Of a stretch of 50,841 bases of DNA, positions 1 through 50,841 are shown piece by piece. The position numbers and the translations under genes are program-made. Within the stretch, counting starts at the first letter, position 1. Each line of letters begins with the position of its first letter. The DNA is from Deltaproteobacteria bacterium (GTDB lineage Bacteria; Desulfobacterota; BSN033; UBA1163), in the NCBI GenBank assembly GCA_037441725.1, contig JBBIRT010000003.1:1-50841 (forward strand), in the 5' to 3' direction. The notes under the pieces were generated by a model, which saw only the letters and a program-made list of their open reading frames with translations, was not told where the DNA came from and made no database searches.

Positions 1-18
1 TCCATCACACCTCTCCAT
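1..18 (+). repeat. 18-nt repeat TCCATCACACCTCTCCAT (the window begins inside a larger repeat copy)
   Basis: Exact 18/18 match to 28516-28533. An inverted 16-nt copy with 1 mismatch lies at 28378-28393. Looser similarity (shared CAGATCTC) continues for ~45 nt downstream. Confidence 0.7.
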
Positions 19-162
19 AGAATTCAGTGGAGCATTACAGATCTCTTTCTACTGAACCGATTGTTAGCCATATTCTTCCTCGTACCCTCAATCCAATGGA
101 TTTGGATCATCCTCCCTCCTCAGTCCTTCAAGGACTTTTTCGGAGCCCTCCTACTCTTCTCC

Positions 163-191
163 TTGACAAAATCTGTGAACCTCGTTAGAAA
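163..191 (+). promoter_or_regulatory. sigma70-like promoter for glpABC
   Basis: TTGACA (163-168), 17-nt spacer, TAGAAA (186-191). The ATG at 192 abuts the -10 element, so the ATG at 222 (MKIKTEVLIIGGG) is the more likely start. Confidence 0.4.
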
Positions 192-221
192 ATGAACTAT
201 TCCTATAGGAAAAGGATTTTA

Positions 222-1772
222 ATGAAAATCAAAACAGAAGTATTGATTATAGGAGGGGGAGCAACAGGGGTCGGTATCTTGAGGGATTTGGCATTGAGAG
301 GGATCCCCTCTGTATTAATTGAAAAAGGAGATTTTGCTTCAGGGGCCTCGGGGAGAAATCACGGCCTCCTTCATAGTGGGGCGAGATATGCTGTTACCGA
401 TCCAGAGGCGGCAAAGGAGTGTATTGGAGAAAATCGGATTCTAAAAAAAATTGCCCCCCATTGTATTGAGGAAACGGATGGCCTCTTCATCTCCCTTCTT
501 GAGGATGATCTTGATTTCAGAGACAGGTTTATAAGATCCTGTGAATTGGCCGAAATCCCTTACAAACTTTTATCTCGAGAAGAGACTCTTGCTTTAGAAC
601 CGGAACTCAATCCTGATCTTAAAAGTGCGATAAAGGTTCCAGATGGGGGAATTGATCCCTTTACCCTAATCTTAGAAAATGCAAGAGAGGCACAAGCGCA
701 TGGAGCAAACATTTACCTTCACACTGAATGTATCTCAATGGTTCTCAGGGCAGAACAAATCAGAGAAGTAAAGGCAAAAGATCTCATCCAAGGTGAGGAA
801 TATTCTATCGAGGCCTCTTTTTTCGTCAATGCCACAGGAGCATGGACAAATAAAATCCTGAATCTTGCGGGTCTCCATATCGGGATGGTCCTGTCTAAGG
901 GATCCATGATCATCACTAATCAAAGGCTTAATCACCATGTCATCAATCGCTGTCGACCCCCTTCAGATGGGGACATTATCGTTCCGAATCAAACTGTTTC
1001 TATCCTTGGAACAACTTCCATCCGTCAGGAAGAAGTTGAAAATTTCGAGGTCACCCCTCAGGAGGTCTCATGGTTAATCCAGGAGACTTCAAAGATGATC
1101 CCGGCCATTCATGAAACAAGATTCATCCGAGCCTATGCAGGAGTCAGACCTTTAATCCAATTGGGAAAGAATGAAGAGGATCGTGCCCTCAGCAGGGGAT
1201 TTGCTCTAATCGATCATGAAGAAAGAGATGGTTTAAAAAATCTGATCACCATCACTGGAGGAAAATTAATGACCTATCGACTGATGGCAGAAAAAGCCAC
1301 TGATCTCATCTGTAAAAAGATGGGATTAAATATCCCCTGCTCAACCCATTTGAATCCTCTTCCTGGGGCAGACCGCCGAGTTAGTTTAAAAGAACGTCTT
1401 CAACAATTCTCGGTCTCTAAAGAAGAAACCCTTTGTGATTGTGAACTCATCCTAAGAAGTGAGATTGAAGAGATTTTAGCCAATGAAAGTGTGAAAAACC
1501 TGCAGGACATTCTCCATCGAACCCGGCTGGCCAAGGGGACATGCCAAGGAGGATTTTGTCTCTATCGCCTTCTTGGAGTGCTGCATGAATTAAGAAGGGT
1601 AGGAGCAGATTCTAACCAATTGATTAGAGGATTACTCGAGGAGCGATGGAAAGGAATCCATCCCATTCTATGGGGAACAGCACTGAAAGAGGAAGAGTTG
1701 ATCGAATCGATTTATAAAGGGATATTTAATCTCACCCCCACCCTCCCTCCCCCCATTGAGGGAGAGGCTTAG
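222..1772 (+). CDS. glpA: anaerobic glycerol-3-phosphate dehydrogenase subunit A
   Basis: N-terminal FAD fold IIGGGATGVGILRDLALRG. C-terminal BFD-like Cys cluster (CDCE...CQGGFC). Followed by glpB and glpC. The ORF track starts at 192. Confidence 0.9.
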   Translation: MKIKTEVLIIGGGATGVGILRDLALRGIPSVLIEKGDFASGASGRNHGLLHSGARYAVTDPEAAKECIGENRILKKIAPHCIEETDGLFISLLEDDLDFRDRFIRSCELAEIPYKLLSREETLALEPELNPDLKSAIKVPDGGIDPFTLILENAREAQAHGANIYLHTECISMVLRAEQIREVKAKDLIQGEEYSIEASFFVNATGAWTNKILNLAGLHIGMVLSKGSMIITNQRLNHHVINRCRPPSDGDIIVPNQTVSILGTTSIRQEEVENFEVTPQEVSWLIQETSKMIPAIHETRFIRAYAGVRPLIQLGKNEEDRALSRGFALIDHEERDGLKNLITITGGKLMTYRLMAEKATDLICKKMGLNIPCSTHLNPLPGADRRVSLKERLQQFSVSKEETLCDCELILRSEIEEILANESVKNLQDILHRTRLAKGTCQGGFCLYRLLGVLHELRRVGADSNQLIRGLLEERWKGIHPILWGTALKEEELIESIYKGIFNLTPTLPPPIEGEA

Positions 1773-1783
1773 GGAGAGGCTCT

Positions 1784-3007
1784 ATGCATTATGACCTCCT
1801 CATTATAGGGACAGGGCTCTCAGGATTAATGGCTGCAAAAGCTGCGGTCGATTTGGGTAAAAAGATTCTCATTCTTGGAAAGGGAATAGGTTCCCTTTCT
1901 CTCTTTTCAAATTCGATTGATCTTTTGGGCCCCTCACAACAAGGGAGGACAATGGAAGAGAACCTTTCTCTATGGATAAAAAATCACCCCGACCACCCAT
2001 ATTCAAAGGTGGGTCTAAAGGGAATTGAGGATTCCCTTTCTTCTTTTCTTTCTCTCTTTCCACCTCCTTATTCATTCAAGGCATTGGGTCGAAGGAACTC
2101 TCTTATTCCAACAGCCGCAGGAACCCTACGCCCTACCTATCTTATACCTGAAACAATGGCAGAAGGAGTTTCCTTTCCTAACGGGAAAACCCTGATTGTA
2201 GGAATTAAAGGATATAAAGATTTTTATCCCCATTATGTAGCGGATCAAATGAAGTGCCGAGGGATTACCATCTCTCTCACAGATTTTCCAAATCCAGGAG
2301 AAACAGCAAATGCTCTGGCAAGGCTGATGGAAAAAAAATCTTTTAGACAAGAAATCGCAAGCAAGATAAAAGAACACTTCTATGGAGAAAGTCGAATTGG
2401 ATTCCCTGCCCTTTTAGGACTTCATAACCCTATGGAGGTGAAGGATGATTTAGAGAGACTTATTGGAACTAAGATCTTTGAAATCCCCACTCTCCCCCCA
2501 TCCATTCCAGGAATGAGAATCTTTTACCGTTTTAAAGAATGGTTGGCCCATAAGGGAGTTCCTCTCCTTTTGGGTTCCTCTGTGAAAAATGGAATCATAA
2601 AAGGGAAAAGATGTGTTGCAATCCATATCTCTCATCCTCCACTGATGACCACTTACTCTGCGGATCGTTACCTCCTGGCTACTGGCCGTTTTACGGGAGG
2701 AGGTCTCTGGGCTGATAGGGAAAGGATTTCTGAGCCCATCTTTAATCTTCCTGTCAAGCAACCTGAAACACGAGAGGAATGGTTCAGAAGCCACTTCTTT
2801 GATTCTTTATCTCACCCCATTCATCAAGCAGGAATTATGGTCAATTCGTCCTTTCAACCCATCGATGAAGGGGGAAATCTCATCTTAGAAAACGTCTGGG
2901 TAGCAGGGACGATTTTGGCTCACCATAACTGGATGGATGAAAAATCGAGGGAAGGGATTGAGATTGCTACAGGATATATGGCAGCAAGATATGCCTTGAG
3001 TACTTGA
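1784..3007 (+). CDS. glpB: anaerobic glycerol-3-phosphate dehydrogenase subunit B
   Basis: N-terminal dinucleotide fold LLIIGTGLSGLMAA. Its position between glpA and glpC matches the canonical glpABC order. Confidence 0.8.
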   Translation: MHYDLLIIGTGLSGLMAAKAAVDLGKKILILGKGIGSLSLFSNSIDLLGPSQQGRTMEENLSLWIKNHPDHPYSKVGLKGIEDSLSSFLSLFPPPYSFKALGRRNSLIPTAAGTLRPTYLIPETMAEGVSFPNGKTLIVGIKGYKDFYPHYVADQMKCRGITISLTDFPNPGETANALARLMEKKSFRQEIASKIKEHFYGESRIGFPALLGLHNPMEVKDDLERLIGTKIFEIPTLPPSIPGMRIFYRFKEWLAHKGVPLLLGSSVKNGIIKGKRCVAIHISHPPLMTTYSADRYLLATGRFTGGGLWADRERISEPIFNLPVKQPETREEWFRSHFFDSLSHPIHQAGIMVNSSFQPIDEGGNLILENVWVAGTILAHHNWMDEKSREGIEIATGYMAARYALST

Positions 3008-3065
3008 ATCTTTCTATTCTAAAATCTTAATCAAGGAGCTAATCTCCAAGGTCTGAAATCAAACC

Positions 3066-4280
3066 ATGATCTTAGATCACGATAGGCTGCTTAAAAAAAA
3101 CGCAGATAGATGTATTCGTTGTTCCACCTGTATGGCAGTTTGCCCTGTTGCCCGGGTCACTCCAAAATTTCCTGGCCCGAAGCAGGCAGGCCCTGGGGCT
3201 GAAAGATTTAGAAGATCAGGTGATCCCTCCGTGGACTCTTGGATAGACCTCTGCCTTGGATGTCACCTCTGTGAGATGGTCTGTTCTTCTGGGGTAAATA
3301 TCTCTGAATTAAACCTGATGGCCAAAGCAAAATATCTCGACGAAAAAGGAAGACCATTAAGAGATTGGTTTCTCACCCATTTCTACCTTTTCGGTCGGCC
3401 TGGATCACTTTTTTCTCCCCTTATCAATCTTCTCTCCAAGAATGCTCCCATCAAAAGGTTGATTGAAATAATTTTAAAAATAGAAAGGAAGAGAGAGTTT
3501 CCGAGTTATGAATCTTCAACTTTCATCCAATGGTTTAAAAAACGACGTTCCAAAGGGACGAAAAAAGTGGGTTACTTTTTTGGATGTTATACGAATACAA
3601 ATGAGGTAGATGTGGGGAAAGCTACTGTTCAAGTGCTTGAGGCCAATGGATTTGAAGTGATTCTTCCTCCCCAACACTGCTGTGGCATCCCGATGCTCGG
3701 GAATGGAGACTTCAAAGGGGCAAGGAAGATGGCGAATTATAATGTCCCCTCCCTTCTTCATAGCATTCGCTCAGGCCATGACATCATCTTTTCTTCCACC
3801 AGTTGTGGTTATATGATTAAATATGAATACACCCATCTCTTATCTGTTCAGGGGGCAGACCAGGTGGCTGAACATCTTTATGACATCTTTGAATTTCTTA
3901 GAAATTTAAATGAATCCAAAGCATTAAATCACCAACTTAAGGCGTTGAATATGAAGGCTGCTTACTTTATCCCCTGCCATTTAAAGGCCTTGCAAATTGG
4001 TCTTCCTGCCCTTGAGATCCTTCGACTCATCCCTGGCCTTCGTACTGAAATCATCGAAGCCGATTGCTGTGGAATGGGGGGGACTTACGGTTTTAAGAAA
4101 GAAAGATACGAAATCTCCCAGGAGATTGGAAGGGACTTGGTAGAGGAAATTGATCGCCTCAAACCGGATTTGGTTCTCTCAGATTGTGAGGGTTGCCGTG
4201 TACAAATAAGGCACTTGACAGGGTTAAAGGTTTTTCACCCCATTCAAGTTTTAAGGGATGCCCTCATAAAATCAAGATAA
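3066..4280 (+). CDS. glpC: anaerobic glycerol-3-phosphate dehydrogenase subunit C (Fe-S / CCG-domain protein)
   Basis: Two ferredoxin-type clusters (CIRCSTCMAVCP, CLGCHLCEMVC) and two CCG motifs (CCGIPM, CCGMGG). Confidence 0.85.
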   Translation: MILDHDRLLKKNADRCIRCSTCMAVCPVARVTPKFPGPKQAGPGAERFRRSGDPSVDSWIDLCLGCHLCEMVCSSGVNISELNLMAKAKYLDEKGRPLRDWFLTHFYLFGRPGSLFSPLINLLSKNAPIKRLIEIILKIERKREFPSYESSTFIQWFKKRRSKGTKKVGYFFGCYTNTNEVDVGKATVQVLEANGFEVILPPQHCCGIPMLGNGDFKGARKMANYNVPSLLHSIRSGHDIIFSSTSCGYMIKYEYTHLLSVQGADQVAEHLYDIFEFLRNLNESKALNHQLKALNMKAAYFIPCHLKALQIGLPALEILRLIPGLRTEIIEADCCGMGGTYGFKKERYEISQEIGRDLVEEIDRLKPDLVLSDCEGCRVQIRHLTGLKVFHPIQVLRDALIKSR

Positions 4281-4350
4281 GCAAGATCTTACAAAGAAGA
4301 AAATATTTTATTGGATTTTTTATAAAATAGAGGTTAATATAATAAAGAAA

Positions 4351-4450
4351 TCTCCGAGCCATTTCCCTAAACCCAAACTGCTTTGGATAAGGGAGATGGC
4401 CGTCAGGGCATGATTGGAAACGATCATACCTCCCGTGTTTGGAAAGGAGA
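4351..4450 (+). promoter_or_regulatory. Moco (molybdenum cofactor) riboswitch aptamer
   Basis: The 5' arm UCUCCGAGCC pairs with the 3' GGAAAGGAGA. There is a CCUCCC element, a CCCUAA...GGAUAAGGG receptor-like internal helix and a GGAAAC (GNRA-type) capped hairpin. It lies directly upstream of moaA, and a TATAAT at 4338-4343 would place the transcription start at the aptamer 5' end. Confidence 0.72.
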
Positions 4451-4466
4451 TGTGAGAGGCTCAATG

Positions 4467-4504
4467 ATGGCTGATACCCAAACACGGATATCAGCCATTT
4501 TTTT
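4467..4504 (+). terminator. intrinsic terminator (expression platform of the Moco riboswitch)
   Basis: ATGGCTGATA (4467-4476) pairs with TATCAGCCAT (4489-4498), followed by a T tract at 4499-4504. Confidence 0.7.
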
Positions 4505-4563
4505 CTACCTTCAATCGTAGATTGAAAGGGGTGGCTTTCAGAATCTGAACTTTTGAATTCACT

Positions 4564-5547
4564 ATGTTGTTAGATCATTATAAGCGAAAAATTGATTATC
4601 TCCGAATATCATTAACGGACCGGTGTAACTTAAGATGCCGTTATTGCATGCCTGAAGAGGGGATTCCTCTGATTCCCCACGAAGAGATCTTAACCTTTGA
4701 AGAGATTTTAAGGGTAGTTCGTATCTTTGCTAAGGAGGGTATTTCTAATTTGATGTTTACAGGAGTTGAACCCCTTGTTCGTAAAGGATTCATCTATTTT
4801 ATATCCCTCCTCTCACAAATCGATGGGCTTAAAGACCTTAGCCTCACCACGAATGGAGTTCTTCTAAAAGGATTAGCTTCCGAACTTAAAAGGGCAGGTC
4901 TGAAAAGAGTCAACATCAGTCTGGATTCACTGAAAAAAGAGAAATTCCATCAAATGACTCGAAGGGACCATTTTGAGCAGGTTTGGGCTGGAATAGAGGA
5001 AGCATTGAGAGTAGAGCTCTTTCCTGTCAAGATCAATATGGTGGTGATTCGAGGACTCAATGATGATGAAATTGAAGCCTTTGCCCGACTAACCCTCAAT
5101 CTTCCTCTGGTTGTCCGATTCATCGAATATATGCCTTCTGGAAATGGGGACAATTGGAGAGAACGTGATCTTATTCCTATCCCGATGATAAAGAGCCGCA
5201 TTGAAAATATTGGAAAACTGATACCCATCCCCTCAGACTCGTGGGATGGTCCGGCAAAAAGATTTCGAATGGAGGGAGGCATTGGTGAAATTGGGTTGAT
5301 TGGCCCTATCAGTAGCCATTTCTGTGAGAATTGTAATCGCCTCCGACTCACTCCTGATGGAAAGATCCGAAATTGCCTCTTTTCGGATGAAGAGATCGAT
5401 ATAAAAGAGATTCTTAGGAATGGAGGATCTGCCCTGGATTTAAAAGAAAAACTGTTGATTGCTCTGAAAAGAAAGCCAGCTGGGCATTTCATCAACACCC
5501 CCCAATTTAAAAAATGCCAGAGAAATATGTCGGCGATTGGAGGATGA
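4564..5547 (+). CDS. moaA: GTP 3',8-cyclase (radical SAM)
   Basis: CNLRCRYC radical-SAM motif, a C-terminal Cys cluster (CENCNRLRLT) and typical length (327 aa). Confidence 0.95.
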   Translation: MLLDHYKRKIDYLRISLTDRCNLRCRYCMPEEGIPLIPHEEILTFEEILRVVRIFAKEGISNLMFTGVEPLVRKGFIYFISLLSQIDGLKDLSLTTNGVLLKGLASELKRAGLKRVNISLDSLKKEKFHQMTRRDHFEQVWAGIEEALRVELFPVKINMVVIRGLNDDEIEAFARLTLNLPLVVRFIEYMPSGNGDNWRERDLIPIPMIKSRIENIGKLIPIPSDSWDGPAKRFRMEGGIGEIGLIGPISSHFCENCNRLRLTPDGKIRNCLFSDEEIDIKEILRNGGSALDLKEKLLIALKRKPAGHFINTPQFKKCQRNMSAIGG

Positions 5548-5619
5548 GGAAAATTCAGAATCAAAAGTTATGCATCATTAATTGAATAAATTCGCTATGC
5601 GAATTTGTTGGAGGTTTCG

Positions 5620-6114
5620 ATGTCAAGGCTTACACACTTTGATGAGCAGGGTCAGGCGAAGATGGTTGATGTGAGTGATAAAGAGGAAACTTTAAGAGAG
5701 GCTGTGGTACGAGGATCTATCTTTATGAATCCAGAAACCTTTAAAAAGATTACCTCAGGAAAGATCGCAAAGGGAGATGTATTTTCCGTTGCCAAAGTTG
5801 CAGGGATGATGGCGGCAAAGAAGACTTCAGAGCTTATTCCCATGTGCCACCCTCTCAACCTCACTCATGTGGAGATCAATTTCTTCCCTTTTAAAAAGGA
5901 AAACCGAATTGATATTGAATCAAAAGTGAAGATCAAAGCCAAGACAGGGGTTGAGATGGAAGGATTTGTTGCCGTAGCGGCTGCTGGCCTTACCATCTAT
6001 GACATGTGTAAAGCCATTGACCGAGGGATGGTTATCTCTAATATCCATCTGGTTAAAAAGGCAGGGGGAAAGAGTGGTACATATTTGGCAAAAGGCAAGG
6101 GGCATAAAGCATAG
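5620..6114 (+). CDS. moaC: cyclic pyranopterin monophosphate synthase
   Basis: Conserved MVDV, IPMCHPL and EMEGFVA blocks. GGAGG lies 5 nt upstream of ATG 5620. The ORF track starts at TTG 5605. Confidence 0.9.
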   Translation: MSRLTHFDEQGQAKMVDVSDKEETLREAVVRGSIFMNPETFKKITSGKIAKGDVFSVAKVAGMMAAKKTSELIPMCHPLNLTHVEINFFPFKKENRIDIESKVKIKAKTGVEMEGFVAVAAAGLTIYDMCKAIDRGMVISNIHLVKKAGGKSGTYLAKGKGHKA

Positions 6115-6162
6115 GGTAATTTCCTTTTTTACCCTTTGCCCTATGCCTATTAGGGAGAGGTC

Positions 6163-6609
6163 ATGAAACAGATTCAGCGTGGCAAAGTCCTTGCCGTAAA
6201 TATCAGTGAAGATAAGGGAACGAAGAAGACGAATATTCAATCCTGTACCTTGCTGAAAGATTTCGGTTTTAAAGGGGATGCCCATGCAGGAAATTGGCAT
6301 AGGCAGGTCAGTCTTTTAGCAAACGAATCGATTGAAAAAATGAAAATGAAAGGTCTGAAGGTCGGCTACGGAGATTTCGCAGAAAACATCACCACAGAAG
6401 GCATTGATCTCGTTCACCTGCCAATTGGTACAGAAATTCGGATTGGAAACTCAGCCCTCCTTCGGGTCACCCAAATTGGAAAGGAATGTCATCAGCGCTG
6501 TGCCATCTATTACCAGTCAGGAGATTGTGTTATGCCCAGGGAAGGAATCTTTGCTGAGGTCTTAAAAGAGGGTGAAGTGAAGGTAGGAGATGAAATCGTC
6601 ATTGGTTGA
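6163..6609 (+). CDS. MOSC domain-containing protein
   Basis: 148 aa with the GDAHAG...RQVSLL...ENITTEGIDL...VTQIGKECH pattern typical of small MOSC proteins found in moa operons. Confidence 0.75.
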   Translation: MKQIQRGKVLAVNISEDKGTKKTNIQSCTLLKDFGFKGDAHAGNWHRQVSLLANESIEKMKMKGLKVGYGDFAENITTEGIDLVHLPIGTEIRIGNSALLRVTQIGKECHQRCAIYYQSGDCVMPREGIFAEVLKEGEVKVGDEIVIG

Positions 6610-6611
6610 TC

Positions 6612-6666
6612 GGTTTATTGAGTCTATGGGGTTCATTGAGTTCCTTGGGTGAATCGAGTTTATTGG
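6612..6666. repeat. degenerate 18-19-bp tandem repeat x3
   Basis: The units are GGTTTATTGAGTCTATGG, GGTTCATTGAGTTCCTTGG and GTGAATCGAGTTTATTGG. The GGTTCATTG core is shared with the 14-bp array at 41879. Confidence 0.4.
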
Positions 6667-6708
6667 ATTTCTTTGGTTTCAAATCAATGAACACGGTAAA
6701 GGAATGGA

Positions 6709-7203
6709 ATGGTTTTCAAAGTAGCGATTTTGACTATTAGTGATAGAGGGTCAAAGGGTGAACGAGAAGATTCAAGTGGTCCTCTCATCCAAGAGATGAT
6801 CAAGGATCTCCCTGGTAAGGTCATCCATTATGAAATCATTCCGGATGAGAAAGAGATGATCACCGAAGCCTTAAAAAAGAGCGCAGATCAACTCAAGGCA
6901 GATCTCATCCTCACCACTGGAGGGACAGGATTAAGCCCCCGAGACGTCACCCCTGATGCTACCTTGAAAGTGATTGAAAAAGAGGTCCCTGGTTTTTCAG
7001 AAGCGATGAGGGCTGAAAGTTTAAAGAAGACTCCTCACGCCATGATCTCGAGGGCTGTGAGTGGTATTCGAGGAGAAAGCCTAATCGTTAATCTCCCAGG
7101 AAGTCCAAAAAGTGTGAGGGAAAACCTTAGGGTCATCTTGCCTGCCCTTCCCCACGCCCTCTCCAAATTAAAGGGAGATAAATCTGAATGTGGTCAGGAA
7201 TAA
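6709..7203 (+). CDS. moaB: MogA/MoaB family molybdenum cofactor biosynthesis protein
   Basis: TISDRGS...TTGGTGLSPRDVTP...INLPGSP signature, 164 aa. Confidence 0.85.
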   Translation: MVFKVAILTISDRGSKGEREDSSGPLIQEMIKDLPGKVIHYEIIPDEKEMITEALKKSADQLKADLILTTGGTGLSPRDVTPDATLKVIEKEVPGFSEAMRAESLKKTPHAMISRAVSGIRGESLIVNLPGSPKSVRENLRVILPALPHALSKLKGDKSECGQE

Positions 7204-7210
7204 CCGCTAT

Positions 7211-7855
7211 CTATTTTCGATCCTCCCTCCCTCTATATTCTCCCCCCTCTGTTCCTTTCGAACCCCTAGGTTTCCTCCTCTGCTCTTCTCTCCACTGCTG
7301 ATGTCTCTGGACCTCAGGCCTCCGATGATATTCCTGCTCTCTTTGATGTCTTAATTCCAATCTTTGCTTTTTGGGGGGACGATCTCGATATGCCTGGACC
7401 CCCCAAGTCTTTCGTTTTTCCCAATATCGATCCGCATGCCATACCTTCCAGTTCTGATGAAGTCGACGCTCCGGAATTCGCTCATAATGCCATCGATGTC
7501 CACGCCAATGGCGATCACGATAGAATCCCCTCCATCCTGGGTCAACATCAAAATAAAATTTTGGAACATAGTCATAATAAACCCAACCCTTATTATAATA
7601 CCGTGAACGATACCAACGACCTTCCCATAGACGCCACCACCAGCCATTCCAGAAAAATAGATCAACATCTATATCAGGAACCACATAAACATCATCTGTG
7701 TCAGGAAGCACGACCACTTCAGGGGGGGCAGGGAACAGGATAGGTGGGGGGGGAGGGAATGGAATTCCAATGTGGATATCTACGGCTGCCATGGTTGGAA
7801 CAGGAATGACAAACATCCATACGAACAGGATCGTCTTAAAAAAGATTTTTCTCAT
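7211..7855 (-). CDS. secreted hypothetical protein: signal peptide, Pro tract, Trp/Arg/Tyr-rich core and a charged R/E/Q-rich tail
   Basis: Strong SD (AGGAGGG) 5 nt upstream of the ATG. The N-terminus is a hydrophobic signal sequence ending in TMAAV. I recognise no family. Confidence 0.65.
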   Translation of the reverse strand: MRKIFFKTILFVWMFVIPVPTMAAVDIHIGIPFPPPPPILFPAPPEVVVLPDTDDVYVVPDIDVDLFFWNGWWWRLWEGRWYRSRYYNKGWVYYDYVPKFYFDVDPGWRGFYRDRHWRGHRWHYERIPERRLHQNWKVWHADRYWEKRKTWGVQAYRDRPPKKQRLELRHQREQEYHRRPEVQRHQQWREEQRRKPRGSKGTEGGEYRGREDRK

Positions 7856-8029
7856 GGGGCTCCCTCCTAATCTTGAATATGATGAATCATTTATTTTTTA
7901 ATTATATCCTATCAGGTTTACTCCTCCAATACATTTTTATATTTTTTTTGACGAATGATTCAAATTTTTTATTCACTACCTATATAGGAGTAAGTGGCTA
8001 TGCCTGATCTAATTGGCAGCTTAAAAAAC

Positions 8030-8059
8030 TTGACAAAAAATGACATGACCCTCTAAGAT
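8030..8059 (+). promoter_or_regulatory. sigma70-like promoter for the DUF169 gene
   Basis: TTGACA (8030-8035), 18-nt spacer, TAAGAT (8054-8059). Confidence 0.45.
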
Positions 8060-8102
8060 AGATTTAAGATGATTATTTAAAGCCTGATGGAGGAGGATCA
8101 AT

Positions 8103-8846
8103 ATGAATTCATTTTCAATAGAATTGTGGAATTCATTTCGAAAAATCTTGGGACTGAAAGAATCTCCCCTGGGGATCTATTATACGAAGGAAAAACCTGA
8201 AGGGTTCACTGCAAAGGAAGGGAGCCACCAATGTATCATTGGACTTTTAAGAAAGGCTCGACAAGGGGGAGAAACCGTTTATTTTGATAAAAACCATTTT
8301 GGGTGTCCTGGAGGAGCCTACTATATGGGATTCTTTGAATCCCCAAGACCGAATCTTGAATACTTTTTATCCTGTGGTATTCCAGGTGAGATGGAGGGAG
8401 AGCGATATATCAAAACACCTGAGCTAGCCAGAACATTTATTGCCTCAAGAAAACCAAGACCTGCTTCAGCCCCTTATTGCGTCTTCAAACCCATCGAAAA
8501 ATTCCAAGGAGAGGAAAAACCAGAGGTAGTTGTCTTTTTTGCTCCTCCAGATATCCTTTCAGGACTTTTTACCTTAACCGGTTATGCCTTAGAGAGCATG
8601 GAGGCAGTGATCAGTCCTTTTGGTTCTGGCTGCAGTACAATTCTATCCTATCCTCTGAAGGAGGCCGAAAAGGACCCCCCTCATGCCATCCTCGGAATGT
8701 TCGATGTCTCTGCAAGGCCCATGGTCGAAAGAGAGATCCTTACCCTATCCATGCCCTTTCCCTTATTCCTAAAACTTTTAGGGAATGTATCAGGGAGTTT
8801 CCTCGAAACAGAAAGCTGGAAGAAGGTAAGACTGAGGGGGATTTAA
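8103..8846 (+). CDS. DUF169 (COG2043) family protein
   Basis: Strong SD GGAGGAGG. 247 aa with a Cys/Gly pattern (HQC, GCPGG, GSGCS) resembling DUF169 proteins. The family call is from memory. Confidence 0.65.
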   Translation: MNSFSIELWNSFRKILGLKESPLGIYYTKEKPEGFTAKEGSHQCIIGLLRKARQGGETVYFDKNHFGCPGGAYYMGFFESPRPNLEYFLSCGIPGEMEGERYIKTPELARTFIASRKPRPASAPYCVFKPIEKFQGEEKPEVVVFFAPPDILSGLFTLTGYALESMEAVISPFGSGCSTILSYPLKEAEKDPPHAILGMFDVSARPMVEREILTLSMPFPLFLKLLGNVSGSFLETESWKKVRLRGI

Positions 8847-8878
8847 GAACCTTAGGCCTTTTTGGATGGGAGGGCATC

Positions 8879-9295
8879 ATGAACTACTCTGAAACAATCC
8901 CTATCAGCACCAAAGGATTTACCGATATCCTTGACATCACTCCTCAGGTGGACGGAGTTGTAGATCGCTCAGGGATTAAGAATGGATTGGTGACGGTATT
9001 CTGTCCTGGATCAACTGGAGCCATCACCACCATAGAAAATGAATCAGGGGTGCTCAAAGATTTACAAAAGGTAATAGAAAGGATCGCCCCATCCGATATT
9101 CCCTACGAACATGATCGGCGTTGGGGGGATGGAAATGGTTTTTCCCATGTGAGGGCGGCTTTGATGAAGCCCTCTCTGACCATTCCTCTTGTTCAAGGAA
9201 GATTGACCCTGGGGACATGGCAACAGATTGTCTTTATCGATTTTGACAATCGTAAGAGAAGCAGAGGGCTATTGGTCCATATTATCGGTGATTAA
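8879..9295 (+). CDS. yjbQ: YjbQ/UPF0047 family protein (secondary thiamine-phosphate synthase-like)
   Basis: 138 aa with [15 protein letters not shown]...HVRAAL...LTIP...[11 protein letters not shown] blocks. SD GGGAGGG precedes ATG 8879. The longer ORF 8477-9295 is only an upstream open extension. Confidence 0.85.
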
Positions 9296-10601
9296 CCCCT
9301 TTCTTTCTGAATCTGAGTCGGACCGAAACTCCCTCAAAACCAAAATTTTCTCTGATCTGATTCATTAAATAGCGCTCATAGGAGAAGTGAATGCCTTCAG
9401 GAAAATTGGCCTGAATGACAAATGTTGGAGGAGCAATGGAGACTTGAGTGAATTAATTCAGCTTCACATTCCTGTTCTTATAAAGGGGGGGAGGAAATCT
9501 TTCGACCCAGTCTCTAAAATATCTGTTGAGTTGGGAGGTAGGAATCCGCTTTTTGGTTTGCTCTGAAACATGATCGACCATCTCTAAAACCTTATGGACC
9601 CTTTGGCCCGTAAGGGCTGAGATAAAGAGGATTGGAGCATAGGTAAGATATTTCAATGCCTCCCTTACTCTTCTTTCATAATGGATCATGGTTTGAGAAT
9701 CTTTTTCAATGAGGTCCCATTTATTCACCAACAGAATGCATCCCTTTCCCTTTTCATGAATAAACCCTCCAATTCGGGCATCCTGATCCGTCACCCCCTC
9801 CCTCGAGTCCAATAAGAGGAGAGCCACATCTGATCGATCAATGGTTCGAAGGGCCTCCACAATGCTATACTTTTCAAGGCGTAGGGTGATTCGGCTCTTC
9901 CTTCTAATCCCGGCCGTATCGATCAAAGCATATTTCTTCCCCCCTCTCTCAAGATAGGAGTCAATGGCATCTCTGGTCGTTCCAGGGACTTCATCCACAA
10001 GCACTCTTTTATACCCCAATATTCTGTTGATCAAAGAAGATTTTCCAACATTTGGCCTACCCACAACAGCCACTCGGGTGATCTCCTTTCCCCACCTTTC
10101 TTCAATCAAACGGGGTAAGGCCTTCACCACCTCATCCATCAATCCATTCACACCATATCCATGTTCTGCTGAAATGGAATGGATAGGGGCAACCCCCAAC
10201 CCATAAAATTCAATGGCTTTCTCCTCATGCTCCGGTCCATCGATCTTATTGACAAGATAGAAGACCGGTTTATTCAACCTTCTGAGGAGATCCACAATCT
10301 CTTTATCCGATGGGGTGAGGCCCTCTTTCCCATCCATCATGAAAAGGATCACATCCGCTTCTTCCATGGCTAATTGGCATTGCTCGCGCATCTGGATGAA
10401 GATCCGATCTTTTGAAACAGGTTCAAATCCTCCAGTATCAATCAAAGTAAAAACTCTCTCATCCCACTCTGCTTCAGCATAATTTCGATCTCGCGTTACC
10501 CCTGGTTCATCCCAGACAATGGCCTTCCTTCTTCTTACAATCCGATTGAAGAGTGTAGACTTCCCGACATTCGGTCTTCCAACGATGGCGATGAGGGACA
10601 T
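9282..10601 (-). pseudogene. der: ribosome-associated GTPase Der/EngA interrupted by an in-frame TAA at 9453-9455
   Basis: Two G domains (GRPNVGKST, GRPNVGKSS). After the stop the same frame continues as [56 protein letters not shown], which is the conserved Der KH-like C-terminus. Total length is 440 codons. Confidence 0.85.
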
Positions 10602-11275
10602 CACAATCCTCCGTCAGGTTTTAAAATTTCTGAGATATCCTCTAAAACTCCATCCGCACCCACTTCTTCAAACTCCTCTCGTTTTATCCTCCCTGTCAAT
10701 ACTCCAATCGTCTTCATCCCAAGCCTCTTTCCGGCCTCAATGTCGATGAGATGATCTCCTACCATCAAGGCCTTCTCTCCTTGAACCTTCAAGGTTTACA
10801 ATACATGGTTCAGATGTTCTGGATGAGGCTTTACCCTCTTAACAGAATTTCTTGAAGCAAAAGCATCACAATAGTCATCCATGTCGGGGAATAGCCTTCG
10901 AACGGCCTCCTCACAATTCCGAGTAATGATACCCACTTTGATCCCCCTCTTTCTGAGATCTTGGAGAACGATCTTTGTATTGGAAAATAATCTCCCTTTC
11001 TCTGCTGACTCCATCTCTACCTGATAGATGATTTGATGGGCTCTTTGATAAAATTCATTGGCCTCAAAGGGTCTATTTTTACAGAGGATCTTATAAACCT
11101 CGTCAATAATTTCTAATAAATATTTCTCCTGAATGAGTTTCTCCTCAATACCATAATCAAGGATTAATTGATATACCCTTTCTCTCATAAATGCGAAATC
11201 GATATTAAGGTCTGCCAGGGTTCCATCGAAATCGAATAGGATGGCTTGAATTCCCGAAAGGTAGTTCCTCCACAT
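10601..11275 (-). pseudogene. HAD-superfamily hydrolase (phosphoglycolate phosphatase-like) interrupted by an in-frame TAA at 10796-10798
   Basis: Motif I LFDFDGTLAD and KPHPEHL lie upstream of the stop. MVGDHLIDIEAG lies downstream in the same frame. The TGA stop overlaps the der ATG (TGATG). Confidence 0.8.
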
Positions 11276-11576
11276 AATTTAACCCTATTTGAAAATGAGG
11301 GATTAGGATTAGGGGATTATTTATTATCATATTAAAATTTTAAGTCCATAGATTCCAATCCTTTTCTATCCAGATTTTAACATGGTAAAATCTCATCCCC
11401 TTCATTCCTCGTTTATCTTAGCATTCACTCTCTCTCCATCCCTAATAAAATCCTTGATCATCTCTGAGAGATTTGTTATGACCTATTCGGAGGAAATGCG
11501 TCAACTTCCCCTCCATAACCTTTGGAGGGATGGTCTCACCATTAAGCTTAAAATTTTTAAACGGAGATGGGATATA

Positions 11577-13292
11577 ATGAAAAGGTTGGAGGATCAAATA
11601 CGAGTTGCTTTAGGGAAAGGGAAAGTTGATCTTCTGATCAAGAATGGGAAGGTCATCAATGTTTTTACTGGAGAGATCGAAAAGAAGGATATTGCCATTT
11701 TTGATGGAAGGGTTGTGGGATTTGGAGATTATGATTCCAAAAAGAGGATCGATGTCAAAGGCGATTTCCTCTGCCCTGGTCTGATCGACAGCCATGTTCA
11801 TATTGAATCCAGTATGGTCGCCATCCCTGAATTCGCTCGGGCCGTACTCCCTCATGGAACAACCTCTGTGATCATCGATCCCCATGAAATTGCCAATGTC
11901 CTTGGGGTAGAGGGTATCCATTTTATGGCAGCATCAGCCCAAACGGTCCCTTTAAATGTTTTGATCATGCTTCCTTCCTGTGTCCCAGCAACCCCTCTTG
12001 AAACGTCAGGAGCAACCCTCAAATCAAGTGATTTGAAACCCTTATTGAGAGAACCTTGGGCCGTCGGATTAGCCGAGATGATGAATTTCCCTGGGGTCAT
12101 CCATAGGGACCCAGAAATTCTTAAGAAGATTGAGATCGCAAAAGGGAAACGGATTGATGGTCATGCTCCTGCCCTTTCAGGAAAAGATTTATATGCTTAC
12201 CTCACCGCTGGTATCCGATCGGACCATGAATGCACCACCCTCAGGGAGGCAGAGGAAAAGTTAAGAAATGGGATGTGGATTATGATCAGAGAAGGAACTA
12301 CGGCAAGAAACCTAAAAGATTTGGTCCCTTTGGTGACAACAAAAAATTCAAGGCGCTTTCTCTTGGTCACAGATGATCGTCATCCAAAAGACCTTCTTCA
12401 GGAAGGCCATATCGATTCCATGATCAGACAGGCCATTAAAAGGGGAATAGATCCGATCATGGCGATTCAGATGGCAACCCTTAATGCGGCAGAATATTTT
12501 AGGCTGGATGACCTCGGAGCGATCGCTCCAGGTTACAGGGCTGATATTGTAGCCTTCGATCACCTCCAACGATTTAAAATCAAGAAGGTCTTTAAAGAGG
12601 GGGAATTGGTTGCGGAAAATGGGAAAATGGTCTCATTCCCTGTAAGGAAGAAAACCCTCAGACCTAAGGGATCGGTCCGAATCAAACCCCTTAAGAAGGA
12701 TGCCCTTGTGCTTCGAAGTCATCAGCCTCTGGCTAAAATCATACAATTGGTCCCGGATCAAATCATTACAAAAAAATTGGTAAGAAAAATCCCCTTAAAA
12801 GATGGGATTGCCTATCAGAATATCAAAGAAGATATTCTTAAGATCGCAGTGGTGGAACGACATAAGGCCACCGGCAATATCGGGATTGGTTTTGTCCAAG
12901 GATTTGGTCTCAGGGAAGGAGCCCTCGGATCATCAGTGGCTCACGATTCCCATAATCTCATTGTGGTGGGAACGAATGACCAAGATATGTTGAAAGCAAT
13001 AGAAGCCATTCAAAAGATGGGGGGCGGATTGGTAGCCGTACTAAGGGAAAAGGTGATAGCCTCCCTTCCCCTACCCATAGCCGGCTTAATGTCAGAGGCA
13101 TCGGTTTCTCAGGTCAATCATCAATTAGAGGTCTTACAAGATGCCGTAAAAAAAATGGGATGTAGAATTCCAGACCCCTTTATGACCCTATCATTTCTGT
13201 CGTTGCCTGTTATCCCGGAATTGAAAATCACTGACAAAGGTCTGGTCGATGTCAATCAATTTAAGAGGGTGCCATTATTCGGAGAAAAATGA
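11577..13292 (+). CDS. ade: adenine deaminase
   Basis: LIDSHVHIESS metal motif, 571 aa. GGAG precedes ATG 11577. The ORF-track start at 11382 adds a non-homologous extension. Confidence 0.88.
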   Translation: MKRLEDQIRVALGKGKVDLLIKNGKVINVFTGEIEKKDIAIFDGRVVGFGDYDSKKRIDVKGDFLCPGLIDSHVHIESSMVAIPEFARAVLPHGTTSVIIDPHEIANVLGVEGIHFMAASAQTVPLNVLIMLPSCVPATPLETSGATLKSSDLKPLLREPWAVGLAEMMNFPGVIHRDPEILKKIEIAKGKRIDGHAPALSGKDLYAYLTAGIRSDHECTTLREAEEKLRNGMWIMIREGTTARNLKDLVPLVTTKNSRRFLLVTDDRHPKDLLQEGHIDSMIRQAIKRGIDPIMAIQMATLNAAEYFRLDDLGAIAPGYRADIVAFDHLQRFKIKKVFKEGELVAENGKMVSFPVRKKTLRPKGSVRIKPLKKDALVLRSHQPLAKIIQLVPDQIITKKLVRKIPLKDGIAYQNIKEDILKIAVVERHKATGNIGIGFVQGFGLREGALGSSVAHDSHNLIVVGTNDQDMLKAIEAIQKMGGGLVAVLREKVIASLPLPIAGLMSEASVSQVNHQLEVLQDAVKKMGCRIPDPFMTLSFLSLPVIPELKITDKGLVDVNQFKRVPLFGEK

Positions 13293-13349
13293 CTCCATTG
13301 GGGGAATGGAATGGTCTAAAAAAGACGCTATGCGCTAAGTGAGGTTCCT

Positions 13350-14666
13350 ATGGATTGGAATCAACTCTTAAAAGAAGCGATTCATTATCTTCAAGAATAC
13401 ATCCGGATCAATACCGTGAATCCTCCTGGAAATGAAATAGAAGGGGTAAGATTTTTAAAAAAAATTTTTAATCGAGAAACTATTCCTTGTGATATTTATG
13501 AACCTTCTTCGGGCCGGGGGAGTCTCCTGGCCACTCTTAAAGGAAATGGGAAAAAAAGACCGATTCTCCTTCTCAGTCATATTGATGTCGTCCCTGCGGA
13601 AAAAGAGCATTGGGTCGTCGATCCTTTTTCAGGGATCATTAAGGATGGGTACCTTTACGGTCGTGGAGCCCTCGATGATAAATCCATGGGGATCATTGAA
13701 ATGATGGCTCTGATCATTTTGAAACGTGAAAATATTCCTTTAAAAAGGGATATCCTCTTTTTGGCCACAGCCGATGAGGAGACAGGAGGGAAATGGGGAG
13801 TCCAGTGGATGATGGAGAACCTCCCCATCCTGAGGGATTGTGAATATGCCCTAAATGAAGGAGGTCATATTATTCTCAATGAAAAAGGAATGGCTGATCG
13901 ATATGAAATCTCTAACGGCCAGAAGATCATGTTTCAACTTCAATTAAAGGCCAAGGGAACTTCAGGCCATGGTTCGATGCCCCATTCTGACAATCCCAAT
14001 GTGAAACTGGTCCATGCCCTTGAGGCCGTTACCAGATGGGAAACCCCTTATCACATCTTACCAATGGTCAAAGAATATTTCTGTAAAATGGCCCCCAAGC
14101 AACCTCTGGAAGAAAGAAAATATTTTGAGGATATTGAAGAAGGGCTTCGGGACCCTTCTTTTTCAGTAAGATTGACCTCCCACCCTGTTTACAATGCCAT
14201 GATCAGAGACACCATCTCTCTGACCATTCTTAAGGCTGGAAACAAAGCCAATGTCATTCCTTCTGAATCCCATGCCACCCTGGATTGTCGTCTCATTCCA
14301 GGTTCTTCAAAAGAAACCTTTTTAGAAGAGATTAAAAAACGATTGGGAAATGATATCGAGGTCACGGGGGAGTTAGAAGGAAAATCCCTTCCCCCTTCTC
14401 CATTTGACACTGAGTTTTTCAAAGCAATTCAGAAATTCGCCTCCTCTAATGACCCCGGTTGCCCGGTCGTCCCTTATCTCCTTCCAGGGGCAACAGATAG
14501 CCGATTTCTAAGGGAGAGGGGAATTATCTCTTATGATTTCTGCCCTTTTCGATTAACCGAGAATGAAATGAGGAGAATTCATGGAAACGATGAACGAATT
14601 GCCTTGGAGAATTTAAAATTTGGAATGATGGCACTGTATGAGATCCTCAAAGAGGTAGTGGCTTAA
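13350..14666 (+). CDS. M20 family metallopeptidase (ArgE/DapE/CPG2-like)
   Basis: SHIDVVPA, GRGALDDKS and ADEETGG motifs. Confidence 0.85.
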   Translation: MDWNQLLKEAIHYLQEYIRINTVNPPGNEIEGVRFLKKIFNRETIPCDIYEPSSGRGSLLATLKGNGKKRPILLLSHIDVVPAEKEHWVVDPFSGIIKDGYLYGRGALDDKSMGIIEMMALIILKRENIPLKRDILFLATADEETGGKWGVQWMMENLPILRDCEYALNEGGHIILNEKGMADRYEISNGQKIMFQLQLKAKGTSGHGSMPHSDNPNVKLVHALEAVTRWETPYHILPMVKEYFCKMAPKQPLEERKYFEDIEEGLRDPSFSVRLTSHPVYNAMIRDTISLTILKAGNKANVIPSESHATLDCRLIPGSSKETFLEEIKKRLGNDIEVTGELEGKSLPPSPFDTEFFKAIQKFASSNDPGCPVVPYLLPGATDSRFLRERGIISYDFCPFRLTENEMRRIHGNDERIALENLKFGMMALYEILKEVVA

Positions 14667-14700
14667 TCTTTGATGAGTGAATGGGGTTTGAGGAGATAAG

Positions 14701-15330
14701 ATGTTTATTGAAGAGATTTCAGGGATTTCCAGGGAAGAGTTCTGGAGACACTATGCAAAGAGTGGCGCCATTGGACTGGTTGGGGGGACATTATGGGTTC
14801 ATCGAGCCATCTGTGAGGCTCAGGCATGGGTCACCCCGGATAAGAAGCCCAGTCTCTGGGCACATGCCTTTATCTTTACAGGTCGAAGACCTGATGGATA
14901 CGATTGGATCGCTGAGTCCGATATCACAGTAGATCTGCTTCGAATGCGAATCATGAATGGAGCACAGGAAAATAGAATTGATAAATACTACAGAAAAGAT
15001 AAGGCCTTAAATTGTGCTGTACTTGATTTCGAATTAAATGATTCAGATACCCATAGGGTGATTCAGAAAGCGCTTGAAATGATATCCCAGAGGATCATGT
15101 ATCCTGTTTCCGGTCTGTTCGGAACATTCCTTGCGTATCTTTTGGGGACTGAAAAATCACAAAATCTGTGGAATACCAAGGATGCACTCTATTGCTCTGC
15201 CTTTGTGAAGGAGGCCTATCTTGCAGCAGGAATTGATCTCTCCAAAGGAGTTTCAACCACCCACACCAGTCCGGAGCACCTCTGGCAGACCAACATCCCT
15301 CACAAGGCATATAGATTAAAGGAACCATGA
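14701..15330 (+). CDS. YiiX/C92-like permuted papain-fold (NlpC/P60) hydrolase, uncharacterised
   Basis: A His-containing block (SLWAHAFIF...WIAES) lies upstream of a catalytic-Cys-like block (LYCSAFVKEAYLAAGIDL). SD GAGGAG precedes the ATG. Confidence 0.55.
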   Translation: MFIEEISGISREEFWRHYAKSGAIGLVGGTLWVHRAICEAQAWVTPDKKPSLWAHAFIFTGRRPDGYDWIAESDITVDLLRMRIMNGAQENRIDKYYRKDKALNCAVLDFELNDSDTHRVIQKALEMISQRIMYPVSGLFGTFLAYLLGTEKSQNLWNTKDALYCSAFVKEAYLAAGIDLSKGVSTTHTSPEHLWQTNIPHKAYRLKEP

Positions 15331-15343
15331 AATAGAAAATCTC

Positions 15344-16273
15344 ATGGAAAAGGATTTTCATTATTACATTACCTATTCGATGGCCAAGCTAACAGGCCTC
15401 GACCATGCAGATCTCATCGCTTATTCCTCTCAATTTGTCGATGATAACAACGAGGGTCAGTTTATCATCGATGAAGGAATAACTTTATTCCCTGAAAAGA
15501 TCCCCACAGGGGATGGAGGATATTATTATCCAGTGATGACCCAATCCCTTTCCCCCAAATCTTTAAGTCCATATATTCAGAAATATGTTTACGTCCCCTT
15601 CCATTTTCTTCCAGGTGATAATGAGGTAGAAATCTATGGGAAAAAGAATCCCCTCAGCACCACCCCAAATTCTAAAAATGCCCAGGCATTACTGAATGAG
15701 GCATTGAAGAGTAAGAATCCTTATCAGATTGGAATTGCCCTGCATACCTTTTCCGATACATGGTCTCATCAAAATTTTTCAGGACTCAGGGAGGAATGGA
15801 ATGCGGTTTACCCCTGGTACGATGTGTTTAAAAAGATCGTACCCAATATTGGACATGCTGAGGTGGGTCACGCTCCAGATGTCATTTCCGAAGATTGGAT
15901 AGACTATCGAATCAATAAGAAGATTATCAATAGAGAGAGGGCCTTTGAGGCGGTAAAGGAAATATATAAGAGATTGAGAAGAAATTCTACTCATGGACCA
16001 ACCTGGAATGAGATAAAGGCTCAATATCAGGAGATCATTTACACATTTGATTATAATGAGAGGATTGCAAAAATAGCCAATTTACTCATCGATCATCAAT
16101 TGGGTCCAATTCCAAACTATTCTAAGGATGATTGGATGAATAAAGCCCTCGATAAGAGGGATGGGAAAATTGTCATCAGCCCTGATTTCTTTCGGACCCA
16201 CTGGTATCATTTCCATCAGGCCGCTAAAATCCATTTTGCCATTGTAATGAATCTCATCAAAGAGCTGTTGTGA
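15344..16273 (+). CDS. hypothetical protein with zinc-phospholipase-C/P1-nuclease-like His/Asp motifs
   Basis: DFHYY at the N-terminus, ALHTFSDTWSHQNFSG (H-x3-D-x3-H) and GHAEVGHAPD. It starts 13 nt after the preceding gene. Confidence 0.5.
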   Translation: MEKDFHYYITYSMAKLTGLDHADLIAYSSQFVDDNNEGQFIIDEGITLFPEKIPTGDGGYYYPVMTQSLSPKSLSPYIQKYVYVPFHFLPGDNEVEIYGKKNPLSTTPNSKNAQALLNEALKSKNPYQIGIALHTFSDTWSHQNFSGLREEWNAVYPWYDVFKKIVPNIGHAEVGHAPDVISEDWIDYRINKKIINRERAFEAVKEIYKRLRRNSTHGPTWNEIKAQYQEIIYTFDYNERIAKIANLLIDHQLGPIPNYSKDDWMNKALDKRDGKIVISPDFFRTHWYHFHQAAKIHFAIVMNLIKELL

Positions 16274-16755
16274 TACCAGGGGCAAATTCACCTGATCCAT
16301 AACCAACTTGAGTTACTTTTTGCGTAAAAGTAATATTGATATCCTTTCTGAAATCTCCCATTCCCTCTGGGATAGATCGATCTCAACGTTACTCTCTTTT
16401 GGGGTAAGAATTTGATGGATGTTCCGATGAGGCACTATTTAAAAGAGCTTGTCTATGGTTTATGTCAAACTAACCTTATTAATTCTTAAAAAAAGGGAGC
16501 CCTCACCCATAAAAGGCTATGTTCACAGATCTGGCAGGAATCTCCTCTAAAATTTTATGGAGCCCCAGGGGGAACGCCCATGTTAATTCCATAGGATACC
16601 TTCCTGTTTTAGAGGCTTCAGTAAGGTTACCTGCATTTTGCGAAATCCACCTTCGGTGGATCATGCGAATGATCATCCCTGCCGGATCACTAAGTTCTCT
16701 GACTCAATGGGGATTAAGAATGAATTGACTTTATATTTGACAAATAGACGACTAA

Positions 16756-17973
16756 ATGTTAAATAAGATTTCTATGATTTATCGCCCTTTATGGATTCGT
16801 CGTATTCAACAGGCATGGAAAAAACGACCAATCGTATGGTTATCAGGAGTTCGCAGGGTAGGAAAAACAACCTTAGCCAAGATGTTTCCCAGAGCCATCT
16901 ACCAGAATTGTGACCTCCCTTCAGTCGCCCGAAGGTTGATCGATCCAGAGCCTTTCTTTGACAGCCTTGATGTTGGAACCATCGTTATATTTGATGAAAT
17001 CCACCATCTGGAAGACCCGAGCCGCCTATTAAAAATTGCAGCGGATGCCTATCCCCATCTGAAAGTGCTTGCAACCGGCTCCTCCACTCTTGCTGCGACT
17101 AAGAAATTTCGGGATAGTCTGACTGGAAGAAAGGAGATCATTTATTTACCACCTGTACTATGGAGTGAATGTTTGGACCAATTCAATATTAAAGAATTAG
17201 ATCGTCGATTACTCCACGGAGGACTGCCAGAACCCTTACTGTCTGAAACCAAGAATGAGGCCTTTTTTTCAGAATGGATGGATAGTTTTTATGCTCGGGA
17301 TATTCAGGAGCTTTTTGGTATTCGCAATCGGACTGGTTTCATGAAATTATTACATCTATTGCTTCGACAAAGTGGAGGTCTCCTGGATTATACCCATCTC
17401 GCGAAGTTAAGTGATTTAAGCCGGCAAACTGTGAAAGCCCATATCGAAGCGATGATGATTGCCCATGCGGTCTTTTTGCTTCCTCCATTTCATGGAGGTG
17501 GTCGAAGGGAAATTACACAGAGACCTAAGTGCTATTGCTTCGATACAGGTTTTGTCACTTTTGTCAAAGGCTGGAATAGCATTCGGGAAGAAGATCAGGG
17601 TCTTCTATGGGAGCATCTGGTTCTTGATACCCTGCGTACTGTTTTTGACCATCATGACTTGTTTTATTGGAGAGATAAATCAGGCCGAGAAGTGGATTTT
17701 GTCGTAAAAGGGGACAGGCAACGATCCGATGTCTTTGAATGCAAGATCAATCCTGATCACTTTGATCCTGCCCACCTTACCCTATTTCGCTCCCTATACC
17801 CATTTGGAAAGAATTACGTGGTAAGTCCCAATATTAAATCTTCCTATGAACGACGTTATGGAGAATTGAAGGTTGATTTCATTCCGATTAGGCAGATTTA
17901 TGATTTGAAATTGAAATCAACCATCTTTAATGCCAAGGCGTTGAAGCCTAACACATCATTAAAAATGGAGTAA
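16756..17973 (+). CDS. AAA-family ATPase with DUF4143-type C-terminal domain
   Basis: Walker A GVRRVGKTT and Walker B IVIFDEIH. 405 aa, and the C-terminal FYWRDKSGREVDFV block is typical of this family. Confidence 0.8.
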   Translation: MLNKISMIYRPLWIRRIQQAWKKRPIVWLSGVRRVGKTTLAKMFPRAIYQNCDLPSVARRLIDPEPFFDSLDVGTIVIFDEIHHLEDPSRLLKIAADAYPHLKVLATGSSTLAATKKFRDSLTGRKEIIYLPPVLWSECLDQFNIKELDRRLLHGGLPEPLLSETKNEAFFSEWMDSFYARDIQELFGIRNRTGFMKLLHLLLRQSGGLLDYTHLAKLSDLSRQTVKAHIEAMMIAHAVFLLPPFHGGGRREITQRPKCYCFDTGFVTFVKGWNSIREEDQGLLWEHLVLDTLRTVFDHHDLFYWRDKSGREVDFVVKGDRQRSDVFECKINPDHFDPAHLTLFRSLYPFGKNYVVSPNIKSSYERRYGELKVDFIPIRQIYDLKLKSTIFNAKALKPNTSLKME

Positions 17974-18079
17974 AGGGAATATAGGATCTTTAATATTATA
18001 TCGATTGGATAGAAATTATTTTTTTATCTTGTGATCAAAAGAATATTTCATTATTCAACAATATAATGAGAAGGGGCAG

Positions 18080-19213
18080 GTGATCATCATGACCATTTCG
18101 AAGCAGGAGTTTGAACGACGCTACAGGGCGATTCGGGAACGGATGAAGAAGGAGGAGTTGGATTGCCTTCTTGTGGTTGGACTTCCCGATGACTTTAACC
18201 GTGGCAACATTCGTTACATTACAGGTTATGGAAATGGAGGCTGTTGCATTTTTCCATTGGAGGATCCTCCTATCTTTCTGATACGGCCGTATCAAAGGTC
18301 TTGGGTGAAACTTCAGAGAACCATTGGGGCGATCGACTTGCTCGATTTGAGAGAGACATCTAACCCTATTGAACAAGTGATAAAGGAATTGTCCCGATAT
18401 GATCAGGGGAACAAAATTGGACTGGTTGGGATGAACTGTATCTCTGTTCCTATGTACTCGGCAGTAAAAGAAAAGCTTCACGAGAGGCTCGTAAATGCCA
18501 TTGGAATATTCGATCAGCTACGAGCGATCAAGAGTGCAGAAGAAATTGAGAAGACACGAATGGCCGCCTCCATTGCTGATAAGGTATATGTTCTCCTCAG
18601 AGAGATCATCCGGCCAGGTCTGAGTGAATATGGGATTTATGGAAGGGTAAAGAAAACGATTTATGAAATGGGTTGTGAATATTCATTTGACCTAATTGAT
18701 GCCGCAGGGGCCATGATGAATATGTCATTTTTCCCCACGGCTGACCAATTAGAATCAGGAGGGACCTTGTTCTATGAAATCACCCCTGCCTACGAAGGCT
18801 ACTATGCACAACTTCCTGTCACGTTACCGGTAGATGAGTATCCTCCCCATGTTCTCAAAATGGTGAGGACATGGGCTCAATCAGATAAAGCGGTCCAGAA
18901 GATCCTCAAGCCAGGGACAAGGTGTGCGGACCTCTATCATCTATTAGTGAATACCGTCCAAGAGAATGGTTTCATATCCCCTTACGAAGTAGGTCATGAT
19001 CTCGGTCTGGATGTTCATGGACCTCTTTATATCAATGAATCTTGCAATACGATCCTCGAATCGGGCATGGTCATTGCCCTCCATGCAAGTGTCATGAAGG
19101 AGATCGGAGGGGATGGATGCGGGATGGGTTACACCTACTTAATTACAGATGAGGGAGCCGAGAGGCTGAGTAAAATTGACCTGGCCAAAGATCTGATCGG
19201 AGAGGAAGGATAA
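18080..19213 (+). CDS. M24 family metallopeptidase (Xaa-Pro peptidase/creatinase-like)
   Basis: Creatinase-like N-domain plus a pita-bread domain (IKSAEEIEKTRMA..., HDLGLDVHG). The start may be ATG 18089. Confidence 0.8.
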   Translation: MIIMTISKQEFERRYRAIRERMKKEELDCLLVVGLPDDFNRGNIRYITGYGNGGCCIFPLEDPPIFLIRPYQRSWVKLQRTIGAIDLLDLRETSNPIEQVIKELSRYDQGNKIGLVGMNCISVPMYSAVKEKLHERLVNAIGIFDQLRAIKSAEEIEKTRMAASIADKVYVLLREIIRPGLSEYGIYGRVKKTIYEMGCEYSFDLIDAAGAMMNMSFFPTADQLESGGTLFYEITPAYEGYYAQLPVTLPVDEYPPHVLKMVRTWAQSDKAVQKILKPGTRCADLYHLLVNTVQENGFISPYEVGHDLGLDVHGPLYINESCNTILESGMVIALHASVMKEIGGDGCGMGYTYLITDEGAERLSKIDLAKDLIGEEG

Positions 19214-19345
19214 ACAACAACGAGAGCATGGATATCATGAAAGATGAGAAATCCTTTGTATGCTATGCCCACCAGTATTATGAACCAAACGGTCTATCTC
19301 GCTATCACTCTAAATAACCCTATGGAGGGTAAATGAAATCCTTCT

Positions 19346-20542
19346 TCAGGTTTTGCCGCCCCTCATGAAAATGGCACAAACTCCAGTTACGACAATCATC
19401 GTTGAACTGGCAAGGGTAAAGCAAACATTAAATCCCCATCGATCAATGATGGTTCCCATAATGGGTGCAAAGATGGCCCCTGTATAATGCATGGTAAAAT
19501 AATAAACCCCAAAGAGGGTGGAGCGGTAGCGGGATGTGGTCTGTTCCATGATAAAGACTTCAGAGACTGGCCAACGCAGAGCATTACTCAACCCAATCAA
19601 GAAAAGGAGGGTAAAGAAACTAAAGCCCCACCCTACAAGGGGAATAAAATAGATTAATCCTCCACTGAAAAGGCCCGTGATGATGATAATGGGTACTCTT
19701 CCAATTCGATCAGAAAGGTATCCTCCTACTGGCCCTGCCCAGAGACCTGAGAAAAATACGATCGAAAGCAAGGAGGCAGCCGTCTTCTCGGTCACCCCGA
19801 GGTGATCCACTGCATACAAAGTCAGAAATGCGGTAATGGACATCCCTGCCCCACCTGCAAGCACTGTCATGGTTAAAAAGGCAACCATGCGTCTGACATT
19901 TCCAGGGGGAGGGGGTTTCTCTTCGCCTAATCCCCTCCTTACAATCTGCGCCTGAGTTTTACCTACCCTTCCCCTAAGATAAAAATAGAAGATCAGGCCA
20001 AAAATGGCAGTAGGAATTGCTAGTCCAAAGAAGGAACCTCGCCAACCCCAGACTCCTGCAGTTGCTCCTGCAACGACTGGAGCTAAAAAGAAGCTGGCAT
20101 TCCCTCCAATGAGGTGATATCCAAGAGCCCGTCCTTGGTGTTTTGGCTCTACCGACTTGGAAATAAGGGGAGTGGCTGCCGGATGGTAACCCCCTGCCAA
20201 TAACCCCATCAGGATCAGAAAAATAAGAAGCATCAGATAGGTCTGTGAAAACCCAACCAGTATTCCAGCCAGGGCCACGCCAAGGATCCCTACCATCATC
20301 AAGAACATCGGTCCAAAACGATCGGCAAACCATCCTGCTGGTACCTGGGCCGCTCCGTTGGCAAGGGCAAAGGCTGAGGTAACCAAAGAAGCCTGAGCAT
20401 ATCCCAAACCAAATTCGGTTCTGATGAAGGGGAGAAGCGGCATGGGCAAGGCAGTCAACAAATGGTGGGCACAGTGGGCTAAAATATAGAAAGGGAGAGT
20501 AGTGATAAAAAATGATCGTTCCTTAGATTTAGGATTATCCAT
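19346..20542 (-). CDS. MFS transporter
   Basis: About 12 hydrophobic segments and the GWFADRFGP motif-A-like loop. Confidence 0.85.
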   Translation of the reverse strand: MDNPKSKERSFFITTLPFYILAHCAHHLLTALPMPLLPFIRTEFGLGYAQASLVTSAFALANGAAQVPAGWFADRFGPMFLMMVGILGVALAGILVGFSQTYLMLLIFLILMGLLAGGYHPAATPLISKSVEPKHQGRALGYHLIGGNASFFLAPVVAGATAGVWGWRGSFFGLAIPTAIFGLIFYFYLRGRVGKTQAQIVRRGLGEEKPPPPGNVRRMVAFLTMTVLAGGAGMSITAFLTLYAVDHLGVTEKTAASLLSIVFFSGLWAGPVGGYLSDRIGRVPIIIITGLFSGGLIYFIPLVGWGFSFFTLLFLIGLSNALRWPVSEVFIMEQTTSRYRSTLFGVYYFTMHYTGAIFAPIMGTIIDRWGFNVCFTLASSTMIVVTGVCAIFMRGGKT

Positions 20543-20633
20543 ATCCTTTCCTTTTTTAGGATTGATATAAATAAAATAACTTCTATCCCTCCGTCAAGAA
20601 AAAAATAAAGTTGAAGGCCTCACGCATTCGGGG

Positions 20634-20840
20634 CATTAGTCAGGGAGGTCAGAGAAAATTTTATTGCGGAAACCTCGTCTTGTCCCATAGCTACAGAATT
20701 CCTTTTACCATGGAAGGCAATGGTTTGTTGGAGGATATAACTTTTACCAAGCTATTTTTGAAGTGCTCCGCTTGATAAAATTTTCAGAGATATACCTGCC
20801 TGATTCTAATAGGGTTCCCCCCTTCAGGGATGCATTACAC
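20634..20840 (+). repeat. copy A of a ~205-bp diverged repeat (decayed Bcr/CflA-type MFS gene fragment)
   Basis: Aligns by eye along its whole length, at roughly 70 percent identity, with 26808-27010. Shared blocks include GTCCCA..AGAATTCCTT, CTTTTACCAA and CCTGCCTG.TTCT.ATAGGGTTCCC..TTCAGG.ATGCATTACA. Confidence 0.6.
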
Positions 20841-20970
20841 TTGAATTAAAACCATCTATGCTTTAAGTATTATCATCTTGTTTCATTCTCTTCTATAAAG
20901 ATCTCCGGAAACATGAATGAAAAACGCGGAACTTAATTCCAATCGAGAGATCAAAGAAGAATAGACCCAT

Positions 20971-22191
20971 ATGGATCGTAAACAAAAGAATACCATTTTG
21001 ATTGTTTTAGGCACGCTCTCAGCAATTGCTCCATTCTCAGTAGATATGTACTTACCAGGATTTTCGGCAATCGCTCGAGACCTGAGAACAGACATGGCTC
21101 ATGTTGGCCTTACCTTGACCAGTTATTTTTTTGGGATCTCATTAGGCCAGTTAATGATGGGCCCAGTGGTTGACCGCTATGGCAGGAAAAGACCATTAAT
21201 AATTGGACTATTGGTCTATATCTTATCTGCCATCGGATGTGCCTTGGCTCCCTCGGTCTATACCCTGATCGTCCTTCGATTCTTTCTTGCCATGGGATGC
21301 TGTGTAGGGATGGTGGGTGGAAATTCGATCGTCCGTGATCTCTTCACCGGACGTGAGATCGCCAGGGCCCTCTCCCTGATGATGACCATCTTTGGAGTAG
21401 CACCTATCATTGCTCCCACGCTCGGGGGTCTGATCACTGCCCACTTGGGCTGGCGCTTTGTCTTTGGTGCCCTTACCCTGATAGGGATCTCTGTCCTCTT
21501 AGCTATTTCCTTACTCCTTCCTGAAACCAAAAAAGCCGACCCCACAATCTCCCTTCTCCCAAAAGAGGTCATATTGGGTTATCTTAAAGTATTTAAGGAA
21601 AAGACATTCCTCCTTTATATCCTGGCAGGTGCTGCAGGAAGTGGAGGCCTATTTTCTTACATCACAGGATCACCCTTTGTCTATATGGATCTATTTGGTT
21701 TTACCCCAACTCAATTTGGATGGATCTTTGGTGGGAATGCCTTAGCCATCGTCCTCGGTAATCAATTGAATAGGATTCTACTAAGAAAATATGAGAGTAC
21801 CTGGATTTTATATCGCATCACAGCGATTCAATCGGCCATTGGCATTCTATTGATTACAGGGACCTGGATAGACTTTTTACCCAAACAGGGATTTGTGGGT
21901 CTGATGGTGATGTTTTTATTCTGTTTCGGTTTTATCAATCCGAACTCAAGTGCACTGGCCTTACAACCCTTTTCCAGAAACGTCGGCAGTGCCTCTGCCA
22001 TCATGGGCAGTACCCTGATGATCTCAGGGGCTGTGGCCTCGGGATTGGTAAGCTCGCTCCATAATGGAACAGCCATTCCAATGACCCTGATGTTAGCCCT
22101 CTATCCCAGTGCGAGCCTCTTTCTGCTCACGACCGGAAGACGTTTATTAAAGATCAAACATACCTTTCCTATTTCTGAGGACCATCGATAG
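20971..22191 (+). CDS. Bcr/CflA family multidrug-efflux MFS transporter
   Basis: The LGTLSAIAPFSVDMYLPGF start and GPVVDRYGRKRP motif are typical of Bcr/CflA. Confidence 0.85.
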   Translation: MDRKQKNTILIVLGTLSAIAPFSVDMYLPGFSAIARDLRTDMAHVGLTLTSYFFGISLGQLMMGPVVDRYGRKRPLIIGLLVYILSAIGCALAPSVYTLIVLRFFLAMGCCVGMVGGNSIVRDLFTGREIARALSLMMTIFGVAPIIAPTLGGLITAHLGWRFVFGALTLIGISVLLAISLLLPETKKADPTISLLPKEVILGYLKVFKEKTFLLYILAGAAGSGGLFSYITGSPFVYMDLFGFTPTQFGWIFGGNALAIVLGNQLNRILLRKYESTWILYRITAIQSAIGILLITGTWIDFLPKQGFVGLMVMFLFCFGFINPNSSALALQPFSRNVGSASAIMGSTLMISGAVASGLVSSLHNGTAIPMTLMLALYPSASLFLLTTGRRLLKIKHTFPISEDHR

Positions 22192-22239
22192 TGAGTGGAC
22201 CCATGGATTTGAATCAATCTTAAGAAACTCTATCCTGTT

Positions 22240-23574
22240 TCACCTCCTGTATACCCCATATTCCTTAGCCGCCTCAAGCAAAGCCTTCAAATTCTCAACC
22301 TTTGATTCATCCGCCGTTGCCCCTGGGGCTAAGATGTAACCCCCTCCCTTCCCAGCCGTCTCAATCAATTTTTTACAATGCATTTTTACTTCATCCGGTC
22401 TACCTGTAATGAGTAACGAAGTAGGAATGTTCCCCATGAGGCAGGCCTTATCTCCGAGAATCTCCTTTGCCCGTTTCATGTCTGTTTGATCAAAATGCCA
22501 AATGACTTTACCTCTTGGGAGGTCTTGAATGATTTCTAGTCGCGTATTATAGCCCCCTTCAGCAAAAAGGACGGGGACCAGGCCTTCTTCCACACATCCT
22601 AAGATCACCCTCCTGAGATATGGCCAATAAAATGTTTGAAACTGCTTTTCGGACATAAAACCATCAGCCCCCCTATGGAGGGGAAAAAATGTTATTGGAA
22701 CACCAGTAAGATCAGCCATAGCTGTTGCTCTTTGAATAGTTTCAGGAACTGTTCTCTCCATAAATTCTATGACCTTCTCGGGTTGTCGGAACATATCCAT
22801 AATTGTTCCAACTGTTCCTCGAAAAGAGGCTCCGATAGAATCCAGTGGAGCACCCCCACCCACGACTCCTCTTGAAAATGGCGGAAGTCCTGATGCCATC
22901 CCCTTAATTTCAATCTCAGTAATCACCTTCCGCCAATTTGCTTCCTCTCTGCCTGCCTCCCGGAATGCCTCAAAGGCAGCCTGAACTTCTAAATCAGCAA
23001 AAGCGGATAATCCGCCGTGGATTCCTCCAATCGTTTGGAGAGGAGGGAGTTTCATAAATGGCTCAGCAGCCCCATAGACCCTGGGGAGATAGGTTCTAAA
23101 ATGGAAATCGGAGGGATCCCGGAAAAAGGCCTCCCATTCATCAGCCTTCATATATTCGGCCTCCACATATTGTGCAGCACAATTGTCAGGAAGCCCATTT
23201 CCAGGCCATTTTAACATCTTGGACTTCAGGATATCTAAAATTTTGCCACATCTCACCAGGCCTGCTCCTGGAAGGGCATCAAGTTCAAAGTCTTCCATGT
23301 ATTTCAGCCAGGCCCGAGTAAGTTTTTCTGCGTCATACATCACTTCTCTCACGGTATATCCTGAATATCGGGCAGGCACATGACCTGGATGAAAAACGAC
23401 AGGGACTCGATCTGGTTCTTTCAACTTAATCACGTCAATGAACCTGAAGACCCTCTCTTGATATAATCTCTCCGCTTCCTTATTGATAAACATTACTCCT
23501 TTAGGCGAAAGCCATTGTTTAAACCTTTCCTCCCTCTTTTCATCCGAAGACAGTTCAGACCACTTTCTTTCCAT
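22240..23574 (-). CDS. uroporphyrinogen decarboxylase (URO-D) family protein of unknown specificity
   Basis: About 444 aa with a URO-D/MtaA-like fold pattern. GGAGAG lies 7 nt upstream of ATG 23574. An alternative GTG at 23604 overlaps the kinase stop codon. Confidence 0.65.
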   Translation of the reverse strand: MERKWSELSSDEKREERFKQWLSPKGVMFINKEAERLYQERVFRFIDVIKLKEPDRVPVVFHPGHVPARYSGYTVREVMYDAEKLTRAWLKYMEDFELDALPGAGLVRCGKILDILKSKMLKWPGNGLPDNCAAQYVEAEYMKADEWEAFFRDPSDFHFRTYLPRVYGAAEPFMKLPPLQTIGGIHGGLSAFADLEVQAAFEAFREAGREEANWRKVITEIEIKGMASGLPPFSRGVVGGGAPLDSIGASFRGTVGTIMDMFRQPEKVIEFMERTVPETIQRATAMADLTGVPITFFPLHRGADGFMSEKQFQTFYWPYLRRVILGCVEEGLVPVLFAEGGYNTRLEIIQDLPRGKVIWHFDQTDMKRAKEILGDKACLMGNIPTSLLITGRPDEVKMHCKKLIETAGKGGGYILAPGATADESKVENLKALLEAAKEYGVYRR

Positions 23575-23600
23575 ATCTTCACTCTCCAATTGGATTTTAA

Positions 23601-26600
23601 TCACCTCTTATTTTTTGGAAGGCTGGGATCCCCCTTATCATCCAATACCTCCCGGATCTTCTTAGAGAGCTCTCTTATATTGAATGGCTTTTGAATAAAA
23701 CCACTACAGCCTCTTGCCAGGATCTTTTCTGCCTGACCATCCAAACTGTAACCGCTTGAGAGGATAACTTTAATATGTGAATTGATATTCTTCAAGGCCT
23801 TAAAGATCTCCCCACCCCCGGTCACAGGCATAATCATATCGAGGATCACCAGGGCGATCTCTTCTTGATGCTTTTTATAAATTTCAATTGCCTCTTTTCC
23901 ACTTTTTGCTGATAATACTTTATAACCCAGGGCCTCTAACATCTCCTTCCCCACTTGGAGGACGATCTCTTGGTCATCAATAAGAAGAATGGTCCCCGCA
24001 CCTTTTACGATCTCATCGGAGACGATTTTCTCTTCAATCTGTGCCTTTTCGGAAGCGGGGAGGTATATATTAAAAGTTGAACCCTTCCCTTTTTCGCTAT
24101 ACAAGGTAATGGTTCCATTATGATTCTTGATGATGCCATAGGCTGATGCTAATCCCAATCCTGTCCCCTTTCCCAACCCTTTCGTGGTAAAGAAAGGTTC
24201 AAAGGCCCTTTGCTTCGTTTTTTCATCCATCCCTACCCCTGTATCCATGACAGAAACTTTGATATACCTTCCTGGTTTTAAGGTATAGAGTTGGCATTGG
24301 ATTTCATCGAGGATAACATTTTGAGTCTTCAGGTGAAGTTCCCCTCCTCTCGGCATGGCCTGCCAAGCATTCACAAAGAGGTTTAAAAACACCTGTTCCA
24401 TCTGTCCCCGATCGACATCGACCCTCCAAAGATCCTTTTCAAAATCTCTATTGATATGAATCTCCTTTCTTGTCCTTCCAAAAATTTCCGAGGTCTTAAG
24501 TAGAAGATCATTTAAATTCGTTGTTTTTACCTGGTACTTTCCTCCACGGGCAAAGCCTAAGAGCCGATTGGTAAGATCTGCACCGCTTTGAATCTGACTT
24601 TCAATGATCTTAAGCTTCTCATAGTTGGGGTGCCGGGGATCTGTATTCATTAGGATGAGGGAGGTATAGCCGAGAATGGTCATGAGGAGATTGTTAAAAT
24701 CATGGGCAATCCCACCGGCGAGGGTACCAATGGCTTCCATCTTCTGGGCCTGGCGAAGTTGGAGTTCTAATGTTCTTTCCCTGGTGATGTCGATCATTGT
24801 TCCTGTTGCTGCTGGCCGTCCATGATAGAGGATGAAACTGCCAAGAACCTTTACATGGATTACCTGACCATCCTTTCTAACCGTCCTGAAATCATATTCA
24901 ATCTGATTCGCCTCACCTGTCAAACGTCTTATCAAATTATCTTCCACAATCTTTTTATCATCAGGGTGGGTAATTTCGATGGGATTTAATCGATCTACCA
25001 CCTCTTCATAGGAATAACCAAGCATCTCACACCATCTTTGATTCACGAATCGAAAGAGATGATCCTGAATGATATAAAAACCGGCAAGGGAATTTTCCAC
25101 CACGCTTCGATACTTATTCTCCGATTCTAAAAGGGCCTCCTCAGTCTGTTTCCGCTCCGTGATGTCAATCAACGTACCGATCAGAGCAGGCCTTCCCTGA
25201 TATAGGGTCCGAGAACCATAGACTTCAAGATGGAGAATTCTATTGTCCTTGGTGAGTCCTCTGACCTCGTATTGAACGGCTTGGCACTCATCGGAGAATC
25301 TCTTTTGGATCTTCTCCTCTGCCAAAGGCCAGTCTTCCGGAAAGACCAAATCCTTAGGGCCTTTCTTATTTAGCAATTCTTCGACAGTGTACCCATTCAT
25401 TTCGGCCAGTCTTTTATTGAGGTATTTAAAGATACTATCCTGGACCAGAAAAACCCCAACCCCTGCCTCCTCAGCTAAGGCTTTAAACTTGTTCTCTGAT
25501 TCTCTTAAGGCCTCTTCGATATGCATCTGTTCTGTATTTCTGGCTTCTAAAGCTTCTGCCATCTCATCAAAAGCCTTTCCGAGCTGCCCGAATTCACCAT
25601 CCTCTTCATTTAAACCCGACCTGACTTTCAGGTCCCCCGATCCCAATTTTCGTGAAACTTCAACTAATCGATTGAGCCTCCGGATAATCATAAAATCCCC
25701 TAAGAATAATGCCACTATCACAGCAATGACAAAGGCAATTCCCAAAAAGACCAAATTGGTCAAAAGAGCCTTCCTCGCAGGAATAAGAGCCGTCTTCTCT
25801 AGGACTCCAATTCTTAGGTAAAGGTAAGGATGGGCATCGTCTTGGAGATGAAATCTTTTATATGAATTAAGGAAGTTGACCCGATCCTCTCCCAAGGTTC
25901 TAAAAATTCCTTGAATGAATGGACCGGACATCTGTTTGATATCTTCAACCCTCTCTAATGACCCTCTATCGCTTCCCTGTTTGGGGTAATGGTAAAGAAC
26001 CCTCCCTCGATGATCACTTAAGGAGATGGTTGAGCCCTTGGGTAACCTCTCTCTCGGAAACCTCTGATCGTATCGATCAAAATTAATAGAAACAGCAATG
26101 ATTCCTTTAAACTGACCCTCTCCATCAAGGATAGGGTAGGAAAAGACAAGAACAGGTTTCTTTACAGCAGAACAAATCTCATATTCTCCTACTGAGAAAT
26201 CTTTTCTCCTTACGGCCTCTTGAAAATATTTTCGGGTCTTCAGGCTCAGTGGAGAAGTGGGGAGGGGGAGATGGCCAGAGGAGTGGAGAAACCCCTGGGC
26301 ATTGACCACAAATAGGGTACTATAAAGGGGATTCTGTTTTAAAAGTTCTACAAGAAGTTGATTGCTGGCCTCTACCCTCATGTGCCGAATTTCAGGAACC
26401 TTGGCTAAGGTCATCAGAAACTGTTTTGTACTTTCTATACTCTGCTCAATATCGTAGGCAAAACTTTTTGCTACTTCCAGGGCTTCGTGCTCAGCATGTT
26501 CAATTTCGTGAAAACTCTGATCGACTCCTGAGTAGATAATAATTCCTAATGCAGGGAGGACAGAGATAAAGACGATGAAGAGGAGTTGTATCTTGATGTT

Positions 26601-26621
26601 CTGAAAAAATGGGAACGTCAT
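23601..26621 (-). CDS. hybrid sensor histidine kinase/response regulator (periplasmic Cache-like domain, HAMP, 2x PAS, HisKA, HATPase, REC)
   Basis: H-box [10 protein letters not shown]-boxes DTGVGMD and GTGLGLA, and a C-terminal receiver domain (ILLIDDQE...LDMIMP). Confidence 0.9.
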
Positions 26622-26645
26622 AACCCCTTTTAAAAAAGGTTAATT

Positions 26646-26683
26646 AAAAAAAAAGCCTGGCTTCGCCAATTCGAAGACCAGGC
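26646..26683 (-). terminator. intrinsic terminator 25 nt upstream of the hybrid kinase start codon
   Basis: The minus-strand RNA reads GCCUGGUCUUCG-AAUUGG-CGAAGCCAGGC (11 bp with 1 bulge), followed by U9 (26654-26646). Confidence 0.7.
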
Positions 26684-26737
26684 CCTCGTTATCCTTTTTC
26701 TTAACCCATTCATCAAGATGGATTCTCATTGCCCTTT

Positions 26738-26766
26738 TCCATACACCAACCTGAGATTTCTGTCAA
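26738..26766 (-). promoter_or_regulatory. candidate sigma70-like promoter upstream of the kinase leader
   Basis: On the minus strand: TTGACA (26766-26761), 17-nt spacer, TATGGA (26743-26738). The architecture is homologous to the promoter at 28310-28338. Confidence 0.35.
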
Positions 26767-26807
26767 GTCATTTCTAAGAGAGCCCTTAATGCCTCACCCG
26801 TTCAAGG

Positions 26808-27070
26808 AATTAGGCAGGATATTGGAGAATATTTTATAACCAAAACCCCAGTTTGTCCCAAAACTCAAGAATTCCTTATGAACGGGAAGGTTAGGATGGG
26901 TTGGATGAAATAGCTTTTACCAACCCCTATTTAAAATGATCCGCTTTATATAATTATTGGAGATATTCCTGCCTGTTTCTCATAGGGTTCCCACTTCAGG
27001 ATGCATTACAGGTTTCAGGGGCCCTGACCTCTGGAATGGTCAGCTATCTCCATAATGCAACAGCTATTAT
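26808..27070 (+). pseudogene. copy B of the diverged repeat, a decayed 3' fragment of a Bcr/CflA-type MFS gene
   Basis: 27012-27068 translates to VSGALTSGMVSYLHNATAI, compared with ISGAVASGLVSSLHNGTAI in the intact gene at 20971-22191. Upstream it reads LGRIL (compare LNRIL) and has multiple stops. It overlaps the 3' end of the opposite-strand MFS gene. Confidence 0.55.
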
Positions 27071-28257
27071 TTCTTATATTCTTTTATCACAAGGATGGCA
27101 GGTAAGGCCAAAACCGATAGAATAGCCCAAGAGATAAAGGGAAAACCCACGTTTACATCTGCCAAGCTATTCCCCAAGGGAGGAGCTATGAAAGCACCAA
27201 ACATGCCCATGGTGCTTGCTAATCCTATAGCCGTACCACCATAGGTACTTCCAACACCCTTCATCTCGATCGTCAAAACAATTAAGAGAGCAGAACCGCC
27301 GCTTCGAAAAAAACTCACCAGGATAAGCAACCCCCATATCGCTGGCCCATGGACAATGGATAATAAACCCAGAGAAACGGACATGATGAGGATAGATAAA
27401 AAAAGCACACCTATTTTTGACCCAAATCGGTCAGATAAATAGATAGTGGGAATGATGCCAATACAGCTAACACCGATGAGAATGGTAATCGCACCATCTG
27501 CCAAGGTAGGGGTCCACCCAATAGTCCGCAAATAAAGTGGGAGGTAACCGATTAACCCGGTATTGGCTCCCCATTGAGTAAGCGAAATCAATCCAATCAG
27601 CCACACTTCTTTTAGTCGAATCACATGGAATAGTGCCTGCCGGAAGGAAACCTCTTTTAAATCAGTAATTGATAATTCACTTTTTACCGGCTCTTTACCT
27701 GTCCAAAGCCACAATAAACCTACGATCATAGAAGGTACACCAAAAAGAAGTAAAACATACCTCCAACTCCCGAAAAGAGGTGAAAAGATCGTCGCACTTA
27801 ACATTGTTCCTGTCATTGCTCCAATAGACCAAGCCACATTAATAAGAGCATTCGTGATGTTCAGGTGTCTTCGACTGAACCAGACAGCAGTGACTTTGGG
27901 CACGACACTCGGCACCATAGCCACGACAAGACCGAATAGAAACATTGTACCTGACAAGGAGAGGAAATTGTTGGATAGCCCTCTCAGGGCACCCAATACA
28001 CCACAAAGGAAACACAGAACAATCAGCGTGTTCTTTACACCAAACCGGTCAGCAAGCAATCCTCCAGGAAGTCCTACGAAAACACCTGCCAGGGGGTCCA
28101 TTCCCCAGATTGCCCCTATGGCCACCATACTCAAACCTAAATCGGCAGCAATCTCCTTGAAGAGAACAGGCATGCACATCCTCTGCGCTCCTGCAGTAGC
28201 TCCATAGGTAAGCATGGCTAATAATAAAATATACCACCTGTTATTTGAGTCCTTCAT
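27067..28257 (-). CDS. MFS transporter
   Basis: About 12 hydrophobic segments and the GLLADRFGVK motif-A loop. Confidence 0.85.
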   Translation of the reverse strand: MKDSNNRWYILLLAMLTYGATAGAQRMCMPVLFKEIAADLGLSMVAIGAIWGMDPLAGVFVGLPGGLLADRFGVKNTLIVLCFLCGVLGALRGLSNNFLSLSGTMFLFGLVVAMVPSVVPKVTAVWFSRRHLNITNALINVAWSIGAMTGTMLSATIFSPLFGSWRYVLLLFGVPSMIVGLLWLWTGKEPVKSELSITDLKEVSFRQALFHVIRLKEVWLIGLISLTQWGANTGLIGYLPLYLRTIGWTPTLADGAITILIGVSCIGIIPTIYLSDRFGSKIGVLFLSILIMSVSLGLLSIVHGPAIWGLLILVSFFRSGGSALLIVLTIEMKGVGSTYGGTAIGLASTMGMFGAFIAPPLGNSLADVNVGFPFISWAILSVLALPAILVIKEYKK

Positions 28258-28309
28258 TTTAACCGAGGGATGACTTCATGTTTTTAAACAAATTATGGTC
28301 ACTGCCCAC

Positions 28310-28338
28310 TGCATAAATCAACGTTGAACTTCTGTCAA
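28310..28338 (-). promoter_or_regulatory. candidate sigma70-like promoter for the MFS gene
   Basis: On the minus strand: TTGACA (28338-28333), 17-nt spacer, TATGCA (28315-28310). It is preceded by GAGCTCTCTCTATAAGAAC, as at the kinase promoter. Confidence 0.35.
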
Positions 28339-28377
28339 GTTCTTATAGAGAGAGCTCTGAAAAACTTCCAGGAATGA

Positions 28378-28393
28378 ATGGAGAGGTGTCATG
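28378..28393 (-). repeat. inverted copy of the CATCACACCTCTCCAT repeat
   Basis: The reverse complement, CATGACACCTCTCCAT, matches 28518-28533 and 3-18 with 1 mismatch. Confidence 0.65.
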
Positions 28394-28515
28394 CCAAAAC
28401 TTTTGAATGCAGGCGTTTAATTTATGGGTAACCGTCGCCACTGCTAATAATAGTGTAATTTCATCATGTTTCGAAATTTGTGCTTTAATATTAAAGGGAT
28501 CTGCTCAAAAGTTTT

Positions 28516-28533
28516 TCCATCACACCTCTCCAT
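28516..28533 (+). repeat. 18-nt repeat TCCATCACACCTCTCCAT
   Basis: Identical to window positions 1-18. Confidence 0.7.
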
Positions 28534-28564
28534 TCTATATGGCTTAAGATACTTTTTCAGAGAT

Positions 28565-28811
28565 CTCATAGAGAGCTCTAAAAAGGTATCTAAAAAGAAT
28601 TCTTAGACTTGGGAGGTGGGGTGAAAAACTTTCGCCTGCCTGAGGCAGGCAAGAGCAAATACCTTTAATCGTTTGACCCTATTGGTGAATACCCTGAAAA
28701 TACTTGTTTTTCCCTTAAACGTGTTTAGCAAATCCATTTCTAAAGTCCGCATTCGAAGGGTTTGGAACACTACCTCCCCAGTCCTTAGAAGGGTTTTTAG
28801 AGCTCTCATAG
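28565..28811. repeat. ~250-bp element bounded by long imperfect inverted repeats (MITE-like element or structured RNA)
   Basis: The left arm is CTCATAGAGAGCTCTAAAAAGG...TTCTTAGACTTGGGAGGTGG. The reverse complement of the right arm is CTATGAGAGCTCTAAAAACCCTTCTAAGGACTGGGGAGGTAG. There is an internal GC hairpin at 28634-28650. It lies in a 700-bp gap with no convincing ORF. Confidence 0.45.
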
Positions 28812-28960
28812 AAATGGGGCCCAATGGATCACCGAAGCTGGGGGATTACAGAAATCATTAAAGCATAACCAGGCCTGATGGGTTTTGACCTTGTATAGTG
28901 GGAAATAGGATAAGTTACAAGAGAAAGGTTTCTGACCCATATTTTTAGATCAGAGAAGAT

Positions 28961-29374
28961 TTAAAAGGACTTCAATTCCTGGGTTCCCTTTTGGTAACCA
29001 TAATTTTTCACAATCCCCTCTTTATCAAAAAGAATGACCAGAGCATCTTTTTTCTGTTGAATTCGTGTATATTGAAATAGAAGTAAGTTGGTAAAGTAAG
29101 GCTCTTCAATAGTTATCTTAGAAGAGTTCTTACGAAGATAGACATAGATAAAGACGTCTCCATCATATTGTCTTTGAATCCGTTCAGGAGGCCCGAAGAT
29201 CTCCAGAATTTCTCCTTTGGTCGTGGAACCGGGGATGATCTTTTCCTTCGGATCTGATTTTATCTCAGAACCAACATAAACCCTTCCAAGACTACAGCTG
29301 GAGATGATGAATCCCAAAATGGCTATGAGGAAAAAGGTTCTAATGCAGCTCATCTGTTCCTTTTCGGAACCCAT
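28961..29374 (-). CDS. small lipoprotein with a BamE/SmpA_OmlA-like motif
   Basis: Signal peptide with lipobox (FIISSC) and an IIPGSTTKGEILEIFGPP block. It is a paralogue of the upstream gene. Confidence 0.6.
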   Translation of the reverse strand: MGSEKEQMSCIRTFFLIAILGFIISSCSLGRVYVGSEIKSDPKEKIIPGSTTKGEILEIFGPPERIQRQYDGDVFIYVYLRKNSSKITIEEPYFTNLLLFQYTRIQQKKDALVILFDKEGIVKNYGYQKGTQELKSF

Positions 29375-29774
29375 AAAATTTTACCCTTTCATTTTCATCA
29401 AGAAAGATAACCAAATGATCCGACTTCACCTTCGCTTCCACATAATTGATTAGGATGAAGACAATGGCTCGAATATTACCCTGATTATATTGATAGGATA
29501 GGATATTGGCAAATGGATAGCTGGTAAGAGGTTCTCGGGTTACATCTATTTCTCTAAGAATCTCATTGAAAATGGTAGGGCTGATATAGTTCTGTGGAGG
29601 CCCAAACCAACTGATGATCTCCGATTTGGTTGTAACCCCGGGTAGGATCTCCCTGATCTTTTCTTCCGATATTTTTGGGCCCTCATAATAGCGTCCAATG
29701 ACACACCCTCCCAGAAGGATTACAATAAAAAAAATCCAAATGATCTTTTGATAAAATTCAAAACCCCTCTTCAT
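29340..29774 (-). CDS. small lipoprotein with a BamE/SmpA_OmlA-like motif
   Basis: Signal peptide with lipobox (LLGGC) and an ILPGVTTKSEIISWFGPP block. It overlaps the next gene. Confidence 0.6.
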   Translation of the reverse strand: MKRGFEFYQKIIWIFFIVILLGGCVIGRYYEGPKISEEKIREILPGVTTKSEIISWFGPPQNYISPTIFNEILREIDVTREPLTSYPFANILSYQYNQGNIRAIVFILINYVEAKVKSDHLVIFLDENERVKFYGFRKGTDELH

Positions 29775-29912
29775 TGGTTCAGCCCCTTTGTAAAGAAAGA
29801 TGGTTTAAGTTTTACATAAAAGGGTTGGAGATTCAAGGAAGGGAAAGATGGACATGATGGGAAACAATTTGAATTGGATCCTTTGCCACCAATCATGACC
29901 GATGGATGGATA

Positions 29913-31109
29913 TTACTGGCTCGGCCCTATTTTATATTTGTCTGCCAACTCTTTAAACCCTGGAAGCGACCTTTCAATCACTTTTCTCTCGACCGCGTAG
30001 GCAATTCTGAAATACCCTGGTTTTCCAAACCCCCTACCTGGAACCGTCAAGATCCGTTTTGAAAGCAATTCCTTCACAAAAACCAAATCATCTTCAATGG
30101 GACTCTTTGGAAATAGATAGAAAGCCCCTTGGGGCTTCACCATTTGGTAACCGAATGAGGTCAAAGCCTCATAAAAGAGATCTCTCTTTTCTTCGTATTC
30201 TCTGACATCCACCGAATTCTTCTGAAGTGGGGCAACCAATCTCTGCATCAAGGCAGGGGCATTAATGAATCCAAGGATTCGATTGCTAAAAATCATGGCC
30301 GAGATCAGTTCATCCCCACCCTCACATAGGGGGTTGACTGCGATGTAACCAATCCTCTCGCCAGGAAGAGAAAGATCCTTGGAATGGGAGGTAACCCGAA
30401 TGGAATGGGGATAATATTGGAAAACTATTGGAATCTGAAGGTGATCAAAGACAATCCGACGGTAAGCCTCATCTGTGATAAGGTAAAGCGTCTTTTGAAG
30501 CTCCTGACTCTTCTCTTTGAGTAATCTTCCTAAGGCTTCAATTGAGTCGTGGGGATATACCACTCCTGTTGGGTTGTTAGGAGAATTGATCAGAATGGCT
30601 TTGGTCTTCTGATTGATTGCCTTTTCAATCTCCTTCAAGTTGAGTGAAAAGTCCTCATTGGTCTCAGCCAGATGGATTTGGCCCCCTGAATTTTCAATAT
30701 AGAATTTAAATTCCATAAAGTAGGGAGAAGGAACAACCACTTCCTCCCCCTCATCCAAGATGGCCTTAAAGACCACATTAAGTCCTCCTGCCTCTCCCAC
30801 TGTCATGATGACATGATTCTCATTAAAAGGAAGCCCAGATTCCTCTTCCAGATACTCTGCAATCATCTTCCTTGTCTCACTATAACCACAATTAGGCATA
30901 TATCGATGCATTCCAGGGATGGGAGAATCAGCAAGAGACTTTAGAGCCCTCTTCAGTGACTCTGGAGGTTCTAAATTTGGATTCCCCAGTGAGAAATCGA
31001 AGACATTTTCCTCTCCATAAAGACGCCTCATCTCCTCGCCCTCTTCAAACATCCTTCTGATCCAGGAAGCACTGTTCAATGCGTTCATTATCTTTTTAGA
31101 AATGGCCAT
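29913..31109 (-). CDS. class I/II pyridoxal-phosphate-dependent aminotransferase (AspC-like)
   Basis: SHSKDLSLPGERIGY (PLP-binding Lys) and NSPNNPTG motifs, 398 aa. SD AAAGGGG precedes the ATG. Confidence 0.88.
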   Translation of the reverse strand: MAISKKIMNALNSASWIRRMFEEGEEMRRLYGEENVFDFSLGNPNLEPPESLKRALKSLADSPIPGMHRYMPNCGYSETRKMIAEYLEEESGLPFNENHVIMTVGEAGGLNVVFKAILDEGEEVVVPSPYFMEFKFYIENSGGQIHLAETNEDFSLNLKEIEKAINQKTKAILINSPNNPTGVVYPHDSIEALGRLLKEKSQELQKTLYLITDEAYRRIVFDHLQIPIVFQYYPHSIRVTSHSKDLSLPGERIGYIAVNPLCEGGDELISAMIFSNRILGFINAPALMQRLVAPLQKNSVDVREYEEKRDLFYEALTSFGYQMVKPQGAFYLFPKSPIEDDLVFVKELLSKRILTVPGRGFGKPGYFRIAYAVERKVIERSLPGFKELADKYKIGPSQ

Positions 31110-31138
31110 CTTAAATCCCCTTTCTATTCCCTCATGTC

Positions 31139-31169
31139 AAAAAAAAAGCCATAAGGTTGCCCCTATGGC
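31139..31169 (-). terminator. attenuator terminator in the aminotransferase leader
   Basis: The minus-strand RNA reads GCCAUAGGG-GCAA-CCUUAUGGC (9 bp including one G-U pair, GNRA loop), followed by U9 (31147-31139). It lies 30 nt upstream of the start codon. Confidence 0.75.
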
Positions 31170-31227
31170 CTTAAACGAAAAAGCCATGGGGCCATTTAGG
31201 TCACCCATGGCTTCTCAATCCATTTAA

Positions 31228-31290
31228 TCAGGATTGAAATGATGGATGACCCTTGCCAAAATAGTAAAAATAAAAGTAAAAGTTAAACAT
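31228..31290 (-). CDS. leader peptide MFNFYFYFYYFGKGHPSFQS (20 aa, 9 of its first 11 residues are Phe or Tyr)
   Basis: GGAG lies 5 nt upstream of the ATG. The ORF sits between a promoter-like element and the alternative-helix region. Its coding RNA GGUCAUCCAU (31251-31242) pairs with AUGGGUGACC (31208-31199). Confidence 0.65.
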   Translation of the reverse strand: MFNFYFYFYYFGKGHPSFQS

Positions 31291-31311
31291 ATTCACTCCA
31301 CTTTTGTCTCA

Positions 31312-31342
31312 ATTATAAAACACAATAAAAGATCATTGTCAA
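31312..31342 (-). promoter_or_regulatory. sigma70-like promoter for the leader and aminotransferase transcript
   Basis: On the minus strand: TTGACA (31342-31337), then either TATAAT (31317-31312) with a 19-nt spacer or TTTATA with a 17-nt spacer. Confidence 0.45.
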
Positions 31343-31350
31343 GGGAAAAT

Positions 31351-31379
31351 TTGACTTTTTATAAAATTCCCTTTAATAT
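31351..31379 (+). promoter_or_regulatory. sigma70-like promoter for the EF-G paralogue operon
   Basis: TTGACT (31351-31356), 17-nt spacer, TAATAT (31374-31379). Confidence 0.55.
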
Positions 31380-31417
31380 TGCGAAGATATATTATCTTCC
31401 AATTTATGAGAAATGAA

Positions 31418-33472
31418 ATGGTCGGAGAAAAACGACTGATTCGGACAAGAAATATTGGATTCATGGCCCATATTGATGCAGGGAAAACAACCGTCACAGA
31501 AAGGGTCCTCTATTACACCAAGAAGATCCATCGTATGGGAGAGGTGGATGACGGTACAGCCGTGATGGATTGGATGCCACAGGAGCAAGAAAGGGGGATT
31601 ACCATCACCTCTGCTGTGACCAAAGTGGAATGGAAAGGAAATACGATTCATATCATCGACACCCCAGGACACGTAGATTTCACCATTGAGGTTGAACGTT
31701 CATTACGGGTGCTTGATGGAACGATTGCTATCTTCAGTGCTGTGGAGGGAGTTGAACCTCAATCGGAAACGGTTTGGCACCAGGCAGACAAATACCGAGT
31801 CCCCAAAATCGCTTTCATCAATAAAATGGATCGTATCGGAGCCGAATTTTTCGGGACAGTAAAGATGATGATCGACCGCTTAGGGACAAATCCCCTGGTT
31901 ATCCAGATTCCTATTGGAGCAGAAGATCGATTTATTGGGGTCATCGATCTGATCCGATCAAAGGGAATTGTTTGGGACGAACATAGTTTAGGGAGTGAAT
32001 TTAAAGAAATCTCTATTCCAAAGGAAATGGAGTCAACGGTCTATCTCCATCGATCCAGGCTGATGGAGTCCATCGCTGAGTTAGATGAACATCTAATAGA
32101 GAAATATATTAATGGAGAGGAAATCTCTGAATCTGAAATGAAATCTGTTCTTCGGAAGGCAACCCTCTCCATGAAGGCCGTCCCAGTCTTATGTGGGGCA
32201 GCCCTAAGGAATCAAGGGATTCAGCCACTCATTGATGCGATTGTGGACTATCTTCCCTCTCCTTTGGATATCCCTCCGGTTGAAGGAACCCATCCCATCA
32301 CAGGAGAAAAGGAATTTCGAATGGCAAAGGATGAAGAATCCTTTACCTCCTTAGCCTTTAAAATCATGATGGATGAAGGAAGGAAGCTGGTTTATTTACG
32401 GATCTATTCAGGGATCCTGAAAGTTGGAATGGAGGTCTATAACCCTCGTTTGAAGAAGGGAGAGAAGATCTCTCGAATCTTCCAGATGCATGCCCATCAG
32501 CGAACTCGAGTGGAGGAGGCCCGAACCGGAGAAATTGTAGCGGTCATGGGATTAAAAGAGACGACGACTGGAGATACCCTCTGTGATCGAAGTCGCCCTA
32601 TTCTCCTTGAGCCGATTGATTTTTATAAACCTGTGATGTCTGTGGCCGTTGAACCAAAAACCAGTGGAGATCAAGACAAATTGAATGAATCTCTTATGAA
32701 GCTGAGTGAGGAAGACCCCACCTTTCATGTAAAATTTGATGAAGATACTGGTCAGACCATCATCTCAGGAATGGGAGAACTCCACTTAGATGTGCTGGTG
32801 AATCGCCTGATGACTGAATACCATTTAGAGGTCAACGTTGGGAGACCACAGGTGGTTTATCGAGAGACAATTGAGAAAGAGGTTGAGACCTCTGCAAAAT
32901 TTATAAAAGAGATAGAGGAGGTTAAACATTACGCAGAGATCTTCCTTCGTCTTTCACCCCACCAAAGGGGAAAAGGGATTGAGTTTTATTCTGAGGTTTC
33001 AGAAGGAATCTTATCTCCAGGGAGCCTTCTGGCCATCGAAGAGGGGATCAGGGAATCCTCCACGGTAGGGGTGATCCTGGGTTATCCTATGACCGATATT
33101 CGAATAACGTTATTAAAAGCCGTTGTGGATCCAAATCATCCATCCTTACTTGCCCTCAAGGTTGCCTCTTCCAATGCCTTTCGGGAAGGCTGTCGTAAAG
33201 CCCAACCCGTGCTTATGGAACCCATGATGGAGGTCAATATCATCGTCCCTGAAGAGTTTATGGGTGAAGTGGTAGGAGATTTAAAGGCAAGAAAAAGCTC
33301 AGTGGAAGCCATTACTCCAAGAGGAAGGACCACCCTGATCAAAGCGATCTCCCCCTTGACCCGAATGTTCGGTTACTCCACCGATTTGAGATCTCTGACT
33401 CAAGGGAGAGGAACCTTTTCCATGCAATTTTCACATTATGACAAGGTATCAAATGAAAATGTTAGACGATGA
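31418..33472 (+). CDS. fusA: elongation factor G family GTPase (paralogue lying outside a str operon)
   Basis: [17 protein letters not shown] and NKMD motifs, about 684 aa. The start is ATG 31418 or 31406. The TTG at 31379 used by the ORF track lies inside the -10 element. Confidence 0.88.
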
Positions 33473-34445
33473 AATCCTTCAGATCCTTAGAAAATCTCCT
33501 AATACCTTTTTTTCAGGGGAAGAGATCAGCCACCGCTTAAAGGTCAGCCGAACAGCAGTTTGGAAGAGGATTGCTCGACTCAGGGTCATGGGATATGCGA
33601 TTGAGGCCTCGACTCGATTAGGGTATCGATTGATTCAATCTCCCGACCTCCTGATTCCGTTGGAAGTTGAACCCCTCCTTAAAACCCAATGGATGGGAAA
33701 GACCCTTCACCATTTTCAAACCCTTGACTCCACCAACTCAAAGGCCTACGAATTAGCTTTCCATGGGGCTGAGGAGGGAGAAGTCGTGATCACCGAATCG
33801 CAAACAAAAGGAAGGGGGAGATTGGAAAGATCGTGGTATTCCCCGCCTTTTTTAAATCTTTACCTCTCCGTGATCCTCCGCCCCAAAATCCCACCCCAAC
33901 AAGCTTCTCTTTTGACCCTGCTTGCGGCCATAGCGACGGCTGATGCTATTAAACAAGTCTCTGGGCTCTCACCATTGATCAAATGGCCCAATGATGTCCT
34001 ACTTCGAGACCGAAAGGTAGCCGGTCTCCTCAATGAGATTCATTCTGAAATGGACAGGATCCATTTTGTCATCCTTGGAATAGGGGTCAACCTGAACATG
34101 GAGGAGAAGGATTTCCCAAAGGAGATTCAAGCAACGGCTACCTCTTTAAGGATGGAAATAGGAAGGCCCATTTCAAGAAAGGAGTTTCTCCAATCCCTCT
34201 TATCAGAATTGGAAGCATGGTATACGATTTTTATAAAACAAGGAGGTCAGATCATTTTAAATGCCTGGAGAGAACGTGCCCAGATCAAAGGGAGAGAGGT
34301 GAGGGTGAGTTCTTTTGGGGAAACCTTATTGGGGAGGGCAGTAGACATAGATTCAGATGGAGCCTTGATCTTAGAAACAGAGAATGGAAGCCAAAGAAGG
34401 GTTTTGGCAGGAGATCTGGAGTATTCAGAAAAAAGTAAATCATAG
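33453..34445 (+). CDS. birA: bifunctional biotin-[acetyl-CoA-carboxylase] ligase / transcriptional repressor
   Basis: N-terminal HTH ([16 protein letters not shown]) and GRGRLERSW motif. The start overlaps the EF-G stop. Confidence 0.88.
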
Positions 34446-34482
34446 GAATAGTAAATTCTCTTAGGGGTGATGGGAGGGTCTT

Positions 34483-35265
34483 ATGTTGCTTGTCATCGAT
34501 GTTGGGAATACCAATACCGTTCTGGGAGTTTATGACCAGAAAGTCCTGGTTGATCATTGGCGAATCGCTACAGAAAAGGGGAAGACTGCAGATGAGTGGG
34601 GGACCATGTTCCGTGACCTTTTCCTCTTTGATCATCTCAATATGGCAGATTTTGAAGGAGTCATTATCTCTTCCGTGGTCCCCCCTGTCCTGGATATGCT
34701 CCAAGGAATGACAGATAAATACTTCCATGTCAAACCTCTGATTGTCGGACCCGATCTTCGAACAGGAATAAAGATTATCTATAAAAATCCTTCAGAGGTA
34801 GGAGCTGACCGAATTGTCAATGCAGTGGCCGCCTACGAACGGTATAAAAGAAATTTGATCGTGGTTGACTTTGGGACGGCAACCACTTTTGATTACGTAT
34901 CCCGAAGAGGAGAATATCATGGAGGAGCGATTGCCCCTGGGATTGGGATATCGGCAGAGGCCCTATTTCAAAGAACTTCAAAATTACCCAGGGTCGAAAT
35001 CATAAAACCAAAGAAAGTGATCGGAAAGGATACGGTCCATGCCATCCAATCGGGCATCTTCTTTGGCTATGTAGGACTGGTGGACGAGATCGTCCGAAGA
35101 ATGAAGAAAGAGGTGAGATCAAACCCTAAGGTGATTGCCACCGGGGGACTGGCAGGACTTATTGCCAATGAATCAGAAACCATTGAAGAGGTCAATGAAT
35201 TTCTCACCCTTGAAGGGTTGAGAATCATCTATGAACGAAATCAGAAACAAGGGAGGAGATCATGA
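34483..35265 (+). CDS. coaX: type III pantothenate kinase
   Basis: [11 protein letters not shown] start and DFGTATTFD motif, 260 aa. Confidence 0.9.
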
Positions 35266-35828
35266 TGAACGAAACCATTAAAGTGATTAACCAAAGAAGG
35301 AGCATTCGAAAATTTAAAAAGGAACAGATCCCTGAATCCATTCTGAGGGAAATATTAAATTGTGCCCTATATGCTCCCAATGCCATGAACCAGCAGAAAT
35401 GGCATTTCACAGTAATTCAAAATCCAGCTCTTCTGGATCGAATGGTGAACATCATCAAAACAAACATCATGAATTCAGGAGTCGATTTCTTAAAGCAGAG
35501 GGCCAGCGCTCCAGATTATCACACCTTTTATCATGCTCCGACGGTAATCCTCATCTCAGGGGATGAGAACTCTCCATTTATCCAAATCAGTTGTGGAGCA
35601 GCCGCACAAAACATTGCCTTGGCCTCTGAATCATTCAATATCGGATCCTGTATCATGACTTCCTCCGCCTTCCTTTTTGCTTCAGAAGAAGGGAACAACC
35701 TGAAGAGAGAATTAGGAATTCCTGAGGGATATCAACATATCTGTACGGTTGCCCTGGGATATAAAGAGGGTCCACATCCCCCCTCCCCACCCAGGAATAA
35801 AGATGTGGTTCATTATATAAAACCTTAG
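35262..35828 (+). CDS. nitroreductase family protein
   Basis: RRSIRKF...[12 protein letters not shown] pattern, 188 aa. It overlaps the coaX stop by 4 nt. Confidence 0.8.
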
Positions 35829-36787
35829 TGGGGTCGTTCTCGTTTATACCACTCCACAAATCTATGGATCCCCTCCTCGATCTTGATACGGGGTTGGTAT
35901 TGAAGCATCCGCTTGGCTTTGGAGATATCTGCATAAGTCACAGAAACATCCCCTGGCTGGGGAGTTAAGAATTCGATCTCTGCCTTTTTATCCAAAGCCT
36001 GCTCAATCAAGTGGATCAACTCTATTAAAGAGGTGGTCTGGGACTCCCCTAAATTGTAAATCTCAAATCCTTGATGGTAACGAAGGACGCCTAAAATGCC
36101 ATCGATCAGGTCATCGATATAGGTATAATCCCTTCGAGAAGAACCATCTCCAAAAATTGGAATCTTTTTCCCTTGATCAATGAGATGGGTAAATTTATGG
36201 ATGGCCATTTCAGGCCTCTGTCTTGGACCATAGGCGGTAAAGATTCGGAGGCAAGCAATCTCTATTCCATAGAGGTGATGATAGGAATAGCAAAGAAGCT
36301 CTCCTGCCCTTTTGGTTGCTCCATAGGGTGAGATGGGTTGAAGGTTAAGGTCTTCCTCTGTAAAAGGAATCCTTTGATTTTCTCCATAAACTGAGGAAGA
36401 TGAAGCGAAGAGGAATTGATGGACCCTATACTGCTTGCAGGCCTCTAAGAGAACGAGTGTGCCACGGATGTTCACATCCTGATAGAGCAAGGGATCAGAA
36501 ATGGAGGGTCTCACTCCAGCTCGAGCTGCAAGGTGGACGATCCAATCAATTTTATCCTGTTGAAAAATTTCATGGAGTTGGTCTGAGTTTCGAATATCCC
36601 CGGGGATGAGTCTAAAGCGATTTGGAAATCTCTTGGTGATCTTCTCCACATTACCAATTTTAATATTGGGATCATAGTAGGAATCGAAGTTATCGAGGCA
36701 AATCACATGACTCCCTTCGCTCAAGAGACGCTCACAAAGATGGGAGCCAATAAATCCTGCCCCTCCAGTCACCAGGATTGAACTCAT
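35825..36787 (-). CDS. NAD-dependent epimerase/dehydratase (extended SDR)
   Basis: TGGAGFIGSH Rossmann motif and the YGATK catalytic motif. Confidence 0.85.
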   Translation of the reverse strand: MSSILVTGGAGFIGSHLCERLLSEGSHVICLDNFDSYYDPNIKIGNVEKITKRFPNRFRLIPGDIRNSDQLHEIFQQDKIDWIVHLAARAGVRPSISDPLLYQDVNIRGTLVLLEACKQYRVHQFLFASSSSVYGENQRIPFTEEDLNLQPISPYGATKRAGELLCYSYHHLYGIEIACLRIFTAYGPRQRPEMAIHKFTHLIDQGKKIPIFGDGSSRRDYTYIDDLIDGILGVLRYHQGFEIYNLGESQTTSLIELIHLIEQALDKKAEIEFLTPQPGDVSVTYADISKAKRMLQYQPRIKIEEGIHRFVEWYKRERPH

Positions 36788-37977
36788 TTTAACTCCATCT
36801 TTTTTTCAAGAGGATACTTTACCAATACTGTGAGGCCAAATGCAATCAAGGGTAATAAGAAGACAGATTTCATCGCCATGGGAACCCCCCAGTGATCTGC
36901 GATGACTCCTAATAGGGTTACTCCAAGCCCTCCCGCACTCATCGTAAATCCAACCATCATCCCTGAGGCCATTCCTAAATGTTGGGGAAGGAGAACTTGG
37001 CCCATGACTGTGGTGAGGGCAAAGGTTGAAATCAATACCATCCCTGAAATCCCTAAGAAAATGAATGTTAAAAAACCACTGCTTAAGTAAAAGGACACCA
37101 GAAGGGGGGTGGAAAGGGCTAAGGTGGTAGCTAAAAATTTTTTATGTCCCCATCGATCGGAAAGGGGAGCCCCCAATACCGTCCCGATGGCTCCTGCAAG
37201 CAGGAAGGTTGAAACAAGTTTTCCTGCAATCATTGGGTTACCCTTTAAATAGTTGATGTAATAGAAAGGAATGTACGTCGCCATTCCGGTTTGGGCCCAG
37301 GCTCTTAACGTCGCAATGCTGACAAGCAGAAAAAAAGAACGTTTCTGGTCTTTGGTCAAAGCCCTTTTTTCCTCCTTTTTCGCCTCCTTGTGAGCAGAAT
37401 GGACAGGAGTGGAGAGCATAGAAAGGTTAAAAAGGATGAGGATGGCGATCACAATTCCAGGAAGGATTAAACCCATTGTTCCCTTAAGGCCAAACCGAGA
37501 AGTTACAAGCGCCAGGGCCACTATTGGTCCAATGGCGATCCCAAAATTGCCCCCTACCGCAAAGATGGACATCCCTGTGGCCTTTCTATCTCCTGTGAAA
37601 AAATGGGCTGTTTTGAACCCTTCAGGATGGAAAAGCGCAATCCCGATCCCACTGAGAATAATAAAAAGGATGAGGAGAAAGTAATTGGAGACAAATCCAG
37701 AAATGGATAATCCCAAACAGGCAATGAATGGGGCCAGGGGAAGAAACCATCCGATTGGTCGCCTATCTGAGAGATGGCCAAAGAAAGGTTGGATAATGGA
37801 TGAAGCAAGATAAGAGGACATGACGATGACCCCTGACATCGTATAGGAAAGGTTCAAGGCTTCTTTGAAAAAGGGGAGGAGAGCAGGCAAGGCCCCTTGA
37901 TTGATATATGTCACCAGATGCCCGGCACTAAGGATAGCAAGCGCCTTTTTATTCAACTTCGTGGTCCCCTCATTCAT
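36784..37977 (-). CDS. MFS transporter
   Basis: About 12 hydrophobic segments and a GHLSDRRP motif-A loop. It overlaps the epimerase start by 4 nt. Confidence 0.85.
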   Translation of the reverse strand: MNEGTTKLNKKALAILSAGHLVTYINQGALPALLPFFKEALNLSYTMSGVIVMSSYLASSIIQPFFGHLSDRRPIGWFLPLAPFIACLGLSISGFVSNYFLLILFIILSGIGIALFHPEGFKTAHFFTGDRKATGMSIFAVGGNFGIAIGPIVALALVTSRFGLKGTMGLILPGIVIAILILFNLSMLSTPVHSAHKEAKKEEKRALTKDQKRSFFLLVSIATLRAWAQTGMATYIPFYYINYLKGNPMIAGKLVSTFLLAGAIGTVLGAPLSDRWGHKKFLATTLALSTPLLVSFYLSSGFLTFIFLGISGMVLISTFALTTVMGQVLLPQHLGMASGMMVGFTMSAGGLGVTLLGVIADHWGVPMAMKSVFLLPLIAFGLTVLVKYPLEKKMELK

Positions 37978-38064
37978 AAGGACTAATTATCAATGATCCT
38001 TTTTTCCTTGTCAATCCATAGACATTTGACTATTTTTTGATTATGATAAAGATGGGAGGGAGAG

Positions 38065-38838
38065 ATGAAAATCGCTATTTCAGGAAAGGGAGGGGTTGGA
38101 AAGACAACCCTGGCTGGGGTGATGGCAAGGATTTTAGCCCATCAAGGTCGAAAGGTACTTGCTATTGATGCCGACCCTGATTCCAATTTAGCCTCGGCCA
38201 TTGGTCTTCCCCAAGAGGCTCTTTCCAAACTCAAACCCATTGCTTCGATGACCTCGATGATAGAAGAAAGAACAGGGGCAAAAAAAGGGGGGTTTGGATC
38301 CCTATTTAGGCTCAATCCAAAAGTGGATGATATCCCTGATGAAATGGGAGTGAATCATCAGGGAATCAAACTTCTTCTCTTAGGTTGTATCCCTCAGGGA
38401 GGAGGAGGTTGCTTCTGCCCTGAGAATGTCCTTTTGAAAAACTTGATCCACCATCTCCTGGTCAAAAGGGATGAGGCTTTGATCATTGATATGGAGGCAG
38501 GTTTGGAACACTTAGGAAGAGGAAGCACAGGAAAGGTGGATGCCCTCATCATTGTTGTGGAACCCGGGCAAAGGGCCTTGAACACCGCAAGGCAGATTAA
38601 AAAATTGGGTGAGGATTTAAACATCAAGAGAATGATGATTGTTGGAAATAAGGTCGCCTCGGAAGAAGACAGACGACTTATCGAAAGAGAGCTTTCTGAT
38701 TTTCCTGTCTTAGGCCATATGAGTTTTAATCCTGAGATCATGAGGGCAGATAAGGAGGGGAAATCTCCCTACGATGTGGATGATCAAATAAAAGAAGAAG
38801 TAGGGGCTATCCTCATGGAATTGGAGAAAAGGATCTAA
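38065..38838 (+). CDS. cooC: CooC/AcsF-type nickel-insertion ATPase (MinD/ParA superfamily)
   Basis: Deviant Walker A GKGGVGKTT and the CFCPEN (CxC) metal motif. Confidence 0.75.
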   Translation: MKIAISGKGGVGKTTLAGVMARILAHQGRKVLAIDADPDSNLASAIGLPQEALSKLKPIASMTSMIEERTGAKKGGFGSLFRLNPKVDDIPDEMGVNHQGIKLLLLGCIPQGGGGCFCPENVLLKNLIHHLLVKRDEALIIDMEAGLEHLGRGSTGKVDALIIVVEPGQRALNTARQIKKLGEDLNIKRMMIVGNKVASEEDRRLIERELSDFPVLGHMSFNPEIMRADKEGKSPYDVDDQIKEEVGAILMELEKRI

Positions 38839-38849
38839 AGGATCAGTTT

Positions 38850-39563
38850 ATGATTCGAACGATTTGGGTTTGGTCTTCTATTGTGGTGGCCACATTGATC
38901 TTGGGGATTTTGGCCTTTTTTACCTTTCCTTTTGACCGCAAAGGAAGGATCGTTCATCTCTACGCAAGGCTTTGGGGAAAGATTGCTCTTAAGGTAAACC
39001 GGGTCAGGGTAAACATTGAAGGGATAGAAAGGCTTAATGGAAAGGGCCCCTATCTCTTCATGTCAAACCATCAGGGGTACTATGATGTCTTTGCGTTACT
39101 GGGCTATTTGCCTTATCAGTTCAAATGGTTAGTTAAGAAGGAGCTCTTTTCCATACCCTTCTTCAACTGGACCATGGCGGCGGCAGGTTATATCAGTCTT
39201 GACCGCAAGGGAGGGCGTGACACAGTGAAGGCCTTAAACCAAGCTTTACAAAAGATTCAGGAGGGAATGTCGGTGGTCATTTTCCCTGAGGGATCGAGGA
39301 GTCCGGATGGCTCTATCCAACCCTTTAAGAAAGGGGGATTTTCCCTAGCCATCAAATCCCAAGTTCCGATTGTGCCAATAGCCATCAGTGGAAGCCGGGA
39401 CATCATGCCCAAAGGAAAATTCACTACGACCCGAGGAGAGATTCGAATCCTGGTGGATCATCCCATTGAGATTAAAACCTGTTCACTAAGGGAGAGAGAA
39501 TCCTTAATGCGACAGGTGAGAGAAACGATCGACCATAACTTCAAGTTGATCTCCCAAAGATAG
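38850..39563 (+). CDS. plsC: 1-acyl-sn-glycerol-3-phosphate acyltransferase
   Basis: NHQGYYD (HX4D) and FPEGSRS motifs, plus an N-terminal transmembrane segment. Confidence 0.85.
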   Translation: MIRTIWVWSSIVVATLILGILAFFTFPFDRKGRIVHLYARLWGKIALKVNRVRVNIEGIERLNGKGPYLFMSNHQGYYDVFALLGYLPYQFKWLVKKELFSIPFFNWTMAAAGYISLDRKGGRDTVKALNQALQKIQEGMSVVIFPEGSRSPDGSIQPFKKGGFSLAIKSQVPIVPIAISGSRDIMPKGKFTTTRGEIRILVDHPIEIKTCSLRERESLMRQVRETIDHNFKLISQR

Positions 39564-39580
39564 CAAGAGGAGAGGCCATC

Positions 39581-41818
39581 ATGGAGGACTCGATCAAAGA
39601 AAAACTAAAGAGAGAGATTTTAGGGATTTCTTTATTGGCCATTGGCCTCTTTCTCTTCTTGAGTTTGATCTCCTACCATCCAATGGATCCCTCCTTTTTC
39701 ACTTACGTCTCACCAAAAGTCAAGGAGATTCATAACTGGATGGGGGTAGTAGGAGCTTACCTCTCCTCTCTTCTCTTCCAGGGATTCGGCTTTCCTGCTT
39801 TTCTAATCTCGTTTGGGATGATCATCTTTGCGATCAGTTTCATCTTCCACTGGGAGTGGAAATATTTCTCTTTAAGAGTCATGGGTTGGCTCGTCATCTT
39901 GATTGCAGCCTCATCCTTCTCCAGTTTATGGTTGAGCCCTATTCGATTTTATCACCAAACCCTCTTGATGGGAGGATTTATTGGAGAGATATTTTCGAGA
40001 AGTCTGGTCTATTATTTCAATCGTCCAGGGGCCACCATCCTATTATCCTTGGTTTTGATCGTGGCTTTTGTATTAGGAACAGGAATCTCTTTTATCTCCC
40101 TAATAACCCATACAGGAAAGTCTATTCAGAAAATCATGGAGAAGATCGATACCCTTAAAACGATTCGAAAGGAGCGGGGGGAGAGGAAGAAAAAATTGGT
40201 AAAACAGAGGCAAGAAAAGATCGAGGGAAAAGAGGATATTCCCTTGGTGGTTGATAAACCTTCTCCTCCTAAAGCTCCCAAGAGAGAAGAGATACCGAAA
40301 CAAGAGGTATTCGATTTTATAGAATCTCCTAAGAGCTTTCAGCTCCCACCCGTTTCTTTGCTTGAGGCTGAGATTGAGAAAAGACAGAAAATTGACCGGG
40401 AAAGCTTGATCATGAATTCTCGGATTTTGGAGAAGAAACTCCTGGATTATGGGGTAGAAGGGAAAGTGGTAGAGGTAAGGCCAGGTCCTGTGATCACGGT
40501 CTATGAATTCGAGCCTGCTCCTGGAGTGAAGGTCAGTCGGATTGTCAATCTTTCAGATGACCTGGCTTTGGCCTTGAGTGCCCTTTCCATCCGTATCGTC
40601 GCCCCCATCCCAGGGAAATCTGTGGTTGGGATTGAAGTCCCAAATACCAATAGGGAAACGGTTTACCTCAAAGAGATCATCGATTCAGAAAATTTCCGTA
40701 ATTTTAAATCAAAACTCTGTTTCGGACTGGGTAAGGACATCTCAGGAGAACCCTTTGTCGTCGATCTTGCCAGGATGCCCCATCTCCTGGTGGCAGGGTC
40801 AACCGGTTCTGGAAAAAGCGTCTCAATCAATGCAATGATCTGTAGCATCCTATTTAAGGCCACCCCAGAGGAAGTGCGTTTCCTCATGATTGATCCCAAA
40901 ATGCTGGAGCTATCTGATTATGAAGGTATCCCTCATCTCTTACTTCCTGTTGTCACCAACCCCAAAAAGGCAGCAATTGCCCTTAAATGGCTGGTCGAAG
41001 AAATGGAGCGGAGGTACTCGGTCTTAGCAGAAAAAGGGGTGAGAAATATTGAACATTATCATCAGAGGATGGAAAAGGAATTGAAAGAGAAGGGTAAGGT
41101 CTACAAACGGAAGGGTGACCTCTTGGAAGGCGATGAAGAGAAAGCAAGAGAGCCGATGGAGAGGCTTCCTTATATTGTTGTGGTAATCGATGAATTAGCA
41201 GACCTGATGATGATCTCATCGAAAGAGGTGGAGGAATCCATTACGCGGCTGGCGCAGATGGCAAGGGCTGTTGGCATCCACCTCATCCTTGCCACCCAAC
41301 GCCCCTCTGTAGATGTCCTCACAGGAATCATTAAAGCAAACTTTCCTGCTCGGATCTCTTTTCAGGTCACCTCTAAAGTGGACTCACGAACGATTCTGGA
41401 TACCATTGGAGCAGAGCATCTTCTTGGAGCAGGGGATATGCTCTTTCTCCCTCCAGGTAGCTCAAAATTGATTCGTCTCCATGGAGCTTTTGTATCTGGC
41501 CAAGAGATTAAACGGGTCGTTGAATTCCTAAAAAAGCAGGGGAAACCTTCCTACTTAGATCCCTCCATCCTTGCGGAAGAAAAGAAGGAGAAAGGGACCA
41601 CTCCAGGGGAAGAGGATGAATATGATGAGAAATATGATGAGGCAGTGGCCTTTGTGGCTGAAACCGGCCAGGCATCGATCTCCCTCATCCAGAGGCGATT
41701 TCGCATTGGGTACAATCGTGCAGCCCGAATCATAGAAAAGATGGAGGAGGAAGGGGTGGTGGGACCATCTGACGGAATCAAACCCCGAGAGGTCCTGGTA
41801 AAAAAGATCGAACCATAA
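39581..41818 (+). CDS. ftsK: DNA translocase FtsK
   Basis: N-terminal transmembrane segments, Walker A GSTGSGKS, and a C-terminal gamma winged-helix (LIQRRFRIGYNRAARIIE). Confidence 0.92.
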   Translation: MEDSIKEKLKREILGISLLAIGLFLFLSLISYHPMDPSFFTYVSPKVKEIHNWMGVVGAYLSSLLFQGFGFPAFLISFGMIIFAISFIFHWEWKYFSLRVMGWLVILIAASSFSSLWLSPIRFYHQTLLMGGFIGEIFSRSLVYYFNRPGATILLSLVLIVAFVLGTGISFISLITHTGKSIQKIMEKIDTLKTIRKERGERKKKLVKQRQEKIEGKEDIPLVVDKPSPPKAPKREEIPKQEVFDFIESPKSFQLPPVSLLEAEIEKRQKIDRESLIMNSRILEKKLLDYGVEGKVVEVRPGPVITVYEFEPAPGVKVSRIVNLSDDLALALSALSIRIVAPIPGKSVVGIEVPNTNRETVYLKEIIDSENFRNFKSKLCFGLGKDISGEPFVVDLARMPHLLVAGSTGSGKSVSINAMICSILFKATPEEVRFLMIDPKMLELSDYEGIPHLLLPVVTNPKKAAIALKWLVEEMERRYSVLAEKGVRNIEHYHQRMEKELKEKGKVYKRKGDLLEGDEEKAREPMERLPYIVVVIDELADLMMISSKEVEESITRLAQMARAVGIHLILATQRPSVDVLTGIIKANFPARISFQVTSKVDSRTILDTIGAEHLLGAGDMLFLPPGSSKLIRLHGAFVSGQEIKRVVEFLKKQGKPSYLDPSILAEEKKEKGTTPGEEDEYDEKYDEAVAFVAETGQASISLIQRRFRIGYNRAARIIEKMEEEGVVGPSDGIKPREVLVKKIEP

Positions 41819-41878
41819 AGGATAATTCCATAGACAATGGATGATAAGCCATGAATCATAAATAATCAATTGTATAAC

Positions 41879-42004
41879 GTTCATTGTTCAAAGTTCATTG
41901 TTCAAGGTTCATCGTTCAAGGTTCATCGTTTATGGTTCATCGTTTATGGTTCATCGTTTAAAGTTCATCATTTGAGGTTCATCATTCAGGATTGACCTTC
42001 AGGG
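41879..42004. repeat. 14-bp tandem repeat, 8 clear units plus 1 degenerate unit (consensus GTTCATCGTTYAWG)
   Basis: Units begin at 41879, 41893, 41907, 41921, 41935, 41949, 41963 and 41977, with a degenerate unit at 41991. The array lies in the ftsK-lolA intergenic region and ends 26 nt before the lolA ATG. Confidence 0.9.
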
Positions 42005-42030
42005 TTAATGAATGAAAGAGGTTAGCAAAC

Positions 42031-42702
42031 ATGAGACCAAGGTTCTCTTCGATTTTCTTCATAGCAATGCTATTCTCCTTATTCCCTTTTTCATCAGGCC
42101 TTTGTATCACAGGGGAAGGGATATTGGCTGAGATTCAGAATAGATATGAGAAGACCAACGATTTTGAAGCCCACTTTACTCAGGAATATATTACAAAAAT
42201 AATGAGACCCTCCCATCGTGGGGAGGGAAAGGTCTATTTTAAGAAGAAAGGGATGATGCGATGGGATTATACAACCCCAAACCAGAAGCTTATCTCTGAT
42301 GGTCATACTCTTTGGTACTATCAGCCTGAAGAAAAACAAGTTCTCATTTCAGATGTCTCTAGTATATTCAATGAGAAAACTCCCCTGGCCTTCTTAGCTG
42401 GGAAAGGAAATCTCCATCGAGAATTTAATCTTCTCAACCTGAATGAATCCACTTCTCAAAAAGGGGATTACTACATCATTGAATTGGCTCCCAAGGAAAT
42501 CCTTACGACGGTAAAGAGGTTAACCCTATTGGTTGACAAAAAGACGCTTTATGTCCTGCAGGCTGATGTCTTTGATGAATTGGGGAATGTGACCCGGACC
42601 CGATTTGAAGAGATCAAAACCAATCTGGGACTTTCCGATTCACTCTTCCATTTTAGCATTCCCCAGGGGACAGAAGTCATCAAGATGCAAGGAGCTCAGT
42701 AA
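42031..42702 (+). CDS. lolA: outer-membrane lipoprotein carrier protein LolA
   Basis: Signal peptide and the F.Q...........G.VYFKKKGMMRWDY...Q.LISDG..LW.Y pattern. Confidence 0.85.
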   Translation: MRPRFSSIFFIAMLFSLFPFSSGLCITGEGILAEIQNRYEKTNDFEAHFTQEYITKIMRPSHRGEGKVYFKKKGMMRWDYTTPNQKLISDGHTLWYYQPEEKQVLISDVSSIFNEKTPLAFLAGKGNLHREFNLLNLNESTSQKGDYYIIELAPKEILTTVKRLTLLVDKKTLYVLQADVFDELGNVTRTRFEEIKTNLGLSDSLFHFSIPQGTEVIKMQGAQ

Positions 42703-42778
42703 TCAATTCTTAACAGAAAGAAGGGATTCCCTTCAAGCTATTGGAATTTGACTTTAAGGATTTGAGATTTATTCCTAT

Positions 42779-43582
42779 ATGCCTCTTTATTCAACCCATG
42801 CGATTGTGATCCGTTCCATCCATTATGGTGAATCTGATAAGATCGTAACCTTTTTTACGAAAGACTATGGCAAGCTGAAGGGCATTGCCAAAGGTGCGAG
42901 GAGGAGTAAGAAACGTTTTCAGAATGCCCTGAGCCTCTTTTCTCATCTTCGCCTGATCTTTTTTGATCGGGAAGGAATGGGGTTGGTTAGGGCTGAAAGT
43001 TGTGATCTTCTTCATCCCTTCCCAAAAATCAAAGAGAACCTCAAGAAAATCCTCTACGGAAACTACTATTTAGAATTGACAAACGAGATGGCTGGAGAAC
43101 GGGAGCCGAACCAGGGGGCCTTTGAATTACTTCTCTCATTTTTATTAAACCTTGAAGAAACACCGCCTCAGGAAGAACAATTGAGGATCTTTGAAATCCA
43201 GATGCTCAACCTCTTTGGCTATCGACCCAATATGAAGAAGTGTAACCTCTGTAATAGGAGATGGGAGGAGTTGAGAGAGATTCCAATTTTCTTCTCCCAT
43301 GAAAGAGGAGCTTTGATCTGTGAAGGTTGCTCTCAGAAGTGGAATAATCTCATCCCCCTTTCCATCGGAACTGCCCGACTCATTGATAAGATCTCCCAAA
43401 CAGAATTATCCAAGCTCCAAAGGCTGGGATTCACATACCAAGCTCTATCTGAATGTCGAGAAATCCTTCCCAAATTTATCAGTTATCAATTGGGGAAGGA
43501 ACTAAAATCGCTCAAGGCATTGAGAGAAATTAAGATCATTCCCTTTCCTTCCAAGTCGATAAAAGAAGGGGAGAGCCCTTGA
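42779..43582 (+). CDS. recO: DNA repair protein RecO
   Basis: N-terminal OB-fold start (AIVIRSIHYGESDKIVTFFT) and a zinc finger (CNLCN...CEGC). Confidence 0.88.
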   Translation: MPLYSTHAIVIRSIHYGESDKIVTFFTKDYGKLKGIAKGARRSKKRFQNALSLFSHLRLIFFDREGMGLVRAESCDLLHPFPKIKENLKKILYGNYYLELTNEMAGEREPNQGAFELLLSFLLNLEETPPQEEQLRIFEIQMLNLFGYRPNMKKCNLCNRRWEELREIPIFFSHERGALICEGCSQKWNNLIPLSIGTARLIDKISQTELSKLQRLGFTYQALSECREILPKFISYQLGKELKSLKALREIKIIPFPSKSIKEGESP

Positions 43583-43668
43583 TTTGAAGAGGGGGATAGG
43601 AGGGATGAGGGTTGACATCTTTGATCAAAACATGCTAAACCCTTCTTCATTGAATAAGAGGTGGAGGG

Positions 43669-44541
43669 ATGAATTTTCAAGAATTGATCTTTGCTTTGGA
43701 ACGTTTCTGGGCAGATCAAGGGTGTGTGATCCAACAGCCCTACGATTTAGAAGTCGGAGCTGGAACTTTTCACCCAGCGACCTTCCTCAGATCCTTAGGC
43801 CCTGAACCCTGGAGGGTGGCCTATGTGGAACCTTCGCGACGCCCTACGGATGGTCGATATGGAGAAAATCCGAATCGCCTTCAACACTACTACCAATATC
43901 AGGTAATTTTAAAACCCTCTCCCCTCGATGTCCAAGAGCTTTATCTTGATAGCTTGAAGTCTTTTGGAATTGATCCTCTTGAACATGATATACGATTTGT
44001 AGAGGACGATTGGGAATCTCCTACCTTGGGCGCATGGGGACTAGGTTGGGAAGTATGGCTGGATGGAATGGAGATCACTCAATTTACCTACTTCCAACAA
44101 GCTGGAGGGATCGAGTTAAATCCTATTCCCGTAGAGCTCACCTATGGCATCGAACGGATTGCCATGTATCTCCAGGGCGTGGATAATGTGTTTGATCTTG
44201 AATGGACAAAAGGGATAAGGTATGGCGATATCCACCACCAAGGAGAGGTTGAATTCTCTCGATACAATTTTGAAGAAGCAAATGTGGAAATGCTCTTTCG
44301 CCTCTTTACCGTTTTTGAAGAGGAATCAAAGAGGATGGTCGAAAAAGGGCTGATCCTTCCTGCCTACGATTATTGTCTAAAGACCTCCCATATCTTCAAC
44401 CTTCTTGATGCGAGAGGCGCAATCAGTGTGACCGAACGAGTAGGATATATTTTAAGAGTGAGGACATTGGCTCGGCTGTGTGCAGAGGGTTACCTCAAAC
44501 AGAGAGAGGGGATGGGATTTCCTCTATTAAATAAGGGATGA
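43669..44541 (+). CDS. glyQ: glycine--tRNA ligase alpha subunit
   Basis: Highly conserved [19 protein letters not shown]...[18 protein letters not shown]. Confidence 0.95.
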
Positions 44542-44600
44542 TGTGAGCATTTTGAAATTAAATTTTGAATTTAACCCCTGAGGTTGGAGACAGAAAATCG

Positions 44601-46664
44601 ATGAAAGAGCTTCTTTTAGAGATCGGTACAGAAGAAATTCCCACTGGATTCGTTTTACAAGCCCTGATGGATCTGGAAGCTCTTACTAAAAGAGAATTCG
44701 AAGCGAACCGAATCGATTTCGATGGGATAAAAACCTATGGAACCCCGAGGCGTCTGGTCCTCACTATCAATTCGGTTGACGAAAAACAGAGAGAGGTAGA
44801 GATAAGAAAGATCGGACCCTCGAAGCAAGCGGCCTTTGATTCGAATGGAATTCCAACGAAAGCTGCCATTGGGTTTGCTAAGAGCCAATCGATTCCAGTG
44901 GAGTCCTTGACCCTTATTCAAACAGAAAGAGGCGAGTATGTCTGTGCGGTGAAAAAGGAGCCAGGAAAAGAGACTTCAGAAATCCTTTCATCCCTTCTCC
45001 CTAAGATCATCCTATCCATTCCCTTTAAGAAATCGATGAGATGGGCAGATGTTCCGATTCGTTTCGCCCGCCCCGTTCATTGGATATTAGCCCTCTTTGG
45101 AGGGGAGTTAATCCCTTTTGAAGTGGGCCATATCAAAAGCGGAAGGGTCACCTATGGTCATCGATTCATGCATTCAAGCCCTATTCCTATCAATGATATC
45201 CAAACGTATTTCCAAAGGACCCGAGAGTCTTTTGTGATTGTGGACCCGGTGGAGAGAAAAAAAAGAATCGAAGAGGCCATGATTCGGGAGGGGGCCAAAG
45301 TTTCAGGAAGGGTGCTCAGGGATGAAGAGCTTCTTGAAGAAGTCAATTTTTTAGTGGAATACCCTGGTGTCATGCTTGGGAGATTTGATCAAAAATTTCT
45401 ATCCCTTCCCCAAGAAATCCTCATCCATTCCATGAAAGAACATCAAAGATATTTCCCTCTTTTGGATGACCATGGGAGGTTGCTCCCTTACTTTATATTT
45501 GTTTCCAATATCCAACCGAAAGATCAAGCGGTGGTGATAAAGGGAAATGAGAAAGTCCTCAGGGCAAGGCTCTCGGATGCGGTATTCTTCTTTGAGGAGG
45601 ATCTCAAGATCCCCCTGGAGAAAAGGGTAGAACAATTGAAGAAAGTAGTCTTCCAGGCCAAGTTAGGAACTTCCTATGAAAAGGTAATGCGTTTCAAACG
45701 TTTGGCCTTATGGATCACTGACCGAATTGATCCGAAGCTTCGGGATGTGGTTGAGCGAACCGCCCTTTTATGCAAAGCAGACCTCGTGACCGGAATGGTG
45801 GGAGAGTTTCCAAAGCTCCAGGGTGTGGTTGGGAGGGAATATGCTCGATTATTTGGAGAAAAACCAGAAGTAGCCGAAGCCATTTATGAACATTACCTGC
45901 CGAGTTTCTCAGGAGATCGACTTCCTTCCACCCCCATCGGAGATATCGTCGGCATCGCAGATAAAATGGATACCATTGTGGGTTGCTTTGGAGTTGGACT
46001 GACCCCTTCTGGAACGGCCGATCCCTTTGGCTTGAGGCGACAAGCCCTCGGAATTATACGGATCCTAATTGAGAAAAAATATCCTCTTCCCTTAACCGCG
46101 TTGATCATGGAAAGCGGAAAACAATTAGAAGAAAAGATGGAACGATCCTTAGAGGAGGTAAAGCGAGAGGTTTTAGACTTTTTTAAGATTCGTTATCAGA
46201 ACTTCTTATTGGATAAAGATTACCCCTTTGATGTGACTGAGGCCGTACTTTCACGATCCTTCGATGAATTGTTAGATGCTCAGGGAAGAATTGATGCCTT
46301 AATGAAAGCCAGGCAATGGGAAGATTTCGAATCGATCGTCATTGGATTTAAACGGGCTATGAATATCCTAAAGGGGACCTTCCATAAAGAAGGAAGCAAT
46401 CCCTCCCTTTTTAAAGAACCAGCCGAGCAGAATCTCTATCAATCTTACCTCCAAGCAAGAGAGAGAATCAATCTTCTCCTTAAGAAAGGAGATTATTCAT
46501 CGGCGTTGTTTGAGATGACCCGAATGAAAAGGCCCATTGATGAATTTTTTGATCAGGTAATGGTGATGGTTGAAGAGGAAAGAATCCGAAATAACCGTTT
46601 GGCCCTCCTTGATGAGATCGGGAAACTCTTTCTCCAGGTTGCAGACTTCTCCAAACTCACATAG
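44601..46664 (+). CDS. glyS: glycine--tRNA ligase beta subunit
   Basis: MKELLLEIGTEEIP start and YGTPRRL motif, immediately downstream of glyQ. The ORF-track start at 44565 is a TTG. Confidence 0.92.
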   Translation: MKELLLEIGTEEIPTGFVLQALMDLEALTKREFEANRIDFDGIKTYGTPRRLVLTINSVDEKQREVEIRKIGPSKQAAFDSNGIPTKAAIGFAKSQSIPVESLTLIQTERGEYVCAVKKEPGKETSEILSSLLPKIILSIPFKKSMRWADVPIRFARPVHWILALFGGELIPFEVGHIKSGRVTYGHRFMHSSPIPINDIQTYFQRTRESFVIVDPVERKKRIEEAMIREGAKVSGRVLRDEELLEEVNFLVEYPGVMLGRFDQKFLSLPQEILIHSMKEHQRYFPLLDDHGRLLPYFIFVSNIQPKDQAVVIKGNEKVLRARLSDAVFFFEEDLKIPLEKRVEQLKKVVFQAKLGTSYEKVMRFKRLALWITDRIDPKLRDVVERTALLCKADLVTGMVGEFPKLQGVVGREYARLFGEKPEVAEAIYEHYLPSFSGDRLPSTPIGDIVGIADKMDTIVGCFGVGLTPSGTADPFGLRRQALGIIRILIEKKYPLPLTALIMESGKQLEEKMERSLEEVKREVLDFFKIRYQNFLLDKDYPFDVTEAVLSRSFDELLDAQGRIDALMKARQWEDFESIVIGFKRAMNILKGTFHKEGSNPSLFKEPAEQNLYQSYLQARERINLLLKKGDYSSALFEMTRMKRPIDEFFDQVMVMVEEERIRNNRLALLDEIGKLFLQVADFSKLT

Positions 46665-46701
46665 CTGTCTTTTTTCCCAGAAAATTGGATGGACCCGATG
46701 T

Positions 46702-46730
46702 TTGACAGAGCTCTCTCGTTTTTGTTATGA
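46702..46730 (+). promoter_or_regulatory. candidate promoter with an AGAGCTCT palindrome overlapping the -35 element and spacer
   Basis: TTGACA (46702-46707), 17-nt spacer, TTATGA (46725-46730). The ATG at 46727 lies inside the -10 element, so ATG 46739 or 46748 may be the real start. Confidence 0.35.
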
Positions 46731-48463
46731 ACCTTAGCATGAATGGGATGGAAAAGAGAAAAATCCTCAGTGAGATGGCCTTAGGAAATATCCCAGCCGA
46801 TGGGGTGATCTTCAACGGGACCCTTTTTAACGTTTTCACCCAAGAATTTATTAAGAGACAATCCATCTGGATCAAGGATGGAAGGATTGCCTATGTCGGA
46901 GCTGACCCTCATCCTCCGAAAGACAAGAAAACTCTCGAGATTGACGCGCAGGAGATGATCCTGCTTCCTGGGCTGATTGATGGACACACCCATACCGTGA
47001 GCAACCGTTATAGCCTTGAGGAATTTATCAGGCATGTGATTCCCACTGGAGTGACCACCGTGATTACTGAAACCATCGAGTTTGCGACCGTAGTGGGTAA
47101 GATGGGGATCGAATATTTTATAAAAGGCCTGGAGGAACAACCCATCCGATTTTATTATACGGTGGCCCCTCTCTGTGGGCTCACCTCAGAAGAAGAAATC
47201 AATGTTCCAACTCATGAAGATTATCTCTCTTTTCTGAAAGACCCAAAATGTCTTGGAATCGGAGAAATCTACTGGGGAAATATATTCCTGGAGGGAAGTC
47301 AGGGCGAAAGATTAAAAGAATTGATTTCCATGGCTCTCGGGTTGGGGAAAACGGTTGAGGGGCATACCGCAGGGGCTTCTGAGAAAAAACTTCAGGCTTA
47401 TACTGACTTTGGAGTCTCATCCTGTCATGAACCCATTACTGAAAAGGAAGTATTGGAGAGGCTTCGGCTCGGCTACTGGGTCATGATCAGAGAAGGAGGG
47501 ATCAGAAAAGAGTTAGAAGGGGTTAAAGGAATTTTCAAGAAGAGGATTGATTTTAGAAGGTTGGCCCTCTCGACAGATAGCGTGTATCCGGATGGCTTTC
47601 TCATGGAGGGATATCTTGATGCCTCCCTGAGGAATGCCTTGAGACTCGGTGTTCCGCCAAAAATCGCTTATCAAATGGTGACCATCAATGTGGCAGAACA
47701 TTTTGGCCTGGATCATCTTATCGGTTCCCTCTCTCCAGGGAGGATGGCTGATCTTTTAGCCATTCCATCGGTGAAAGACTTTTCCCCTCAATGGGTCATG
47801 TGTAACGGGAAAATAATCTATAGAGAGGGGAAGTCCCTTGCAGAACCCCGCCAGGTCTTTTTCCCCGAGGAGATGTTTCAAACTGTAAAAATCGAAAACT
47901 TTTCTTTTCCTTCCCTCCCCAGAAAGGGAAAGGTTAGGTTAATGGAATTGGTCACGGGTTTGGTAACGAAAGAGAGAATCATCGACCTTGAGGATCCTGA
48001 GGAATCAAAAGAGGCCAATATGATTCTTGCCTTAGAACGGCTCGGAAGGGGAAAGGCCTTTATGGGGCTTCTCAAAGGATTTGGTCTTCAGAGAGGGGCC
48101 TATGGAAGCACCATGACCTGGGACACGCTGGATATGTATGTCGTAGGATGCGACCTCCAATCTATGGAGACTGTCATTTACTGGCTAAGAGAGATGGGGG
48201 GAGGAGGGGTCTATGCCATTGGCAAGGAGATTGTTGCTGAATTCCCTGCTCCCCTCTGTGGGGTGGTTTCATTAAAACCTATGGAGATCGTGAGAGATGA
48301 AGTGAAAAGGGTGGAAGAATCTTTACGATCAAACGGCGTCAGATGGGAAAAACCCACCCTTACGGTGGACACCTTTGGAACGGCTGCGATCCCACACTTA
48401 AGAATTACCCACAATGGGTATGTGAATATCAAGGATAGAAAGGTCCTTCCCCTTATCGTGTAA
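46727..48463 (+). CDS. adenine deaminase-like amidohydrolase (second paralogue)
   Basis: LIDGHTHTV metal motif. The domain layout and length (~570 aa) parallel the ade gene at 11577-13292. Confidence 0.75.
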   Translation: MNLSMNGMEKRKILSEMALGNIPADGVIFNGTLFNVFTQEFIKRQSIWIKDGRIAYVGADPHPPKDKKTLEIDAQEMILLPGLIDGHTHTVSNRYSLEEFIRHVIPTGVTTVITETIEFATVVGKMGIEYFIKGLEEQPIRFYYTVAPLCGLTSEEEINVPTHEDYLSFLKDPKCLGIGEIYWGNIFLEGSQGERLKELISMALGLGKTVEGHTAGASEKKLQAYTDFGVSSCHEPITEKEVLERLRLGYWVMIREGGIRKELEGVKGIFKKRIDFRRLALSTDSVYPDGFLMEGYLDASLRNALRLGVPPKIAYQMVTINVAEHFGLDHLIGSLSPGRMADLLAIPSVKDFSPQWVMCNGKIIYREGKSLAEPRQVFFPEEMFQTVKIENFSFPSLPRKGKVRLMELVTGLVTKERIIDLEDPEESKEANMILALERLGRGKAFMGLLKGFGLQRGAYGSTMTWDTLDMYVVGCDLQSMETVIYWLREMGGGGVYAIGKEIVAEFPAPLCGVVSLKPMEIVRDEVKRVEESLRSNGVRWEKPTLTVDTFGTAAIPHLRITHNGYVNIKDRKVLPLIV

Positions 48464-48479
48464 AAAGGTTAGACCTTTT
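48463..48479. terminator. weak bidirectional hairpin between convergent genes
   Basis: AAAAGGT-TAG-ACCTTTT. The stem is AT-rich, so confidence is low. Confidence 0.25.
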
Positions 48480-48494
48480 GAGATTGAATAGGGA

Positions 48495-50841
48495 TTAAAA
48501 AAAGATGCTGAAGCTGGTATCAGGATCATATCCTCCTGTTGGTTTTTTCTCCTTCTCCTTTAACTTTGCATGCGCTGCTGCCAGCCGAGCGATGGGGAGT
48601 CTTGGGACCGAGCAACTTACATAGGAGAGACCAATGGAATGGCATAACTCTACGGATTCGGGATGACCTCCGTGTTCTCCACAGATTCCAATCTTCAGAT
48701 CAGGTTTCGTCCTTCTACCCCATTCAATCGTAATCATCATCAGCCTCCCAACTCCTTTTACATCCAGTACCTCAAAGGGGTTATCCTGAAGGATCTTCCT
48801 TTGATTGTAAAGAGGTAGAAATTTATTCTCAGCATCTTCTCTCGAAAAAGAGAAAGTGGCTTGAGTAAGATCATTCGTCCCGAAAGAGAAGAAATCCGCA
48901 ACCTCAGCTAATCGCCCTGCCCTCATACAGGCCCTGACCACTTCAATCATTGTTCCAAATTTAAAGGGAATCTGGATCCCATACCGTCTTTCCACAGCCT
49001 TTTGAACCTTTTTAACAAGCTGATAGACCCACTTTAGCTCCTGAGCAGTGCAGACCTGAGGAACCATAATTTCAGGCTGAATATCCAGACCTTCCTTAAT
49101 CAACTCAGCGGCGGCCTCAAGGATGGCCTGGATTTGCATCTCATAAATCTCAGGATAGGTGATTCCAAGCCTGACCCCACGATGCCCAAGCATTGGATTC
49201 ACCTCCATCATCTCTTTCACCTTCCGGAGGGTCTCCTGTTGCTTTCGAATAAGTTTCTTATCAAGCCTCTTCTCTTTGATCTCAACAATATTGGTAACCA
49301 CATGATCAAGAAGTTTTAAGGATTCCCGAAAAGAGGGGTCTAAAAACTTCATCGCAGAAGAGATATTCTCCATCGTAGAGAAAGCGGCTTCAACCTCCAT
49401 CAGCTTTCTTAGCTCTTCAGATAACTCTTCAGCCGAAGGGAGAAATTCATGGAGTGGCGGATCAAGGAGACGAACCGTCACAGGCAGTCCAGTCATAGCC
49501 CTAAAGATCTCTTTAAAATCACTCCGTTGCATGGGAAGAAGTTTTTCAATCGCCTCTGCCCTCTTTTCTTTTGATCCAGCCAAGATCATTTCACGAACAA
49601 TGGGAAGACGGTCCACCGCATTAAACATCCTCTCTGTTCGGCAGAGACCAATTCCTTCAGCACCCAATTGTCGGGCTTTGATTGCAGCCTCAGGGGTATC
49701 GGCATTGGCTCGAACCCCTAAGGTTCTAAATTCATCAGCCCAGCTTAAAACGGTAAGAAGGTCTTTGCCGATCTCAGGATCGATCAATGGGACTTCTCCC
49801 AGATAGATTTCTCCCCTTGACCCGTCGATGGTAATAAAATCCCCTTCTCGGATGAGCATATTCTTGATGGTCGCCTCTTTCCCTTTCGGGTCGATTCGAA
49901 GCACCTCACACCCCGAAACACAAGGTTTTCCCATTCCCCTCGCCACAACCGCTGCATGGGAGGTCTTCCCTCCACGGGAGGTCAATATCCCTTGAGAGGC
50001 AAAAAACCCATGGATGTCTTCGGGTTTCGTCTCTTCTCGAATCAGGATTACGGAATGACCTAACTTTCCCAATCTCTCAGCTTCGTCTGCATCAAAAACT
50101 GCTTTTCCTGAGGCTGCACCCGGAGAGGCAGGAAGGCCGATGGCAATGGGTTTCCCTTTGAAACTTGGATCGATCTGTTTATGAAGGAGCTGCTCAAGGT
50201 CATGCGGTTTCAATCTCAGCACAGCCGTCTCTTTATCAATCAATATCTCATGGACCATCTCTTTGGAAGTCCTAACAATGGCCTGAGCATTCATCTTCCC
50301 ATTTCGGGTCTGAAGGATGTAGAGGTTCCCCTTTTCTACCGTAAATTCGAAATCCTGAACTTCATAGAAATGTTCTTCTAAGATCTTTCTTACTCGTTCC
50401 AATTCTCTGTAGATTTTTGGCATCTCCTTTTTCATCTCTTGAATGGGCTTAGGGGTTCGGATTCCCGCTACTACATCCTCCCCTTGTGCATTCACAAGAT
50501 ATTCTCCATAAAGGACGTTTTCCCCTGTCCCTGGATCTCGGGTGAAGGCCACGCCTGTAGCGGAGTCAAATCCCATATTCCCAAAGACCATCGTACACAC
50601 ATTGACGGCTGTCCCATTGGCCATTTCAGGGGTAACATTAAACTCCTTTCTATAGGCCACTGCCCTCTTTCCCATCCAGGATTTGAAAACGGCTTCAATG
50701 GCAAGCTGAAGTTGAACCATCGGATCTTGTGGAAAAGGAGTCCCTTTCTTTTTAATCAATCCCAGGTATTGATCACAAATATCCCGAAGGTGATCGGCAT
50801 CAAGATCGATATCCTATTTGACCCCTAAACCATTCTTTACT
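48495..50841 (-). CDS. ppdK: pyruvate, phosphate dikinase. The 5' end lies beyond the window and there is an in-frame TAG at 50814-50816.
   Basis: GGKTSHAAVVARGMG phospho-His motif, LCRTERMF and CGEHGG. Upstream of the ORF-track TTG start the same frame reads VKNGLGVK*DIDLDADHLRDICDQYLG, which matches the PPDK family N-terminal domain. Confidence 0.88.

Follow-up and report, generated by a model that had tools for sequence, protein, structure and literature searches.

Amino acid biosynthetic operons under leader-peptide attenuation can include aminotransferase genes, as in ilvGMEDA, which contains ilvE and has Ile, Val and Leu codons in its leader, and in the his operon, which contains hisC. 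The T-box leaders of Firmicutes, in turn, bind tRNA directly, without translation. For aromatic amino acids, a leader named aroR in Corynebacterium glutamicum reportedly has its original study in Neshat et al. (2014). The aroR peptide (Phe-Tyr-Phe) is encoded upstream of the aroF (DAHP synthase) operon and acts by ribosome stalling, so that a mixed Phe/Tyr leader is already known, and its response was reported to be to Phe and not to Tyr (PMC11802643). In Escherichia coli, the pheL-pheA and pheM-pheST leaders consist of a short ORF with a Phe codon run, helices that can pair alternatively and an intrinsic terminator, and the position of the ribosome reports on charged tRNA; a ribosome paused in pheL releases segment 2 for a 2:3 antiterminator (PMC3082878).

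The element analyzed here has a short ORF, a codon run, alternative helices and an intrinsic terminator like pheL and pheST, would likewise sense charged tRNA, and lies on the minus strand of a 50,841-nt stretch of DNA (the window), contig JBBIRT010000003.1 of assembly GCA_037441725.1, from a Deltaproteobacteria bacterium of the UBA1163 lineage. From its sequence and its relatives we propose, with a probability of roughly 0.8, that it is a ribosome-mediated transcription attenuator responding to charged tRNA-Phe and tRNA-Tyr, with a stand-alone aminotransferase of the PRK06836 type as its target. Unlike pheL and pheST, it mixes Phe and Tyr codons, has five segments rather than four and two predicted tandem terminators, and its target is an aminotransferase, in the Thermodesulfobacteriota. 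The register also appears inverted: in trpL and pheL of E. coli, a stalled ribosome sits on segment 1, whereas here it would leave segment 1 free for a 1:2 antiterminator, helix 2:3 would be a terminator and the untranslated default is predicted to be ON. The first-pass annotation had described the logic as classical, as in pheA and pheST; the ribosome-mediated Phe/Tyr attenuator is supported, but the register does not appear to be that of E. coli pheL.

By its published description, aroR is likewise a mixed Phe/Tyr leader on an aromatic-pathway gene, and the scaffold found here also precedes DAHP synthase genes; aroR belongs to another phylum, its three aromatic residues compare with runs of 8-10 codons in the present family, and no aminotransferase target is described for it. 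With ilvGMEDA and his, the element shares a leader codon mix that matches all products of the regulated enzymes and the presence of aminotransferases among the regulated genes, but there the aminotransferase shares a long pathway operon with other genes, whereas here it is the sole target or one of a tandem pair and belongs to a different family and pathway. As with T-boxes, one conserved RNA platform recurs across a regulon with swappable specificity (set by the specifier codon in T-boxes and by the codon run of the leader here), although the mechanism differs. The earlier remark that leader-peptide attenuation had not been described for an aminotransferase gene therefore has to be narrowed to stand-alone AspC-like or aromatic aminotransferases, since ilvE and hisC are so regulated within operons. 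In the literature searched, whose scope left out many subscription papers, neither a Phe/Tyr leader upstream of an aminotransferase nor the present scaffold was found to be described, an absence that is not proof. As anticipated, Rfam was also silent or nearly so: at the gathering score, a scan of the whole window gave no leader, T-box or riboswitch family in the region, and a permissive scan (30900-31500, E <= 10) gave none of these families either, with only weak, terminator-like matches to unrelated sRNA models (suhB, 20.6 bits against 41; BTnc231, 18 bits against 80.4).

Promoter and mini-ORF of the leader

The -35 box of the leader promoter (TTGACA, 31337-31342; this and all other features are on the minus strand) is perfectly kept at the equivalent distance upstream of the leader ATG in all 41 aligned loci. 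Together with a candidate -10 box, TATAAT (31312-31317), it would set the transcription start of the leader RNA. The layout TTGACA-19-TATAAT is found in 11 of the 41 loci; a 19-nt spacer is unusual against 16-18 nt, and the promoter scan did not call this TATAAT because the spacer exceeds 18 nt. The Shine-Dalgarno sequence GGAG (31296-31299) is followed, after 5 nt, by an ATG at 31290, and an SD-like purine motif precedes the leader ORF in 36 of 41 relatives. The ORF itself, MFNFYFYFYYFGKGHPSFQS plus a stop, has 20 codons (31228-31290, with TGA at 31230-31228), and its codons 2-11 (31258-31287) form a regulatory run with nine Phe or Tyr. The sequence and its translation agree base for base with the first-pass annotation on the positions of TTGACA, GGAG, ATG and ORF, and also with its count of nine Phe/Tyr among the first 11 codons. 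The locus thus offers a short ORF with SD, start and stop, predicted to be translated, and a codon run for the amino acids of the presumed pathway.

In relatives the mini-ORF is typically MFNFYFFYFYFGKGHP-stop or a close variant. Its F/Y run varies synonymously (TTT 165, TTC 45, TAT 84 and TAC 46 in the 41 leaders) while the amino acids are kept, the distance from run to stop is fixed at five codons in 33/41 loci, and in 33 of 41 relatives the ORF ends in ...GHP-stop directly on segment 1 (see below). The window is atypical in its stop: the usual TAA has become TCA, and the ORF ends four codons later, inside a hairpin (UUUCAAUCC/GGAUUGAGA) enclosed by helix 1:2. A function of the GHP-stop ending as a nascent-peptide or slow-termination signal was also considered and is unnecessary, because the codons GGU CAC CCA are segment 1 itself; distant members (HPG.., CPS, CLSLR, HSCR) differ in the peptide and keep the pairing to GGGUG.

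Five segments and the proposed switch

Segment 1 (31241-31252), within the 3' part of the leader ORF, is the 5' arm of helix 1:2 and the putative antiterminator of a first terminator, T1. In this helix GGUCAUCCAU (31251-31242) pairs with AUGGGUGACC (31208-31199), and folding stacks the inner hairpin (31213-31239) inside it; relatives carry an equivalent inner hairpin of different sequence. Segment 2 (31198-31212) combines the 3' arm of 1:2 with the 5' arm of T1, AGCCAUGGG (31212-31204), which pairs with CCCAUGGCU (31190-31182) in helix 2:3. Segment 3 and its U5 (31178-31192) provide this 3' arm of T1, with UUUU next to it, and the 5' arm of helix 3:4, where CCCCAUGGC (31191-31183) pairs with GCCAUAGGGG (31169-31160) and which RNAfold lengthens to 13 bp with one bulge. 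Segment 4 (31159-31172) is the 3' arm of 3:4 and the 5' arm of a second terminator, T2. The latter, helix 4:5, reads GCCAUAGGG-GCAA-CCUUAUGGC followed by U9 (31169-31139), its 3' half (GCAA loop, segment 5 and U9) occupying 31139-31158, and ends 29 nt before the aminotransferase ATG at 31109.

These four helices had all been proposed in the first-pass annotation, and each pairing and position is correct to the base. That annotation had placed a single terminator at the U9 hairpin, which a terminator scan now calls independently; what it had missed is the U5 tract directly after helix 2:3 (31182-31178), which makes this helix a predicted terminator as well, so that there are two in tandem. A U-rich tail after segment 3 is kept in every family member inspected, and both hairpins (T1, stem of 9-12 bp with U5; T2, stem of 10-12 bp with U9) are conserved, and as predicted intrinsic terminators they separate the leader ORF from the structural gene. 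The self-complementary octamer GCCAUGGC recurs in four near-copies, which make up segments 2 to 5, and each of these segments can therefore pair with either neighbor; helix 1:2 excludes 2:3 and helix 3:4 excludes 4:5, and folding and covariation both point to these mutually exclusive antiterminator helices. The element is beyond chance. The region 31130-31310 has an MFE of -61.9 kcal/mol against -39.8 +/- 4.2 for 200 dinucleotide shuffles, none of which was as good (z = -5.25); the core pattern GCCATGGGTGN{3,16}CCCATGGC matches once in the window and in none of 100 shuffles, and a search for a second copy of the scaffold within the window found none.

We propose the following switch. The sigma-70-type promoter would give a short leader RNA carrying the mini-ORF and the five downstream segments. 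When both Phe and Tyr are plentiful, the ribosome would reach the leader stop and occupy segment 1, leaving 2:3 to pair as T1 with its U5 and 4:5 to pair as T2 with its U9, and transcription would stop before the aminotransferase; for this the terminating ribosome would have to remain on segment 1 until segment 3 is transcribed. When Phe or Tyr is short, the ribosome would stall early in the F/Y run, at least two codons upstream of segment 1, so that 1:2 could close a long stem over the inner hairpin, blocking T1 and freeing segment 3. The latter would pair with segment 4 once this is transcribed, T2 would be blocked too, and RNA polymerase would read into the aminotransferase gene. Leader translation, termination at T1 and T2 and the response to amino acid supply are each predicted steps of this scheme.

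Ribosome-masked folding of successive prefixes of the window sequence, mimicking the order of transcription, reproduces both states: without a ribosome, or when it stalls at codon 4 or 8, helices 1:2 and 3:4 form and neither terminator does, whereas T1 and T2 both form once the ribosome has stalled at codon 11 or reached the stop codon. Since 1:2 and 3:4 form without a ribosome, the untranslated default is predicted to be ON. Equilibrium MFE folding with a ribosome at the stop agrees in 40 of 41 relatives (2:3 plus 4:5). With a mid-run stall, helix 1:2 appears in 31/41, but 4:5 is still in the MFE of 30/41; full-length equilibrium folding is thus ambiguous between 3:4 and 4:5, and antitermination at T2 rests on a kinetic, co-transcriptional argument. 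Because of this ambiguity in the stalled state, isolated hairpin energies were used besides prefix folding, with medians of -28.0 (1:2), -17.9 (2:3), -20.1 (3:4) and -15.7 kcal/mol (4:5). The idea that a stalled ribosome leaves the first helix free to form, while full translation covers it, gains support from both the masked folding and the comparative data.

The same folding could be read in the classical register with the opposite sign, which we consider very unlikely: a stalled ribosome would cover segment 1, starvation would terminate, fast ribosome release in times of plenty would let 1:2 and 3:4 form, and the aminotransferase would be a catabolic enzyme induced by excess. The stall at codon 11, the last F codon, does give both terminators, the RNA without a ribosome does fold into the read-through form, and class-I aminotransferases are reversible. 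However, the first hungry codon would stop the ribosome, and the first Phe and Tyr codons (codons 2 and 5) lie more than 20 nt upstream of segment 1, where stalls give read-through in the masked folding. Moreover, 33 of 41 relatives have their stop codon on segment 1 or just behind it, where a terminating ribosome must cover this segment, and the same scaffold also precedes the gene of DAHP synthase, which is unambiguously biosynthetic.

Conservation in orthologous loci and before other genes

The attenuator was sought in 70 orthologous aminotransferase loci from genomes of Thermodesulfobacteriota, with one Planctomycetota homolog among them; all relatives are MAGs or metagenome contigs. The core profile detects it in 68 of the 70, where the F/Y mini-ORF with its SD and ATG, the perfect -35 box and the four helices recur; the first-pass annotation had proposed to test for a conserved mini-ORF of this kind. 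The exceptions are a locus cut by a contig end (L042) and the Planctomycetota homolog (L065, 49% identical), which has no profile match and no F/Y run within 600 nt upstream of the gene. Leaders of the MFNFYFFYFYFGKGHP-stop type persist in front of proteins with as little as 52-57% identity. Members of the Syntrophorhabdus clade have the element upstream of a tandem pair of these aminotransferases.

Helix conservation was measured in the 41 aligned leaders, with wider tests in about 136 distinct family members. In the former, the share of pairable cells is 96.8% for 1:2, 98.4% for 2:3, 91-98% for 3:4 and 99.5% for 4:5, against 22-60% in controls shifted by 1-3 columns. Across the alignment, segments 2 to 5 hardly vary; classical compensatory changes are therefore few (both sides changed in only 5/21 and 3/19 pairs; helix 4:5 has three such pairs) and column-wise covariation is weak, which is why each segment's own partner was also compared with permuted partners on the variable flanks and in the wider family. 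Segment 1 pairs with its own segment 2 at -15.9 kcal/mol against -13.3 +/- 0.19 for permuted partners (0 of 200 permutations as good, about 136 members), several types of Watson-Crick pair occur at the variable positions, and on the variable flanks of 3:4 and 4:5 the own partners beat all 300 permutations; these permutation tests ignore phylogeny.

These flanks also bear on two other readings. The GCCATGGC palindromes, four octamers between promoter and gene, might be DNA operators for a dimeric transcription factor, with the RNA hairpins as a by-product. Operators would not, however, account for the conserved U-tracts after both hairpins, nor for segment 1, which is no copy of the palindrome and covaries with the non-palindromic flank of segment 2, nor for the covarying flanks of 3:4 and 4:5, and the promoter is 100-170 nt upstream of the sites; we find this reading extremely improbable. 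To be given just as little credence is the reading of the unit as an independent small gene, for a hydrophobic F/Y-rich peptide or a small RNA, with terminators of its own and unrelated to the aminotransferase. The unit does have its own promoter, SD, ORF and terminators, and trans-acting RNAs and peptides derived from attenuators are known in Sinorhizobium (PMC7968998, PMC7298713). Yet it always lies directly upstream of, and co-oriented with, the gene, with no intervening promoter, and it moves with its genes across clades, the tandem aminotransferase pair included. A role in trans could exist besides the cis role and not instead of it.

The scaffold is not restricted to the aminotransferase orthologs. 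A metagenome scan gave at least 120 loci matching its pattern, of which about nine without a leader, close to the number expected by our own estimate, were excluded as apparent chance matches; genomes and metagenomes together hold at least about 150 instances. At least 81 of the metagenome loci precede a PRK06836-type aminotransferase, with a clear leader in all but three. These leaders are rich in F or in F and Y, with W in only one among the metagenome matches listed, and with WW at one genome locus (L049). Among the matches listed, the DAHP synthase loci all have W in the leader (12/12; F, Y and W in 11, F and W in one) and all recognizable leaders are rich in aromatic codons; at least four loci with a PRK07777-like aminotransferase have Tyr-only leaders (Y6-8), and at least two with an outer-membrane-like protein have WWWW. 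Across the scaffold family, leader composition follows the function of the downstream gene.

This last observation weighs against a protein- or ligand-controlled attenuator in which an RNA-binding regulator would read the GCCAUGG repeats and the mini-ORF would play no part, a very unlikely reading in our view. Segments 2-5 are indeed unusually invariant, four-fold palindromic octamer repeats, as a repeated binding site would be, but such invariance is expected anyway because each base serves two pairings. Moreover, the SD, ATG, frame and position of the stop relative to segment 1 are kept in almost all loci, the codon run varies synonymously, and a binder of a constant scaffold cannot explain a peptide whose composition (F/Y, Y, W or F/Y/W) changes from one kind of downstream gene to another. 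Given the recurrence of the element in about 150 relatives and the aromatic codon mixes before other genes, it very probably turns the aminotransferase on under shortage of Phe or Tyr.

The aminotransferase and the scaffold family

The regulated gene (29913-31109, with its own SD, GGGGA, at 31120-31116) encodes a protein of 398 aa that belongs to the PRK06836 family of class-I PLP aminotransferases (NCBIfam NF005305 over residues 1-393, 564 bits where the cut-off is 376; Pfam Aminotran_1_2, 3.3e-52). Its closest solved structure is 3ELE, and among the NCBIfam and structure matches we found no characterized member of the family. The aspartate aminotransferase of Thermus thermophilus (165 bits) and the aromatic aminotransferase of Pyrococcus horikoshii (147 bits) score nearly equally. 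As a weak hint, the enzyme and 3ELE both have Ala at the position aligned to the AspAT residue that is Ser in the mutant chain 1B5O, a position that we take to be Lys109, the binder of the distal carboxylate. The neighboring genes encode EF-G, BirA, CoaX, MFS transporters, a histidine kinase and BamE-like lipoproteins, and neither the window nor the inspected 7-kb orthologous loci have an aromatic-pathway gene nearby. Regulation, as predicted here, is what points to an aromatic or prephenate aminotransferase, through the F/Y leader and the scaffold held in common with DAHP synthase. The enzyme would catalyze the transamination that Phe and Tyr synthesis have in common, with phenylpyruvate and 4-hydroxyphenylpyruvate, or prephenate, as candidate substrates. 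The aromatic aminotransferase role given to it by the first-pass annotation is thus supported as far as a service to Phe/Tyr supply is concerned, but its regulation does not separate arylpyruvates from prephenate.

Beyond the single locus, we lean slightly towards the view that the scaffold constitutes a hitherto undescribed modular family of attenuators with inverted logic, which would wire an aromatic amino acid regulon in the Thermodesulfobacteriota by swapping the leader codon mix for each gene. The four GCCAUGGC copies would line up two antiterminators and two tandem terminators like dominoes in a chain, the default would be ON and termination would require completed leader translation. 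F/Y leaders would be assigned to the shared aminotransferase, Y leaders to a second aminotransferase, W leaders to the outer-membrane protein and F/Y/W leaders to DAHP synthase. As the palindrome is common to all copies, terminated leader RNAs might even pair in trans with sister leaders, which is pure speculation. If the modular view is true, leader composition would be a label assigning uncharacterized genes to Phe, Tyr or Trp metabolism, among them the PRK06836 aminotransferase, an MBL-fold hydrolase and a porin-like protein.

With at least about 150 instances, the family is large enough for a covariance model and an Rfam entry. Its architecture, in which one ribosome decision would govern two terminators through a relay of palindromic segments, departs testably from the trp/phe/his paradigm. 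With the attenuator proposed here, leader-peptide attenuation would reach syntrophic anaerobes of a phylum that has been little studied, and a stand-alone aminotransferase would be added as a new kind of target. The attenuator would also bring regulatory evidence on the role of the large uncharacterized PRK06836 family, the supply of both Phe and Tyr, and may give similar functional leads for several other genes with W-, Y- or F-rich leaders.

Leader, promoter and gene neighbourhood in the window

Direct reading of the minus strand (31342-31109) agrees exactly with the first-pass annotation, which had described there a Phe/Tyr-rich leader peptide and a transcription attenuator: a -35 box TTGACA (31342-31337), GGAG (31299-31296) five nucleotides ahead of an ATG at 31290, and a leader ORF, MFNFYFYFYYFGKGHPSFQS, with Phe or Tyr at nine of its first 11 codons and a TGA stop at 31230-31228. 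The four helices that it had drawn by hand are all present, and are named here after the RNA segments (1 to 5) forming them: 1:2 (31251-31242 with 31208-31199), 2:3 (31212-31204 with 31190-31182), 3:4 (31191-31183 with 31169-31160) and 4:5, the hairpin followed by U9 (31169-31139), which is also called by a terminator scan and ends 29 nt before the aminotransferase ATG at 31109. As a refinement, 2:3 has its own U5 tract (31182-31178); the terminators are thus T1 (2:3 with U5) and T2 (4:5 with U9), and the antiterminators 1:2 and 3:4. The minimum free energy structure given by RNAfold for 31130-31310 contains 1:2, extended over an inner hairpin, and 3:4, extended to 13 bp, at -61.9 kcal/mol compared with -39.8 +/- 4.2 kcal/mol in dinucleotide shuffles (z = -5.25; 0/200 shuffles fold as well).

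The promoter hexamers (31312-31342, minus strand) are both perfect, and the TATAAT (31317-31312) lies 19 nt from the -35 box rather than 16-18 nt, a spacing that leaves this promoter out of the promoter scan. The same spacing occurs in 11 of 41 orthologous loci, among them L005, L006, L008, L012, L013, L016, L019, L033 and L039. Either a weaker hexamer at 17 nt serves as the real -10, or the wide spacing is itself conserved.

The aminotransferase (29913-31109, minus strand; 398 aa) belongs to the PRK06836 type (NCBIfam NF005305, 'pyridoxal phosphate-dependent aminotransferase', 564 bits for a cut-off of 376; Pfam Aminotran_1_2), and its closest solved structure, 3ELE, is also an aminotransferase. 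Since it scores similarly with the Thermus AspAT (165 bits) and the Pyrococcus aromatic aminotransferase (147 bits), its substrates are not assignable from sequence alone. Its neighbours are unrelated to aromatic metabolism: a divergent EF-G paralogue upstream of the leader and, around the gene, BirA, CoaX, MFS transporters, a hybrid histidine kinase and two BamE-like lipoproteins. The EF-G gene (31379-33472, plus strand) is listed with a TTG start at 31379; its orthologues start MAGEKRL…, the window equivalent being an internal MVGEKRL, and translation probably begins some 39 nt further on, near 31418, which would leave about 75 nt to the leader -35 box, room for divergent promoters. The lipoprotein-like ORFs downstream of the aminotransferase (28961-29374 and 29340-29774, minus strand; 137 and 144 aa, overlapping by 35 nt) are paralogous, and no family assignment was found for them beyond a sub-threshold BamE-domain match in one. 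In L001, the closest genome locus, two genes convergent with the aminotransferase (4378-6906, minus strand; 636 and 205 aa) look by eye like a putative indolepyruvate:ferredoxin oxidoreductase pair, an enzyme whose substrates are arylpyruvates; the window lacks such an arrangement. A Moco/tungsten-cofactor riboswitch (4340-4465, plus strand; Rfam RF01055, 76.5 bits, gathering score 36) is found immediately 5' of a moaA, moaC, MOSC-domain and MoCF_biosynth (Mog/MoaB-like) row (ORFs 4564-7203, plus strand), an ordinary arrangement known before.

Conservation and pairing across orthologous loci

Scanning a genome collection with the aminotransferase protein yielded 70 loci, all from MAGs, at 49-82% identity; one is labelled Planctomycetota, the others Thermodesulfobacteriota, Syntrophaceae, Syntrophorhabdus or 'Deltaproteobacteria'. 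A core-region profile detected the element in 68 of them; of the two exceptions, L042 is cut by a contig end, and the Planctomycetota locus (L065) has neither a core-profile match nor an F/Y run within 600 nt upstream of the gene. Nearly all loci at 71-82% identity have an upstream mini-ORF (e.g. MFNFYFFYFYFGKGHP, MGSIFNFFYFYFYFDKGHP, MSYFYFFYFYFKKGHP). Elements of the Syntrophorhabdus clade, whose leaders include MTDKVIFYGFFYFYFSGLHPGLILS, are located about 1.3 kb further upstream, ahead of a tandem pair of PRK06836 paralogues. These tandem genes (about 1800-4190 per locus in L036-L064 and others; e.g. L045:1806-2993 and 2998-4170) are separated by just 2-6 nt and encode proteins with 50-57% identity to the window enzyme; the two may divide labour, for instance between Phe and Tyr or between different keto-acid substrates.

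Among 41 aligned loci, TTGACA is perfect in all and an SD-like motif is found in 36. The codons of the F/Y run vary synonymously (TTT 165, TTC 45, TAT 84, TAC 46), the mark of selection acting at the amino-acid level. Exactly five codons (x-x-G-H-P) separate the last F/Y codon from the stop in 33/41 leaders, a fixed distance that puts the stop right where segment 1 ends (3' side); the window leader is a minor variant (TAA to TCA), four codons longer and reaching the inner hairpin. The fixed, co-oriented placement of the element ahead of these genes across clades does not fit an independent small gene. The conservation of mini-ORF and helices, which the first-pass annotation had proposed to check, is thus borne out, which establishes the element as genuine cis-regulatory sequence with wide conservation.

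Nearly all of the 41 sequences can pair in each of the four helices, with 96.8% of cells paired for 1:2, 98.4% for 2:3, 91-98% for 3:4 and 99.5% for 4:5, versus 22-60% when partners are slid by 1-3 columns. Segments 2 to 5 are near-copies of one sequence, GCCAUGGC; as this equals its own reverse complement, each of the four is able to pair with the segment on either side. Their near-invariance, expected when each base has to serve two alternative pairings, leaves few compensatory changes. Once the wider family is included, covariation becomes visible in the flanks: in segment 2, the four positions that vary 3' of GGGUG meet segment 1 partners giving UA, GC, CG and AU pairs. Own-partner 1:2 duplexes average -15.9 kcal/mol versus -13.3 +/- 0.19 kcal/mol when permuted (0/200 as good), and the variable flanks of 3:4 and 4:5 are better than 300/300 permutations, both uncorrected for ancestry. 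A DNA operator array would explain neither this covariation of non-palindromic flanks nor the presence of U-tracts.

Predicted switching

Median energies of the isolated hairpins in the 41 sequences are -28.0 (1:2 with inner hairpin), -17.9 (2:3), -20.1 (3:4) and -15.7 kcal/mol (4:5), and 1:2 with 3:4 is more stable than 2:3 with 4:5 in every sequence. Prefixes of the window were folded in the order of their transcription, with the start assumed to be 31305. Without a ribosome, or with one stalled so that its A site holds codon 4 or 8, 1:2 forms first and 3:4 next, and neither terminator is present at its decision point; a ribosome stalled at codon 11, or placed on the stop, gives both T1 and T2. 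Masked folding with the ribosome at the stop gives 2:3 and 4:5 in 40/41 relatives. A starved ribosome halts well before segment 1, because Phe first appears at codon 2 and Tyr at codon 5. We propose a relay in which segment 1, free or covered, would be the single decision setting both terminators, with an untranslated default that would be ON. The leader ORF would be translated, the terminating ribosome would dwell on segment 1 until T1 can form, and 3:4, once formed, would not be displaced by segment 5, a step at which full-length equilibrium folding is ambiguous. The element has all the defining features of a leader-peptide attenuator that are open to in silico testing and, judged on these, is functionally one.

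The scaffold ahead of other genes and its relation to known attenuators

An exact-pattern scan of metagenome contigs for the segment scaffold (GCCATGGGTGN{3,16}CCCATGGCN{8,30}GCCAT) gave at least 120 loci, whose downstream genes were classed by tblastn and NCBIfam. About nine of the matches listed have no leader and resemble chance matches; every other match listed carries, in the same register, a mini-ORF rich in aromatic codons. DAHP synthase (NF006421/TIGR01361; at least 12 loci), the first common enzyme of the pathway, has, among the matches listed, W in every leader and codons for all three products in 11/12 loci, with F+W in the other. The window's enzyme type, PRK06836 (at least 81 loci), has, again among the matches listed, codons for Phe and Tyr only, as F or F+Y leaders, save three loci without a clear leader and W in one. 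This codon/gene correspondence is the strongest argument for the leader peptides as sensors of cognate charged tRNAs, and likewise for a role of the PRK06836 enzyme in supplying Phe and Tyr. Control of the attenuator by a protein or ligand cannot explain why leader composition shifts with the downstream gene while the scaffold is constant. A classical register with opposite sign, in which the aminotransferase would be catabolic, is argued against by the DAHP synthase members, by where the earliest F and Y codons lie and by the stop codon sitting on segment 1. Conservation, codon/gene correspondence and the folding switch thus support, with refinements, the attenuation reading made at first pass.

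Tyr-only leaders (YYYYYY to YYYYYYYY, almost no F) precede a different class-I aminotransferase in at least four loci (L092, L099, L123, L175); it is PRK07777/PRK08912-like, under curated cut-offs, and 27-29% identical to the window enzyme, which suggests a Tyr-dedicated transaminase in some lineages. At least two loci, L083 (4050-4700, plus strand) and L129 (minus strand, scaffold at about 1564-1615 in reversed coordinates), have a Trp leader (…NWWWWANRS…, …GWWWWTNRS…) ahead of a 306-aa outer-membrane-like protein; this has a signal peptide and a beta-barrel-like sequence, matches no NCBIfam family, and may be a Trp-regulated outer-membrane channel. F-rich leaders (F6-7, Y1-3; MQFRNFFFFYFYFNRAHPYP, MTRFNKYFFFFSFRRVHPCL) occur with an MBL-fold metallo-hydrolase in at least four loci (L088, L118, L147, L154), F4-5, Y1 leaders with a LivK-like solute-binding protein in at least two (L087, L185), and an F4, Y5 leader with a 720-aa molybdopterin oxidoreductase in at least one (L159).

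Rfam scans place the element in no leader family, as anticipated at first pass, nor in the T-box family. Of the systems described so far, the gammaproteobacterial pheL and pheM leaders come closest, together with aroR of C. glutamicum. E. coli pheL terminates when its leader is left untranslated, whereas the default proposed here is ON. In pheL a paused ribosome frees segment 2 to form a 2:3 antiterminator (PMC3082878), whereas 2:3 of the window element is terminator T1. The aroR leader, which precedes aroF, contains Phe-Tyr-Phe (PMC11802643). In the literature searched, with key subscription papers outside it, no description was found of a stand-alone aminotransferase with a Phe/Tyr leader, of this palindrome scaffold in attenuators of the phylum, or of the double-terminator relay. 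The first-pass statement that leader-peptide attenuation was new for an aminotransferase gene was too broad, because multivalent leaders (ilvGMEDA) and attenuated operons including aminotransferase genes (ilvE, hisC) are textbook knowledge; within the literature searched, it holds only for a stand-alone AspC-like or aromatic aminotransferase. The mechanism class is likewise textbook; what is new and directly testable is the architecture, its modular reuse across the aromatic regulon, and the functional labels that it provides for uncharacterised genes.
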